51,615 nucleotides of DNA, taken from positions 1 through 51,615 of the forward strand of contig CAZFJP010000001.1 in assembly GCA_964518965.1 (NCBI GenBank). The letters are read 5' to 3'. Source of the stretch: an uncultured Candidatus Saccharibacteria bacterium. Lineage in GTDB: Bacteria > Patescibacteriota > SOKK01. The notes beneath the pieces were generated by a model that saw nothing but the letters and a program-made list of their open reading frames with translations, was not told the DNA's origin and searched no databases. Shown here one piece after another: positions 1 to 51,615 of this stretch (position 1 is the stretch's first letter; the number at the start of each line of letters is the position of its first letter). The translations under genes and the position numbers were made by a program.

Positions 1-71
1 GGGTAGAGCAGAGGCAGCTCGTCAGGCTCATAACCTGAAGGTCGCAGGTTCGAATCCTGCCCCCGCAACCA
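1..71 (+). tRNA. tRNA-fMet(CAT), 5' end cut by window edge
   Basis: TCAGG-CTCATAA-CCTGA anticodon arm, GGTTCGAATCC T-loop, 3' CCCCGCAACCA typical of initiator tRNA. Confidence 0.92.
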
Positions 72-79
72 ATTGAAAC

Positions 80-165
80 AAATTAGAAATTAGAATGGAG
101 AAAGTAAGTCAAAAAGTCTTTCTGATTTATTTTCTACATTCTGCATTCTAACTACTTCTACGCTA
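80..165. repeat. Inverted heptamer array
   Basis: AATTAGA AATTAGA ATGGAGA followed by TTTCTAC ATTCTGC ATTCTAA; 80-106 matches 46670-46696 at 26/27 nt. Confidence 0.75.
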
Positions 166-171
166 TTTAGT

Positions 172-247
172 GGCGGCGTAGCTCAGTTGGTAGAGCAGAG
201 GACTCATAAGCCTCGTGTCAGGGGTTCGATTCCCTTCGCCGCTACCA
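172..247 (+). tRNA. tRNA-Met(CAT), probably elongator
   Basis: 76-nt cloverleaf GGCGGCGTAGCTCAG...CTCATAA...GGTTCGATTCC...CGCCGCTACCA; acceptor stem resembles elongator Met more than Ile2. Confidence 0.9.
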
Positions 248-333
248 GTTAAAAAAAGAGTGAAGCCTAAAGGGTAGAAAACAAAAGTAAGTTAAAAAGA
301 GAAATTTTTACCTTTTTACCTTTACCTTGAATA

Positions 334-1503
334 ATGACTAATAGGAAACGTATTTACTTAGATTATGCCGCAACAACTCCGGTAGCTAAAGAAGTTTTAG
401 AAGCAATGCTACCGTATTTTTCCGATAAGTTTGGTAATCCTTCTTCGATTCATAGTCGGGGTCAAGAGGCGAGAAAGGCGCTCAACGATTCTTATCATAG
501 AGTTGCGGAGTTGTTGGGTTGTGGCGTAAGCGAGATTGTTTTTACTAGTGGCGGAACAGAATCAGATAATCTTGCTTTGCGGGGGGTAATGCATGCTGCC
601 GCGAAAGAGGGCAAGAATCATCTGATTGTTTCAAAAATTGAACATCCTGCGGTTTATAAAACAGCGGAAGTTTTAGCGGAAGATGGTTTCAAGGTAGATT
701 TTCTATCAGTTAATGAGGAGGGGACTGTTAAATTAAAAGAATTGGAGAAGCTGATTACTGATAAAACTGCCTTGGTTAGTATTATGTATGCGAATAATGA
801 AATCGGTACCATTGAACCAATTAAGGAGATTAGCGAATTGATTAAACGCAAAAATCCCCACACTCTCTTTCATACTGATGCAATCCAGGCCTTTAATTAC
901 TTGGATTGTTGTGTTGAAAATCTTGGAGTTGATTTGATGTCACTCTCTGCACAAAAGCTTTATGGACCCAAGGGGGTTGGCTTGCTTTATGTCAGGAAGG
1001 GGGTCAGGCTAGATCCTGTTCAAACAGGTGGAGGGCAAGAATTGGGTAAACGTGCTGGAACTGAGAATCTTCCTGGCATTGTAGGAATGGTAAAGGCAAT
1101 GGAGCTTGCGGATCAGGTGAAGATAGCAGAAAAAATGCGCTTGCAGGAACTGCGAAATAGGTTAATTGAAGGTATTCAGTCACGAATTGACGGTGTCCAT
1201 CTTTCGGGAAGTTTGGAGAATCGTCTGCCCAATAATGTTAATTTCTGTTTTGATAGAATTGAAGGAGAGGGGTTGGTAATGAGTCTGGATGTTGAGGGAG
1301 TAATGGTTTCTACTGGCTCAGCTTGCAGTTCCCGCCGCTTGGAACCCTCGCATGTTTTACTTGCTCTAGGTATTAGTCCCAGGTTAGCTCAGGGTAGTTT
1401 ACGTCTTACTCTCGGTCGTGATACTAAAGGAGAAGATATCGATTATGTTCTCTCCATTCTTCCTCCGGTTGTTGATCGCTTACGTTCTATTTCTCCCTTT
1501 TAA
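334..1503 (+). CDS. iscS: Cysteine desulfurase (IscS/NifS family)
   Basis: YLDYAATTP, FTSGGTESDN, SAQKLYGPKG (PLP Lys), STGSACSS (catalytic Cys). Confidence 0.95.
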   Translation: MTNRKRIYLDYAATTPVAKEVLEAMLPYFSDKFGNPSSIHSRGQEARKALNDSYHRVAELLGCGVSEIVFTSGGTESDNLALRGVMHAAAKEGKNHLIVSKIEHPAVYKTAEVLAEDGFKVDFLSVNEEGTVKLKELEKLITDKTALVSIMYANNEIGTIEPIKEISELIKRKNPHTLFHTDAIQAFNYLDCCVENLGVDLMSLSAQKLYGPKGVGLLYVRKGVRLDPVQTGGGQELGKRAGTENLPGIVGMVKAMELADQVKIAEKMRLQELRNRLIEGIQSRIDGVHLSGSLENRLPNNVNFCFDRIEGEGLVMSLDVEGVMVSTGSACSSRRLEPSHVLLALGISPRLAQGSLRLTLGRDTKGEDIDYVLSILPPVVDRLRSISPF

Positions 1504-1530
1504 CTTTTACTTTTTAATTTTTAACTTTTT

Positions 1531-1761
1531 ATGGCTGTTCCCAAACAGAAAACGCCGCGCTCCCGTCAAGGTAGTCGTCTGGCGCAAAAGAAGTTACGAT
1601 CTAAAACTTTAAGTGAATGCCCAAAGTGTAAGCAACCCAGAATTTCTCATATGGCTTGTCTGGAGTGCGGTTTTTATGATGGTAAAGAAGTAATTAAAAT
1701 TGAAACTCTTCAGGAACGCAAAAAACGTCAGGAAAAGCGTGATAGTAAAGTAAATAAATAA
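1531..1761 (+). CDS. rpmF: 50S ribosomal protein L32 (Zn-binding form)
   Basis: MAVPKQK, CPKC...CLECGFY. Confidence 0.95.
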   Translation: MAVPKQKTPRSRQGSRLAQKKLRSKTLSECPKCKQPRISHMACLECGFYDGKEVIKIETLQERKKRQEKRDSKVNK

Positions 1762-1771
1762 TTAAATAGTT

Positions 1772-2245
1772 ATGTCTAGTAGTCGGCATTTAGCAAGAAC
1801 ATTGGCAATGCAGAGTTTGTACGAGTGGGATTTTAGGGGTGGTAGCCTGAAAGAGATTACTGATTACATTATTTGCGAGTTTGGCCGTGGAATTAATAGT
1901 ACTGATTTTACCCAACGTTTAGTTTATGGGACAAAGAAAAACCTTAAAGAGATTGATAAGATCATTCAGAAATGTGCTCCTGAGTGGCCTTTAGACCAAA
2001 TTGCGAAGATTGATAAAGCAATAATGCGCGTGGGGATTTTTGAATTATTGTTTAGCAGCGAAGTTCCACCGAAGGTAGCGATTAATGAAGCAGTAGAAAT
2101 TGCTAAAATTTTTGGGAGCGAGAGTTCCAGCAAGTTTGTGAATGGGGTGCTAGGTACTGTTTATCGGGAGAATGAGGAAGAAATTGAGAAATTACGGAAG
2201 GATCAGGATCAAGAGAAAACAAAGGAAATTTCAAAGGAAAAATAA
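1772..2245 (+). CDS. nusB: Transcription antitermination factor NusB
   Basis: SRHLARTLAMQSLY, PPKVAINEAVEIAK, FVNGVLG. Confidence 0.96.
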   Translation: MSSSRHLARTLAMQSLYEWDFRGGSLKEITDYIICEFGRGINSTDFTQRLVYGTKKNLKEIDKIIQKCAPEWPLDQIAKIDKAIMRVGIFELLFSSEVPPKVAINEAVEIAKIFGSESSSKFVNGVLGTVYRENEEEIEKLRKDQDQEKTKEISKEK

Positions 2246-2255
2246 TTGTTATGTT

Positions 2256-2954
2256 ATGTACGAAGATAAAGATTTTTTCAAGTTAGAAAAAAAATTAGGG
2301 GTCAGGTTTAAGAATCTTGATTTATTAAAACAGGCATTTGTTCATCGTTCTTATCTCAATGAGAATCGTCGTTTTCCGTTGGAACATAATGAACGTTTAG
2401 AATTTTTGGGTGATGCGGTTCTGGAGTTAGTAGTTACGGAATATCTTTACCGTAACTATAAAAATTCCGAGGGAGAGTTGACTAACTGGCGGGCAGCGCT
2501 AGTTAAAGGGGAGAAACTTTCTGAGTTAGCAAAGAAGTTGGGGTATGAGCATTATCTTTACTTAAGTCGTGGTGAGAAAAAAGGTAGTGAAAAAGCACGT
2601 CGTTTAATTCTCGCAAATACTTTCGAGGCAGTATTGGGGGCAATTTATCTTGACCAAGGGATTAAATCTTGTGAGAAGTTAATTAAAGGTTATCTTTTAA
2701 GTGAACTTAGAGAGATTCTTAAGGATAAGTCCTACATTGATGCAAAGACGCGATTGCAAGAGTATTTTCAAGAGCGCAAGGGGATCACACCCCAGTATAT
2801 TTTGTTGGAAGCAAAGGGACCCGATCATAACAAGTATTTTAAGATGGGCGTGGAGGTAGAAGGAAAACGTTTGGGAATCGGAGAAGGGATGAGTAAACAA
2901 AAGGCCGAACAGGAAGCAGCGCACAAGGCACTTCAAAAGTTAGGAGAGCTTTAA
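2256..2954 (+). CDS. rnc: Ribonuclease III
   Basis: NERLEFLGDAVL signature plus dsRBD; start moved to ATG 2256 to avoid overlap with nusB. Confidence 0.95.
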   Translation: MYEDKDFFKLEKKLGVRFKNLDLLKQAFVHRSYLNENRRFPLEHNERLEFLGDAVLELVVTEYLYRNYKNSEGELTNWRAALVKGEKLSELAKKLGYEHYLYLSRGEKKGSEKARRLILANTFEAVLGAIYLDQGIKSCEKLIKGYLLSELREILKDKSYIDAKTRLQEYFQERKGITPQYILLEAKGPDHNKYFKMGVEVEGKRLGIGEGMSKQKAEQEAAHKALQKLGEL

Positions 2955-3433
2955 TGGAGGTTATTATTACTATTGCTTTGGTTTTAATGGCGGTAGGTTT
3001 GTTGGGGATTTTTATCCCTGTTGTGCCGGATGTACCTCTCGTTTTTGGAGGGGTTTTATTTTACGCTGTTTTTAGTCGCTTTCAGCAAATCAGCGAGAAA
3101 GCGCTTTTGATATGGGGGATTATTACAGCGGTAGTTTTTGTTTTGGATTATTTGGTACAAGTGATAGGGGCAAAGAAATGGGGTGCATCTAAGTTGGGAA
3201 CTTTAGGTGCGATTATCGGATTAGTTACGGGAATTAGTTTAGGTGGAATTGTTGGGATTATCATTGGTCCGATTATTGGAGTAATCTTTTTTGAATTATT
3301 GGGCGACCGGAATTTGAAGGAAGCTTTTCGGGCAGGAGTTGGGACATTTTTTGGGTTTGTGTCAGGAGTATTATTGAAAGTTGTTGTTGGAATAGTTATG
3401 GTGGGATGGTTTTTGAAGGTAGTTTTGTTTTGA
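2954..3433 (+). CDS. DUF456-like membrane protein
   Basis: Gly-rich TM helices, GAKKWGASK motif; start overlaps rnc stop (TAATG). Confidence 0.8.
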   Translation: MEVIITIALVLMAVGLLGIFIPVVPDVPLVFGGVLFYAVFSRFQQISEKALLIWGIITAVVFVLDYLVQVIGAKKWGASKLGTLGAIIGLVTGISLGGIVGIIIGPIIGVIFFELLGDRNLKEAFRAGVGTFFGFVSGVLLKVVVGIVMVGWFLKVVLF

Positions 3434-3532
3434 TTATTTGATTATAGGGAGAACAACCTTGCCTCGCTTGCTGTTCTTTGAAGTAATTTGGATTGTTCCT
3501 GCGGGAAAATATCACAAAAATGTCTAAATTTA

Positions 3533-3561
3533 TTGACAAAGAGGCATTTTTTTGATATAAT
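3533..3561 (+). promoter_or_regulatory. Consensus sigma70 promoter with inverted repeat flanking -35
   Basis: TTGACA-17-TATAAT with extended TG; AAAAATGTCT (3516) / AGGCATTTTT (3542). Confidence 0.85.
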
Positions 3562-3598
3562 TAAATAACAAGTTAAAAATTAATAAACAAAAACAAAT

Positions 3599-4405
3599 AT
3601 GGACACGATTCCAAATCACCCTAATTTAGGGGCAAATTCCGACCATCCTTTTGATAATGCTCAATTTAATCCTAGTAGTAGTAATGTTTCTCAAAAGAGT
3701 TATTTTGAGCCGCAGAGAACGGTTATTGAAACTCCTGCGTTATTATCTGGCAAACCTTTCTCAAAGAACACTTCCGGGGTACAGGTTTTTGGTAAGGGCA
3801 ATCAGGCGAAAGCACAATTCAATTTACCGAAGAAAAAGAGCCGCAAGAAAGTTTTAATTGGAATGTTAATTTCGATTTTGATTTTAGCCGGTGGAGCAGT
3901 TGGATTCAGTATTTATTATTTCAATCAGCCAAGCAAAGCGGCAGTTAATCCAGAAACTACCCCCACTAATCAGATTACGGATTATACTACTTTAAAAGAA
4001 AATGACTTGGTAAAGTTTGGTGATGAAGCAACTACTTTTAAAGTGAAAGGTAAGATTTGGTTGGATAATCTTTCTCATCCCAAGGAAGCAACAAAGGCCT
4101 ATGTTTATCTTGAATCTGTTTCCGGAGGTGGTTCTACAATTAAGACTCTGAAAGCTGGTGATCGAATTACTTTTAATGGTCAGTCTGCGATTTATGTAGT
4201 TGATAAGTTTGAATTTAATTTGGGTAAAGCGGAGAAATCTACCCGTGTCACAATTGTGATTCACGAGATTAACAAAAGTGCGACTACTTTGCAGTCAAAT
4301 ACCTCAGCGGGAGAAAGTACTACTAAAACTGGGGAGACGACTACTTCTGAAAATACTTCTGGGACCATTTCAGAGATGACCAGTAGTACTGAAACAACTC
4401 AGTAG
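3599..4405 (+). CDS. Hypothetical single-pass membrane protein with tandem ~52-aa repeat and Ser/Thr tail
   Basis: KKKSRKK then TM helix; TLKEND.../TLKAGD... repeats; own promoter and terminator. Confidence 0.75.
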   Translation: MDTIPNHPNLGANSDHPFDNAQFNPSSSNVSQKSYFEPQRTVIETPALLSGKPFSKNTSGVQVFGKGNQAKAQFNLPKKKSRKKVLIGMLISILILAGGAVGFSIYYFNQPSKAAVNPETTPTNQITDYTTLKENDLVKFGDEATTFKVKGKIWLDNLSHPKEATKAYVYLESVSGGGSTIKTLKAGDRITFNGQSAIYVVDKFEFNLGKAEKSTRVTIVIHEINKSATTLQSNTSAGESTTKTGETTTSENTSGTISEMTSSTETTQ

Positions 4406-4440
4406 AACTGTTTAATCTACAACCTGAAAGTGCTATAATG

Positions 4441-4468
4441 AAGCAGGGATTTCCCCCCTGCTTTTTCT
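4441..4468 (+). terminator. Intrinsic terminator
   Basis: AAGCAGGG-loop-CCCTGCTT followed by T-run. Confidence 0.8.
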
Positions 4469-4477
4469 TTACTTAGC

Positions 4478-4506
4478 TTGATTTTTAAGTACCGAATCGC
4501 TACAAT
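4478..4506 (+). promoter_or_regulatory. smc promoter
   Basis: TTGATT-17-TACAAT. Confidence 0.65.
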
Positions 4507-4553
4507 GATTACTAATCATTTTTAACTTTTTCTATTTAGTTTTAATATTTCTG

Positions 4554-7148
4554 ATGTATTTAAAGAAACTTGAACTTCAAGGTTTTAAGTCGTTTGCACG
4601 AAAAACAGTGCTCGATTTTGAAGCAGGTAAAATGAATGGTCGCCGTATTGCTGCAATTGTTGGCCCTAATGGAAGTGGTAAAAGTAATATTGCAGACGCA
4701 GTGCGGTGGGTTTTAGGTGAGCAGAGTTTGAAAATGTTGCGTGGAAAGAAGGCGGAAGATATTATTTTTGCTGGTACGGACAAGAAAGCACGCTTGGGGG
4801 CAGCGGAAGTTTCTCTTTATCTAGATAACAGTGATCATAAAATGCCAATTGATTATGAGGAAGTGGTTTTAACACGTAGGGTTTTTCGTGATGGCAATAG
4901 TGAATATTTAATTAATCAGAATGCAGTACGGCGTTTTGATGTGGTTGAACTTTTAGCAAAATCTGGTTTTGGTCAGGCAACTTACGCGGTGGTAGGACAA
5001 GGAATGGTAGATGCAGTATTATCGGCAACACCAGTAGAACGCAAGATAATGTTTGAGGAAGCGACAGGTGTCAAGAAATATTATCTTAAACGCGATCGAG
5101 CAATTCGGAAGCTAGAGCATGCGAGGGATAATTTGATTCGGATTAAGGATATTGTTACTGAACTGGAACCTCGTTTGCGTGTCTTGAAACGACAGGCGAA
5201 ACGAGCACAAGAACGTGGGCAGGTGGAGAAGGAGTTAAAATCTGTGCAGAGAAATTATTATACTCTGGTTTATAATGAACTTAATAACCAATTGCAATCG
5301 GTTTTGAAAAAGTTTAACTACTATCAAAACCAGATTGATATTAGAAAAAGAGAATTAATGCAGTTGAATGAGGAGATTGGAAGGTTAGATGCGGCGACAA
5401 AGAATGCAATGGATTTAGATCAGTCAAAACAGGAAGAACTTGTGGTATTGGAAGAGAAACAGTTAGCTTTGCGCCAAAAATTAGCAGTTATTCAGGGGAA
5501 AATTGAGGCAGAGGAAGAACGCGGTGGGGAAAATCCCGAACTAATTCGAGCAAAAATTGATGCGCTTAGGGGTGAAGTTATGAAAATGCAAAATGATATT
5601 AATGATGTTAAAGGAGAGCAAGAAAAAATTAATCAGGCTATTTTATTTATTGGTAATAAAAAGCAAAAGCTAGCTAAGCAGCTTGCTGTCCAAAAAGAGG
5701 AGTTAACTGCATTACAGCAAATGACTCAAGATGGAAGCAAATTGGATGTGGGTTTTCTCAAGTCTGAAGTGAGAACAATTTTGGATGATCAATCCTTGCT
5801 GTTAAGTAAGATTAGTAATATTCAGAATCTCTCGGAATTAGAGGGAGTGAAACAATTAGCAAGTAAAACCAAGGATAGGTTGACTAATCTTGCTGAGTCA
5901 TTAGAAAAAATAGGACAAGAAGATGTGCGGGATCAATTTGTAGCAGTTCAGGAGAAAATTAACCGATTGATTGAAGAAAAAGAAAAGTTGAACCAAGAAG
6001 AAAACGAAGAGAAGATTAAATTAGCAAAATTAGAACAAAAACAAGAACTCTTGAATAATGAGATTGATGAGAAACAAAGCAAACTAGACGAATTGAATTT
6101 ACGTGTTGACCAAACTAAGAATTCGAAAAATGTAGTTATTACTAACCTCTTGAAGAAACAGAAAGAAAACCAGGAGTCTTTGCATGAAGTAGAATCACAA
6201 CTTGCAGTAGTTCGCAGAGCGTTAAGTTCTCAAAATGAAGAATATCAAACCAAACGTCACGAATTATTAGATAAAGAGAGAGAAGTACAAGTAAAACAAC
6301 GGGAGGTTGAAAAGTTACAGCTAAGTCAGAATCAAATTTCAGTAGAAAAAGTTCGTTTTGAGACCCGGTTAGAGGACTTGAAAATTGAAATTGAAAAGGA
6401 ATTGGGTTCCGAATTCTCTGTAGGATCAAGTCGTGGTCTGTCCGATTCTCAGAGAGGAGAACTAGAAGCTCAAATCCAAAAATTGAAACGTCGATTAGAA
6501 TTAAGTGGCGGAATTGATCCGGAAGTGATTGTAGAATATGAGGAATGTCAGGAACGTTATGATTTCTTAACTAAACAGTCCGAAGATTTGCGTGCGGCTT
6601 CCCAGTCATTAAATGAAGTAATTAAAAAGCTGGATGCAATGATCAAGAAGCAGTTTAATGAGTATTTTAGTCGGATTTCTCTTGAGTTTAACCACTATTT
6701 TAAGGTTTTATTCGGTGGCGGTGATGCTAATTTGATTTTAAAAGAGGATAAGGAGTTAGGAGAAAATGTAGTGGAAATTGAAGCACATCTGCCGGGTAAG
6801 CGAATTAAAACGATTAGTTCTTTGTCGGGAGGCGAGCGAGCATTAACCTCGGTTGCACTCTTATTTGCAATCTTAGCAGTTAACCCTAGTCCTTTTTGTG
6901 TCTTGGATGAAGTAGATGCCGCACTAGATGAAGCAAACAGCAAAAAATTTGGTGAGATTCTAGAATCGCTTTCCGAGCGGACGCAATTTATCTTAATTAC
7001 CCATAATCGTGAAACAATGCGTCGCTCTTATTTACTCTATGGAGTTACCATGGAAGAGAGCGGAGTTTCGAGATTATTGGGTATTAAGTTAGAGGAGGGA
7101 GAGGAATTGGTAAAACAACGGAAAGATTACCAACAACAGAGTAAATAG
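4554..7148 (+). CDS. smc: SMC family ATPase, short (864 aa), no recognisable hinge
   Basis: MYLKKLELQGFKSFA, GPNGSGKSN, LSGGE, LDEVDAALD, ITHN, long coiled coil. Confidence 0.9.
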   Translation: MYLKKLELQGFKSFARKTVLDFEAGKMNGRRIAAIVGPNGSGKSNIADAVRWVLGEQSLKMLRGKKAEDIIFAGTDKKARLGAAEVSLYLDNSDHKMPIDYEEVVLTRRVFRDGNSEYLINQNAVRRFDVVELLAKSGFGQATYAVVGQGMVDAVLSATPVERKIMFEEATGVKKYYLKRDRAIRKLEHARDNLIRIKDIVTELEPRLRVLKRQAKRAQERGQVEKELKSVQRNYYTLVYNELNNQLQSVLKKFNYYQNQIDIRKRELMQLNEEIGRLDAATKNAMDLDQSKQEELVVLEEKQLALRQKLAVIQGKIEAEEERGGENPELIRAKIDALRGEVMKMQNDINDVKGEQEKINQAILFIGNKKQKLAKQLAVQKEELTALQQMTQDGSKLDVGFLKSEVRTILDDQSLLLSKISNIQNLSELEGVKQLASKTKDRLTNLAESLEKIGQEDVRDQFVAVQEKINRLIEEKEKLNQEENEEKIKLAKLEQKQELLNNEIDEKQSKLDELNLRVDQTKNSKNVVITNLLKKQKENQESLHEVESQLAVVRRALSSQNEEYQTKRHELLDKEREVQVKQREVEKLQLSQNQISVEKVRFETRLEDLKIEIEKELGSEFSVGSSRGLSDSQRGELEAQIQKLKRRLELSGGIDPEVIVEYEECQERYDFLTKQSEDLRAASQSLNEVIKKLDAMIKKQFNEYFSRISLEFNHYFKVLFGGGDANLILKEDKELGENVVEIEAHLPGKRIKTISSLSGGERALTSVALLFAILAVNPSPFCVLDEVDAALDEANSKKFGEILESLSERTQFILITHNRETMRRSYLLYGVTMEESGVSRLLGIKLEEGEELVKQRKDYQQQSK

Positions 7149-7366
7149 AACCGCTTGTTGAAAAAATTGTTTTCCAGGAAAGACAAAAATAGCCTTAAGA
7201 AGGAAGAAGAGAGAGCATGGTAGAACTGCAAGACAAGTTTTTGCTTGGTTCAGGGACTATATTAATTATTGCTGGGAGATCAATTGTAGAAAAGTTTTTG
7301 AGATCTCAATTAGGGAGTGCTCTACTGCTTATGTCAGATTTTAATTGGATAGGGTTTCTGTTTTTT

Positions 7367-7393
7367 AAACCCACCGGGAGGTGGGTTTTTTCT
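7367..7393 (+). terminator. Intrinsic terminator
   Basis: AAACCCACC-GGGA-GGTGGGTTT followed by T-run. Confidence 0.85.
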
Positions 7394-7464
7394 TTGTTGA
7401 AAATCTAGTCAAATGATGGGGTCAAAAAATGCCAATTTATCCTCAATTCACGCCAAAAACTGGC

Positions 7465-7493
7465 TTGTAGGATTGATGATTTTATGCTAAGAT
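7465..7493 (+). promoter_or_regulatory. gyrB promoter
   Basis: TTGTAG-17-TAAGAT with extended TG. Confidence 0.55.
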
Positions 7494-7495
7494 AA

Positions 7496-9658
<2,163 letters not shown>

Positions 9659-9668
9659 TATTTAATTA

Positions 9669-9730
9669 AATGTAAAATGGATAATGGAGAATGTTGAACA
9701 TTATCCATTATACATTCTACATTCTATATT
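9669..9730. repeat. Inverted heptamer array
   Basis: AATGTAA AATGGAT AATGGAG AATGTTG / ATTATCC ATTATAC ATTCTAC ATTCTAT. Confidence 0.85.
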
Positions 9731-9737
9731 GTTCTAG

Positions 9738-12164
9738 ATGTTTACTAACGACAAGATAAAACCAAGATTGATTACGACTGAAATGGAACAGTCCTATCTG
9801 GACTACGCTATGTCGGTTATTATTGCACGTGCTTTACCCGATGTCCGTGATGGTTTGAAACCAGTTCATCGTCGTATTCTTTATGCAATGCATTCTTTGG
9901 GATTGAAATATTCTGGGAAATTTCGTAAAAGTGCGACAGTTGTCGGGGAAGTTTTAGGTAAATACCATCCGCATGGCGATCTTGCAGTTTATGAATCTTT
10001 AGTGCGTATGGCGCAGGATTTTTCAATGCGTTATCCGTTAGTTGCGGGACAGGGTAACTTTGGTTCTATGGATGGTGATAATGCTGCGGCGATGCGTTAT
10101 ACCGAAGCAAAAACGGCGCAAATTACTGATGAACTGTTGGTTGATATTGAAAAGGAAACTGTTGATTTTATTCCTAATTATGATGGTTCGAAGAAAGAAC
10201 CCAAGGTTTTACCGGCAAAATTACCGCAATTACTTTTGAACGGTACAATGGGTATTGCGGTTGGAATGGCAACAAATATTCCGCCGCATAATTTACGAGA
10301 AGTAGTAGATAGTATTGTTTATTTGATTGAACATCCGGATTCTTCCGTGCGGGATTTAATGCAGTTTGTCAAAGGTCCTGATTTCCCGACCGGAGGGATT
10401 GTTTATAACGAAAAAGATATTGAAGCTGCTTATGCAACTGGCAAAGGCAAAATTGTCGTTCGTGGCAAAGCGGTAATTGAGGAAGTCAAGAAGGATCGTT
10501 TTCGTATTGTAATTACTGAAATTCCTTACCAAGTAAATAAAGCGGAAATGCTGGCAAAAATTGCTAATTTGGTCAAAGAGAAAAAAATTGTTGGCGTTCA
10601 GGATTTACGCGATGAGTCCAATAAAGACGGAATCCAGGTTGTTTTGGAGCTTAGAAAAGGCGCTTTTCCAAACAAAATTTTAAATCAGCTTTATAAATAT
10701 ACCAGCTTACAGGATTCCTTCCATGTGAATATGCTTGCTCTTATTGACGGCATTCAGCCGCAAGTGATGAGTTTGAAGATGATTTTGGAGGAGTACATCA
10801 AGCATCGCAAGGTAGTGGTTACTCGTCGTACTCAATTTGAATTAAAGAAAGCAAAAGAACGTTTGCATATTTTGGAAGGATTGAAAATTGCTTTGGATCA
10901 TTTGGATGCAGTGATTAAAACAATTCGTGCTTCCAAAACCAAAGAAGATGCTCATAAGAATTTGATGAGGAAGTTTAAGCTCTCTGATCGGCAGTCGCAA
11001 GCAATTCTAGAAATGAAATTGCAATCCTTGGCAGCATTAGAGCGGAAGAAAGTGGAAGATGAATATGAAGAGAAGAAAAGGTTGATTGCGGAATTAGAAC
11101 TAATCTTAAAAAGTCCCCAAAAGATTCTAGGGATTATCAAAAGAGAACTCATCGAGCTTAAAAATAAATATGGCGATGATCGTCGCACAGAAGTAGTCAG
11201 ACAGCCGGTTGGTCATTTTGTGCAAGAGGATTTAGTGGCGAACGATCCGATGATTGTTATTTTGACTAAGAGTGGTTATATCAAACGTTTGGCACCCTCT
11301 GTTTATCATGCTCAAAAACGTGGTGGTAAAGGAGTAAGAGGGGTAACTACCCGAGAAGAGGATGTTGTGGAAGAATTAATTTTCACTAATACCCATGATG
11401 ACATTTTGTTCTTCAGTAACAGTGGTAAAGTTTTTCAAGCCAAGGTTTATGAAATTCCAGAAGCAAGTCGTACTGCCAAGGGGCAGTCAGTAATGAATTT
11501 CTTGCAAATGGGAATGGATGAAAAAATTACTGCAGTAGTTAATATTCCTAAGGAAAAGCCATTTAGGTATTTAATGATGATTACCTATAAAGGTGTGGTG
11601 AAAAAAGTTTCTGTGGAAGATTTCAAGCATGTTCGTCGTAGTGGTTTGATTGCGATTAAATTACGACCAGATGATTTCTTGGGATGGGTTTGTGGTACTA
11701 CTTCCGATTGCGAAATTATTTTAGCGACTGCAAATGGTCAAGCGATTCGTTTTAAAGAATCGCAAGTGCGACCGATAGGTCGTAATGCTAGTGGAGTAAG
11801 AGGTATTAGATTAAAAGGTGATGATTATGTTATTGGTGCAAGTAACATTCTAGATCCAAATGCGGATTTGTTAATTGTTACTGAAAATGGTTTTGGGAAG
11901 CGGACAGAATTAAATAAATATAAGGTTCAGGCACGAGGCGGAAGTGGAATTAAGACCGCGAAAATAACCGAGCGCAATGGTAAACTAGTAGATATGCGAA
12001 TTGTTCCAAGTGAGGAAGTAGATTTGATTGCCATTAGTAGTAAAGGACAAATTATTCGTTTACCGATAAAAGGGATCTCCAAACAAGGCAGAGCGACGCA
12101 AGGAGTGCGGATCATGAGGTTAGATGCAGGGGATAAGGTGGCATCGGTGACGTTGGTGGGCTAA
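9738..12164 (+). CDS. gyrA: DNA gyrase subunit A
   Basis: [23 protein letters not shown], GyrA-box QKRGGKG, pinwheel CTD. Confidence 0.97.
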
Positions 12165-12175
12165 CAATCTTTATT

Positions 12176-12201
12176 AAGGCAGCTCTCTTAGCTGCCTTTT
12201 T
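12176..12201 (+). terminator. gyrA terminator
   Basis: AAGGCAGCT-CTCTT-AGCTGCCTT followed by TTT. Confidence 0.85.
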
Positions 12202-12202
12202 G

Positions 12203-12236
12203 GTAGGAAAATTCTGCCATTCAGCAGGATTCTTAC
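12203..12236. repeat. Degenerate GTAG-type REP-like palindrome
   Basis: GTAGGAAAATTCTGC-CATTCA-GCAGGATTCTTAC. Confidence 0.45.
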
Positions 12237-12263
12237 TTTTAAATGAATGATGGATTAAGGTTA

Positions 12264-12542
12264 AGAAAAACCCCGACGCAAGATGCACGTCGGGGTAAGA
12301 AAAGGGTAGGGGGTGGGGGTGCCCGCCCCCGGTTTAAGATACTATGAGAGGGAGGTGGACAAAGTAGAATGGCGAGACGGGAGATCTACTGAATGCTAGA
12401 TCTCCGATCGCTATAATCTTTCCTTTGCTCCCTCTCGTTAAAGAAATTTCAGTCCTTTTTGGTTGGGAGTTTCTCCCTCCCAACGAAAAAGGGCTTAAAT
12501 AAGCGAAATTTTTAAAAGTCACTTTTTGGCTACGGCATGAAC
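12264..12542 (-). ncRNA. Candidate ~280-nt structured ncRNA of unrecognised family
   Basis: Minus-strand TTGACA(12576-12571)-17-TGCTATATT promoter, two long hairpins plus a short one, terminator CCCCGACG/CGTCGGGG with U-run, no credible ORF. Confidence 0.65.
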
Positions 12543-12626
12543 ACCCTAATATAGCATATCTGACTATCCTTGTCAAGTTTTACAGGTAAGATGAGGTTTG
12601 AAAGTTAGTTCAAACAAGCTACAATG

Positions 12627-12700
12627 AAAATTGACAATGTAAAATGGAGAATGGAAAATTTAGATTTAACATTCTACATTCTCCATTATACATATTACAT
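12627..12700. repeat. Inverted heptamer array
   Basis: ACAATGT AAAATGG AGAATGG AAAATTT / ATTCTAC ATTCTCC ATTATAC. Confidence 0.85.
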
Positions 12701-12709
12701 AACTAAAAA

Positions 12710-14386
12710 ATGTCTAACATTTTCTTAGAAATCGGAATCTTAATTGTTCTTGCAGGAGTAGGGGCACTGGTTGCTCGTTTGTTACGACAACCATTGATTC
12801 CACTCTATTTACTTGTCGGGATTTTAATTGGACCAGTTTTAAAACTGGTAAATAACCAAGAAGTAATTTTAACTTTTTCCGAAATTGGTATTGCTCTACT
12901 TTTATTTGTTGTTGGATTAAAAATTGATTTAAGTAAATTAAAAAGCGTTGCTAAAATTGTAATTTATGGGGGAATAATTAAATTTATTCTTCTTGCTTTG
13001 CTAGGGTTTTTATTGGCAAAGTTCTTAAACTTTAGTTATCCCGCTTCGCTTTATTTGGGAATAGCAGTTGCTTTCGGTAGTACGATGGTGGTATTGAAAA
13101 TTCTTTCTGACCGTCAGGAGCTTAACTCTTTACATGGAAGACTAGTAACTGGCTTCTTACTCTTGGAGGATGTTTTAATTGTCTTAACATTTACGATATT
13201 TTCCAGTTTGGGAGATTTCTCTTTCCTAAGCTTAGTTCTTGCTTTGGGGAAGGGTATTGGTCTGCTTCTTTTGGTTGTTCTTTTCAGCCGTTTGGTCTTT
13301 CCTTGGCTTTTCCGCTACGCTTCCCAGAATGAAGAGTTATTGCTAATTCTTGCGATTGGTTGTTGTTTTGGATTTGCAATGCTAGCTTATTTTCTTGGTT
13401 TTTCAATTGCGATTGGTGCTTTTTTTGCAGGGGTAGGATTAGCTAATCTTCCTTATCATTTTGCCATTGCTGGCAAAGCAAAAATCCTCCGCGATTTCTT
13501 TGCAGCAATTTTCTTTGTTGCCTTGGGGATGCAAGTAGTATTAAGTAGTCTTAGAACAATTCTTGTTCCTTTGATTGCTTTTACTCTTTTTGTCATTATT
13601 GTTAATCCCCTAATGACCTCTTTGATTACGGGAATTTTTGGTTATCGCCGGCGTACTATTTTTCTTACAGCAGTATTTTTAATTCCCACTAGTGAGTTTG
13701 CTTTAATCATGGTTGCTGAAGGAGTTAAGCGTAATGTGATTGATCATAATGTTTTTGCTCTGGTGGTAGGACTAGCGATGGTTACAATTACAGCGGTTTC
13801 CTATCTAACGAAGTTTGACTGGCAGTTTTATCAGATACTTAAATGGCCAATGTTTTTATTTGAAAAGTTGAACAAGCGTAAGGTAGAAACGATAGCGCTT
13901 CATCCTCATCGTGACCACGAAAAGAAAATTGTTCTTTGCGGTGTCGATCGTCTCGGCCATAAAATTTTACACGCTTTGAGAAGTATGGGAGAAGAGGTTT
14001 TGGCGGTTGATTTAAACCCTGATATTGCTGAAAAACTAGCCCAACAAAAAATCCCCGTTTTGTATGGAGATATCAACGATCCGGAGATTCTGCAAAAGGT
14101 AGAGCTAAGACACACTAAAGCGATTATTTCTACGATCCCTGATAAACATGACAACTTATTACTTTTAGAATTAGTCGGAAAATCACGTCGGATTATAGTT
14201 TGTGTCACCGCATCTAATGCTTCTGATGCGTTGGAGTTCTACAAACGAGGTGCGGACTATGTGATTATCCCCAAATTTTTAGGCGGAGAATATATGGCAT
14301 TATTTCTAAAGAGTTTGGATAAGCGTTTTGATAGAATCAGAAATCGTCGCAAAGGACACTTAAAAGAGTTAAAGCTTTTAGTGTAG
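12710..14386 (+). CDS. CPA2 (Kef-type) cation:proton antiporter with C-terminal TrkA-N/RCK domain
   Basis: Many TM helices, FGSTMVVLKIL, LLLED, RDFFAAIFFVALG; C-terminal IVLCGVDRLG...YGD...GADYVI. Confidence 0.9.
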   Translation: MSNIFLEIGILIVLAGVGALVARLLRQPLIPLYLLVGILIGPVLKLVNNQEVILTFSEIGIALLLFVVGLKIDLSKLKSVAKIVIYGGIIKFILLALLGFLLAKFLNFSYPASLYLGIAVAFGSTMVVLKILSDRQELNSLHGRLVTGFLLLEDVLIVLTFTIFSSLGDFSFLSLVLALGKGIGLLLLVVLFSRLVFPWLFRYASQNEELLLILAIGCCFGFAMLAYFLGFSIAIGAFFAGVGLANLPYHFAIAGKAKILRDFFAAIFFVALGMQVVLSSLRTILVPLIAFTLFVIIVNPLMTSLITGIFGYRRRTIFLTAVFLIPTSEFALIMVAEGVKRNVIDHNVFALVVGLAMVTITAVSYLTKFDWQFYQILKWPMFLFEKLNKRKVETIALHPHRDHEKKIVLCGVDRLGHKILHALRSMGEEVLAVDLNPDIAEKLAQQKIPVLYGDINDPEILQKVELRHTKAIISTIPDKHDNLLLLELVGKSRRIIVCVTASNASDALEFYKRGADYVIIPKFLGGEYMALFLKSLDKRFDRIRNRRKGHLKELKLLV

Positions 14387-14410
14387 TTTGTAGAATGATA
14401 GGCGGGTAAT

Positions 14411-14926
14411 TTATTTATGTCTTTCCACAGTGAACCGTTCGATATAGAGCGGTTCTTTTTTGTAATGAATTCCTGCTTTGTCACAGGCAATTGCTAATTG
14501 AGTTTCAACGTCATTGACGCCTTCCAGATTAGGAAGCAATAACCCGCGGTAGCCGAATTTGTTTTCAACAATGATGCCGTATTTTTTGGGATCTAATTCT
14601 TTTAAACTTTTTATGGGTTCTGGTTTGTTTAAAACATCTACAGAATATTCTAGGTCTTTTAACTCACTTTCTTCCACCGGACAGAAGCGTAAATCTTGTG
14701 TTGCTGCGGAGATTGCATTATTAATGATTTCGGCAGCAATGTTCTTTTGAGTTGGAAGAAAAGTACCAATGCATCCTCGTAGCTCTCCTTTTTTCTTCAG
14801 TGAAACAAAAACCCCTGCTTGTTTCTCGGTCATCTCTTTGGGCAAACCTTTCGGCACTTTAATTACTTTCTTATCTTTGACATAGTTTTCAATTGTCTCT
14901 TTCGCAAGCTTAGTATATTGATCCAT
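14411..14926 (-). CDS. amrA: AmmeMemoRadiSam system protein A (AMMECR1 domain)
   Basis: GVFVSL, LRGCIGT, DLRF, GLLLP. Confidence 0.93.
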   Translation of the reverse strand: MDQYTKLAKETIENYVKDKKVIKVPKGLPKEMTEKQAGVFVSLKKKGELRGCIGTFLPTQKNIAAEIINNAISAATQDLRFCPVEESELKDLEYSVDVLNKPEPIKSLKELDPKKYGIIVENKFGYRGLLLPNLEGVNDVETQLAIACDKAGIHYKKEPLYIERFTVERHK

Positions 14927-14946
14927 TATAATTTGTTTATAAAGTG

Positions 14947-15010
14947 TGTCATACCTGCGAAAGCAGGCATCCAGAAATGATTCTGGATTCCCGCTTGTGC
15001 GGGAATGACA
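14947..15010. repeat. Composite palindromic element (GTCATTCCCGC...GGGAATGAC class, REP/RPE/dRS3-like)
   Basis: TGTCATACCTGCGAAAGCAGGCATCCAG-AAATGATT-CTGGATTCCCGCTTGTGCGGGAATGACA: two sub-hairpins inside one inverted repeat. Confidence 0.85.
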
Positions 15011-15011
15011 T

Positions 15012-15821
15012 TTAATCTTTGATGATAAATTTTCCTACTAAATAACCAACACCGAATGGTCCTTCATAAGATAATTTTTCAAAGTGATAACTAAAATTAC
15101 TAACAATTCCTAAGAGAATCACAATCGAACGTAAACCACACTGACCAGCTTCTTCAATAAAATAAGGATCTAAGTTAAGGATTTCTTCTATTTGATTTTT
15201 TTCTAATAACTTAATTAATTTATCATCAAATTCTTTGCCTTTGGGATTATATCCAGCCGGCGCGTCATAAGTCAAGCAGTGAGACAAATCACCACTCGCG
15301 ACAAAAGTAATTTTCTTTTTACTTTCTTTGATAATTTTCCCGAGTGTTTGTCCGAAATCATAGTGACTTCTTAAATCAAGCATTGAGAAAGTCAAAGGCA
15401 GTAGCTTAAATTTGTTATACCCTTCGCTTAAATAGTAAAGCGGCACAATCATACCATGGTCAAGATTTTGTTCGGGGGTTAACTCGGAGTATAGCTCGGG
15501 GTTGATTACCGCGAGATTACCTAGGTTACTTCTAATCTCCTCGGTTAGTTCTTGGTCTTGATTAAACTTTAATCTGATGCCGTAGGCGCCAAAGGTTCCT
15601 AAGTCACCTTGGTAAACAGGAAAATCGTACATACCAAATATGTTATCTTCAAATATTCCATGTGGTGAAACAATTAAAACAGTTTCTGGTTTTAATTCTG
15701 CCATTTCTTTTGCTAATTCTTTCATTGCCAGAACTGTATTTTTAATCGTATCCAAATTACTTCCACCAATTTCGGGGATGAGAATGGGGGGATGAGGTGT
15801 GATGTAGGCTAAAACTAACAT
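15012..15821 (-). CDS. amrB: AmmeMemoRadiSam system protein B (Memo/LigB-like fold)
   Basis: PHPP, SPH, LDHG, ASGDLSH, CGLRS, YEGPFGVGY; start moved to ATG 15821 because the upstream extension is the heptamer array. Confidence 0.9.
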   Translation of the reverse strand: MLVLAYITPHPPILIPEIGGSNLDTIKNTVLAMKELAKEMAELKPETVLIVSPHGIFEDNIFGMYDFPVYQGDLGTFGAYGIRLKFNQDQELTEEIRSNLGNLAVINPELYSELTPEQNLDHGMIVPLYYLSEGYNKFKLLPLTFSMLDLRSHYDFGQTLGKIIKESKKKITFVASGDLSHCLTYDAPAGYNPKGKEFDDKLIKLLEKNQIEEILNLDPYFIEEAGQCGLRSIVILLGIVSNFSYHFEKLSYEGPFGVGYLVGKFIIKD

Positions 15822-15897
15822 AATGTAGAACGTAAAATGGAGAATGGAGAATGTGAAGAAAAGACATTTTCCATTCTCCATTATCCATTATACATTT
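15822..15897. repeat. Inverted heptamer array
   Basis: AATGTAG AACGTAA AATGGAG AATGGAG AATGTGA / ATTTTCC ATTCTCC ATTATCC ATTATAC. Confidence 0.9.
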
Positions 15898-16797
15898 TTA
15901 GACATTTCCAATATAAACATACTTCAATCCTGCCTTTTTACCGATTTTTTGTGCCATTTCTAAGGTTTTGATTGGTGTTGCAGGCAAGTTTTTTAGTTTT
16001 GCCTGGGGGAAAAAGCGGGTAACATGCCAAGGGGTTTCCGGACCTAAATTTTTTACAACCCAGCTGGCGATTTTCTTGAGGTTATCAGAGGAATCGTTCA
16101 GAGTTGGAACAATGTTAGTAACAATTTCCACGTGCATTTTCCATTTTTCTTTTGCTAATTTCGTCACTTTGAGGATTTCTTTAATATCGCCAATGTTAGC
16201 AACTTTGTGATAAAACTCATTATCAAAACTTTTGATATCAACACGGTAAGCGTCGAGGTAAGGTCCGATTAAATTTAATTGCTCTTCGGTCATATAACCA
16301 TTAGTAACATAGACCGTATAATAATTCTTGAGTTGAGGATGCTCTTTAATTTCCTTCATTACATCTAAATTGAACTCTAACCAGATCGCTGGTTCATTAT
16401 AAGTAAAAGCGACACCAGCTGATCCGGTTTCCTGCATCATTTTCACTACTTGTTTGGGGGTGATTTTTTTAATCGTTTGGCCGAGGAATTGAATCTTTTT
16501 GTGATCGGTGTAAGAAATATCCCAGTTTTGGCAAAAGGTGCAACGAAAGTTACATCCGTAGGTGCCCAATGATAAAACTATTGTTCCTGGATGAAAATGG
16601 TAAAGCGGTTTCTTTTCAATCGGGTCTACGTTAATCGCTGAAGCGATTCCATAAATCAAAGTGTAAAGTTCGCCCTTTACATTTTTACGGGTGCCACAAA
16701 ATCCCGTGCCGCCTTCCGGGATTTTGCAGTATCTCTGACAGGTGTAACACTGCACGTAGTTGTTGGATAATTTCTTGTACAGTAATGCCTTTTTCAT
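15898..16797 (-). CDS. amrS: AmmeMemoRadiSam radical SAM enzyme
   Basis: CxxC...C...CG, DPIEKKPLYHF, GCNFRCTFCQN, TYNEP, YVYIGNV; TATAAT 7 nt before ATG 16797 suggests a leaderless mRNA. Confidence 0.93.
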   Translation of the reverse strand: MKKALLYKKLSNNYVQCYTCQRYCKIPEGGTGFCGTRKNVKGELYTLIYGIASAINVDPIEKKPLYHFHPGTIVLSLGTYGCNFRCTFCQNWDISYTDHKKIQFLGQTIKKITPKQVVKMMQETGSAGVAFTYNEPAIWLEFNLDVMKEIKEHPQLKNYYTVYVTNGYMTEEQLNLIGPYLDAYRVDIKSFDNEFYHKVANIGDIKEILKVTKLAKEKWKMHVEIVTNIVPTLNDSSDNLKKIASWVVKNLGPETPWHVTRFFPQAKLKNLPATPIKTLEMAQKIGKKAGLKYVYIGNV

Positions 16798-16816
16798 CAC
16801 CTTCATTATAGCGCAG

Positions 16817-16845
16817 TTGCTTTTTCTTGCCATCTTTGCTATATT
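16817..16845 (+). promoter_or_regulatory. Promoter of ORFan islet
   Basis: TTGCTT-17-TATATT with extended TG; boxA-like TGTTCCTTAAAAC at 16868. Confidence 0.6.
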
Positions 16846-16896
16846 ACTTTCTTGACTCTATCGTTAATGTTCCTTAAAACTTAGGAGGTTAAGATC

Positions 16897-17031
16897 TTGG
16901 CTGATTCCAACAGGGTCAATAATAACGGGAATCCCAAGCCTTTCCCCAAACGCTGTTCTCGCTGGATTATAGCTGATCGTAACAGTCACAATGGCGCGAA
17001 GCGAGAAGTAGAAAGACGGAGGAGGAAATAG
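16897..17031 (+). CDS. Putative 44-aa basic peptide (not in ORF track)
   Basis: AGGAGG SD then TTG start; MADSNRVNNNGNPKPFPKRCSRWIIADRNSHNGAKREVERRRRK; 3' end holds the SD of the next ORF. Confidence 0.5.
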   Translation: MADSNRVNNNGNPKPFPKRCSRWIIADRNSHNGAKREVERRRRK

Positions 17032-17033
17032 CT

Positions 17034-17243
17034 ATGCTTCGACTTTGGTTCGGCTCGTTATTTTTCGCGTTTGCTTTTGTAACAGCAATCGCTTTTTGTC
17101 CTTTCCGTGATTAACAGTTAATTTCCGACCATTACTGGGGAAAGCTTCGCCATTGGATAGGCTGGGTGATCATTTTGCTGATTGCGATTGGATCACTCGC
17201 TCTTATTACAGTCAGGTGCAGAAAAGAAAGAACCATTACCTAA
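17034..17243 (+). pseudogene. Small two-TM protein gene with internal TAA
   Basis: GGAGG SD, ATG, hydrophobic helix, TAA at 17112-17114, frame continues through a second helix to a TAA overlapping the next SD. Confidence 0.6.
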
Positions 17244-17252
17244 GGAGGAATT

Positions 17253-17588
17253 ATGAAAGGTCCTTTAAAAGTGCCGATGATTATTTGTATAATCATCGTT
17301 GCTATTTACACGATCCCGATGGTCCGGTTCCCTTTCCCGAATCCGATTTCCTGGAATCACGGGAATTACGAGCTGGTTATCCCGCTACCTTGGGGGATGA
17401 CCGATTGGGTAACGCGGACGGAATATTTTCTTTTCTTCGGGGTCATCTGGCTTGCGACGGTCATCTTAGGCGTCTGCTACTTTATTAACCAGGAACAAGA
17501 ACTAGCGGAATACGGCCTTATAGCGGGAGCTTTCCAAAGCCCCCGCTTTTTATTTTTTTATTTTCCGGGTACCGTACAGTATATCTAG
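17253..17588 (+). CDS. Hypothetical two-TM protein; frame runs through the terminator
   Basis: AAGGAGG SD; two hydrophobic helices. Confidence 0.6.
   Translation: MKGPLKVPMIICIIIVAIYTIPMVRFPFPNPISWNHGNYELVIPLPWGMTDWVTRTEYFLFFGVIWLATVILGVCYFINQEQELAEYGLIAGAFQSPRFLFFYFPGTVQYI
17522..17560 (+). terminator. Islet terminator
   Basis: AGCGGGAGCTTT-CC-AAAGCCCCCGCT followed by T-run. Confidence 0.7.
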
Positions 17589-17589
17589 T

Positions 17590-17618
17590 TTGCTTTTTTC
17601 TACTCAATATCCTATAAT
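17590..17618 (+). promoter_or_regulatory. rpsA promoter
   Basis: TTGCTT-17-TATAAT, ~100-nt leader. Confidence 0.7.
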
Positions 17619-17721
17619 AAAACTGCCTTCGTTGCTATCCAATTAGGACGAAGACATGTATTTTATCATTAACCCGCGCTTTTCCTTGGCGCACTAAAAA
17701 AGAAAGGATTTTTTTAATACT

Positions 17722-18963
17722 ATGGTAAAAATAACTTCTGTTCAAAACGGATCTACTGCGGGGGGAGAAAGAACTAAAAAAACTCTCCGTGTAGCAGAGC
17801 TTGCCTCTGGCGAGAAAGAATCTTTTGAGGATCTTGTGGAGGATTATGTTAAGGACATTCCTCTCATTAAAGAAAATGAAACGGTCAAAGGAAAGATTAT
17901 GGAAATTAGAGATAACCAAGTGCTTTTAGATATCAATGGTATAACAACCGGCATTATCAATGGCCGGGAATTAAACGATGGCTTGGGTACGATGGAAGAG
18001 TTAAAGGTGGGTGATGAAGTGACAGCAACCGTGATTGAATTAGAAAATGAAGATGGGCAAATGATTCTCTCCCTTCGTCAAGCTGGTCGTGAGAAACTCT
18101 GGGAGATGTTGAAAGAAAGAATGGAGAAGAAAACTCCATTTGATTGTGAAGTGGTGGAAGCCAACAAAGGTGGTTTGATGATGGAAGTTGGCGGCATCAA
18201 AGGGTTTTTGCCTGTTTCTCAATTAATTCCTGAGCACTATCCAAGAGTAGAAGGTGGTAACAAGGAAGAAATCCTAAATCGTCTGCAAGAATTTGTTGGT
18301 AAGAAGTTACGTGTTACGATTATTAGTGTTGACCCGCAGGAGAGAAAGTTGATTCTTTCCGAAAAAGAAGCCATTCGTGAGAAACAAGAAAAGAAGCTGA
18401 GACAACTCAAAAAGGGCAAAGTTGTGGAAGGAATTGTCAGCGGTGTGGTAGACTTTGGCTTTTTTGTGCAATTTGACGGTCTGGAAGGTTTGGTGCACAT
18501 TTCTGAAATCAGCTGGGATAAAGTAGATCATCCTTCTGATTATGTTAAAGTTGGTGACAAAGTAAAAGTTTCCGTTCTGGGTATTGATGGCGATCGTGTT
18601 TCTTTAAGCATGAAACGTCTTACTAAAGATCCGTGGGTGGAGGAAGCGAAGAAGTATAAAGTTGGCGAAGTAGTAGGGGGTGAAGTAACTAAAGTTACTC
18701 CCTTTGGCGCCTTTATAAAGTTAGGTAAAAGGATTGATGGTCTAGTTCATATTTCTGAGTTGTCTGAAGATAAAATTGACCATCCGGAAGAGATTCTGAA
18801 AGTGGGAAGCAAGATGAAATTTAAGATTATCTCCCTGGAACCAGAGGAGCATAGGTTGGGATTGAGCTTAAAGGCGTTGATAGGGAAACCTAAAAAGCTT
18901 ACAGAAAGTAAATCTATCTCTAGCGGAAAGGTAAGGAAGGATGCAGAAAAGAAATCAAAGTAA
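17722..18963 (+). CDS. rpsA: 30S ribosomal protein S1 (4 S1 domains)
   Basis: NKGGL, GFLPVSQL, GLVHISEISW, GLVHISELS. Confidence 0.93.
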   Translation: MVKITSVQNGSTAGGERTKKTLRVAELASGEKESFEDLVEDYVKDIPLIKENETVKGKIMEIRDNQVLLDINGITTGIINGRELNDGLGTMEELKVGDEVTATVIELENEDGQMILSLRQAGREKLWEMLKERMEKKTPFDCEVVEANKGGLMMEVGGIKGFLPVSQLIPEHYPRVEGGNKEEILNRLQEFVGKKLRVTIISVDPQERKLILSEKEAIREKQEKKLRQLKKGKVVEGIVSGVVDFGFFVQFDGLEGLVHISEISWDKVDHPSDYVKVGDKVKVSVLGIDGDRVSLSMKRLTKDPWVEEAKKYKVGEVVGGEVTKVTPFGAFIKLGKRIDGLVHISELSEDKIDHPEEILKVGSKMKFKIISLEPEEHRLGLSLKALIGKPKKLTESKSISSGKVRKDAEKKSK

Positions 18964-19717
18964 AGAGTTGCGATTTGCAATTAGTTTAGCGAGAAAAGCT
19001 GGAAAGATTCTGATGGTGGATTTTGGTATGGCTCACAAAGAAAAAGAGAAAGGTCGCTTTGGTTTGGTTACTGATACTGATTTGAAGTCAGAACGATTTA
19101 TTTTAGGTGAGATTAAAAAACATTACCCGGACTGCGATTATCTTTCCGAAGAAAAAGGAGGAAGTGAGAGACACTCTTGTTATCGTTGGATCATTGATCC
19201 ATTAGATGGAACTAACAATCATTTCTTTGGATTTCCAGCTTTTGCGGTAGCAATTGCTTTAGAAAAAAATCATTGTATTGAATTAGGTGTTGTTTATTTG
19301 CCTTATTGTGATTGGATGTTTTCAGCAGAACGTGGCAGGGGTGCTTATCTTAATAGTAACAGAATCAGGGTTAATCCCGGCAATATTGAAAAATTACCCT
19401 TTCTTTGTGATACACGTTTGAAATGGGAGAAAGAAAGTCGTTTAGGTGATTTGGATAAATTAGTAGATCACACTTTAAATGTTCGTATGTTTGGTTCTAC
19501 AGCGCAAAATCTCTGTTTTGTTGCGGCTGGTTGTGCGGGATTATTCATTGAGCGGGCGACAAAGCCATGGGATATTGCGGCAGGAGGATTGATTCTAGAA
19601 GAAGCTGGCGGTTGTATTACTGATTTTGAAGGAAGGCCGTTTAGTATTTACATGAAAAATCTCGTTGCAAGTAATTGTAAATCGCACCAAATTATTTTAA
19701 GAATGTTGAAGTCATAA
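18941..19717 (+). CDS. suhB: Inositol monophosphatase family protein (SuhB-like)
   Basis: LSEE, WIIDPLDGTNN, PWDIAAG..I.EEAGG. Confidence 0.85.
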   Translation: MQKRNQSKELRFAISLARKAGKILMVDFGMAHKEKEKGRFGLVTDTDLKSERFILGEIKKHYPDCDYLSEEKGGSERHSCYRWIIDPLDGTNNHFFGFPAFAVAIALEKNHCIELGVVYLPYCDWMFSAERGRGAYLNSNRIRVNPGNIEKLPFLCDTRLKWEKESRLGDLDKLVDHTLNVRMFGSTAQNLCFVAAGCAGLFIERATKPWDIAAGGLILEEAGGCITDFEGRPFSIYMKNLVASNCKSHQIILRMLKS

Positions 19718-19720
19718 ATT

Positions 19721-21691
19721 ATGGCTATTAAAATTAGAATGATTGCCCAAAAATTTGGTATGAGCGAGTATGAACTACGGAATAAGTTTTGTGAGTTTGG
19801 TTTTAAAGTTGACTCCAAGGAAGAAAAAATTGACGAGGGAACAGTTACGAAATTTGAAGAGAAGTTAAAAATGGAGATGGCTAAACAAGAAGAGGTCAAA
19901 CCGAAAAGAACCAAAACAATTGAGATCCCGAGAATAATTCCGGTAAAAGAATTAGCAGAACGGATGGAATTGCCAGTAACAACAGTTATCAGCGAACTCA
20001 TGAAAAATGGCTTAATGGTAACGATTAATGAGAATATTGATTTCGAAACCGCGGCGATTATTAGCGAGGATCTTGGTTTTAAGGTTAAGGAGGAAAAGAT
20101 AGATTTACTCAAAGCGGCGAAAGCAGGGCAAAAATTATTGATTGACGATTTACTTAAAGAAGAGAATGAAAAAGAATTAAAGAGTCGCGCGCCGGTAGTG
20201 ACTATTGTTGGCCATGTTGACCATGGCAAAACTACTTTGTTAGATGCAATTCGCGAAACTAACATTACTGCTAGTGAAGCTGGTGGTATTACTCAATATA
20301 TTAGTGCTTATCAAGTTAAAAAGAAAGGAAAATTAATTACTTTTATTGATACTCCCGGTCACGAAGCATTCCGTGATATGCGCGCACAAGGAACGAAAGT
20401 CACCGATATTGCAGTTTTGGTAGTTGCTGCCGATGAGGGAGTGAAATCACAAACAATTGAGGCGATTAAATACGTGCAAGAAGTAAAAGTACCAATCGTT
20501 GTCGCAATTACTAAAATTGATAAACCTAATGCCGATCCGGAAAAAGTGAAAAAGGAGTTGGCAGATTATGAAATTCTTTCTGATGAGTGGGGCGGGAAAG
20601 ATGTTTTTGTTCCGGTTTCGGGAGTAACCAAAGAAGGTATTGATGAGCTTTTAGAAATGATTTTGCTTATTGCAGAAATAGAGGACTTGAAGGCTAATCC
20701 TAATCGTTCTGCTGTTGGTACAGTGATTGAATCAAATTTGGAAAAAAGCCGTGGTCCGGTAGCAACAATTCTAATTCAAACTGGTACCTTAAAACAAGGT
20801 GATTTTGTTGTTATTGGTGAGACCCGCGGAAAAGTGCGTTTCATTGAGGATTTTTCAGGAAAGAGGGTGAATAGTGCCGGTCCCTCAACACCGGTTTTAA
20901 TCGGTGGGCTCTTAGCAGTGCCTAAAGTTGGAGATATTTTGCAGGTAGTGGAGAATGAAGCAGTGGCAAGAATGGTGGCAGAAAGTTTTCATCGTACCAA
21001 TGTAATTAAACAATTACAAAAAGAAAAAAAAGTCAGTTTAGATGAGCTTACAGCTCAAATTAAGGAAAGCAAGGTTAAAAAACTGCGTCTTGTTTTGAAA
21101 GCTGATGTTGCTGGTTCTTTAGAAGCGATTAAACAATGTTTGAAAGCAATTGGTACTAATGAAGTGGCTATTAGTTTGGTTCGTGCAGGTGTTGGTAATA
21201 TTGGAGAATCCGATGTAGACACTGCTCTTACGGCTGATCAAATTATTTTTGGTTTTAATGTTAACATTGATTCGGTTGCTAAAAAGTTAGCGCGGAGTGA
21301 AAAGGTGCAAATCTATCAATTCAAGGTTATTTATGAATTAATTGAGAAAGCCAAGGAACTTTTGAGTAAGCTTTTAAAACCCGAAGTAGTTGAAAATACT
21401 TTGGGAAGATTAAAGGTTTTGAAGATATTTAAAACTGGTAAGAAGGATATGATTTTTGGCGGAAAAGTAACGAAGGGAACAATTAAGCCCCATCATTTAG
21501 TACGTGTTTTGCGAGGCAAAGAGCAAATTGCTAAAGGCGAAATTGATTCTTTAGAGCAAGAAAAAAAAGCAATCTCAGAGGCAAAAATTGGAGCAGAGGT
21601 GGGAATGCATTATCTGGGTAATCCTGTTGTTCAGGAAGGTGATATTGTAGAGGTTTTTAGTCGAGCAGAGAAGAAAAGAAGTTTGAAGTAG
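19721..21691 (+). CDS. infB: Translation initiation factor IF-2
   Basis: GHVDHGKTTLLD, DTPGHEAF, KADVAGSLEA. Confidence 0.97.
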   Translation: MAIKIRMIAQKFGMSEYELRNKFCEFGFKVDSKEEKIDEGTVTKFEEKLKMEMAKQEEVKPKRTKTIEIPRIIPVKELAERMELPVTTVISELMKNGLMVTINENIDFETAAIISEDLGFKVKEEKIDLLKAAKAGQKLLIDDLLKEENEKELKSRAPVVTIVGHVDHGKTTLLDAIRETNITASEAGGITQYISAYQVKKKGKLITFIDTPGHEAFRDMRAQGTKVTDIAVLVVAADEGVKSQTIEAIKYVQEVKVPIVVAITKIDKPNADPEKVKKELADYEILSDEWGGKDVFVPVSGVTKEGIDELLEMILLIAEIEDLKANPNRSAVGTVIESNLEKSRGPVATILIQTGTLKQGDFVVIGETRGKVRFIEDFSGKRVNSAGPSTPVLIGGLLAVPKVGDILQVVENEAVARMVAESFHRTNVIKQLQKEKKVSLDELTAQIKESKVKKLRLVLKADVAGSLEAIKQCLKAIGTNEVAISLVRAGVGNIGESDVDTALTADQIIFGFNVNIDSVAKKLARSEKVQIYQFKVIYELIEKAKELLSKLLKPEVVENTLGRLKVLKIFKTGKKDMIFGGKVTKGTIKPHHLVRVLRGKEQIAKGEIDSLEQEKKAISEAKIGAEVGMHYLGNPVVQEGDIVEVFSRAEKKRSLK

Positions 21692-21769
21692 GATAGAGAT
21701 CAAGAATTAAAGGTCAAAGTTACTTGATCAATTATCTTTCTTTGAACTGTTTACTTTTAATCTGTTTTT

Positions 21770-22168
21770 ATGCCTTCACGACGCATTCTTAAAGTTAATG
21801 AACTAATTAAACGTGAGGTAGGGAAAATAATTTTGGAGATGATTGATGATCCGCGTTTTGGTTTTGTGACTGTAACACGTGTGGATACCTCGCCGGATTT
21901 GGAGCAGGCAAAAGTTTTCTTAAGTTATCTGGGAACCAAAACAAAACAAGAGGAGGGGATTCGTAGAGTGATTCAAGAAAATGCCTATGAAATTCAGAAT
22001 CGTTTGAATCATACCTTAGAAATGAAAAATGTTCCCAAACTTGTGTTTGATTTTGATTATTCGGCGCGTAATGCCGCACGAGTGGAAAAGCTTTTAAAAG
22101 AAATTGAAGATGAAAAAGATTCCCTTCAAAATCAGCTCAATGATCGTAGCAGTACTGAGACGAAGTAA
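21770..22168 (+). CDS. rbfA: Ribosome-binding factor A
   Basis: DPRFGFVTVTRVDTSPDLEQAKVF, VPKLVF. Confidence 0.93.
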   Translation: MPSRRILKVNELIKREVGKIILEMIDDPRFGFVTVTRVDTSPDLEQAKVFLSYLGTKTKQEEGIRRVIQENAYEIQNRLNHTLEMKNVPKLVFDFDYSARNAARVEKLLKEIEDEKDSLQNQLNDRSSTETK

Positions 22169-23093
22169 ACGGTTGCTTCTTATTTGTCATCGCAATCCCG
22201 ATGGCGATGCTTTGGGTGCAACACTGGCGCTTTATTCTGTGCTGCGGCTGCAATTGAAGAGGGAAGTGATTCTGCTTTGCAATGACGTGGTGCCAGAAAA
22301 TTTTCGCTTTCTTCCTTATTTTTTTGAGTTTCGTACCAAACTTGATCCGCATAAAGATCGTTTTGATACGGTTGTCTTTCTTGATACTGCCGACCGGAAG
22401 CAAATTGGCTTAGAAAAGTTTTTGCCAATTATTTTCAACAAAAAAATTAACCGGATTAATATTGATCACCATCATGACAATAGTTGTTTCGGAGATATTA
22501 ATTTGGTTGTTGATTCCTCATCTACCTCTGAAGTCATCTTTCGTCTCTTGAAAAATTTTGGCTGGGAAATCACCTCTCAGATTGCTACTTGTTTGCTCAC
22601 AGGAATTTATACTGATACCGGAAGCTTCCAACATGATAATGCTACTAGGGAAACTTTTCAGATTGCTTCTGAATTGATTCTCAAGGGTGCACGCTTAAAT
22701 CTAATTATTCGGAATACCTTTCAATACAAACCGCTTTCTCGTCTCCGTTTGTGGGGACGGGCTTTACGGCGAATTCGGCGGGACCAAAAGGAAGGTATAA
22801 ATGTTTCAGTAATTACCAAGAAGGATTTGGAAGAAGTTGGTGCTACCCTAGATGATCTAGAAGGGGTAGTTAGTGTGATTAATACTATTCCTAATACCAA
22901 AGCAACAATTCTGCTCTCGGAAAAGAATAATAGGGATGAAATCAAAGGTAGTATTCGTACCGAAATGGATGATGTTGATGTTTCTCAAATTGCTTCTTTA
23001 TTTGGTGGCGGCGGACATAAAAAAGCTTCTGGTTTCTCTTTACCAGGAAGATTGGAAAGAACTGGAAGAGGAGGGTGGAAAATTGTTAAATGA
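22110..23093 (+). CDS. nrnA: DHH/DHHA1 oligoribonuclease / pAp phosphatase
   Basis: HRNPDGDA, IDHH, GIYTDTGSF, GGGGHKKASG. Confidence 0.9.
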   Translation: MKKIPFKISSMIVAVLRRSKRLLLICHRNPDGDALGATLALYSVLRLQLKREVILLCNDVVPENFRFLPYFFEFRTKLDPHKDRFDTVVFLDTADRKQIGLEKFLPIIFNKKINRINIDHHHDNSCFGDINLVVDSSSTSEVIFRLLKNFGWEITSQIATCLLTGIYTDTGSFQHDNATRETFQIASELILKGARLNLIIRNTFQYKPLSRLRLWGRALRRIRRDQKEGINVSVITKKDLEEVGATLDDLEGVVSVINTIPNTKATILLSEKNNRDEIKGSIRTEMDDVDVSQIASLFGGGGHKKASGFSLPGRLERTGRGGWKIVK

Positions 23094-23170
23094 TGGAAGG
23101 TAGCAAATAGTAGATAGTGATAGTTAGAAACGATATCTGCTACCATTCCTATTAATTTATTATTTTTCCG

Positions 23171-23929
23171 ATGAATGGTTATCTTACCAAGGCCTTTGTT
23201 CTAAGAAAGATAGATCTAAAGGAAGCGGATGAGTTAGTCACACTTTTTAGCTTAGATAAAGGTAAAATAAAGGTTATTGCCAAGGGGATTAAAAAAGCGC
23301 GCAGTCGCAATGTTGGCAACTTAGAGCTTTTGAATTTAATTGAGGTTTATTTGATTCCCGGCAAGCAGTTTGAAATAGTTACACAAGTAAAGGTTTTAGA
23401 GAGCTTTCAAGAGTTAAAATCCGATCTTGATCAAATCTCTGTTCTTTATTATCTAGCTGAATTAATTGATAAACTAGTAGGAGAGAACGAAAGCATCCCA
23501 GAAGCTTTTACCTTACTAGGGGATTTTCTGAACTGGTTTAAAAATAATTCTAAGAGTGCCTTAAAAAATTTTTACTTGCGAGGATTAGAACTGAAATTAA
23601 TTCAGACTCTTGGTTTTGCACCAGAGGTTTACGTTTGTGTTAGGTGTCGTAAGAAATTAAGCGAGAAAGAAAAGAAATATTTTAATTTCAGTTTGGGAGG
23701 AATTCTTTGTGAACAATGTGGCCGAATAGAAGAAGGAGTCCCCGTTTCTAATGAAGCAATTAAAATCTTGCGCCTGATTGGAAGTTCTAATTTTTATTTC
23801 GGTATCAAACTTCAAGTAAAAGAATCCGACCAAAAAGTTGCTGAGCATTCTATTCAGCAATATCTCCATTGGGTTTTAGCTCGAGAGTTAAAGACTTTAG
23901 CGGTTACACATGCGCTTAAAAGAGTTTAG
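23171..23929 (+). CDS. recO: DNA repair protein RecO
   Basis: EAD..VTLFS...GKI...AKG, Zn finger CVRC/CEQC. Confidence 0.93.
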   Translation: MNGYLTKAFVLRKIDLKEADELVTLFSLDKGKIKVIAKGIKKARSRNVGNLELLNLIEVYLIPGKQFEIVTQVKVLESFQELKSDLDQISVLYYLAELIDKLVGENESIPEAFTLLGDFLNWFKNNSKSALKNFYLRGLELKLIQTLGFAPEVYVCVRCRKKLSEKEKKYFNFSLGGILCEQCGRIEEGVPVSNEAIKILRLIGSSNFYFGIKLQVKESDQKVAEHSIQQYLHWVLARELKTLAVTHALKRV

Positions 23930-25088
23930 AATACAAGAAAAAAATAATGTACTTCAAACTGACTTACCTAATGTCTGGGTGGAATTGAGCTCTTCGGCAC
24001 TTCAAAATAACCTGAGGGAATTAAGAAGGGTGATTGGTGATAAGGTATTAGTTATGGCTATGGTAAAAGCTAATGCTTATGGACATGGGATGAAAGAGGT
24101 AGCACCGGTTTTAGAAAGGCTAGGAGTGGATTACTTTGGAGTGAATAATTTTGAAGAAGCGAAACAATTACGCGAAACAGGGTGTAGATTACCAATACTT
24201 ATTTTAAGTCAGGTGAATGATAATGATTTGCGGATGATCAATGGAAATAATTTTGAGCTTGTTGCTTATAGTTTGGATTATTTAAAGAAGTTGAATCAAA
24301 TTGCTTTGGAAGTCAAAAAGAAATTTTTAGTTCATTTAAAGATTGATACAGGAATGGGACGTTTGGGAATTTTTATGGATGAGATTGGGGAGTTAATTAA
24401 GCTTTTGTCTTCTCTTTTGGGGATTGAAGTTAAAGCAGTCATGACTCATTTCGCGGCAAGTGATGATCCTAAAAAGAAAGATTATTTTAATTTGCAATTG
24501 TGTAATTTTCAGGAAGTACTCTTTGAGCTGCAAAAAGGAGGGATCATTTTGCCGATAAAGCATATTGCTAATAGTGGTGCAGTATTACTTTATCCCGAGA
24601 GTCACTTTGATTTAGTGAGAGTGGGGGCTTTGCTCTATGGTTTTTGGCCCTCAGAGGAAGTTTGCAAACTTAAAAGCAGAGAAGTAAAATTACAACCAGT
24701 TTTATCACTGAAAACAAAAATTGTTCAAATTAAGACGATTAAAAAAGGAAATTTTGTTGGTTATGGTTGCACCTTTGAGGCATCTTCTAACCTCAAAATC
24801 GGTATCATTCCGGTGGGTTACTTTGAAGGATATAATCGTTTGTTCTCTAATCAAAGTGAGGTACTAGTCCGGGGCAAGCGAGCAAAGGTGATCGGGAGAG
24901 TGTCAATGAATCTTACTGTCGTTGATCTTACCAAGATACCGGGAGTAGAAGTGAATGATGAAGTGGTTTTAGTCGGCAAACAAGGGCAGGATGAAATAGA
25001 CGTGGATGAGTTAGCAGAGAAGTGCAATACGATTAATTATGAGATTGTTACGAAGATTGCCGAGAGCATTCCAAGAATCATCATATGA
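23910..25088 (+). CDS. alr: Alanine racemase
   Basis: VKANAYGHG, HLKIDTGMGRLG, GRVSMN, TINYE. Confidence 0.95.
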   Translation: MRLKEFRIQEKNNVLQTDLPNVWVELSSSALQNNLRELRRVIGDKVLVMAMVKANAYGHGMKEVAPVLERLGVDYFGVNNFEEAKQLRETGCRLPILILSQVNDNDLRMINGNNFELVAYSLDYLKKLNQIALEVKKKFLVHLKIDTGMGRLGIFMDEIGELIKLLSSLLGIEVKAVMTHFAASDDPKKKDYFNLQLCNFQEVLFELQKGGIILPIKHIANSGAVLLYPESHFDLVRVGALLYGFWPSEEVCKLKSREVKLQPVLSLKTKIVQIKTIKKGNFVGYGCTFEASSNLKIGIIPVGYFEGYNRLFSNQSEVLVRGKRAKVIGRVSMNLTVVDLTKIPGVEVNDEVVLVGKQGQDEIDVDELAEKCNTINYEIVTKIAESIPRIII

Positions 25089-25094
25089 ACGTAT

Positions 25095-25125
25095 TGTAGA
25101 GACGGGTCTGAAACTTGTCTTTATA
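25095..25125. repeat. Degenerate GTAG-type REP
   Basis: TGTAGAGACGGGT-CTGAA-ACTTGTCTTTATA. Confidence 0.6.
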
Positions 25126-25166
25126 GGAATACGTCGTTATTTATTTATCAATCATTAAAAATATTT

Positions 25167-26528
25167 ATGGAACCAAAAAATAATCTGATGGAAAAAATTA
25201 CCTCGCTTGCTAAGCGACGAGGTTTCTTATTCCAAAGTTCCGAAATTTACGGTGGGATTAACGCTTGTTATGATTACGGTCCGCTTGGTGTAGAATTAAA
25301 AAACAATATTAAAAGAGCTTGGTGGGATACAATGGTCTCTTGTCGTTCGGACATTGAAGGAATTGATGCGAGTATTTTAATGCACCCAAAGGTTTGGGAG
25401 GCTTCGGGTCATATTGATAATTTTACGGATCCTTTGGTGGATTGCAAGAAATGTAAACGGCGTTTCAAGGAAGGTGATGTTTTGGAAGAAGCAAGGGAAA
25501 AAGATATTAAGGGCATTTTAAGATGTCCGGTTTGTGGCGGCGAATTAACCAAAGCACGTCAGTTTAACTTGATGTTTAAGACTCACATGGGCCCCGTTGA
25601 AGATAAGGCAAGTGAAATATTCCTTCGGCCGGAGACTGCCCAAGGTATTTATGTGAACTTTAGAAATGTTTTAGATTCTACTGGTCAGCATATTCCCTTT
25701 GGTATTGCTCAAATTGGTAAGGCCTTTCGTAATGAGATTACTCCCGGAAATTTAACTTTCCGCTTACGTGAGTTTGAGCAAATGGAAATGCAATATTTTG
25801 TTAAACCTAAAGAAGCAACAAAATATTTTGATGAGTGGTTAAAAAAAAGAAAAGAATGGTATATTGATTTAGGTCTGAATCGAAGTAAGGTGCGAATACG
25901 TGAACATAAGGAAGGGGAACTAGCTCATTATGCCAAGAAGGCAGTGGACATTCAATTTGAGTTTCCTTTTGGTTTTGCAGAACTGGAAGGAATTCATAAT
26001 CGTAGCGATTACGATTTGAAACAACATGAAAAGTTTAGTGGCAAGGATCTGGACTACGTTGATCCGGTCACTCATGAGAAGTATCTTCCTTGGATTGTGG
26101 AAACTTCAGGAGGTGTTGATCGAGCAGCACTAGCTTTTCTTATTGATGCTTATACCGAGGTGGAAGGTGGTAGATCGGAAAAAAAACAAACAGTTCATGA
26201 AAAAGAAGTCGTTTTGAAGCTGGACAAGCAGCTGGCACCTGTCAAGGTGGCAGTTTTGCCCCTTTTGCGTAAGCCGGAACTCAAAAAGGTAGCAATGGAG
26301 GTTTTCGAACAAGTCAAAGGTGAGTTCAAAGCCCAGTACGATGAGACCGGCTCCATCGGCAAACGCTACCGCCGTCAAGATGAAATTGGTACTCCTTACT
26401 GTGTTACTATTGATTTTGAGACCTTGGAGGATAAAGCAGTGACTGTAAGGGATCGGGATACGATGAAGCAGGAGAGAGTGGAAATTAAGAATTTGGTTGA
26501 ATATTTAAAAGTTAAATTTGGCTGTTGA
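25167..26528 (+). CDS. glyQS: Glycine--tRNA ligase, homodimeric type
   Basis: YDYGPLG, LRPETAQG, FRNEITP, REFEQME, SIGKRYRRQDEIGTP. Confidence 0.96.
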   Translation: MEPKNNLMEKITSLAKRRGFLFQSSEIYGGINACYDYGPLGVELKNNIKRAWWDTMVSCRSDIEGIDASILMHPKVWEASGHIDNFTDPLVDCKKCKRRFKEGDVLEEAREKDIKGILRCPVCGGELTKARQFNLMFKTHMGPVEDKASEIFLRPETAQGIYVNFRNVLDSTGQHIPFGIAQIGKAFRNEITPGNLTFRLREFEQMEMQYFVKPKEATKYFDEWLKKRKEWYIDLGLNRSKVRIREHKEGELAHYAKKAVDIQFEFPFGFAELEGIHNRSDYDLKQHEKFSGKDLDYVDPVTHEKYLPWIVETSGGVDRAALAFLIDAYTEVEGGRSEKKQTVHEKEVVLKLDKQLAPVKVAVLPLLRKPELKKVAMEVFEQVKGEFKAQYDETGSIGKRYRRQDEIGTPYCVTIDFETLEDKAVTVRDRDTMKQERVEIKNLVEYLKVKFGC

Positions 26529-26541
26529 TCATCGAGATCTA

Positions 26542-26570
26542 TTGACTGTAAGCCAAAAGTTTGGTATAAT
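26542..26570 (+). promoter_or_regulatory. sigma70 promoter
   Basis: TTGACT-17-TATAAT with extended TG. Confidence 0.8.
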
Positions 26571-26601
26571 TAAAGAACAGGGAGAATAACCTGTTTCTCA
26601 A

Positions 26602-28527
26602 ATGAAAAATAGAAACCAATCCAATAAAAATAAAAAACTCCTTTTAATCGCTTTAATTACTTCTCCCCTTCTTGGAGCACTAGCTTTAGGAGGAGTTTTT
26701 TATTTAGGGAACGTAGATAACGTAGTTTCTGACAAGGAGACAAAAATTACTCAAGAGAGTAACTTTGCGAAGGAAAGCCGCTCCCTTAGGAAGGATAATG
26801 AAGGAGGTGGAGCAAGAAAAGAACAGGAAGCGGTAGAGGGGAGTTATCAGGGGGAGGGAATTCAGGCAGTTGATTTAGATTCTGAAGGTCAGTTTACTTA
26901 CGCCGAGAAAGAGGAAGGTCGAGCGTTCAAAAATCCTGCGAACTATGTAGATGAAAATGGAAATTTACCTCTGTTGCTATTTGTAGAGAGTAGTAATCTT
27001 GATCATAATCGGGAAGGTGTTGCCTTGGATCAGAGGATTAAGTTTAATCTTTCTCGTCCTGTCAGTCGTAATTTAATCATTCCTCAAATCAGACCGGAAG
27101 TAATTGGTAACTGGTGTTATTCAAATGAAGGTTCCGAGAAGTATTTGTATCGCACTTTGACCTTTGTGCCGGAAGAGAAAATGGAGCCAGCAACAAAGTA
27201 CCGGGTAATTTTAAGAGGCACGAGCGAGTTAGGTGGAGTTAATAGGTATTTCAACTATCAGTTAACTTTCCGTACTCGAAACCTGACTTGGGAAATTGTT
27301 TCAAGTGAAGCTAATTTCCGAACGAGCGAGAGTCAAGCTACTGTGCCAGAGGAAGTTGTTTCCTTTGGACCAACTGGAGGCCAAGCGCAGCTTAATCAGA
27401 AAGTGAAAATCGTTTTTCGTGAGCCGATGCAAAGAGAATCAGTAAAGGAGAATTTTGCAATTACGCCGGTGTTTTCCGGCAGTTTTCAGTGGTCCGCAGA
27501 TAATAAAGAGTTGCACTTTACTCCCCAAGTTAGTTTTGAGAGAGAGACAACTTTTAGGGTTTTACTTAAAAAAGAGGCACTCAACGAGCAAGGTAAACCT
27601 TTGAGCTGTGACCTTGATTTTTCTTTCCAAACCGTTGGCAAGGTTTTGGTTACTAAGTTCTCTCCTCGAAATGGCTCAAAGAATCTCTCGCTCAATACTC
27701 CAATCAAATTTTATTTCAATCAACCTGTTGATCCTGAATCAGCACGCAGTCATTTTAGAATTATTCCTGACATAGAGGGAACAATTACTTTTCCGAATCA
27801 GCAAGTTTTGGTTTTTCAACCGCGACGGCTAAATTATCAGACTGCTTATCGTGTAAAGATATTGGCAGGAGTGAAAGCAATTGATCTTCCTGATCCACGC
27901 TTTGATTCCGTTGATACTTACGGTTCTCACTTCCAAACTAAAACTCAAACAATTCTTTTAAATGTTTTTCTGGATTACCAAGATTATCCTTTGTCTTGTG
28001 AAGCTGCTGCACTGAAAATGGCTTTAGCTTTCAAAGGTAGAAGATTGTCTGAAAACTCGATTCTAGGACAGATGCGTCATCATAACGCCGCTAGATGGGG
28101 TGATCGATGGGGAGATCCTTTTCGAGAGTTTGTGGGGAGTCTATACGGTAGACAGAACTCTACTGGTTATGGTGTTTATTGGCAACCAATTAGTAAAGCT
28201 GCTCGCAGGTGGCGGCATCACTCTAGTGCCCGTTCCTTTCAGAGTATCACGGAACTGACTAGCCAGATTAGGAAAGGAAATCTGGTTGTTGTTTGGGGTA
28301 CCATTGGTTCCTGGGCTCGCCCGGATGGCTGGTGGACGAGAAGTGGTAAATATATCCCTGCCTGGGTTGGGGAGCACGCGCGGACAGTCACAGGGTTTGT
28401 TGGGGGTCCAGTAGCACCGAAATATATTATTGTTAATGATCCGATTGCTGGGAAAATTTATTGGAGAACAAGTAGTTTTTTGAAGAATTGGCGATCGTTT
28501 GGATTTAAGGGAGTAATTGTGAAGTAG
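26602..28527 (+). CDS. Membrane-anchored protein with ~3 Ig-like (Big_5-type) domains and C39-like peptidase domain
   Basis: N-terminal TM; repeats such as IKFYFNQPVD...F.P..L...T.YRV; SCEAAAL...EH...VNDP catalytic residues. Confidence 0.8.
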   Translation: MKNRNQSNKNKKLLLIALITSPLLGALALGGVFYLGNVDNVVSDKETKITQESNFAKESRSLRKDNEGGGARKEQEAVEGSYQGEGIQAVDLDSEGQFTYAEKEEGRAFKNPANYVDENGNLPLLLFVESSNLDHNREGVALDQRIKFNLSRPVSRNLIIPQIRPEVIGNWCYSNEGSEKYLYRTLTFVPEEKMEPATKYRVILRGTSELGGVNRYFNYQLTFRTRNLTWEIVSSEANFRTSESQATVPEEVVSFGPTGGQAQLNQKVKIVFREPMQRESVKENFAITPVFSGSFQWSADNKELHFTPQVSFERETTFRVLLKKEALNEQGKPLSCDLDFSFQTVGKVLVTKFSPRNGSKNLSLNTPIKFYFNQPVDPESARSHFRIIPDIEGTITFPNQQVLVFQPRRLNYQTAYRVKILAGVKAIDLPDPRFDSVDTYGSHFQTKTQTILLNVFLDYQDYPLSCEAAALKMALAFKGRRLSENSILGQMRHHNAARWGDRWGDPFREFVGSLYGRQNSTGYGVYWQPISKAARRWRHHSSARSFQSITELTSQIRKGNLVVVWGTIGSWARPDGWWTRSGKYIPAWVGEHARTVTGFVGGPVAPKYIIVNDPIAGKIYWRTSSFLKNWRSFGFKGVIVK

Positions 28528-28586
28528 TTACGGGAAGGAGGGAGAGATTTCTTCCTGGCAAATATGGTGAAATAGATTAATTTTAG

Positions 28587-28606
28587 TGTGGATATATTGT
28601 GAATAA
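28587..28606. promoter_or_regulatory. Tandem DnaA boxes
   Basis: TGTGGATAT (28587) and TGTGAATAA (28598), 2 bp apart. Confidence 0.6.
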
Positions 28607-28681
28607 CTGACATTTGAAAACTGTCAGTTTTTTATTACCAACTTTTGTTTAATGTCGGTTTTTGGCGTTCGGATAGTGCTG

Positions 28682-28742
28682 AAACGCAAGGTGCAAAATG
28701 CAAAACGCAAAAGTTTTGAATTTTGAGTTTTGAATTTTGAGT
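28682..28742. repeat. Inverted heptamer array
   Basis: AAACGCA AGGTGCA AAATGCA AAACGCA / TTTTGAA TTTTGAG TTTTGAA TTTTGAG. Confidence 0.85.
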
Positions 28743-28773
28743 TAGATTGATGGTGGATTATAATTCAATCGTA

Positions 28774-28823
28774 AAGGAGAAATGTGGATGAAAATGGGGA
28801 TAAGTGGAATGAAAAGTGGATAA
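28774..28823 (+). promoter_or_regulatory. MraZ-binding direct repeats
   Basis: AAGG/GTGG/ATGG/GTGG at exact 10-bp period (28774, 28784, 28794, 28804) upstream of mraZ. Confidence 0.65.
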
Positions 28824-28984
28824 CAGCTATATATAAACAAAAACAAACACTATTTTTACTCCGCTTGTAGTCAGTCTATGCCCTTTAGGCCTTGACTGGT
28901 GAAGTTGGAACAAAGTTGATGGGGGATATTAAGCAGTTATGACCCCTTCCCATCCCCCATCACCCTTATTCCAATTCCAAAACC

Positions 28985-29416
28985 ATGTTTATCGGTGAGT
29001 TTCGTCATACCATTGATCAAAAAGGTCGTTTAGCTATCCCCAATAAATTTCGGACTAGCTTGAGTGAGGGAGTAGTTGTTACCCGCGGTTTGGATAACTG
29101 TCTTTTTCTTTATTCCAGAACAGAGTGGGAGAAGATCGCGGAAAAATTAAGTAATCTGCCAATTAGCCAAAAAGACGCGCGTGCTTTTGCTCGCCTGATG
29201 CTGGCTGGGGCAATGGATGTAGAAATAGACAAACAGGGTAGAATTAACCTGCCACAATATTTACGCAAATACGCTAATCTAACAAATAGATCAGTAATTG
29301 CGGGTTTGTATAATCGTTTGGAAATCTGGAATCCTAAAGCCTGGGATGAGTACAGATCTGGCACCGAGAAAGAAAGCAGTGAAATTGCCGAAAAACTAGG
29401 TGAACTAGGGGTTTAG
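28985..29416 (+). CDS. mraZ: Division/cell-wall cluster repressor MraZ
   Basis: MFIGE...IDQKGRL, IDKQGRI, RLEIW. Confidence 0.96.
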   Translation: MFIGEFRHTIDQKGRLAIPNKFRTSLSEGVVVTRGLDNCLFLYSRTEWEKIAEKLSNLPISQKDARAFARLMLAGAMDVEIDKQGRINLPQYLRKYANLTNRSVIAGLYNRLEIWNPKAWDEYRSGTEKESSEIAEKLGELGV

Positions 29417-29424
29417 CTTGAGAT

Positions 29425-30459
29425 ATGATTAATTTTAAAAGTCCCCACCTACCTGTTTTACTTTCAGAGGTAGTAAAAGGGTTAAGTCTTAAGTTTGGTG
29501 ATAATGCGGTTGATGCGACATTGGGTTACGGGGGACATGCAGAGGCAGTTCTTAAAGCTATCGGATCGAAAGGAAAACTATTGGGAATTGATCAAGATCA
29601 AAATGCAATTAACTATTGTCAAAACAGATTCATTAGATATCAGAAACAGGGTCAACTCTTTTTACACCATGGTAATTTTCGCTATCTTGGCGCTATTGCT
29701 GAAGAGCGGGCTTTTTCAGACATTGCAGGAATCTTGTTTGACTTGGGGGTTTCTTCTCCGCAAATAACGGATCCCGGGCGAGGTTTTTCTTTCCAAAAGG
29801 AGGGGCGACTAGATATGCGAATGTCTTCTAGCTGTTCCCAAAGAAAGATCTCGCCCGGATTGAAAGTTTCAAGGAAAGTCTTTGCTAGTTTGAATAATCT
29901 GGAAGGGTATATTGAAAACAATCCTTGCTCAATTTCTGCACATGAAATAGTAAATAATCTTGCAGAAAAAGATCTTGCTAATCTCCTTTGGCGCTACGGA
30001 GAAGAGAAGAAAAGCAGAAAGATTGCTCGCTTAATTGTCGAGGAACGGAAAAAGAAGTCAATTGAGACTACTACTGAATTAGCAAAAATTATTGAAGCAG
30101 CAATTGGGAGAAAGAAAAAAATTCATCCTGCCACTCGTACCTTTCAAGCATTAAGAATTGTTGTTAATAGAGAATTGAAGAATCTTCAAGAAGGATTAAA
30201 ACAAGCAATCGCAATTTTAAATCCTCATGGTAGAGTAGTAGTTATTAGTTTTCATTCGCTAGAGGATCGTATCGTCAAAGATTTTTTTCGAAAAGAATCA
30301 CAAGGGTGCATTTGTCCACCTAACTTTCCTAAATGTATTTGTGGTCATAAAGCAACCTTAAAAATTATCACCAAAAAACCAATTACGCCATCTGATGAGG
30401 AAGTTAGAAACAATCCTTTAAGTCGCAGTGCAAAACTTCGGATTGCTGAGAAAATGTAA
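29425..30459 (+). CDS. rsmH: 16S rRNA m4C1402 methyltransferase
   Basis: DATLGYGGHA, DLGVSS, LDMRM, HPATRTFQALRI, FHSLEDR, RSAKLR. Confidence 0.96.
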   Translation: MINFKSPHLPVLLSEVVKGLSLKFGDNAVDATLGYGGHAEAVLKAIGSKGKLLGIDQDQNAINYCQNRFIRYQKQGQLFLHHGNFRYLGAIAEERAFSDIAGILFDLGVSSPQITDPGRGFSFQKEGRLDMRMSSSCSQRKISPGLKVSRKVFASLNNLEGYIENNPCSISAHEIVNNLAEKDLANLLWRYGEEKKSRKIARLIVEERKKKSIETTTELAKIIEAAIGRKKKIHPATRTFQALRIVVNRELKNLQEGLKQAIAILNPHGRVVVISFHSLEDRIVKDFFRKESQGCICPPNFPKCICGHKATLKIITKKPITPSDEEVRNNPLSRSAKLRIAEKM

Positions 30460-30467
30460 TTGGTATT

Positions 30468-30530
30468 AAATGGCAAATGTCAAATGTGATAATTAAAACA
30501 TTTTACATTTGACATTTTACATTTAACATT
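30468..30530. repeat. Inverted heptamer array
   Basis: AAATGGC AAATGTC AAATGTG / ATTTTAC ATTTGAC ATTTTAC ATTTAAC. Confidence 0.85.
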
Positions 30531-30536
30531 ATCTCA

Positions 30537-30911
30537 ATGGGAACATTAGCAATTACTCGTTTTGAAACGAGGAGAATTGGTTTTCGCCGCAAAGTTCGTC
30601 AAAAGGACTTTCGTCACAAATTAAGAACTGGACCAATTGCTGTTACATTTCTGATTGTTGTTTTTATCTGTATTGCTGCCTTATTGTACTTGACGCAAGC
30701 GAATAAATTAGCAACGCGGGGGTATACGTTAAATGAATTGAAACAAAAAAAAGCGGAGTTGCAAATAGAAAACGAACGTTTAAACGTGGAATCCGCGCGC
30801 TTGCAAGCAATTGGTAATGTGGAAAGTAAAGTAAAAAATGACCAGTGGGAAAAAGTTGATCAGGTAAATTATCTTCCTAAGCCGAATGAGAATGTAGCGA
30901 TGGAGCAGTGA
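30537..30911 (+). CDS. ftsL: FtsL-like cell division protein
   Basis: Basic N-terminus, one TM, coiled coil; lies between rsmH and the PBP gene. Confidence 0.65.
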   Translation: MGTLAITRFETRRIGFRRKVRQKDFRHKLRTGPIAVTFLIVVFICIAALLYLTQANKLATRGYTLNELKQKKAELQIENERLNVESARLQAIGNVESKVKNDQWEKVDQVNYLPKPNENVAMEQ

Positions 30912-31046
30912 AAAGAGATTTTACGATCTGAAGGAGTAGCGGAATTGGTTCAGTGGGCTGGAGCTACTCTTTTATAGTATAATAGATTTGGAAACTCATA
31001 AGACTAAAAATGCAGAACGAAAAATAAAGTTTTAATTGTTTGTTCA

Positions 31047-32777
31047 ATGCGAAGTTCTATCTATAAAGAACAATCTGCGCAAAAGCGGCGCCTAGTTTTG
31101 TTAGGTGTAATTTTGGTGATTTTTGCATTGGTAATAGGGGGTAAGTTATTTTACCTGCAGGTATTTCGTCATGGTTATTACATTGCTTTTGCAGAGAACC
31201 AACATTATATTAAACGTGATATTCCTGCCGAGCGTGGCAAGATTTATGTTCGTGATTCGGAAAGTGGGAAGCTCTATCCTTTGGCAACCAACATTTCTTT
31301 AGATATGGTTTATGCAATTCCCTATCAGGTACAAGATCCTATTCTTGCTGCGCAGAAATTAGCACCAATTTTAAAAATGAAAGAAGTAGAAATTCTTAAA
31401 ATGTTTGAACGCAGTAAATATTATGTTCCACTCAAACATAAATTAACAGAAAAGCAATCCCAACAAATTAAAGCTTTAAAGTTAAATGGCATTATGGTTA
31501 CTTCTGAAAGTTGGCGTTATTATCCTGAGAAACGTCTTGCATCGCACATTCTTGGTTATGTTGACTGGGATCAAAGGGGACATTATGGTTTAGAAGGTTA
31601 CTTCAACGAGAGTTTGCGGGGGAAAACAGGTTTTATGACAGGTGAAAAAGATCAAGCGGGCCGATTAATTTCTATTGGTAATCTTGATTTAGAGCCGCCA
31701 AGAAATGGTGATGATTTAATTTTAACTGTTGATCGCACCATTCAGTATGAAGTGGAGAAAGTACTAGCCGAAGGAGTGAAAAAACATGGGGCCCAGAGTG
31801 GCAGTATCATTGTGATGGATCCAAAGACTGGCGGTATTTTGGCGATGGCTAACTACCCTGACTTTAATCCCAATCGTTACTACAAGTTTAAAAATTATGA
31901 CATTTTCAACAATTCTTCTATTAATAGTGTTTATGAACCTGGGTCTATCTTCAAGCCGATTGTTATGGCTGCAGCGTTGAATGAGGGAAAAGTAAAACCA
32001 GATGATACTCATCAATGTACTGGCTATGTTCGTATTGGTAATGATATTGTCAGAACTTCTACGCGGGAAGCACATGGTAAAGAGACAATGACTCAAGTAA
32101 TAATTAATTCTTGTAATGTCGGAATGGCGAAATTAACAACAGAGAAAATGGGTAAAGAGTTGATTTATGATTATTTGATAAAATTTGGTTTCAGTAGTAA
32201 TACGGGAATAATGATGGATACTGAAAACAAAGGGAATATACGCCAACCTAAAGATTGGGCGGAAATTGATGTGGCGACTTCAGGATTTGGTCAAGGGTTG
32301 GGTGTAACTTCGTTGCAAATGGTAACGGCGTTTTCCGCACTAGCAAACGAAGGTAACTTAGTCCAGCCGCGCATAATTGATGAAGTGATTCATAGTGATG
32401 GTAGTAAAGAAAAGAAATCACCTAAGTTAGTACGTCAGGTAATCTCTAAGGATACTGCCAAAACAATTACTGCAATGCTAATTGCAGCAGTTGAAGAAGG
32501 TTATGTTCAAAATGTTAAAATTCCAGGCTATTATGTTGCTGGTAAAACTGGTACAGCGGAAGTAGCGCGAGCAGATGGTCAGGGTTACGATCCAACAAGA
32601 AGAATTACTACTTTTATTGGTTATCTGCCGGCGAATAATGCTCGTTTTATTATTTTAGTGAAGTTAGATTTACCTAATTCTGGCCCGGGGATCTGGGGTA
32701 TTACTACTTCCGCGCCAATGTTTAAGGAAGTAGCACAGTATTTGATTCAGTATTATCGTATTCCACCGGAAAGATAA
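31047..32777 (+). CDS. ftsI: Class B penicillin-binding protein (FtsI-like)
   Basis: RG.I..R, RYYP, YEPGSIFK (SxxK), SCN, KTGT. Confidence 0.9.
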   Translation: MRSSIYKEQSAQKRRLVLLGVILVIFALVIGGKLFYLQVFRHGYYIAFAENQHYIKRDIPAERGKIYVRDSESGKLYPLATNISLDMVYAIPYQVQDPILAAQKLAPILKMKEVEILKMFERSKYYVPLKHKLTEKQSQQIKALKLNGIMVTSESWRYYPEKRLASHILGYVDWDQRGHYGLEGYFNESLRGKTGFMTGEKDQAGRLISIGNLDLEPPRNGDDLILTVDRTIQYEVEKVLAEGVKKHGAQSGSIIVMDPKTGGILAMANYPDFNPNRYYKFKNYDIFNNSSINSVYEPGSIFKPIVMAAALNEGKVKPDDTHQCTGYVRIGNDIVRTSTREAHGKETMTQVIINSCNVGMAKLTTEKMGKELIYDYLIKFGFSSNTGIMMDTENKGNIRQPKDWAEIDVATSGFGQGLGVTSLQMVTAFSALANEGNLVQPRIIDEVIHSDGSKEKKSPKLVRQVISKDTAKTITAMLIAAVEEGYVQNVKIPGYYVAGKTGTAEVARADGQGYDPTRRITTFIGYLPANNARFIILVKLDLPNSGPGIWGITTSAPMFKEVAQYLIQYYRIPPER

Positions 32778-32912
32778 AGACAAAGGGCAAGGAGTAGAAG
32801 GCAAAAGTAAAATCAAAAGGCAAAATTAAACTATTATTTATTTCATGAAAGAAGTAACCTAGGCTTTTATTTTTTCCTTCACTTTTTCTTTTTAACCTTT
32901 ACCTTTTACTTT
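32777..32912. repeat. Degenerate inverted heptamer array
   Basis: AAGACAA AGGGCAA GGAGTAG AAGGCAA AAGTAAA ... TTTAACC TTTACCT TTTACTT. Confidence 0.65.
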
Positions 32913-32929
32913 TGTCCATTATTATCTCG

Positions 32930-34144
32930 ATGCCAAAATCTCTCAGAAAAATCTTGGAAAGAGTATTGAAGTTTCTTGCTACTCGTGTATTGAAACGTTA
33001 CCATCCATTGGTAATTGCAATTACGGGTAGTGTTGGTAAAACCACGACAAAGGATGCTGTTTATAGTGTAGTCAAAGAAACTGGTTTAGTTTGGCGAAGT
33101 AAGTTGAATTATAACAATGAGATTGGAATACCACTAACAGTTTTGGGGTTAAAGCCGTCATCCTCACCGTTTGTTTGGTTGGGAAATTTAATTAGGGGAC
33201 TCTGGCTTGGTCTTGGTGTCAAAACAAGGAAGTATCCTGAGAAATTGGTTTTAGAACTAGCGGCAGATAAACCGGGTGATCTTGAGTATTTAACGAGTTT
33301 CATTAAGCCCGATATTGCAATTGTTACTAAAGTGAGCCCCGTGCACGCAGAGTTTTTCGGTGATTTGGAAGTAACTGCGAAAGAAAAAAGAAAAATAGTA
33401 GAAGAATTGAAAGAGGATGGCATTGCGATTTTAAACTATGATGATAAACGGGTAAGACAAATGGGAGAAGTACTCCCACAAAACAGAGTGATTTATTACG
33501 GCATGAATGATGTTGCTAAATTACGGGGGTTTAATATTGAAACCGGAGTAGGAGGAACGACTTTTCAATTTAGTTATGAGAGTAAGTCTCATCAGGTAAA
33601 AATGCCAAACATTATCGGTGAGCATTTCGTTTATGCGGCGTTAGCAGCGATTTCCGTAGGGGTTTTCTTGGGATTAGATTTAAGAGTAATTATCAAAGGG
33701 ATTTCGGAATTAAAACCAGCACCACACCGTCTACAGTTAGTAAAAGGAATGAAAGGAGCAACAATTATTGATGATACTTATAATGCCAGTGCGCCTTCTA
33801 TGTTAGAGGCATTAAAAGTACTGGGAAAAATTGAAGGTAATTTCCGTATTGCAGTTTTGGGTGATATGCTGGAGTTAGGTGACTACACTGAAAGTGAACA
33901 CCGGAAAGTGGGAAAAAGAGCGGCAGAAATAGCAAATTTACTAATTGTTGTTGGTAAATATGCTCGTTTTATTGGTGAAGAAGCGGTTAAAAGTGGTTTG
34001 GCTAAAGATAAAGTGATTGTTACCAGAAGTGTCGAGGAAGCGGAAAAAGTTTTGCGGGAACATCTCCAAAATCGTGACGTTGTTTTAATTAAGGGGTCGC
34101 GTGCAGTAGGATTAGAAAGAATCGTTGAAAATATCAAAGATTAG
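32930..34144 (+). CDS. murF: UDP-MurNAc-tripeptide--D-Ala-D-Ala ligase
   Basis: ITGSVGKTTTK, NNEIGIP, DDTYNAS, VLGDMLELG, KGSR. Confidence 0.95.
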   Translation: MPKSLRKILERVLKFLATRVLKRYHPLVIAITGSVGKTTTKDAVYSVVKETGLVWRSKLNYNNEIGIPLTVLGLKPSSSPFVWLGNLIRGLWLGLGVKTRKYPEKLVLELAADKPGDLEYLTSFIKPDIAIVTKVSPVHAEFFGDLEVTAKEKRKIVEELKEDGIAILNYDDKRVRQMGEVLPQNRVIYYGMNDVAKLRGFNIETGVGGTTFQFSYESKSHQVKMPNIIGEHFVYAALAAISVGVFLGLDLRVIIKGISELKPAPHRLQLVKGMKGATIIDDTYNASAPSMLEALKVLGKIEGNFRIAVLGDMLELGDYTESEHRKVGKRAAEIANLLIVVGKYARFIGEEAVKSGLAKDKVIVTRSVEEAEKVLREHLQNRDVVLIKGSRAVGLERIVENIKD

Positions 34145-34198
34145 TTAAAATAGCGTGGAGATTTAGTATGCTATGTATCTATGAATGAAATTTAAATT

Positions 34199-35294
34199 AT
34201 GCAACAAAATTTAAATCAAAAGTTAAAAGATTTTCGAGTTCGTTTTGAAAGAGCACGGAGGTATCTTTGACCTTGCGTCTAAACCATTGGAGATTAAAAA
34301 ATTAGAGACCGAAATGGAACAGCCTAATTTTTGGCAGAATCGAGAGCGTGCTACTGAAGTAAGTCGGGAGATGGAAAGATTACAGGATGAACTTCTGAAA
34401 TGGCAAGATTTTGAAACGGAATTAAATGATTTGATTGAGCTTCACAATTTATTGAAAAAAGAGCATGATTCTTCTTTGCAGAGAGAACTTTTTGTTCGAT
34501 TGAACAAATGGGAAAAAAGTTTTGCCAAGGAGGAATTCAAGTTGTTATTCAAGGGGAAGTACGATCGTAATAATGCTATTCTGGCAATCCATGCTGGTAC
34601 TGGTGGAGTGGATGCCCAGGATTGGGCGGAGATATTGTTGCGGATGTATCTGCGTTATGCTGAGAAAAAGGGGTTCTTAGTGGAAGTCATTGAGAAAATC
34701 AAAGGTCAGGAGGCAGGGGTTAAGAAAGCGCTGGTTTTAATTAAGGGTTCCTATGCTTATGGCTATTTGAGAACGGAAGCTGGGGTGCATCGCTTAGTGC
34801 GTAAATCACCGTTTAATGCAAAAAATTTGCGCCAGACTTCTTTTGCTCTTGTAGAAGTCCTGCCGGAAATTGAAGAAGGAATTGAAATTAAAATTAAACC
34901 AGACGATTTAAAAATTGATGTCTTTCGTGCTTCTGGCCATGGTGGTCAGAGTGTTAATACTACTGACTCGGCAGTAAGAATTACTCATTTGCCGACAGGA
35001 ATTACTGTTAGCTGTCAAAATGAACGTTCCCAATTACAAAATAAACAAATGGCACTTAAAATTTTACAAGGACGGTTACACTTGTTAGAACAAGCAAAGA
35101 AAGAAGAGGAAAAACGTCGTTTGCGAGGAGAATATACTTCTGCTGAATGGGGTAACCAGATCCGTTCTTATATTTTAGATCCCTATCAGTTAGTAAAAGA
35201 TCACCGTACAGGATTAGAGATAAAAAATATTGATGCGGTGTTGAATGGGGACCTAGATCAATTTATTGAGATTAGTTTGGAAAAATTGAAATAA
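34199..35294 (+). CDS. prfB: Peptide chain release factor 2 with programmed +1 frameshift
   Basis: ATG 34199 gives 23 codons ending GGAGG TAT CTT TGA C (slip site 34265-34271); +1 frame has SPF and GGQ. Confidence 0.96.
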
Positions 35295-35299
35295 TTCTT

Positions 35300-36022
35300 A
35301 TGATTGTTTTTAAACACGTAACAAAGGTATACAATGACAGGATTGTTGCCTTGAATGATGTTAGTTTTCGAATTAAAGCTGGAGAATTTGTTTCTATCGT
35401 TGGTTCTAGTGGTGCTGGTAAATCAACAATTATTAAATTAATTCTTACTGAAGACAAACCAACAAGTGGTAAAGTAATTATTGGGGGAATTAATCTAGCA
35501 CATCTCAAATCTTACCAAGTTCCTCATTTGCGTCGTAAAATTGGGGTAGTGTTTCAAGATTTTAAGCTTTTACCTAAGAAAACCGTTTTTGAGAATGTTG
35601 CTTTTGCGATGGAGGTAAACAATCAAAGCCAACGAGAGATTCAAAAGACCGTTCCCCAGCTTCTGGAATTAGTGGGTCTTGGTGATAAGAGCAACAGTTT
35701 ACCGGATGAGTTGTCAGGAGGTGAGAAACAGCGGGTAGCGATTGCCCGAGCCTTGGCGCATCAGCCTAAAATTATTTTAGCTGATGAACCTACTGGTAAT
35801 CTTGATCCAATTAATTCACGGGAGATTATTAAATTACTTTTAAAAATTAATCAGTTTGGTACAACGGTTATTTTAGCAACTCACGATCGAGAAATTGTTG
35901 ATGCGATTCGTAAACGGGTGATTGTTTTAGATGAAGGTGAAATTACTTCTGATCAGAGGGTAGGGATGTATAATTTACGTTCGCGTGTAAGAAGTAAAAG
36001 ATTAAAAAAATTATTTAGTTAG
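35300..36022 (+). CDS. ftsE: Cell division ABC ATPase FtsE
   Basis: [42 protein letters not shown]. Confidence 0.92.
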
Positions 36023-36043
36023 TTTTCTAAAATCAAAGAAATA

Positions 36044-37111
36044 ATGAAAAAAAAGATTAAAATTTTTCTCTTAATCGCGGGAGCTATCGCCGCGATTATT
36101 TTAGTAGTAATTGCTACAGTTTGGATTGTTTGGGGAAAAGATAAATTAAGTTCCTTTCTAGATTCATTATTTAGATTAACGGGAATTAAACAAGAGCAAA
36201 GTGTTAATCCTAATTTGGTTACTTGCAAGCTTTGCGGCAAGCTAGTTGATAAAAAAGATGCTAATCACTATCCAGTGGCAGTGATGATTGATAATCATGT
36301 TCAAGCGCGTCCGCATATTGGCTTAAACGATGCTTGCATTATTTATGAAACGCTGGTGGAGGGCGGAATTACGCGACTGATGGCGGTTTATGGTCATGGA
36401 GGAGTGAAACAAGTTGGTCCGGTGAGAAGCGCCCGCACTTATTACTTAGATTGGGCGAGTGAGTATAATGCTTTGTATGCTCATGCTGGCGGTAGTCCGG
36501 AAGCACTGCAATTAATTAGAACCTACGGCATTTTGGACATGAATCATTATATTGGTCAGGCATACTGGCGAGATCTTTCTGCAAAAACTTATTTTGCCCC
36601 GCACAACTTATTTGTAAATATTGATCAACTGCGTGCGGATGGTTTAAAAAAATATTCTCTCGCAGATAAAATTATTCAAAAATTTCATTTTAAGAATGAT
36701 TCTGGTCTTAACAATTCTCGTGCAGGTTCTATTGTAATTAATTATTCTAATTATACTCCCTGTTCGGTAAAGTTTATTTATGATGCCGATACTGATACTT
36801 ACGTTCGCTATCTTGGAGGGAAAATTGATAAGGACGGACTGTCCAAACATTCCGTACGCGTGAAGAATTTGATTATTCAAATTACTCCTGCTTGGCTTTC
36901 AGAAAGAAGGTCATCGCGTCTAGCAATGCAGACAACTGGCTCGGGTAAAGCGCTAGTTTTTCAAAATGGTAGGGTAGTTTCAGCAACTTGGAGAAAGGCA
37001 ACACGTTTGGATCAAACTCGCTTTTATAATAGCAATAACAAGGAAATTCGGATGAATCGGGGATTGACGTGGATTTCTATCGTAAGGAATCAAACGTTAG
37101 TAAAATACTAG
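36044..37111 (+). CDS. DUF3048 (YerB-like) membrane-anchored protein
   Basis: AVMIDNH..ARP, VEGGITR, GPVRSAR, APHN. Confidence 0.88.
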   Translation: MKKKIKIFLLIAGAIAAIILVVIATVWIVWGKDKLSSFLDSLFRLTGIKQEQSVNPNLVTCKLCGKLVDKKDANHYPVAVMIDNHVQARPHIGLNDACIIYETLVEGGITRLMAVYGHGGVKQVGPVRSARTYYLDWASEYNALYAHAGGSPEALQLIRTYGILDMNHYIGQAYWRDLSAKTYFAPHNLFVNIDQLRADGLKKYSLADKIIQKFHFKNDSGLNNSRAGSIVINYSNYTPCSVKFIYDADTDTYVRYLGGKIDKDGLSKHSVRVKNLIIQITPAWLSERRSSRLAMQTTGSGKALVFQNGRVVSATWRKATRLDQTRFYNSNNKEIRMNRGLTWISIVRNQTLVKY

Positions 37112-37120
37112 TTCAAAGTT

Positions 37121-38827
37121 ATGAGTTTAGAGTTTAGAATTAAAAAATACTTTAAAAAGTTTCTGTTATTGATTTTGTTCGGAATAACTGTTCTTCCGGT
37201 TTTTGTGCTTGCGTCAGATAATTCTGAACGTTCTTGGGAGTTTGAAGAGTTTGATGTGGCTATTCAAATTAATAAAGATGCCAGTTTTAATGTTGTTGAA
37301 AAACAAACTATTAATTTTCGGGGGAATTTCCACTTTGTGACGAGGAGTATTTTAAAGAGAAGATTAGATAAGATCACTGATATTAAAGTAGTAGAAGAAA
37401 ACGGTGACTCCCTAAAGAATGTTTCTTATAGTGTCAGTGAAAATAATAGTTATTATATTATTCGCGTTGATTTTGATCTTACTGATGTTACTAAAACTTT
37501 TTTATTTAAGTATAAGGTGTGGGGAGGAATTGGTTATTTTAGTGATTATGATGAGCTTTACTGGAATGCGATTTCGGCTGAGAGGGAAGTGCCAATTAAG
37601 AGGAGCATCGTAAAAGTAACGCTACCAGAAGAGGTCAGTAAAGATCAATTGAAGCAAGCGGTTTATACTGATGCAAAGAATCATAGTGAGAAAATTTTGG
37701 ATAGTAAAACCTTTCTTTGGAAAGCCGAGGACCTACCAGCAAATTCTAACTTTACAATTGTTTGTGGTTTTCCCAAGGATATTATCTACGAACCGTTTAC
37801 CAGATCTGTTACTTTTAGTTTATTAGTAAAATTAGCTTCGTTTTTAGGAGTGGTATTAGTTTTTATGATAATGTTTATTCTTTGGTTTACTAAGGGACGC
37901 GACAAAGGAAGGCGGAAAACAATTATTGCCGAGTATAATCCACCAGATAATCTAAGACCGGGAGAATTGGGATTATTGATAAAAGAAAAGTTTCAAAATA
38001 AATTTATTACCGCGACACTGATTGATCTGGCGATTCGCGGTTACTTGAAAATTATTGAAAAGGAGAAGAAAGGATTATTCGGAAAAGGCAAAGATTATTC
38101 TTTTGAGTGCTTGAGTAAATCGTTAGCCGATCTTAAAGGGTATGAAAAACTGCTTTTAGAAGGGATTTTTGGCAGCAAGACAGAAGTGGATTTGAAAGAT
38201 TTAGAGAATAAGTTTTATCGTGAGGTTTCTCGGATTGAAGAAGCTCTTTACCAAAGCGTTGATCAGCATCATTATTTCTTTGCGAATCCAAAGAATGTTC
38301 GTGCTGCTTACTTTTCTTTTGCGGGACTGCTAGCTGCAGGAGGATTGGCAATAATTTTTTGGGCGCATTTTCTTTCCAAGGGTTTCCTAGGTGTTGCCTT
38401 GATTACAATGGCGATGATTATTTTCTTGTTCGGCCGTAAGATGGCAGCGCGTACTAAAGTTGGATCACTGGCTTATGAACATTCCCTTGGATTCAGAGAA
38501 TATTTACATACCGCGGAACGTTATCGTCTGCAAAAACTAACTCCGGAAACGTTTGAAAAGTTTTTACCTTATGCGATGGTTTTTGGCGTCGAGAAAGAGT
38601 GGGCGGAAAAGTTTAAGAACATTTATCAAAATCGCACGCCTAATTGGTATGTTTCTTCTGATGGTACTTTTTCCGCAATTGTTTTAGCGAGTAGTTTGAA
38701 TTCGATGAACGATAGTTTTATGAGTGCAGCGGTTTCTAAACCGGGTGGCAGTGCCAGTTCAGGAAGCGGTTTTTCGGGCGGCTTTGCCGGCGGCGGAGGC
38801 GGTGGTGGAGGAAGTAGTGCGGGATGA
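37121..38827 (+). CDS. DUF2207 family membrane protein
   Basis: DELYWN, ATLIDLA.RGY, LPYAMVFG, Gly-rich C-terminus. Confidence 0.88.
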   Translation: MSLEFRIKKYFKKFLLLILFGITVLPVFVLASDNSERSWEFEEFDVAIQINKDASFNVVEKQTINFRGNFHFVTRSILKRRLDKITDIKVVEENGDSLKNVSYSVSENNSYYIIRVDFDLTDVTKTFLFKYKVWGGIGYFSDYDELYWNAISAEREVPIKRSIVKVTLPEEVSKDQLKQAVYTDAKNHSEKILDSKTFLWKAEDLPANSNFTIVCGFPKDIIYEPFTRSVTFSLLVKLASFLGVVLVFMIMFILWFTKGRDKGRRKTIIAEYNPPDNLRPGELGLLIKEKFQNKFITATLIDLAIRGYLKIIEKEKKGLFGKGKDYSFECLSKSLADLKGYEKLLLEGIFGSKTEVDLKDLENKFYREVSRIEEALYQSVDQHHYFFANPKNVRAAYFSFAGLLAAGGLAIIFWAHFLSKGFLGVALITMAMIIFLFGRKMAARTKVGSLAYEHSLGFREYLHTAERYRLQKLTPETFEKFLPYAMVFGVEKEWAEKFKNIYQNRTPNWYVSSDGTFSAIVLASSLNSMNDSFMSAAVSKPGGSASSGSGFSGGFAGGGGGGGGSSAG

Positions 38828-38829
38828 TA

Positions 38830-38872
38830 AGAATGTAAAATGGAGAATGGAGAATGGAGAAAAAGAAAATTG
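38830..38872 (+). repeat. Single purine-rich heptamer arm
   Basis: AATGTAA AATGGAG AATGGAG AATGGAG directly after the stop; no partner arm. Confidence 0.8.
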
Positions 38873-38986
38873 AGTAGGTTTTGCCTGCTCTTTTTGATAC
38901 TTGATTTTCTTGATTTTTTAGGTTAAGTATATTAGTATTGAATATCAAGAGTGAACCTTCACATCAAAGAAAGCGAGGTGACAGAA

Positions 38987-39379
38987 ATGGGTCGGATCGG
39001 ATTAATTCGTATTGGCGCAGAATGTCTTCTCTGTGCCTCTACCGGTTTAAGGGAGGAAGAAGTTATTCCTTTCGCAGATCTTCTTGAAGAGCTTGATGTT
39101 GAAGATGAGATTTACCAGTTTTTTGACCCTTGCCGGGGGTCACTTGTGGTTAGGATTGAAGGAATAATGCTTACGGATCTTTTTAATCTTAATGGGAGGA
39201 GAAGTTATATTAAGATTCAAAAAGATCCAGCAGAAAATGTCATTGTAGTGTCGGTAGCGATTTATGCTAAGCGAATCCATCCCAGGAAATCACCGCGTGG
39301 CAAAATCGCTCAGCATAATGAAATACCACATCTTTTCATTCGCACCTTTGGTGCTTATGTGATGATGTGGATTCATTAA
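38987..39379 (+). CDS. Hypothetical protein (ORFan islet)
   Basis: TTGATT-17-TAGTAT (38910-38938), GAGGTG SD before ATG 38987, terminator directly after the stop. Confidence 0.6.
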   Translation: MGRIGLIRIGAECLLCASTGLREEEVIPFADLLEELDVEDEIYQFFDPCRGSLVVRIEGIMLTDLFNLNGRRSYIKIQKDPAENVIVVSVAIYAKRIHPRKSPRGKIAQHNEIPHLFIRTFGAYVMMWIH

Positions 39380-39412
39380 AACCCGCTTCTTGTGGTTTGA
39401 GGCGGGTTTTTT
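39378..39412. terminator. Bidirectional terminator
   Basis: AAAACCCGCTTC...GAGGCGGGTTTTTT between convergent genes. Confidence 0.85.
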
Positions 39413-39442
39413 AGTTGAACGACTCTGGAGTTTTTATTACTT

Positions 39443-41602
39443 TTACAATAATGTCTCGGGATCAATATCAATTTTCCAATTCAGCGGCACAGCATATAAT
39501 AATTTGCGAATTCCTTTGCCTTTAATAATTAAATGATAGCGATACTGATCATTGATGCGCGGAATAAACGCTGGAGTTGGCCCGATAATTTTGATTTCTT
39601 GTAAACCAATCTTTTCCTGAAAGCGGAGGAGGTTATTTTTGAGTTTCTCTGCGGCGATTAAACAATTTTCCTCTTTTTTTGTGGTGTAGATAAGCTTAAC
39701 TAACTGTCCAAAGGGTGGATAATTTAATTCTATCCGACTTTGGAGCTCATGATTAAGTAATTTCTCGTAATTATTCTTCACTAGACAGTTAAGGGCGAGG
39801 TTTTGGGGGGTATAAGTTTGAATTAGGGTTCTCCCCGGTGTTGGTTTATTTTCAATATTCAAAATAAATTGATTGAAAAGTTGAAAGGTCTTTTCTTGAT
39901 TGCGAAAGTCAGGGAGGTTTAAGAGAGTGTCAGCATTCACAATGCCTAAGAGAGTGACATTAGGGAGATTCAAAAACGGCTGAATCATTTTGGTTCCGAT
40001 TAAAATGTCTGCTTTGTGATTCTCAAACTTTTGGTAGATGTTTAAGAATGTCGATTTTTTTGCTGCGATGTCCTTATCAACGCGAAGAACTTTTGCTTGT
40101 GGGAAGTATTTGCTAATCTCTGTTTCAATTTTTTGGGTACCTAAACCAAGATGATTTAGATACATGCTGTGGCAGTTAGGGCATCTTTTCGGTGGTTTGG
40201 CCTGATAGAAGCAGTGATGGCAGCGGAAGAGATTTTGTTCGGCTGCGCCGGGCACCGGATGGTACTCAGCAGTATGCAAGATGAGTGGAATATCGCAACG
40301 TGGGCAGTTAAAAACATAGCCACAATCACGACAGACGACGAGAGTAGCACTGCCGCGGCGGTTTAAGAATAATACCGCCTGTTTTTTATTCTGTAGAGTT
40401 TCTGTTAATGCTTCTAAGAGGTCATCACTAAAAACTGATTGGTGGCCTTTGCGCAGTTCCATGGTTAGGTCAACAAGAGAAGCACGAGTTGACTGGTCAC
40501 GTTCAATTTTAATCAAACGATATTTGCCTTGCTGAACTTGATAGTAACTTTCTATGCTGGGGTTAGTGCTTCCGAGAATTATCGGTACTTGTTGCAATTG
40601 ATTTAGCATCAGCGCAATCTTGCGGGCATGATAACGTGGGTTTTGTTCTTGTTTGTAGGCAGTGTCATGCTCATCATCAAGAATGATAAGTCCTAATTTT
40701 TTAAATGGACAGAATAAGGAAGAACGCGAACCGATGATTATTTTCGCTCTACCGGATTGAATCTTTAGCCACTCATGCATTTTATGTGAGCGCGATAGAT
40801 CGCCATGCCAGATTGCAACTTTTTCTCCAAAAAATCTCAAATAAAATTTAATTTGTTTGGGGGTTAATTTAATCTCGGGAACGATGAGCAACGCTTGCTT
40901 GTTATTGTCAACAACCTTTTTGATTTGTTCTAGGTAAACTTTATCTTTAGTAATGCCGGTTTTATCGAAGAGAAGGTAAATTGGGGCGTGAAGTAAGGTT
41001 AATTTAGGAAGGTTTTCAAAAGGAGGCAGTTTACGGACAATGTTTTTTTGTTTGTAGAGAAAGAGAGGATCGGGATAATAAGTGGTTTCGGTCACACGAA
41101 CGAGCTTTTTTTTAATCATTTGCTTCAAGAGACTTTCTGAAGCAGTAGTGCGACGGGAAAGTTCCTTTAGGGAGAAACTTTGTTGGTGTTCTTTTAAATA
41201 ATTAATCACTTTTTCTTGCTTTTTTGATTTTGGTTTTTTTCTTAAACCACGGAGATATTTAACCTGCTGAATAATTTTTCCGCTGGCATAAGAAGGTGTA
41301 ATAGTTTTGATTACTACACCTAGACTTGTTTTATAATATTGGCTGATTAAGTCGGCAAGTCGGAATTGATTTTCATCTAGGAGAGGGGTTTGGGAAATGA
41401 TTTTTAGGATATCGCGAGTTTCTTCAATATTTGTTTCCTGCATTGTTTTTAAGACCACGCCTAAAACCACTTGTTTGCCAAAAGGCACCTCTACTACTTG
41501 GCCCTTTCTAATCTTACGGCTTAAAACTTTCGGAATAGAGTAAGTAAAGGTTTGGTAATTGGGATAAGTTTTACGAAAGACGATGATCTCGGCGTAACGC
41601 AT
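39443..41602 (-). CDS. priA: Primosomal protein N' with degenerate helicase motifs
   Basis: FTYS.P, VEVPFG, VPEI.LTP, YKQE..PRYHAR, LNRRG, four CxxC pairs, IDIDP. Confidence 0.92.
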   Translation of the reverse strand: MRYAEIIVFRKTYPNYQTFTYSIPKVLSRKIRKGQVVEVPFGKQVVLGVVLKTMQETNIEETRDILKIISQTPLLDENQFRLADLISQYYKTSLGVVIKTITPSYASGKIIQQVKYLRGLRKKPKSKKQEKVINYLKEHQQSFSLKELSRRTTASESLLKQMIKKKLVRVTETTYYPDPLFLYKQKNIVRKLPPFENLPKLTLLHAPIYLLFDKTGITKDKVYLEQIKKVVDNNKQALLIVPEIKLTPKQIKFYLRFFGEKVAIWHGDLSRSHKMHEWLKIQSGRAKIIIGSRSSLFCPFKKLGLIILDDEHDTAYKQEQNPRYHARKIALMLNQLQQVPIILGSTNPSIESYYQVQQGKYRLIKIERDQSTRASLVDLTMELRKGHQSVFSDDLLEALTETLQNKKQAVLFLNRRGSATLVVCRDCGYVFNCPRCDIPLILHTAEYHPVPGAAEQNLFRCHHCFYQAKPPKRCPNCHSMYLNHLGLGTQKIETEISKYFPQAKVLRVDKDIAAKKSTFLNIYQKFENHKADILIGTKMIQPFLNLPNVTLLGIVNADTLLNLPDFRNQEKTFQLFNQFILNIENKPTPGRTLIQTYTPQNLALNCLVKNNYEKLLNHELQSRIELNYPPFGQLVKLIYTTKKEENCLIAAEKLKNNLLRFQEKIGLQEIKIIGPTPAFIPRINDQYRYHLIIKGKGIRKLLYAVPLNWKIDIDPETLL

Positions 41603-41656
41603 TTGGGTTATTAAAACGGACCCCCTGAATTAAAGTCCGTCTTTAAAAATTGCTTT

Positions 41657-42058
41657 TTATTTCAAGACATTTCTAATATCAGCACCTATCTCGGTGCTAG
41701 AATCTAAAACCATAATTCCTTCTGCTTCAGCGGCTAAGCCTAGTTCTTTTTCGGAACAAATCATTCCTTCCGACTCAATGCCTCTTATTTTTACTTTGTC
41801 TATTTTTAAATTATTTGGCAGGGTAGCGCCAGCGATAGCAACGGGTACTTTTTGACCTACTTGAATATTATTAGCACCGCAGACAATTTTTAAGATTTTA
41901 TCATTGCCAATAGTAACTTCGGTTAATTGTAATCGATCAGCATTGGGATGAGGTTCAATCTTTAAAATTTCTCCGACAAAAACATTGTTAATTTCTTGGC
42001 TTAACTTTGATTCTGGTAAAGGAATTTTAGAGAATAATTTTTTGAACCAACTAAACAT
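41657..42058 (-). CDS. Stand-alone tRNA-binding OB-fold (YtpR/PheT-B2-like)
   Basis: HPNADRL, IVCGA.N, IRGIESEGMICSEKELG. Confidence 0.85.
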   Translation of the reverse strand: MFSWFKKLFSKIPLPESKLSQEINNVFVGEILKIEPHPNADRLQLTEVTIGNDKILKIVCGANNIQVGQKVPVAIAGATLPNNLKIDKVKIRGIESEGMICSEKELGLAAEAEGIMVLDSSTEIGADIRNVLK

Positions 42059-42059
42059 T

Positions 42060-42431
42060 TTATTTTTTCGTCAGGAAGTAAAACTCTACAAGGATCATAA
42101 TTGCGACAAATAAACTAGCGTCCCACCAAGTAAGCAGCTTCAGGAGTTGTAAAGCGAGAATACCAATTATGATTAGGGAAAGTAGGAATCCTTCTCGGAA
42201 GGAGACATTAATGTTAGCATAATAAAGCTCATTGTGACTTAAAGCAGTACGAATGAAAAATCCTGCCAGAGTAAATGTTCCTGCTAGGGCGAAGAATAAA
42301 CTGATAAAAAATGAGCTTAAAGCGAGGGTACGGTTAGTATTGGGATTAAGATAAAAAATTGTTAGCACAAAAGCCACCCAGCAAATGACACTACTTGCTC
42401 CGATTCCGATTAAATAACTTTGCAGTTTCAT
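42060..42431 (-). CDS. Hypothetical four-TM membrane protein
   Basis: Four hydrophobic helices; TGCTATAAT -10 box upstream. Confidence 0.75.
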   Translation of the reverse strand: MKLQSYLIGIGASSVICWVAFVLTIFYLNPNTNRTLALSSFFISLFFALAGTFTLAGFFIRTALSHNELYYANINVSFREGFLLSLIIIGILALQLLKLLTWWDASLFVAIMILVEFYFLTKK

Positions 42432-42475
42432 AAAAATAGTTTATTGCAGAGATATTATAGCATAAGAAAAGGATA

Positions 42476-42496
42476 CCTGCCTGCCGACAAGGCAGG
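42476..42496. repeat. CYTG-footed mini-palindrome
   Basis: CCTG-CCTGCC-GACAA-GGCAGG. Confidence 0.7.
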
Positions 42497-42537
42497 GAGG
42501 TAACAGGGTAGAGGGCAGAGTTGGGGAGAAAGATATT

Positions 42538-42563
42538 GAAAACCCGCCTTGGTTAGAGGCGGG
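42538..42563 (-). terminator. Islet terminator overlapping the stop codon
   Basis: Minus strand CCCGCCT-CTAACCA-AGGCGGG-TTTT. Confidence 0.7.
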
Positions 42564-42834
42564 GATAGGAACTGGGAGCTCTTGGAGGGAGAGGTATTGC
42601 AGGGTGGTTGTGGGGATCGATGATTTTAATCGCCGGTTTATTTAGAACGTAAAGAAATTGCACTCCTTTGCGTTTGCAGTAACGCCGTGCGTGATTTTCG
42701 GCCCTTTTTTGGGCCTGGTAGGCGGTAGTATTAATGTTGCAGGTGAGTTGGGCAGTTTTTTGCCGTAGCCCATCGGGACCCATGAAGACGAATTGAAACT
42801 TGATCGTCACTTTATTACTGCGGCTTTCTTTCAC
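42553..42834 (-). CDS. Hypothetical basic protein (ORFan islet)
   Basis: TTGCAA-17-TAAATT promoter (42917-42889), AAGGAGG SD, GTG start, GC higher than flanks. Confidence 0.65.
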   Translation of the reverse strand: MKESRSNKVTIKFQFVFMGPDGLRQKTAQLTCNINTTAYQAQKRAENHARRYCKRKGVQFLYVLNKPAIKIIDPHNHPAIPLPPRAPSSYPRL

Positions 42835-42982
42835 TGCGTATCCCTCCTTGGTAATTTAATTTACGTTCGGTAAATGATGGGACAACTCAATTTAGCACAG
42901 GTACTGTTTTCTTGCAACTCTATCTACCAAAATTGGCATTTTTATGCTATAACTAAACCGAAATAACTTTTTAATCAACATT

Positions 42983-44026
42983 ATGCCTAGCTCCAAATCA
43001 CTTAGAATTGATATTTCTACTAATACTTTTCTGAAGGCACTTTTGATTGTAGGGTTGGTAGTGTTTGCTTATTTAGTGCGGGAAGTATTGCTAGCACTCG
43101 CGGTAGCGATAGTCATTGCCGCGGCAGTAGATCCTTTGGCGGATTTCTTTGAAAAGAAGAAGATTCCCCGCGTGTTGAGTATTTTACTGGTCTATATCTT
43201 GATTATTTTGGTGATTGGGTTGATCTTGTTCCTGATCGTTCCGCCTCTTGCTAATGAAATCAAACAACTTGCTAACAATGCTCCTTCTTATGTTGATTTT
43301 GTCAGCAAACGTTTTGTGCAGGTGCAGGATTTTGTGGAGCGGCATAATCTTGTTGATAATTTCAAAACGGTTTTAGACCGAGCAAGTAATACTTTGGGGC
43401 AAGTAACGAGTAATGCTTTGGGTTCGGTAGTATCATTCTTTGGAGGATTAGCTTCGGTACTTCTCGTTTTCTTCCTTTCTTTTTATTTAGTGATTGAAGA
43501 GAGACGAATAAAGAGTTTTGGCGCTTTGATTATTGTGTCAAACCGCCGCAAGCAAGTTGCACGACTAGTTGATGCCAGTCAGAGAAAAGTTGGTGCTTGG
43601 TTACGTGGTCAATTAGTACTAAGCGCAACTATTTTTCTGGTAACTTGGCTTGCGCTCTCCCTTTTGGGAGTTAAATATGCCTTACTTTTGGCTTTAGTTG
43701 CAGGAGTTTTAGAGATTATTCCAATGGTTGGTCCGATTCTTGCCGCAATTCCCGCAATCTTAGTTAGTTTTTCTCAGATCTGGTGGCTTGGTCTAATTGT
43801 CTTAGCGTTGTATGTTGTCATCCAACAGTTAGAAAATCACATCCTCGTTCCCAAGATTATGCAGAAGGCAACAGGAGTTAATCCGGTGTTAGTAATTCTC
43901 GGAATCTTAGCGGGAGCAAAACTCGGTGGTGTTTTAGGAATGTTTCTTGCAATTCCGATTATTGCAGGGTTATCAGTTTGGGTTTGGGAGTGGATTAATC
44001 TTCGAAACGCAAAACGAAAAACGTAA
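42983..44026 (+). CDS. AI-2E family transporter
   Basis: WLRGQL, LEIIP.VGP, QQLENH.LVPKIM, LAIP. Confidence 0.92.
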   Translation: MPSSKSLRIDISTNTFLKALLIVGLVVFAYLVREVLLALAVAIVIAAAVDPLADFFEKKKIPRVLSILLVYILIILVIGLILFLIVPPLANEIKQLANNAPSYVDFVSKRFVQVQDFVERHNLVDNFKTVLDRASNTLGQVTSNALGSVVSFFGGLASVLLVFFLSFYLVIEERRIKSFGALIIVSNRRKQVARLVDASQRKVGAWLRGQLVLSATIFLVTWLALSLLGVKYALLLALVAGVLEIIPMVGPILAAIPAILVSFSQIWWLGLIVLALYVVIQQLENHILVPKIMQKATGVNPVLVILGILAGAKLGGVLGMFLAIPIIAGLSVWVWEWINLRNAKRKT

Positions 44027-44071
44027 AATGAAAAATTATTCATTAGTCGTTAATAATTAATCATTAATTCT

Positions 44072-44218
44072 ATGCCGACATTTCCATTTACTGCAGAAAA
44101 AAGTGGTTCAGCAAAACACATTCTCGCTAGTTGTGGGAAGAGATTTCAAGCGTGGCAAGGAAAGTATTATGATCGCTGTCCAGTTTGTGGTCGACGTGAT
44201 GGTCAGGTTTCTCTTTAA
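44072..44218 (+). CDS. Putative 48-aa zinc-ribbon microprotein (not in ORF track)
   Basis: MPTFPFTAEKSGSAKHILASCGKRFQAWQGKYYDRCPVCGRRDGQVSL; fills the gap before recG. Confidence 0.6.
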   Translation: MPTFPFTAEKSGSAKHILASCGKRFQAWQGKYYDRCPVCGRRDGQVSL

Positions 44219-44258
44219 GAGAGAAAAAAGTTGCGATAGTGAAGTTGCTAATTAAATT

Positions 44259-46322
44259 ATGGTAAGTATTCTAGCGCAATCAGTTGCAAAGATTTATGGT
44301 GTAGGTCCTCAATATGTCAAACGCCTCAAGCGCTTGGGGATAGAGACAATTGAGGACCTGCTTTGTTATTACCCGAAAAGATATGAGGATTTGACTAAAG
44401 TGAAGAAAGTTTCTGAATTGAAAGAAGATGGTACAGTTCAAACAGTAAAAGTGCGATTGCATGATTTGAGAAATGTACGTACAAGAAAAGGAATGATTAT
44501 TACCAAAGGTTCTTTTGAAGATGATTCTGGTGTTGGACAAGTAGTTTGGTTCAATCAGCCGTTCTTACAAAATGCTTTTCAAAGTGATCGGGAATATTTA
44601 TTAACTGGAAAAGTAAGGGAAGGTTATATTGGACCATTATTGCAAAGTCCGGAATATGAATTGGTAAAAGAAGAGCAATTGCATGCTGGTAGGATCGTGC
44701 CGGTTTATCGAGAAACGGAAGGATTAAGTTCCAAATGGTTACGCTATAAAATGAGTATTATTCTTCCTGCAGCGGAAAAGATGATTGAAGTATTGCCAGA
44801 GAGTATTCTTCGGTCTCAGAAATTGGTAGGAATTAGAGAGGCATTGAAACAAATTCATTTTCCTAGTTCAATGGATAACTTAAGAAAAGCGCGGGAGCGA
44901 ATTGCTTTTGAGGAGATGTTTCTCGTTCAGCTAGTAGCACTGGGAAGCAAGCGAGAGTGGGAAAAGTACGATGCGCCGAAGATTTTCTTCAATAAAACAT
45001 TGGCGCAAGATTTTGTTCGTTCTTTACCCTTTCAATTAACAAAAACCCAAAAGATAGCAGCGTGGGAAATTCTGAAGGATCTTGAAAGGACTACCCCAAT
45101 GAATCGTTTGTTGGAAGGAGATGTCGGCAGTGGCAAAACTGTAGTAGCGGCACTAGCGAGTTTAATGACTGTTAGGAATCATTACCAAGTAGTTCTAATG
45201 GCACCCACCGAAATTCTTGCACAGCAGCATTATCGTACAATTATGAGGTTTTTAAAGCTATTCAAGGTAAAAATAGGACTGTTAACTAGTAAGGAAATAT
45301 TAGATAGTGATGGTAAAAAAATTGCCAAGAAAAAATTAATTGCGAAAATAACTGATAATAAAATTGATTTTTTAATTGGTACTCATGCGTTGATTGAAAA
45401 AAATGTGCAGTTTAATAATTTAGGTTTGGTAATTATTGATGAACAACACCGCTTTGGTGTGGAACAGCGATTGTTATTGCACACCAAAGGCAAAGCACCG
45501 CATTTTTTATCAATGACTGCTACTCCTATTCCACGAACATTAGCTTTATCAATGTTTGGCGATTTGGATATCTCTATTATTAGCGAACTACCAAAGGGCA
45601 GAAAAAAGGTTTTGACAAAAGTAGTTTCTAATGAAAAGCGGCAAGCAGCTTATAAATTTATTCATGACAAAGTAAAAGAAGGCCGACAAGTTTTTGTAAT
45701 TTGTCCGTTGATTGAGGAATCGGATAAGTTGGGTGTCAAAGCGGCAACAAAGGAATACGAGAAGTTATCTCAAAAAGTGTTTACCGATCTTACGGTAGGA
45801 CTACTTCATGGTAGGTTAAAGAAAGACGAGAAGAGCCGGGTAATGGAGTTATTCCGAAAAGGAAAATTAGATATTCTTGTTTCCACGTCGGTTGTGGAAG
45901 TGGGCGTTGATATTCCCAATGCGACCATCATGATGATTGAAGGTGCGGAAAGATTTGGACTGGCGCAACTGCACCAATTCCGCGGACGCGTCGGACGCAG
46001 TATTTATCAATCATATTGTTTTCTTTTTCCGACGGAAATTGAATCAGGCTCGTTAACTAGGTTACGTGCATTAGAAACAATTGATGATGGATTTAAATTA
46101 GCGGAAATTGATTTGGAAAATCGCGGTCCGGGAGAAGTTTATGGCAAAAGCCAAAGTGGCTATTTTTATGAATTTCAAATTGCGAATCCGACGGATATTG
46201 TTTTAACCCAAAGAGCGCGAAAAGAAGCAGAGCGGATTTTGGGTGAAGATCCAGAGTTAAGTAAGTATCCAGAGTTAAAGAAGAAAGTGAAGAGTGTTAA
46301 GTTATTAATGCATCGAGAATAA
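44259..46322 (+). CDS. recG: ATP-dependent DNA helicase RecG
   Basis: GDVGSGKT, DEQHRFG, TATPIPR, QFRGRVGR, RGPGE. Confidence 0.97.
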   Translation: MVSILAQSVAKIYGVGPQYVKRLKRLGIETIEDLLCYYPKRYEDLTKVKKVSELKEDGTVQTVKVRLHDLRNVRTRKGMIITKGSFEDDSGVGQVVWFNQPFLQNAFQSDREYLLTGKVREGYIGPLLQSPEYELVKEEQLHAGRIVPVYRETEGLSSKWLRYKMSIILPAAEKMIEVLPESILRSQKLVGIREALKQIHFPSSMDNLRKARERIAFEEMFLVQLVALGSKREWEKYDAPKIFFNKTLAQDFVRSLPFQLTKTQKIAAWEILKDLERTTPMNRLLEGDVGSGKTVVAALASLMTVRNHYQVVLMAPTEILAQQHYRTIMRFLKLFKVKIGLLTSKEILDSDGKKIAKKKLIAKITDNKIDFLIGTHALIEKNVQFNNLGLVIIDEQHRFGVEQRLLLHTKGKAPHFLSMTATPIPRTLALSMFGDLDISIISELPKGRKKVLTKVVSNEKRQAAYKFIHDKVKEGRQVFVICPLIEESDKLGVKAATKEYEKLSQKVFTDLTVGLLHGRLKKDEKSRVMELFRKGKLDILVSTSVVEVGVDIPNATIMMIEGAERFGLAQLHQFRGRVGRSIYQSYCFLFPTEIESGSLTRLRALETIDDGFKLAEIDLENRGPGEVYGKSQSGYFYEFQIANPTDIVLTQRARKEAERILGEDPELSKYPELKKKVKSVKLLMHRE

Positions 46323-46344
46323 CTATTAACTTCTTTTAAAGGAG

Positions 46345-46374
46345 AAAAAGCAACCTGTAGAAGGTTGCTTTTTT
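46345..46374. terminator. Bidirectional terminator
   Basis: AAAAAGCAACCT-GTAGA-AGGTTGCTTTTTT. Confidence 0.88.
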
Positions 46375-46455
46375 AACTTTTATTAAACTAAAAGATAGTT
46401 CTCTTCTGCTGTTTTTCTAATTTTACTTTTCACGTTCTAAATTCTAACTTATTTT

Positions 46456-46542
46456 TGGTGCCGGGGAGAGGAGTTGAACCCCCAAAGCCTTGCGGCCACG
46501 TGGTCCTAAACCACGCGCGTCTACCAATTCCGCCACCCCGGC
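46456..46542 (-). tRNA. tRNA-Leu(TAG)
   Basis: GCCGGGGTGGCGGAATTGGTAGACGCG, CGTGG-TTTAGGA-CCACG, long variable arm, 3' CCCCGGCACCA; 87 nt. Confidence 0.95.
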
Positions 46543-46591
46543 TTATAAAACAAAACAAAGATTCAGTTTTAAATAAATGATACTAAGTTGG

Positions 46592-46664
46592 CACTCGCGT
46601 CCTGTACCATTATGGCACAGGGTCTACTTGCCCGTCTCTGGCGGGCCAATTCCGCCATCCCGGC
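46592..46664 (-). pseudogene. tRNA-Leu 5' fragment with two palindromic insertions
   Basis: Matches tRNA nt ~1-31 with 2 substitutions once inserts 46601-46623 and 46627-46645 are removed. Confidence 0.8.
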
Positions 46665-46715
46665 TAAATAAATTAGAAATTAGAATGTAGAAAGTAGAAA
46701 CTATTCAAGAATAGA

Positions 46716-46778
46716 TCTGCTGATTCCGCTTGTCCGACAAAGTCCCGCATAAGTGGGACGTAGTCAGGCCACCCCGGC
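46716..46778 (-). pseudogene. tRNA-Leu 5' fragment with 40-nt palindromic insertion
   Basis: GCCGGGGTGG[insert 46768-46729]CGGAATCAGCAGA versus GCCGGGGTGGCGGAATTGGTAGA. Confidence 0.75.
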
Positions 46779-46814
46779 TTAAGCAAGTTATAAGTAATAA
46801 GTAAGAAGTAATAA

Positions 46815-47780
46815 TTATCTAATAAAACAAGCAGTTGCATAATAAGTTCCGCTGCTGGATTTAGCCACTCCCACTCCTACTTTAGTATAATTCCCTAGCA
46901 TATTAGCACGATGACCGGAACTGGCGATCCAGCCATTAACAATGCTTGAAACAATGTTTCCGCCGTTGCGCAGGGCAATATTTTCAGCAGCAGCGGAGTA
47001 GGCAATGCCACTTAAGCGGGGAGAGGGAAAACCGCGGTGATCAAAGAATCCTTGAGTCGCCATGTTACTTGAGTGAGTGCGAGCGCGGCTACTCAAGGTG
47101 CTGTAACTAGCTAGCGCTGATTTTCCTTGTGAAGTACGATAACTGTTAATTAGTCCAATAATCTGACCTTCAATGCTGTAATAATTTGTGGTTGTGGTTG
47201 TGCTTTTATTACTAGTCGTGCTAGTCGTAGTCGTTGTGGTACTAGCGACACTGTCTGTTCTTTCACTGATACTTTGTTTTGCCAACTGAATCGCCTTACG
47301 GAAGTGACCGCGATAGTATTCCTGCTTTGCTTGCTTTAACAAGTTTTTCGCTGTGGTGTTTAAAGCCTGTGCCTCGGCTTTTTTGAGATACTTTCGTGCG
47401 GTTGCAGCATCTCTTGTGAGTTGTTTTTGATATAGATCATATGTCTCAAGGCGAGCGGTGTTAGCTTTATTTTTAGCTTCGCGGAAGCGTTTATCAGCTA
47501 GAGCAATTTTAGCTTCCTTAAGGATTTTTTCTTGTTTGACAAGTTTAATCCCGTAATTTTTTGCTTGGTCAAATTGTTTCTTGCACATCGCAATCGCATT
47601 TTCGGCATTTTGCTTAAGGGTTTCCTCATGGCGCTTAAGAGATTTCTGGCAAGCCAAAACTCCAGTCCCGACCAGAAAGATTCCGATTAATCCTAAAATA
47701 ATTGCGATAATGGTCTCTTTTTTTCTGCCAAAGGCGGATCTGCCTCTGGCGGAGATTTTATTGGAAGCTTTTTTCTTCAT
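46815..47780 (-). CDS. Membrane-anchored CAP (SCP) domain protein
   Basis: TM, helical region, Thr linker; INSYR, HS.NM...FFDH, ENIA, W..S.GHRANML, VGVG. Confidence 0.88.
   Translation of the reverse strand: MKKKASNKISARGRSAFGRKKETIIAIILGLIGIFLVGTGVLACQKSLKRHEETLKQNAENAIAMCKKQFDQAKNYGIKLVKQEKILKEAKIALADKRFREAKNKANTARLETYDLYQKQLTRDAATARKYLKKAEAQALNTTAKNLLKQAKQEYYRGHFRKAIQLAKQSISERTDSVASTTTTTTSTTSNKSTTTTTNYYSIEGQIIGLINSYRTSQGKSALASYSTLSSRARTHSSNMATQGFFDHRGFPSPRLSGIAYSAAAENIALRNGGNIVSSIVNGWIASSGHRANMLGNYTKVGVGVAKSSSGTYYATACFIR
47724..47753. mobile_element. 30-bp double mini-palindrome inserted in frame (encodes SARGRSAFGR)
   Basis: Two 15-mers TCTGCC-AAA-GGCGGA and TCTGCC-TCT-GGCGGA, exactly codons 10-19 of the CAP gene. 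Confidence 0.75.
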
Positions 47781-47879
47781 ATTGATAGATTAAAACATCC
47801 TTATTATATCACAAACCACCTTTTGCATTTTAGAAAGATAAAGGGTAAGATAGTGATGCATTTAATTAATGGAAAAATT

Positions 47880-48191
47880 ATGGAATTTACTGACCAGAAT
47901 TTTGACCAAGAAGTACTTAAGGCGAAAGGAGTAATTGTTGTTGATTTCTGGGCTGAATGGTGCGGGCCTTGCCAGATGTTGAAGCCGGTTATTGAAGAAC
48001 TAGCGAAGGAATATGAAGGCAAGGCAAAGGTTGGCAAATTAAATGTGGATCAGAATCCTGATACTGCGGCAAAATATGGGGTAATGAGCATTCCGACGAT
48101 TAAAATTTTCAAAGATGGGGAGATTGTGGAGGATTTGATGGGAATGCAACCGAAAGAATTGATTAAAGAGAAAATTAATCAGTATCTTTAA
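47880..48191 (+). CDS. trxA: Thioredoxin
   Basis: WAEWCGPC, SIPT; promoter TTGCAT-17-TAAGAT at 47823-47851 places the start at 47880. Confidence 0.95.
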   Translation: MEFTDQNFDQEVLKAKGVIVVDFWAEWCGPCQMLKPVIEELAKEYEGKAKVGKLNVDQNPDTAAKYGVMSIPTIKIFKDGEIVEDLMGMQPKELIKEKINQYL

Positions 48192-48199
48192 AATAGATA

Positions 48200-49126
48200 A
48201 TGGATAAGAAAAGTGAAAAATTAGATTTAGCAATTATTGGTGCGGGACCGGCAGGTTTGTCTGCTTCTATTTATGCTTCACGCTACCAGATTAAGCATAT
48301 TGTTGTTAGTGGCGGAGAACCTAGCCAGTTAAGCGAGGCTCATTTGATTGAAAATTATCCTGGCTTTATCTCAATTTCCGGCCGAGAACTAATTGCGAAG
48401 TTCAAAGAACAGGCAGAAAAGTTTGGTGGGAATTTTATTTTAGGAGAGGTAAGAGCGATCCGGAAAACTGCTGATGGTTTTCAGGTTTTTGTTGGTGGTG
48501 ATACTTATGAGGTAAAAGCAATTATTCTCGCTGTAGGGATGAAACGCCGTCAATTGCAAATTAAAGGTGAGAAAGAATTGCTTGGCAAGGGAGTCAGTTA
48601 TTGTGCGGTTTGTGATGCGGCATTTTTCAAAGATAAAACAGTGGCGGTAATCGGCGGCAGTAACTCTGCAGCAATGGCGGCAGTACATCTTGCTGAGTTT
48701 GCTCAGAAGATTTATCAGATTTATCGGAAAAATAAATTACGTTCCGAACCAACTTGGACTGATCGGGTTTTAAAAAATCCCAAGATTGAGTTAATTTATA
48801 ATACTAATATTATCGAAATCAAAGGAACAAGGAGAGTAGAAGGAGTAGTTTTAGATAAACCTTTCAAGGGTGAGAAAGAATTAAAACTGGATGGCGTCTT
48901 TATTGAAATTGGTTTTGTACCCCAAGTTGCGCTTGCGAAAGACCTGGAGCTAGAACTGGATGAGTTAGGATACATTAGAGTAGGTCCTGATCAAGCAACG
49001 AACGTCGCTGGTGTTTATGCGGCAGGAGATGTAACTACTAATTCCAATCGCCTGTCTCAAGTGATTACGGCAAGTTCTGAGGGAGCAGTGGCGGCAACCA
49101 GTGTCTTCAGTTATCTTAATAAGTGA
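48200..49126 (+). CDS. trxB: Thioredoxin reductase
   Basis: IIGAGPAG, GVSYCAVCD, VIGGSNSA, GVYAAGD. Confidence 0.93.
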   Translation: MDKKSEKLDLAIIGAGPAGLSASIYASRYQIKHIVVSGGEPSQLSEAHLIENYPGFISISGRELIAKFKEQAEKFGGNFILGEVRAIRKTADGFQVFVGGDTYEVKAIILAVGMKRRQLQIKGEKELLGKGVSYCAVCDAAFFKDKTVAVIGGSNSAAMAAVHLAEFAQKIYQIYRKNKLRSEPTWTDRVLKNPKIELIYNTNIIEIKGTRRVEGVVLDKPFKGEKELKLDGVFIEIGFVPQVALAKDLELELDELGYIRVGPDQATNVAGVYAAGDVTTNSNRLSQVITASSEGAVAATSVFSYLNK

Positions 49127-49133
49127 GATTCGT

Positions 49134-50387
49134 ATGGTAAAAGGTAACCCATTTCAAAATGCAATCAAGCAGCTGGAGAAGGCAACCGAGTATTTTAAAT
49201 TAGATAAGAAAGTAATGGAAGCTTTAAAGCAACCCCAACGCGTTTTAGAAGCTGAGATACCGGTGGAGATGGATAAGGGGAGGACCAGAGAATTTTCCGC
49301 TTATCGCATTCAGTATAATGATGCGCTTGGTCCGACCAAGGGCGGAATTCGTTTTCATCCTGAAGTATCTTTGGATGAAGTAAAAGCATTAAGTTTCTGG
49401 ATGACTTTGAAATGTGCGGTTTTAGGGTTACCTTTCGGAGGTGCTAAAGGTGGGGTGGTTTGTAATCCCAAAGAATTGAGCAAAAGAGAATTGGAAAGGA
49501 TTTCTCGCGGCTATGTGAAAGCATTTTTCAAATGTCTCGGCTCCGATGTTGATATTCCTGCCCCGGATGTTTATACTGATGCCCAAGTCATGGCATGGAT
49601 GAGTGATGAATATAATAAGCTGGCAGGGAGAATAGTCCCTGGCGCTTTTACTGGCAAGCCGATTGTCTTAGGTGGATCAGAAGGAAGAGATGAAGCTACT
49701 GCCCAAGGCGGAGTATATGTTTTGGTGGAGATAGTAGAAAAGCTAGGATTGAATAATGAAGAATTAACAGTGGCAATTCAGGGCTATGGTAATGCTGGTG
49801 CTAATGTTGCGAAAATCTTGCATAGCTTGGGTTATAAAATTGTTGCGGTTTCTGACTCCAAGGGTGCGGCACATGCTCAAGTGGGCATTGACCCTTTTGA
49901 AATTGAAAAGCATAAAATGAAAACCGACTCGGTAGTCGGCTTTCCTGGCACCAGTAAGCTTTCTAATAATCAATTGCTAGAACTTAAAGTAGACGTGTTG
50001 ATCCCGGCGGCATTGGAAAATCAAATTACCAAAGATAATGCTGATAAAATAAAGGCAAGGATAATTTTAGAGCTGGCAAATGGTCCGACTACTTTTGAAG
50101 CGGATCAAATTTTGGCAAAGCGAAAAGTTGTGGTGATTCCTGATGTGCTCGCCAATGCCGGCGGTGTAACCGTAAGTTATTTTGAATGGGTGCAGAATCG
50201 AACCGGATATTATTGGGATAAGGAAGAAGTGAAAAATAAGTTAGAGCGGATGATGGTCAAAGCTACTAATGAGGTTTGGGATTATCAGGAAAGATATTTA
50301 GTTGATTTGCGCACTGCTGCTTATCTTGTTGGTATCAAACGACTTTCAGAGGCGTTGCGTTACAAAGGGGTTTATGATGAAGGTTAA
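49134..50387 (+). CDS. gdhA: Glu/Leu/Phe/Val dehydrogenase (glutamate dehydrogenase)
   Basis: GPTKGGIRFHP, GGAKGG, DIPAPD, QGYGNAG, ANAGGVTVSYFEW. Confidence 0.93.
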   Translation: MVKGNPFQNAIKQLEKATEYFKLDKKVMEALKQPQRVLEAEIPVEMDKGRTREFSAYRIQYNDALGPTKGGIRFHPEVSLDEVKALSFWMTLKCAVLGLPFGGAKGGVVCNPKELSKRELERISRGYVKAFFKCLGSDVDIPAPDVYTDAQVMAWMSDEYNKLAGRIVPGAFTGKPIVLGGSEGRDEATAQGGVYVLVEIVEKLGLNNEELTVAIQGYGNAGANVAKILHSLGYKIVAVSDSKGAAHAQVGIDPFEIEKHKMKTDSVVGFPGTSKLSNNQLLELKVDVLIPAALENQITKDNADKIKARIILELANGPTTFEADQILAKRKVVVIPDVLANAGGVTVSYFEWVQNRTGYYWDKEEVKNKLERMMVKATNEVWDYQERYLVDLRTAAYLVGIKRLSEALRYKGVYDEG

Positions 50388-50562
50388 AGTGGATCAAAAT
50401 TTATGTATCGGTTGCGGGGCTTGCGTCTCTACTTGCCCGGATGTTTTTGAATTAAAAGAGGACGGAAAGTCGTATGTGAAGAATGAGAAAGCGTGTGAGA
50501 AATGTGATTGTAAACTTGCCAAAGAGAGTTGTCCAGTGCAGGCGATTTCAATTGAAGAGTAG
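50374..50562 (+). CDS. Mono-cluster ferredoxin
   Basis: CIGCGACVSTCP ... CPVQAI. Confidence 0.9.
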   Translation: MMKVKVDQNLCIGCGACVSTCPDVFELKEDGKSYVKNEKACEKCDCKLAKESCPVQAISIEE

Positions 50563-50582
50563 GGGCAGGTCTTGTGCCTGCC
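50559..50582. repeat. GTAG-type REP overlapping the ferredoxin stop
   Basis: GTAG-GGGCAGGT-CTTGT-GCCTGCC. Confidence 0.65.
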
Positions 50583-50612
50583 TGCTTCGGAAGGGCCAAA
50601 ACGTCTTTTTTC

Positions 50613-50641
50613 TTGACAGAAAGGCGTTTTTTTGATATAAT
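50613..50641 (+). promoter_or_regulatory. Consensus sigma70 promoter with no downstream sense gene
   Basis: TTGACA-17-TATAAT with extended TG; near copy of the promoter at 3533. Confidence 0.8.
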
Positions 50642-50674
50642 TAAGTAACAGTCATTTTGAAATAAAAATTAAAA

Positions 50675-50705
50675 GAAAAAGGCCCACACACGTATGTGCA
50701 GGCCT
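50675..50705 (-). terminator. Terminator of the foreign-looking gene
   Basis: Minus strand AGGCCTGCACA-TACG-TGTGTGGGCCT-TTTT. Confidence 0.8.
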
Positions 50706-50722
50706 AAGATTCGGAGGGGTTG

Positions 50723-51514
50723 TCAGCGAAACATCGCCTTCACCCGGCCCAAGGAGGTCGGACTTATGGCAGAGTTGCTGGAACCCTTACTGTAGTAGAT
50801 GTCGTATCCGCCGACGGAGCCGGGAGCGGACCACAACAGAATGTTGTAGCCGCCGATGGCGCCGAGGGTAGGGCAACGTTCGCTGTCGCCGGTGTTAACT
50901 TCGGTGATCGGTTGTCTGGTAGACCAGGTTCCGCCGCTGCCGAAGCTTTCGAACAAGTCGGAGTTATTGCTCACGGCGAGGTAATCGCCGCTGAAACGTA
51001 ATCCTGAGGCAACCACGAAGCCGAGGTTGGTGATTTCCTGGGGGTTGGTATAAGGATACGGCGCCCAGAACTTTTTCCCGTCTTCGTAGTCAACCTGAAG
51101 TTCTTTGCCCACTGAACGCCAGGCACAGGTGATACCGGTGGGGTAATGCGGATTGCGGTTCCAGGCGGACATAGCACTGCCACGGGTCCAGTTAATTCCG
51201 TCGAGGGAAGTTATCGGCAGGACGTCATAGTCATCGCCGATGAGACCTTCCCTCTTGCCGGGATCGATGGTGGCACATCCGATGGTACCAAGGCCGTTAC
51301 AAGGTTGAGCTGTGGTAGACCAGTTGTAACCGCCAAGGTAGGCGTGTAGGTAGAGAAGGGAACTTCTTAACTTGTACATGTCGCCATTGGAGGCGATCGT
51401 TTGGGGGTAATCATCGCCCGTGGTATTGACACCGGGTGCCAGTGTCCGTGGCCCCCACTGCGTTGCTGACGCAGCGGTTACCAGACATAGCAAAAGATAA
51501 GCTACTTTACGCAT
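50723..51514 (-). CDS. Secreted PD40/beta-propeller-like protein with C-terminal PTSLGRVKAMFR motif
   Basis: Signal peptide; GVNTTGDD and EVNTGDSERCP...GGYDIYYS blades; TTGACT-17-TATAGT (51608-51580); AGGAGG SD; visibly GC-rich. Confidence 0.8.
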   Translation of the reverse strand: MRKVAYLLLCLVTAASATQWGPRTLAPGVNTTGDDYPQTIASNGDMYKLRSSLLYLHAYLGGYNWSTTAQPCNGLGTIGCATIDPGKREGLIGDDYDVLPITSLDGINWTRGSAMSAWNRNPHYPTGITCAWRSVGKELQVDYEDGKKFWAPYPYTNPQEITNLGFVVASGLRFSGDYLAVSNNSDLFESFGSGGTWSTRQPITEVNTGDSERCPTLGAIGGYNILLWSAPGSVGGYDIYYSKGSSNSAISPTSLGRVKAMFR

Positions 51515-51615
51515 GTATATCGCCTCCTACCACTTGGTGTGGTGGAAAAGGTTAAGTTGTCAACGAACGGAGAGAAGTCACTATATCACACTTCTATCCA
51601 AAAGTCAAGCTTTGA

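Follow-up and report, generated by a model that had tools for sequence, protein, structure and literature searches.

A stretch of ~280 nt on the minus strand of the 545-bp ORF-free gap between gyrA and a gene for a Kef/NhaP-type antiporter, in the genome of a hot-spring member of the CPR/Patescibacteria (G000), is on balance best explained as a genuine, independently transcribed and lineage-restricted gene for a structured non-coding RNA (ncRNA), which would probably act in trans. This assessment draws on the signals that surround the stretch as a complete predicted transcription unit and on its comparison with relatives. In the more general statement, namely that the locus is a real ncRNA gene of whatever function, we have good confidence; given such a gene, pairing with an RNA target, binding of a protein and something else altogether would be roughly equally likely, at about a third each. 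The RNA has very probably not been catalogued before, and its general kind is already known.

To our knowledge, RNA-based regulation in the CPR/Patescibacteria is almost unexplored, and these bacteria are devoid of many standard regulators. Because it combines a strong promoter with a structure under selection and is kept in both genomes of its class, the RNA described here is a concrete candidate for regulation of this type. It is also a usable test case, being short, single-copy and endowed with clear predicted ends, whereas its wider importance is for now limited by its narrow distribution.

Genomic setting and transcription signals

The source genome comprises 0.68 Mb in 18 contigs and is 94% complete; the only other species genome of its class is G001. 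In the window, by which we mean the whole stretch of 51,615 nucleotides that was analysed and to which coordinates refer unless a contig is named, gyrA (9738-12164, plus strand) borders the gap on one side and converges on the RNA gene, and the antiporter gene, which encodes a TrkA_N domain (12710-14386, plus strand), is divergent from it. The candidate gene extends on the minus strand from promoter to terminator and is present in a single copy in the genome. Its G+C content reaches 0.53 compared to a genome mean of 0.39, and a screen of the genome (39% G+C) for G+C islands was not discriminating. A search for sequencing runs containing this DNA gave 3 DNA runs of hot-spring metagenomes, belonging to three studies and one of them possibly its source, and no RNA run. 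The contigs of these 3 runs carry the locus in identical form with zero variants, and for this reason no natural covariation can be drawn from them. At 12637-12693, where the Kef-type gene has its promoter region, lies an AT-rich inverted repeat with 23-nt arms composed of AATGGAG/AATGGAA-like heptamers, similar copies of which occur on other contigs of the metagenome runs X1 and X2.

The original prediction placed a near-consensus promoter, TTGACA followed by a 17-nt spacer, on the minus strand, and it is found there as a sigma-70-type promoter at 12576-12548, consisting of the -35 box TTGACA (12576-12571), the 17-nt spacer and the extended -10 element TGCTATATT (TGnTATATT, 12556-12548, in which TATATT itself occupies 12553-12548 with TG ahead of it), and agreeing with the consensus at 11 of 12 positions plus the TG. 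Sites with at least 11 of the 12 consensus positions number 61 genome-wide, compared to 26-32 in five locally shuffled genomes; the TG extension is present in 31 of the 61, and the same five shuffled genomes yield 0-4 such extended sites. Since the excess is so pronounced for promoters of exactly this kind, the promoter of the RNA gene is, as judged from sequence statistics, very probably real.

From the distance to the -10 box we infer that transcription would start near 12542-12540, within a 5' segment (GGGUGUUCAUGCCGUAG..., 12545-12526, minus strand) which is predicted to be single-stranded and is conserved in relatives. This segment includes the mini-frame AUG-CCG-UAG (12538-12530, minus strand), which gives the Met-Pro-stop noted earlier for the ATG nearby. 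At the other end, the strong terminator that had been proposed is likewise present as an intrinsic terminator on the minus strand (12296-12264 including the U-tract), its stem-loop (12296-12270) having 11 pairs, 7 of them G-C, and a 5-nt loop. The tail of the stem reads TTTTCTT on the minus strand, the sequence after the stem-loop being UUUUUCUU; there is no T-run after the stem on the plus strand, such that the canonical terminator belongs to the minus strand only.

Strong promoters of one highly uniform form, TTGAC(A)-17-TGnTATAAT, with TAAGTAAC often coming next, are used throughout the genome, as for example at positions 3533, 26542 and 50613 of the window; two near-identical copies are located at C3:63940 and C3:64948. 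The perfect plus-strand promoter at 50613 stands ahead of an 880-nt stretch with 55% G+C (window 50613-51550), in which the only long frame, of 263 codons, lies on the minus strand (50723-51514) and which gives no Rfam match.

Predicted fold

The description of the ~280 nt as highly structured is borne out by the minimum free energy (MFE) of -104.5 kcal/mol, corresponding to z = -7.15, a stability that none of 200 dinucleotide shuffles attained. The fold of the plus strand is equally unusual (-121.0 kcal/mol, z -7.61), because only 3 of the 85 pairs in the predicted minus-strand structure are G:U pairs, and the folding by itself thus cannot pick the strand. Both the choice of strand and the case for a real gene accordingly rest on the transcription signals and the comparison with relatives, and not on the folding energy. 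In a scan of ORF-free gaps by fold z-score, which was partial (contigs C1-C6 only) and noisy (each window being compared to 15 mononucleotide shuffles), the region came 11th of 460 with its best window, so that the predicted fold is strong but not unique within this genome.

The transcript is predicted to begin, after its unpaired 5' segment, with a small hairpin AAGUGA/UCGCUU (12524-12501, minus strand, as are all elements given here). It is followed at 12500-12446 by hairpin 1 with its basal extension, CCUUUUU.GUUGGGAG / CUCCCAAC.AAAAAGG, an element predicted from the fold and also seen in relatives; it lies where it had been described, with the added detail that in its core (12492-12454) the 16-nt arms carry one C.C mismatch and are paired at 15 of 16 positions. 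The ~90-nt rod with internal loops that had been reported as hairpin 2 was recovered at 12436-12346 with all of its listed helices (GAGAGGGAG/CUCCCUCUC, CAAAG/CUUUG, GCGA/UCGC and the apical AGAUCUA/UAGAUCU), its 5' strand being purine-rich and its 3' strand pyrimidine-rich. The third, short hairpin of the same description corresponds to a predicted G/C stem, GGGGG.GGG....CCC.CCCCC, at 12330-12309, after which a C/U-rich linker (12308-12297) leads to the terminator.

The partial scan also returned six ORF-free windows with fold z-scores at least as strong as that of the RNA locus, namely C2:33750-33909 (minus), C3:13111-13270, C3:62003-62162 (minus), C2:11307-11466, C2:74658-74817 (minus) and C3:45832-45991 (minus), and these may represent additional structured RNAs or else palindromic repeats.

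Homologues in relatives

A homologue is present in both genomes of the class (G000 and G001) and on one metagenome contig, L060; as the G001 copy was read as L012/L059, the comparison comprises three sequences from two lineages. Each homologue is in divergent orientation to a Kef-type orthologue (67% amino-acid identity), beyond which the AMMECR1, Memo and radical-SAM genes are common to G000 and L060. The neighbour on the far side varies, being gyrA in G000 and an ORF-poor stretch of ~2.4 kb in L060. The earlier characterisation of the RNA as converging on gyrA therefore holds for G000 and not for the relatives, in which the RNA keeps the divergent Kef-type gene as its neighbour.

The spacer between the -35 box and the extended -10 element varies, but these two boxes themselves are identical in G001/L059 and in L060, and what is kept of the transcript is a 5' module of ~100 nt comprising the first ~20 transcribed bases and hairpin 1. 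Conserved boxes and a conserved module alongside a freely changing spacer form the pattern characteristic of a promoter with a functional 5' module behind it. In the 5' segment G000 differs from G001 and L060 by three purine transitions only, which leave a start codon and a stop codon in place each time; on the sequence evidence, these changes would fit a U-pairing seed and the preservation of a tiny frame equally. The relatives, too, are predicted to have a hairpin where the small 5' hairpin lies, but of different sequence. Hairpin 1 is conserved in all three sequences and is part of a covariance model built from them (R1), which recovers it in both genomes of the class. The sequence of the rod, by contrast with this module, is not conserved: the relatives carry a longer, branched rod of ~250 nt compared to ~90 nt, the RNA sequences of G000 and of the relatives cannot be aligned beyond ~100 nt, and the relatives' RNA of ~430 nt differs in length from that of G000 by ~150 nt. 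The copy of the G001 lineage ends in a terminal hairpin without a U-tract.

Searches beyond these sequences did not bring a more distant homologue to light. Among 61 genomes, blastn gave a meaningful match in G001 only, covering query bases 1-46, the four other matches having 22-34 nt and E values of 0.003-0.007. Model R1, built from 3 sequences, gave four marginal matches beyond G000 and G001 in 151 genomes of the phylum (E 0.014-0.075), all of which were rejected, one lying within a long frame and three being terminator-like GGCTTATTTAAGCC hairpins. A pattern scan of the genome contig collection produced 43 stretches where by our own estimate ~56 are expected by chance; of the three examined, one (L059) is that of G001 and the other two (L026 and L017) match by chance, and the remaining 40 were judged unrelated solely by their taxon labels. 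The same scan of the viral contig collection gave no match. A metagenome scan with the Kef alignment found 6 loci, of which only L060 has the RNA; in L061-L064, where the Kef-type protein shows 40-42% identity, the upstream gaps are short and without the motif, and L065 is likewise without it. As far as these data reach, the RNA would appear to be restricted to a small hot-spring class of the CPR/Patescibacteria.

Pairing and reading frames

The copies in L059 and L060 are separated by 26 substitutions and 16 gap columns, and all ten base pairs altered between them stay canonical: three are changed on both sides, seven on one side by way of G:U, and none is broken. This count refers to the 139 pairs predicted when L059 is folded by itself, five more pairs touching gaps, and RNAalifold identifies the same three compensatory pairs. 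When equally many substitutions were placed at random, a mean of 13.3 pairs were broken, 0 of 5000 trials were free of breakage and 0.1% had at least three compensatory pairs; because this null model assumes uniform and not transition-biased base changes, it overstates the expected breakage. Even with transitions only, for which we estimate that about one half of the pairs would be kept per change, seven of seven together with three double changes would still be unlikely. Moreover, on the opposite strand the seven G:U solutions would turn into A.C mismatches, which favours the strand read from the promoter. The pairing in the relatives is thus under selection, as far as sequence comparison can indicate, the compensatory changes being situated in the longer rod of the relatives and not in the sequence of G000 itself. 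Across the G000/G001 split, both-sided changes in the 5' module affect 2 of 24 predicted pairs, both in the poorly aligned small hairpin, and covariation at this distance is therefore thin.

A protein-coding gene was considered and rejected. A frame of 80 codons does cross the region (12576-12334), starting with a TTG inside the -35 box; it has no counterpart in G001, the longest frames of the G000 and G001 RNAs giving no alignment at E<=100, and the substitutions in the rod follow pairing. What the homologues conserve, then, is the promoter boxes, the 5' module and the base pairs, and not a frame.

Comparison with known RNAs

The Rfam covariance search suggested with the original prediction was run and gave no family match at the gathering score: with Rfam 15, the whole window yields only three tRNA matches, none of them at the RNA locus. 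At E<=10, the interval 12150-12720 gives 17 matches, all far under the cut-offs of their families, the best being a terminator-driven match to anti-hemB (24.5 compared to 49.5 bits). The Rfam models of cis-regulatory elements, that is, riboswitch aptamers and the T-box, have no match at the locus at this threshold, and ARAGORN predicts no tRNA or tmRNA there. The claim that the locus lacks the hallmarks of tmRNA, RNase P RNA and SRP RNA agrees with what the genome contains elsewhere: tmRNA was rejected at the locus, the genome's own copy being at C3:41523-41906 (188.7 bits), RNase P RNA was rejected in the same way, with a copy at C3:82102-82598 (182.2 bits), and SRP RNA was not detected in the genome. 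A likeness of AUUAGGGUG to the T-box consensus was judged coincidental, because the sequence overlaps the -10 box and RF00230 is without a match at E<=10. In the parts of the literature on SRP RNA or ncRNA in the CPR that were available, no description of the candidate RNA was found.

The possibility that the locus encodes a divergent SRP RNA of the large type with an Alu domain was taken up because ~280 nt fits the size of a large SRP RNA. The candidate resembles the large bacterial type (RF01854) in its length and long helix, and no SRP RNA was detected anywhere in the genome (RF00169 at E<=1, RF01854 at E<=10). Against this, neither model matches at 12150-12720 at E<=10, and the protein partners are missing: the SRP_SPB domain (PF02978) and the SRP54-type GTPase (PF00448) have no match in G000, a scan of the six reading frames of the genome gave no DT[AS]GR motif and no frame with the G1, G3 and G4 motifs together, and thus neither Ffh nor FtsY was found. 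The pattern extends to the phylum, for SRP RNA models match in 0 of 41 and 0 of 40 relatives, the SRP_SPB domain is likewise without a match in 41 relatives, none of 5 complete genomes yields an Ffh, and a true SRP GTPase occurs in 1 of 201 genomes by family search and 1 of 401 by protein search, the genome in both cases being G169, where the gene lies on a short contig. The loss of the two SRP subunits in many CPR bacteria has also been published (PMC8080830). In an assembly that is 94% complete the absence of Ffh from the genome is not proven; nevertheless, an identity as SRP RNA is excluded by a genome with neither Ffh nor FtsY, and we regard this reading as effectively refuted, with only a minute residual probability.

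The candidate shows the closest general likeness to the orphan, clade-restricted structured sRNAs, which are known as promoter-to-terminator units from screens of GC-rich intergenic regions. Like these, it is equipped with a sigma-70-type promoter and an intrinsic terminator of its own, lacks a conserved ORF, is richer in G+C than its surroundings, belongs to no Rfam family and occurs in close relatives only; it differs from them in that conservation is concentrated in a 5' module, behind which comes a rod whose length varies. Among the features by which stand-alone, trans-acting sRNAs are generically recognised, a promoter and terminator of their own, the lack of a conserved frame and conservation with selection on pairs are found here, the last from three sequences. 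The original view of a novel stand-alone ncRNA is thus supported, in so far as sequences can speak to it, by the lack of an Rfam family, the gene's own signals, the kept pairing and the lack of a conserved frame.

Alternative interpretations

Several other readings of the locus have to be weighed against an ncRNA acting in trans. One is a 6S RNA, a rod sequestering RNA polymerase and sigma-70, which in this deep lineage would have diverged so far that the Rfam model does not recognise it. The role would be vacant, since RF00013 has 0 matches genome-wide at E<=1, and the candidate is, like 6S RNA, strongly promoted, abundant-looking and stand-alone with long irregular helices, its rod being interrupted by internal loops. 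However, RF00013 does not match at the locus even at E<=10, and 6S RNA is not universal, being matched in only 5 of 14 control genomes. Furthermore, the MFE and centroid structures are both a series of separate hairpins and not one end-closed rod of ~180 nt with a central bubble, the largest internal loop of the predicted rod being 11 x 7, and the conserved part consists of the unpaired 5' end and hairpin 1, whereas the rod, ranging from ~90 to ~250 nt, is the least conserved element. Since no 6S RNA turned up genome-wide, a 6S-like role retains some plausibility in spite of the misfitting architecture, but we consider it unlikely. A similarly low probability may be assigned to an orphaned cis-regulatory leader (riboswitch, T-box or attenuator), which has either lost its downstream gene at a synteny breakpoint or acts by conditional read-through. 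The layout of promoter, conserved 5' domain, hairpins and terminator is that of a leader, synteny does break at this point (gyrA comes next in G000 and the ORF-poor stretch in L060), and the copy of the G001 lineage is without a U-tract after its last hairpin. Yet in G000 no gene on the same strand lies downstream, gyrA converging on the RNA; no cis-regulatory model of Rfam matches; and selection continues to act on the promoter and the pairing in lineages where no downstream gene is conserved.

Translation enters in two forms, either as a mini-frame [G/A]UG-UUC-[A/G]UG-CCG-UA[G/A] which couples a ribosome to the fold, or as the small protein of 80 codons. All three differences in the 5' segment keep an AUG or GUG start, the Pro codon and a UAG or UAA stop, and a stretch containing AGG lies directly upstream; but these Shine-Dalgarno-like bases are located between the -10 box and the expected start and hence are probably not transcribed, for which reason a ribosome-engaging RNA ranks low. 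In addition, the three changes are plain purine transitions, which are just as expected for a seed pairing with U; the longer frame suffers from its start inside the -35 box and its missing G001 counterpart; and substitutions in the rod track pairing and not codons. Taken together, a translated element of either form seems quite unlikely. Finally, the locus could contain no functional RNA at all, its hairpins being DNA-level or incidental structures (a terminator stack, an insulator or the remnant of an element) or part of a plus-strand 3' UTR of gyrA. The equally good fold of the plus strand, the similar z-scores in other intergenic windows of the genome and its dispersed palindromic repeats, one of them adjoining at 12637-12693, would agree with this. 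It is nonetheless improbable in view of the single copy of the locus, the promoter boxes that are conserved around a variable spacer in relatives in which gyrA is not adjacent, the pairs kept by G:U, which work only as minus-strand RNA, and the lack of a plus-strand T-run after the terminator stem.

Proposed mode of action and targets

For the preferred reading, a lineage-restricted ncRNA acting in trans, we would envisage that the strong, housekeeping-type promoter drives the synthesis of an RNA which ends at the intrinsic terminator, and with two such signals the RNA should be abundant and stable. Its functional core would be the ~100-nt 5' module, made up of the unpaired segment of ~20 nt, the small hairpin and hairpin 1, and the long rod would serve as a structural, lineage-variable extension, required to be paired but free in sequence and length. 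Action in trans, either as a riboregulator or as a protein-binding RNA, appears most likely, the recognition surface for the RNA target or the protein being presumably provided by the conserved unpaired 5' segment together with hairpin 1. Transcription, the ends of the RNA and the whole of this mechanism are inferred.

Target prediction with the 24-nt 5' segment gave as its best non-self site one of -32.1 kcal/mol at C10:38146-38185, inside a gene of the LytR_cpsA_psr (LCP) family. Three control seeds reached -26.4, -27.4 and -31.5 kcal/mol, such that this site is not clearly better, and it is not conserved in the G001 orthologue. A different pairing region is suggested by the sRNAs of the RsaE/RoxS type, which in Gram-positive bacteria base-pair by C-rich regions. 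The candidate likewise ends in a terminator and has a C-rich stretch, CACCCCCACCCCCUACCC (12317-12300), for which G-rich ribosome-binding sites would be possible pairing partners; it differs from this type in being much longer, in possessing a large rod and in having no Rfam RsaE match, its C-rich stretch is not confidently aligned in relatives, and the search with the 5' segment yielded no target.

A far-reaching proposal, to which we give little credence, is that the CPR bacteria lacking SRP possess a hitherto undescribed class of abundant ribonucleoprotein RNAs with a housekeeping role, of which the present RNA would be the first known member, with the 5' module engaging the ribosome or RNA polymerase and the rod acting as a scaffold, and that in relatives it heads an RNA island. 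If this were true, the 5' module, including the Met/Val-Pro-stop mini-frame, would work in a 6S-like manner or as a ribosome-sensing RNA, and the homologue of the relatives would head a multi-kilobase island of additional structured RNAs (L060 1-2000).

The ORF-poor stretch after the homologue in the relatives (~2.4 kb, L060 1-2000 on the minus strand and L059 1-480) is rich in G+C and has several features of its own. A second promoter of the TTGACA type lies near L060 1975, followed by a hairpin of ~60 nt (L060 ~1900-1840) in which the differences between L059 and L060 are apparently compensatory, and then by ~900 nt without an Rfam match. The stretch further contains two repeated promoter-to-terminator units, with terminators near 940 and 290, which include several frames of 10-15 codons with ribosome-binding sites, and it may thus represent further RNA genes or a peptide cassette.

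Follow-up and report, generated by a model that had tools for sequence, protein, structure and literature searches.

The DNA analysed here (the window, 51,615 nt) carries an intact tRNA-Leu gene that is preceded, upstream and on the same strand, by two relics of its own 5' part, both of which are split by short hairpin-type inserts. At many tRNA genes, in this genome and in other phyla, a small GIY-YIG ORF lies between such a relic and the intact tRNA, and the Leu locus is therefore read as an ORF-less remnant: judged by its anatomy, the array is with moderate probability what is left, in decay, of repeated colonisation by a putatively mobile, Ssn-like system of a GIY-YIG nuclease and its hairpins. 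The features on which the argument is built are as follows.

46406..46455, minus strand: trailer, rich in A and in short repeats of the TTAGAA type, whose sequence complements the leader that precedes copy 2
46456..46542, minus strand: intact tRNA-Leu, anticodon UAG, the working gene (ARAGORN, tag; RF00005, 51.9 bits, full length)
46543..46589, minus strand: spacer of 47 nt between the intact tRNA and copy 2, without leader-type repeats
46590..46664, minus strand: copy 2, a relic of tRNA-Leu positions 1-32 with two inserts
46601..46621, minus strand: 21-nt near-perfect palindrome CCTGTGCCATAATGGTACAGG after tRNA position 23/24, class B-like (CYTGYC...GRCARG)
46627..46645, minus strand: 19-nt insert after tRNA position 19, class A (CCGCC...GGCGG), CCCGCCAGAGACGGGCAAG in tRNA sense and CTTGCCCGTCTCTGGCGGG on the plus strand
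46665..46714, minus strand: T-rich leader, made of TTCTAC/TTCTAA repeats and immediately 5' of copy 2, with a motif that recurs beside other tRNAs
about 46716..46778, minus strand: copy 3, an older relic of tRNA-Leu positions 1-23 with one insert
46729..46768, minus strand: insert of 40 nt with two hairpins, following tRNA position 10; class C (GACTACGTCCC..GGGAC and CTTTGTC/GACAAG)
46779..46823, minus strand: AT-rich repeats of the TTACTT type, upstream of copy 3; leaders of this type flank tRNAs of the sister-genus genome G001
47724..47753, minus strand: class A element TCCGCCAGAGGCAGATCCGCCTTTGGCAGA, in frame in the N-terminal codons of a CAP-domain ORF (Pfam) beside the array
42476..42500, no strand assigned: class B-like hairpin CCTGCCTGCCGACAAGGCAGGGAGG, not in tRNA context

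The first-pass annotation had described two tRNA-Leu 5' fragments, copy 2 with two inserts and a repeated GT and copy 3 with one insert, and this was confirmed in the sequence. Read in tRNA sense, copy 2 consists of T1-19 (18/19 identical), the 19-nt insert, T20-24 (TAGAC, 5/5), the 21-nt insert and T25-32 (6/8), and copy 3 consists of T1-10 (10/10), the 40-nt insert and T11-23 (10/13). As had been claimed, deletion of the inserts restores a sequence colinear with the tRNA without any need for a target duplication, and the distal copy is both shorter and more diverged (20/23 identical vs 29/32 in copy 2). Neither copy was called as a tRNA by ARAGORN or RF00005, hidden or split tRNAs were not revealed by the RF00005 scan, and a search of Rfam at E up to 1 over 11 loci returned only tRNAs and chance matches, the relics being without a family. 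The 19-nt match of copy 2 (one mismatch) has E = 0.04 against the whole genome and lies 122 nt from the gene. Copy 3 contains an exact 14-nt word made up of the tRNA start and the 3 bases upstream of it, for which about 1e-5 to 1e-6 occurrences would be expected by chance in a stretch of a few hundred bases, a rough estimate by the author and not a computed value. By sequence comparison, the extra copies are confirmed as real 5' fragments of tRNA-Leu.

An assembly artefact, which had been named as a possible refutation, was ruled out, since the array is reproduced without difference by contigs of three metagenome runs. Run X1 gave a 16.5-kb contig over 45800-47800 and run X2 a 4.4-kb contig over 46300-47800 (0 differences in both, though X1 and X2 may be source samples), and run X3, a third sample partly without cover, gave a 454-nt contig over 46503-46956 that bridges copies 2 and 3, again with 0 differences; a further run, X14, was partly without cover and contained tRNA-like fragments only. 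Comparison of reads in three runs showed no joints, indels or alternative alleles, and neither empty nor filled alleles were seen at the Leu array.

The inserts are discrete hairpin-type elements placed precisely within the acceptor/D-arm region, as first proposed, with folds of unequal strength. The 21-nt insert forms a strong hairpin (DNA fold, -6.1 kcal/mol, z -4.9; 0/200 shuffles as good), and on their own the 19-nt insert (z -1.8; 15/200 shuffles as good) and the 40-nt insert (z -1.8; 9/200) are weak hairpins. They interrupt the tRNA sequence at 10/11, 19/20 and 23-24/25, the junction of the 21-nt insert having a 2-nt AC/GT ambiguity, and on the plus strand CCA stands directly after both inserts that start with CTTG, again as noted before. 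Comparison of the left flanks revealed no tetranucleotide common to all insert sites.

Membership of the Leu inserts in repeat families, of which they are diverged members, emerged from comparison of loci by eye and from pattern scans. The class A core CCGCCAGAG was found at 18 sites in the genome, the CCTGCCTGCCGGCAGGCAGG-type palindrome of class B at 14 loci and GACTACGYYCC of class C, the type of the copy 3 insert, in 3 exact copies. Uniqueness of the inserts in the genome had been put forward as a reason to doubt mobile elements, and the outcome was mixed: the inserts belong to repeat families of 14, 18 and 3 copies, but none of them has an exact second copy in the genome (blastn-short, nothing longer than 14 nt). 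A near-identical class A type (CTTGCCCGCCTAAATTGGCGG) was found in an unrelated metagenome tRNA-Arg relic. On contig C18, class C members directly follow the CCA end of two tRNAs, tRNA-Ala(tgc) and tRNA-Thr(ggt), and the second arm of this class is seen again downstream of tRNA-Thr(ggt), where a 3' relic has it in its T-loop insert. All three classes are REP-like, being short imperfect palindromes with multiple dispersed copies.

The flanks of the array indicate which of the units holds the original leader. The duplex between the leader at 46665-46714 and the trailer has an energy of -27.5 kcal/mol, which was reached by 0/300 shuffles, and that between the spacer (46543..46589) and the trailer has -9.5 kcal/mol, with 189/300 shuffles as good. 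Copy 2 keeps the original leader; since this leader pairs with the trailer of the intact gene, copy 2 stands at the original 5' end of the unit, and the present 5' half of tRNA-Leu is therefore secondary. Leader-trailer pairing was rejected as a general rule, being significant (z <= -3) gene by gene in only 5/45 tRNAs. The TTACTT-type repeats beyond copy 3 had 4 matches in G001 and 3 in G035 (query 565-624), the flanks of tRNA-Leu in G001 being used for comparison. The three Leu units have dissimilar flanks, with different leader types, and so are not simple recent tandem copies.

This bears on an ordinary explanation that we consider unlikely, in which the extra copies arose by unequal crossing-over or slippage in leader/trailer repeats and were then entered by REP-like hairpins favouring the exposed tRNA-loop sequences of neutral copies, no GIY-YIG gene ever having been present at the Leu locus. 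The richness of tRNA flanks in short repeats is in its favour, as are near-full-length disrupted copies beside intact genes, such as that at locus L059 (T3-12, a 30-nt insert, T13-74) and the downstream copy at L139. A GIY-YIG remnant was not detected at the Leu locus either, all hmmsearch scores being negative in six frames over 46400-46900 with a profile built from 14 tRNA-linked GIY-YIG ORFs. Class B is moreover a general intergenic repeat, present at 14 loci here and in 91/301 genomes of the same phylum (reversed control, 0); among 30 sampled copies, most of them off tRNAs, 9 had a tRNA within 1.5 kb and 3 had a GIY-YIG ORF. Because class B lies mostly outside tRNA context, hairpins could enter neutral relics independently of a nuclease gene. 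Against duplication with later REP-like entry stand, besides the dissimilar flanks, the sharp start of the partial duplications at tRNA position 1, observed at at least five loci, the strong polarity of relics and the two findings on GIY-YIG ORFs given below. RNA-templated repair from mature tRNA was considered for the sharp start and set aside because the 3' duplication at locus L133 takes in the terminator.

The arrangement is not confined to tRNA-Leu. A scan of the other tRNA loci for partial copies split by hairpins had been suggested, and same-strand 5' relics were found upstream of the tRNA at at least nine loci of this 0.68-Mb genome, with a 3'-end copy at none. Probes of 14 nt, with one mismatch allowed, were scanned up to 1.5 kb from each of 45 tRNAs. 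The probe for the 5' end had 10 same-strand matches upstream and 1 downstream; 3/11 (2 upstream, 1 downstream) are cross-matches between two intact tRNA-Pro genes, and the other 8, spread over 7 loci, are relic fragments. The probe for the 3' end had 0 matches anywhere. Relics with a D-arm hairpin were observed at Asp, Val(tac), Val(cac), Thr (two), Pro (two to three), Ile and Leu, and in most relics the D-arm is split by GC-rich hairpins that belong to repeat families. A 20-nt palindrome is identical in the Asp and Val(tac) relics, where it stands between GGTTA and GAGC, and variants of it are present in Ile and Val(cac). Relics vary between loci in extent and insert content, their decay rises with distance, and 45/45 intact tRNAs are without an insert.

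Integrating elements classically use tRNA genes as their sites and leave partial repeats of the tRNA behind, which is the argument for reading the array as att remnants of a lost phage or island integrated into tRNA-Leu. This reading is extremely improbable, and the integrase att model was rejected, as no recombinase lies near the array. The neighbours are RecG, a CAP-domain protein, an oxidoreductase, a dehydrogenase of the Glu/Leu/Phe/Val (ELFV) type and an AI-2E transporter, with neither integrase nor recombinase among the flanking genes. The pieces are 5' parts 50-120 nt apart with internal hairpin inserts, not repeats of the tRNA 3' end, and the pattern is common to at least nine tRNA loci in so small a genome. 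Close relatives of the Leu locus were not found: in the 40 nearest species genomes it gave tRNA-level matches only, and a RecG-based scan of metagenomes yielded 80 loci (best amino-acid identity 45-59%), with tRNA-Leu(tag) near recG in 1/80.

The first-pass annotation had attributed the mini-palindromes to an HUH-type nuclease that repeatedly hit the working tRNA-Leu, with duplication as the rescue and a chronological record as the result. Single-strand HUH transposition typically inserts as seen here, precisely and without target duplication, the genome has one Y1_Tnp-like ORF (contig C6:9347-9976) that contains an HUH motif, and both the original leader held by copy 2, beside a secondary present 5' half, and the greater decay of the distal copy are in line with this scheme. 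The HUH nuclease was nevertheless not upheld as the mover, and the model as a whole is quite improbable. The Y1-like ORF, the only one in the genome, is flanked by and contains a GGGGYGRTTCRTGAAYC-type palindrome that differs from classes A, B and C, so that an association of these classes with RAYT/Y1 was not found. In the comparison with IS200/IS605, target duplication was absent, but there was neither a common tetranucleotide nor a cognate Y1 gene. The consistent neighbour of the relics is a GIY-YIG gene, not Y1. A hit in a single-copy essential tRNA could moreover not be rescued later unless there are several chromosome copies per cell, and the intact tRNAs are all free of inserts.

PF01541 had five matches in the genome, four of which are small ORFs; all four adjoin tRNA genes, three lie between relic and intact tRNA and two are pseudogenised, which fits a cycle of gain, decay and loss. 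The ORFs at the Asp locus (80 aa) and the Pro locus (86 aa) match PF01541 at E ~1e-15 with no other domain and stop after the GIY-YIG domain of about 75 aa without a DNA-binding module; a protein of 80 aa built in this way falls outside the classical homing endonucleases. NCBIfam gave sub-threshold matches to TIGR01453 only (18-20 bits vs a cut-off of 56), a sequence search of the PDB found nothing and a search for homologous proteins found four, none informatively named. At the Pro locus, TCCGCCAGGGGCGGA is present on both sides of the ORF, and at loci L137, L138 and L035 the ORF runs on into the tRNA with no stop before it. Loci fetched through RecG, and hence not chosen by GIY-YIG, were pooled with other loci (169 tRNAs in total): relic chains were found 34 times on the same strand vs 4 times in antisense controls, with strong polarity, 5' pieces being upstream and 3' pieces downstream. 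A sense GIY-YIG ORF was enclosed in 6/7 cases where the upstream relic lay at least 200 nt from the tRNA, which speaks against duplication with REP-like entry.

The layout of relic, hairpins, ORF and tRNA was also observed in genomes of the same phylum, Flavobacteriia, Bdellovibrionales, a gammaproteobacterium, Saccharibacteria and Moranbacteria. When the Asp-locus ORF was compared with species genomes, its nearest homologues lay at 9 loci, of which 8 were significant (Croceivirga, Joostella, Polaribacter, Owenweeksia, Bdellovibrionales, a gammaproteobacterial MAG, Saccharibacteria and Moranbacteria), and 8/8 adjoin a tRNA with relics and hairpins. The relics of tRNA-Leu(caa) in Croceivirga and Joostella carry hairpins after T9 and after GGTAGA, corresponding to the insert positions of Leu copies 3 and 2, and the Croceivirga relic has a further hairpin inside the D-loop. 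In flavobacterial tRNA-Leu relics with a GIY-YIG ORF, CCTGTCTGCCGACAGGCAGG follows GGTAGA, which is the position of the 21-nt insert. Recurrence of the affected tRNA positions at other loci and in other phyla thus bears out the earlier claim of repeated hits. One palindrome family accompanies one ORF subfamily across phyla, which again argues against duplication with REP-like entry, and hairpin sequence and nuclease lineage appear to vary together.

In two Flavobacteriia genomes, 8/11 small GIY-YIG ORFs adjoin tRNAs, and a tandem array of four units was observed there, each with an ORF and a 3' relic bearing a hairpin pair in the T-loop. At locus L034, a cassette of an ORF and a whole tRNA-Glu splits the resident tRNA-Glu into 5' and 3' halves, with about 4 nt missing. 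The partial duplication may instead belong to the entry of a GIY-YIG cassette into a tRNA gene, the hairpins arriving with the cassette or later. Cassette entry comes close to remnants of an integrated element, which had been named as a possible refutation of the HUH scheme, yet it involves no integrase. The ORF tree (26 rows, 82 columns) is poorly resolved, with 4/23 branches starred, and one supported clade mixes phyla and tRNA partners. tRNA identity is not tracked by ORF similarity; this fits switching between tRNAs and leaves specificity unexplained.

A function under selection for relic and hairpins, as a 5' leader with structure, a platform for processing, a terminator or a decoy in tRNA-Leu expression or in the control of recombination or transformation, is very improbable. 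In its favour, the stem that leader and trailer form in the transcription unit encloses the relics, three metagenomes show no variation at the locus, and in Neisseria, according to the account in PMC11893778, hairpin repeats around genes modulate transformation through Ssn. Set against this, relic extent and inserts differ between loci and decay with distance, the associated ORFs are pseudogenised in 2/4 cases, there is no Rfam match and the structure of folded copy 3 is not above chance (z -1.0).

Under the favoured reading of a decayed GIY-YIG/hairpin remnant, the Leu array would consist of stacked dead 5' parts left behind when the 5' part of the gene was renewed at least twice, the relics having been broken at hot spots (10/11, 19/20 and 23-24/25) by members of three GC-rich hairpin families. 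The nuclease would act as in the Ssn family, binding a hairpin repeat in single-stranded DNA and cutting beside the hairpin. Breaks in exposed loops of the tRNA gene would be repaired by partial duplication or by an incoming copy, the outcome being an intact tRNA downstream (at some loci upstream) and a hairpin-bearing relic. The tRNA promoter would drive the ORF, which would then degenerate and be deleted, with relic and hairpins staying in place. For the Leu locus we infer the former GIY-YIG gene, the nuclease target and the order of events, the link to GIY-YIG being drawn from the anatomy of the locus. Since any target inside the tRNA is kept by the intact tRNA, simple homing logic leaves immunity unexplained. 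The favoured reading is further weakened by the negative remnant scan at the Leu locus, by the want of an exact second copy of any Leu insert, by the weakness of two of the insert hairpins and by the mostly tRNA-free setting of class B. A wider reading, which is tentative and on the whole doubtful, is that single-domain GIY-YIG nucleases and their cognate hairpins may form a self-propagating element with tRNA genes as its specific target, seen here in this small-genome lineage and in Saccharibacteria, Moranbacteria, Bacteroidota, Bdellovibrionota and Pseudomonadota. It would act by loop entry, tRNA regeneration through partial duplication or an imported copy, and promoter takeover, leaving stacked hairpin-split relics.

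In Allomyces atp6 (Paquin et al., 1994), a mobile fungal-mitochondrial GIY-YIG ORF reportedly brings a replacement gene end and leaves the displaced fragment. The likeness to this case lies in an endonuclease ORF with a duplicate of part of its target, the old part being a pseudogene fragment beside the restored gene; it differs in that its targets are organellar protein genes and its relic is not split by hairpin repeats. A close parallel is Ssn, described as single-domain GIY-YIG nucleases that cut ssDNA beside the cognate hairpin repeats flanking their genes (Chenal et al., 2025; PMC11893778). As in that description, the protein is a GIY-YIG domain only, of roughly 80-95 aa (here at related loci, the Leu locus having no ORF), GC-rich hairpins flank the gene, for example at the Pro locus, and are dispersed in the genome, and one canonical NTS-like pair is present in the window (14947-15010). 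Unlike the Ssn repeats described there, the relic hairpins do not fit the SRM pattern HGTCWY..RNCYNB, which had 1 match in the genome (window 14983-15010; 0-6 in ten Markov controls) and none in tRNA relics or beside GIY-YIG ORFs. The nesting in partial tRNA-gene duplications is a further difference from PMC11893778, whose main text mentions tRNA 0 times and whose supplements do so only in protein descriptions, and a literature search did not find the tRNA-linked layout of relic, hairpins, GIY-YIG ORF and tRNA described.

The hairpins resemble REP/BIME elements with GTAG or CGTC tags, as these are presented in Di Nocera et al. (2013; PMC3733652), in being short, imperfect palindromes that number tens of copies, lie mostly outside genes and in some cases within ORFs (here 47724-47753), and show no target duplication; CGTC-tagged REPs are reported there to lack a dedicated transposase. 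They differ from REP/BIME-RAYT systems in that classes A, B and C have no RAYT, the associated gene is GIY-YIG and the sites include defined positions in tRNA relics. Phage T4 SegB, a free-standing GIY-YIG homing endonuclease beside tRNA genes (PMC2330249), shares the location among tRNA genes and, by that account, selfish inheritance of a tRNA region. SegB-type enzymes, as characterised in the same source, have DNA-binding regions and cut the double-stranded DNA of a competing phage, whereas the ORFs here are catalytic-domain-only, chromosomal and accompanied by tRNA relics and hairpins. tRNA-targeting integrative elements with their att duplications and the model of archaeal tRNA-gene disruption (Sugahara et al., 2012; PMC3293823) are similar in that a duplicated segment keeps the gene working and loop positions are preferred; here there is neither integrase nor splicing system, the elements measure a few hundred bases and the relics are hairpin-split.

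If the array merely reflected REP-like decay of neutral duplicates, the result would be a useful but ordinary annotation rule. If the favoured reading is true, it would explain the tRNA fragments that litter the tRNA loci of small-genome bacteria and Flavobacteriia, where they confuse tRNA annotation, finders of att sites and islands, and assembly. Stand-alone GIY-YIG genes, which are abundant and mostly uncharacterised, would gain together with their hairpins the tRNA gene as a genomic niche and a life cycle open to testing. The recently described Ssn ssDNA nucleases and 'orphan' palindromic repeats would then be tied to a mobile strategy of inserting into an essential gene and yet sparing it, and hairpin-guided precise cutting of ssDNA beside conserved tRNA sequence would be of practical interest for ssDNA tools. 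Should the self-propagating element prove real, it would be a selfish 'break and restore' element that renews tRNA genes serially, and arrays of relics such as the one described here would be datable records of invasion.

The tRNA-Leu locus of this Saccharibacteria assembly (18 contigs, 678,645 bp, G+C roughly 39%) contains two partial 5' copies upstream of the intact gene, read in the tRNA sense. The window corresponds to contig C1 of the assembly.

Features of the tRNA-Leu array and its neighbours
44259-46322, plus strand: recG, one neighbour of tRNA-Leu
46456-46542, minus strand: intact tRNA-Leu(tag), called by ARAGORN, Rfam concurring
46664 down to 46590, minus strand: copy 2, with tRNA positions 1-19 (18/19), 20-24 (5/5) and 25-32 (6/8)
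46778 down to about 46716, minus strand: copy 3, with tRNA positions 1-10 (10/10) and 11-23 (10/13)
46815-47780, minus strand: CAP-domain ORF, the other neighbour

The blocks of copy 2 are separated by a 19-nt and a 21-nt insert, and those of copy 3 by a 40-nt insert. The junctions are exact, the sole ambiguity being 2 nt at the 21-nt insert, and a target duplication is not required to explain them. Compared with shuffles, the 21-nt insert folds into a strong hairpin (z -4.9), and the 19-nt and 40-nt inserts, taken alone, into weak ones (z -1.8 each). Inspection of the neighbouring genes revealed no recombinase gene. The sequencing runs covering the genome best are labelled hot-spring metagenomes. 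The array was reproduced without any difference in independently assembled contigs of three runs, namely a 16.5-kb contig in one and a 4.4-kb contig in a second, both runs possibly being source samples of the assembly, and a 454-nt contig of a third sample spanning both partial copies. Among these contigs, neither a joint nor an indel variant was reported. The tRNA-Leu fragments with inserts described in the first-pass annotation are thus confirmed, and the array is not an assembly artefact.

All 45 tRNAs were blasted against the genome and matches outside tRNA genes were retained, which gave same-strand 5' fragments upstream of their own gene for Asp, Val(tac), Thr(cgt), Pro(ggg) (twice), Ile and Leu. 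An end-probe scan (14-nt probes, one mismatch permitted, within 1.5 kb of the tRNA) gave 10 same-strand upstream matches and 1 downstream match for the 5' end, 3 of these 11 being cross-matches between two intact tRNA-Pro genes and 8 being fragments of relics, spread over 7 loci; under the same settings the 3'-end probes gave 0 matches around the 45 tRNAs. More diverged relics are also present at Val(cac), Arg(cct) and Ser(cga), and the Thr locus has a second, older relic. The duplications have a sharp start at tRNA position 1, most stop within the anticodon loop or close to it, and in nearly all relics the D-arm is broken by GC-rich hairpins. The Leu locus is one instance of a genome-wide pattern.

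Several further observations concern the tRNA set. Downstream of tRNA-Arg(tcg) is an Arg-type 3' relic (C2:14878-14950) with its T-loop interrupted by the hairpins TCCCGCTGTAAAGGCGGGA and TGCCACGTCTTCATGACGTGGC. tRNA-Ser(cga) (C14:14191-14281) was called by ARAGORN and not by the RF00005 search, and tRNA-Asn was found by neither in the whole genome; as the genome is rated 94% complete, that gene may simply be missing from the assembly. The window begins inside a tRNA-Met gene (positions 1-68, 92.6% identity over 68 nt to the tRNA-Met of contig C17), so contig breaks coincide with tRNA loci.

Relics with hairpin inserts, which the first-pass annotation proposed to look for at all tRNA loci, were found at many of them. 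No exact second copy of any of the three Leu inserts was present in the genome. The three inserts belong to hairpin families of the genome. Class B is a 20-nt perfect palindrome (CCTGCCTGCCGGCAGGCAGG). In the Asp and Val(tac) relics it has GGTTA immediately before it and GAGC immediately after it, and the Ile and Val(cac) relics have close variants; the 21-nt palindrome has CYTG...CARG ends and a position as in class B. The 19-nt insert shares the core CCGCCAGAG, which occurs at 18 sites in the genome. The 40-nt insert (class C) begins GACTACGTCCC...GGGACTT(T/C)GTC, of which the genome has three exact copies only, the other two immediately following the CCA end of tRNA-Ala(tgc) and that of tRNA-Thr(ggt), and its second arm reappears in the T-loop insert of the 3' relic downstream of tRNA-Thr(ggt). 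Class A (CCGCC...GGCGG) lies a few bases earlier in the D-loop than class B, at both Val loci, Thr and Pro, and at the two Val loci forms a roughly 60-nt element, about 88% alike in a by-eye comparison. A class A element is also found at window 47724-47753, in frame in the opening codons of the CAP-domain ORF (MKKKASNKISARGRSAFGRKKE...) before a hydrophobic stretch, and is a repeat within a coding region.

Perfect GC-rich hairpins are enriched near tRNAs, yet most lie elsewhere: the stretches up to 400 nt from a tRNA make up 4.3% of the genome and contain 16/99 of them. With one mismatch permitted, class B was found in 91 of 301 same-phylum genomes (at most 39 copies per genome), and its reversed control gave 0 in every same-phylum genome scanned (n=301). 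In this genome 4 of 14 class B loci are in tRNA relics; among 30 sampled copies, 9 had a tRNA within 1.5 kb and 3 a GIY-YIG ORF. As class B is mostly away from tRNAs, it is a REP-like dispersed repeat with tRNA relics as a preferred minority context. CGTC-tagged REPs without a dedicated transposase are described by Di Nocera et al. (2013, PMC3733652).

Leader-trailer pairing bears on which half of the Leu unit is the newcomer. The 50 nt upstream of copy 2 are T-rich leader repeats of a type seen at other tRNAs, and they pair with the 50-nt trailer of intact tRNA-Leu at -27.5 kcal/mol, with 0/300 shuffles as good (mean -11.9, sd 3.0). Pairing with the trailer was at chance both for the spacer directly upstream of intact tRNA-Leu (189/300 shuffles as good) and for the copy 3 leader (60/300). 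Since the leader of copy 2 pairs and the adjacent spacer does not, copy 2 marks the original 5' end of the unit, and the spacer and the present 5' part of tRNA-Leu are secondary. Copy 3 is outside the stem and is preceded by a TTACTT-type repeat, a type that also flanks sister-genus tRNA genes. Most tRNA genes of the genome have T-rich short-period repeats before them (TTTTACA, TTCTACA and TTTTGCN types) and A-rich complements after them, for example at window 80-165 and 46406-46455. Gene by gene, pairing was significant (z <= -3) for 5/45 tRNAs; clusters may be bracketed instead of single tRNAs.

The relics are tightly associated with small GIY-YIG ORFs, some of them decayed. PF01541 gave five matches in the genome, one 590-aa protein taken to be putatively UvrC-like and four small ORFs with similar ribosome-binding regions, all four adjoining tRNA genes.

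Small GIY-YIG ORFs of the genome
Between the Asp relic and tRNA-Asp: intact ORF, 80 aa
Between two Pro relics: intact ORF, 86 aa
Between the diverged Ser relic and tRNA-Ser(cga): frameshifted copy
C10:47423-47700, about 125 nt downstream of tRNA-Gly(tcc): pseudogene with an in-frame TGA and a frameshift, no tRNA-Gly relic being detectable nearby

The first-pass annotation had proposed an HUH-type nuclease as the mover. The sole HUH/Y1-like ORF of the genome (C6:9347-9976, RAYT/IS200-like, Y1_Tnp, an open frame with the HUH motif) is interrupted and flanked (9250-10110) by GGTTCACGAACC-type palindromes, which differ from the relic hairpins and form a second, separate family with its own candidate enzyme. 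Neither the HUH enzyme nor the earlier chronology, an insertion followed by rescue through duplication, is supported as stated, and the gene associated with the relics is the small GIY-YIG ORF.

PF01541 matches were present in 61/61 same-phylum genomes (at most 14 per genome). Among 30 GIY-YIG loci fetched from them, 5 had a same-strand tRNA directly 3' of the ORF and 2 a tRNA within about 310 nt on its 5' side, with well under one expected by chance (a rough estimate of our own). Upstream relics were found at loci L016, L034 and L035, 3' relics downstream of the tRNA at L021, L022 and L023, and paired hairpins both before and after the ORF at L026. The clearest case is L034, with the order tRNA-Glu 5' half (an 88-nt insert in place of the D-loop), hairpins, ORF, complete tRNA-Glu flanked by an inverted leader and trailer of its own, tRNA-Glu 3' half (a T-loop insert with two hairpins) and terminator; the resident tRNA-Glu is missing only about 4 nt. 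At L137 (~1201-1470), L138 (~1201-1460) and L035 (reverse strand), the GIY-YIG frame runs without a stop into the tRNA gene, and RNase P cleavage at position 1, if it occurs, would leave a stop-less message.

As an unbiased set of tRNA loci, 80 metagenome loci were fetched via RecG; none was a close relative of the Leu locus. A seed-and-chain relic finder (score threshold 14, 900 nt either side, other tRNAs masked) applied to 169 tRNAs from this genome and loci L002-L122 returned 18 same-strand chains upstream of the tRNA and 16 downstream, against 4 antisense chains. Upstream chains are 5' parts and downstream chains 3' parts, with about four exceptions, and the inserts, tandem hairpins of the (T/C)CCGCC-N3-GGCGG(A/G) or TCCCGC...GCGGGA kind, cluster at T12/13, T17-23, T34-36 and T55/56 (tRNA positions). 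Among upstream relics at least 200 nt from the tRNA, 6/7 enclose a sense GIY-YIG ORF. Two of these six were in loci selected through RecG, and the chain of the remaining relic is weak.

The layout recurs across phyla. A search of one-genome-per-species contigs for the nearest homologues of the Asp-locus ORF (45-55% identity) yielded 9 loci. Of these, 8 were significant, and each of the 8 adjoins a tRNA that has relics and hairpins.

tRNA loci with relics in other genomes
Croceivirga, Joostella: tRNA-Leu(caa) relic interrupted by CCTGCC...GGCAGG-type hairpins behind T9 and behind GGTAGA (Croceivirga has a further one in the D-loop), followed by the ORF and the intact tRNA
Saccharibacteria MAG: tRNA-Asn relic with GGTA[CCTGCCTGCCGGTAGGCAGG]GAGC, the class B palindrome, and a second copy downstream split the same way
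Gammaproteobacterial MAG: tRNA-Glu
Bdellovibrionales MAG: tRNA-Met with TCCGCCACGGCGGA and CCCGCCGTAGGCGGG hairpins
Owenweeksia, Polaribacter, Moranbacteria MAG: 3' relics, with the terminator included in the duplicate, T-loop palindromes and a large preceding hairpin, respectively

The flavobacterial tRNA-Leu relics have their inserts where Leu copies 3 and 2 have theirs, and such same-position inserts at other tRNA loci and in other phyla bear out the earlier view that small hairpin elements target the tRNA 5'/D-arm. In two Flavobacteriia genomes, 8/11 small GIY-YIG ORFs adjoin tRNAs. Downstream of tRNA-Leu(gag) in Croceivirga (locus L177; G301, about 1,832,100-1,833,460), a 346-nt unit is repeated four times in tandem. 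It consists of a GIY-YIG ORF and a 3' tRNA relic with two hairpins in its T-loop, and the near identity of the four copies points to recent amplification. In a tree of 26 ORF rows, poorly resolved otherwise, one clade (support 90/96) mixes phyla, containing the Asp ORF of this genome with Bdellovibrionales, gammaproteobacterial, Saccharibacteria and flavobacterial ORFs, and the ORFs in it are paired with tRNAs for Asp, Met, Glu, Asn and Leu. The kinship of the ORFs thus does not track tRNA identity, an argument against a single fixed target sequence.

The nearest published system is that of Chenal et al. (2025, PMC11893778), who show the cd10448 family (Ssn) of single-domain GIY-YIG proteins to be ssDNA nucleases with site specificity. 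These enzymes bind hairpin repeats (NTS/SRM) that flank the ssn genes and cut beside them, and the authors compare the repeat-gene-repeat layout to an insertion sequence. Their main text makes no mention of tRNA, and a search of the supplementary text found it in protein descriptions only. Full-text literature searches turned up no account of a small GIY-YIG gene lying within a partial tRNA duplication whose relic is split by hairpins. In a scan of the genome, the published SRM pattern had no match in the relic hairpins and one strict match, TGTCATTCCCGCACAAGCGGGAATCCAG (window 14983-15010, minus strand), paired in inverted orientation with a CCTGC-stem variant, TGTCATACCTGCGAAAGCAGGCATCCAG (14947-14974, plus strand). 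No GIY-YIG gene adjoins this pair (14947-15010).

A profile search of the Leu-array spacers found no trace of a GIY-YIG ORF; the array may nevertheless formerly have held such ORFs. The nuclease would act in an Ssn-like manner on single-stranded hairpins or tRNA-gene loops, and the hairpins would be its cognate repeats and not independent squatters. The tRNA would stay intact through the partial duplication, or through a copy imported by recombination anchored in the conserved tRNA.
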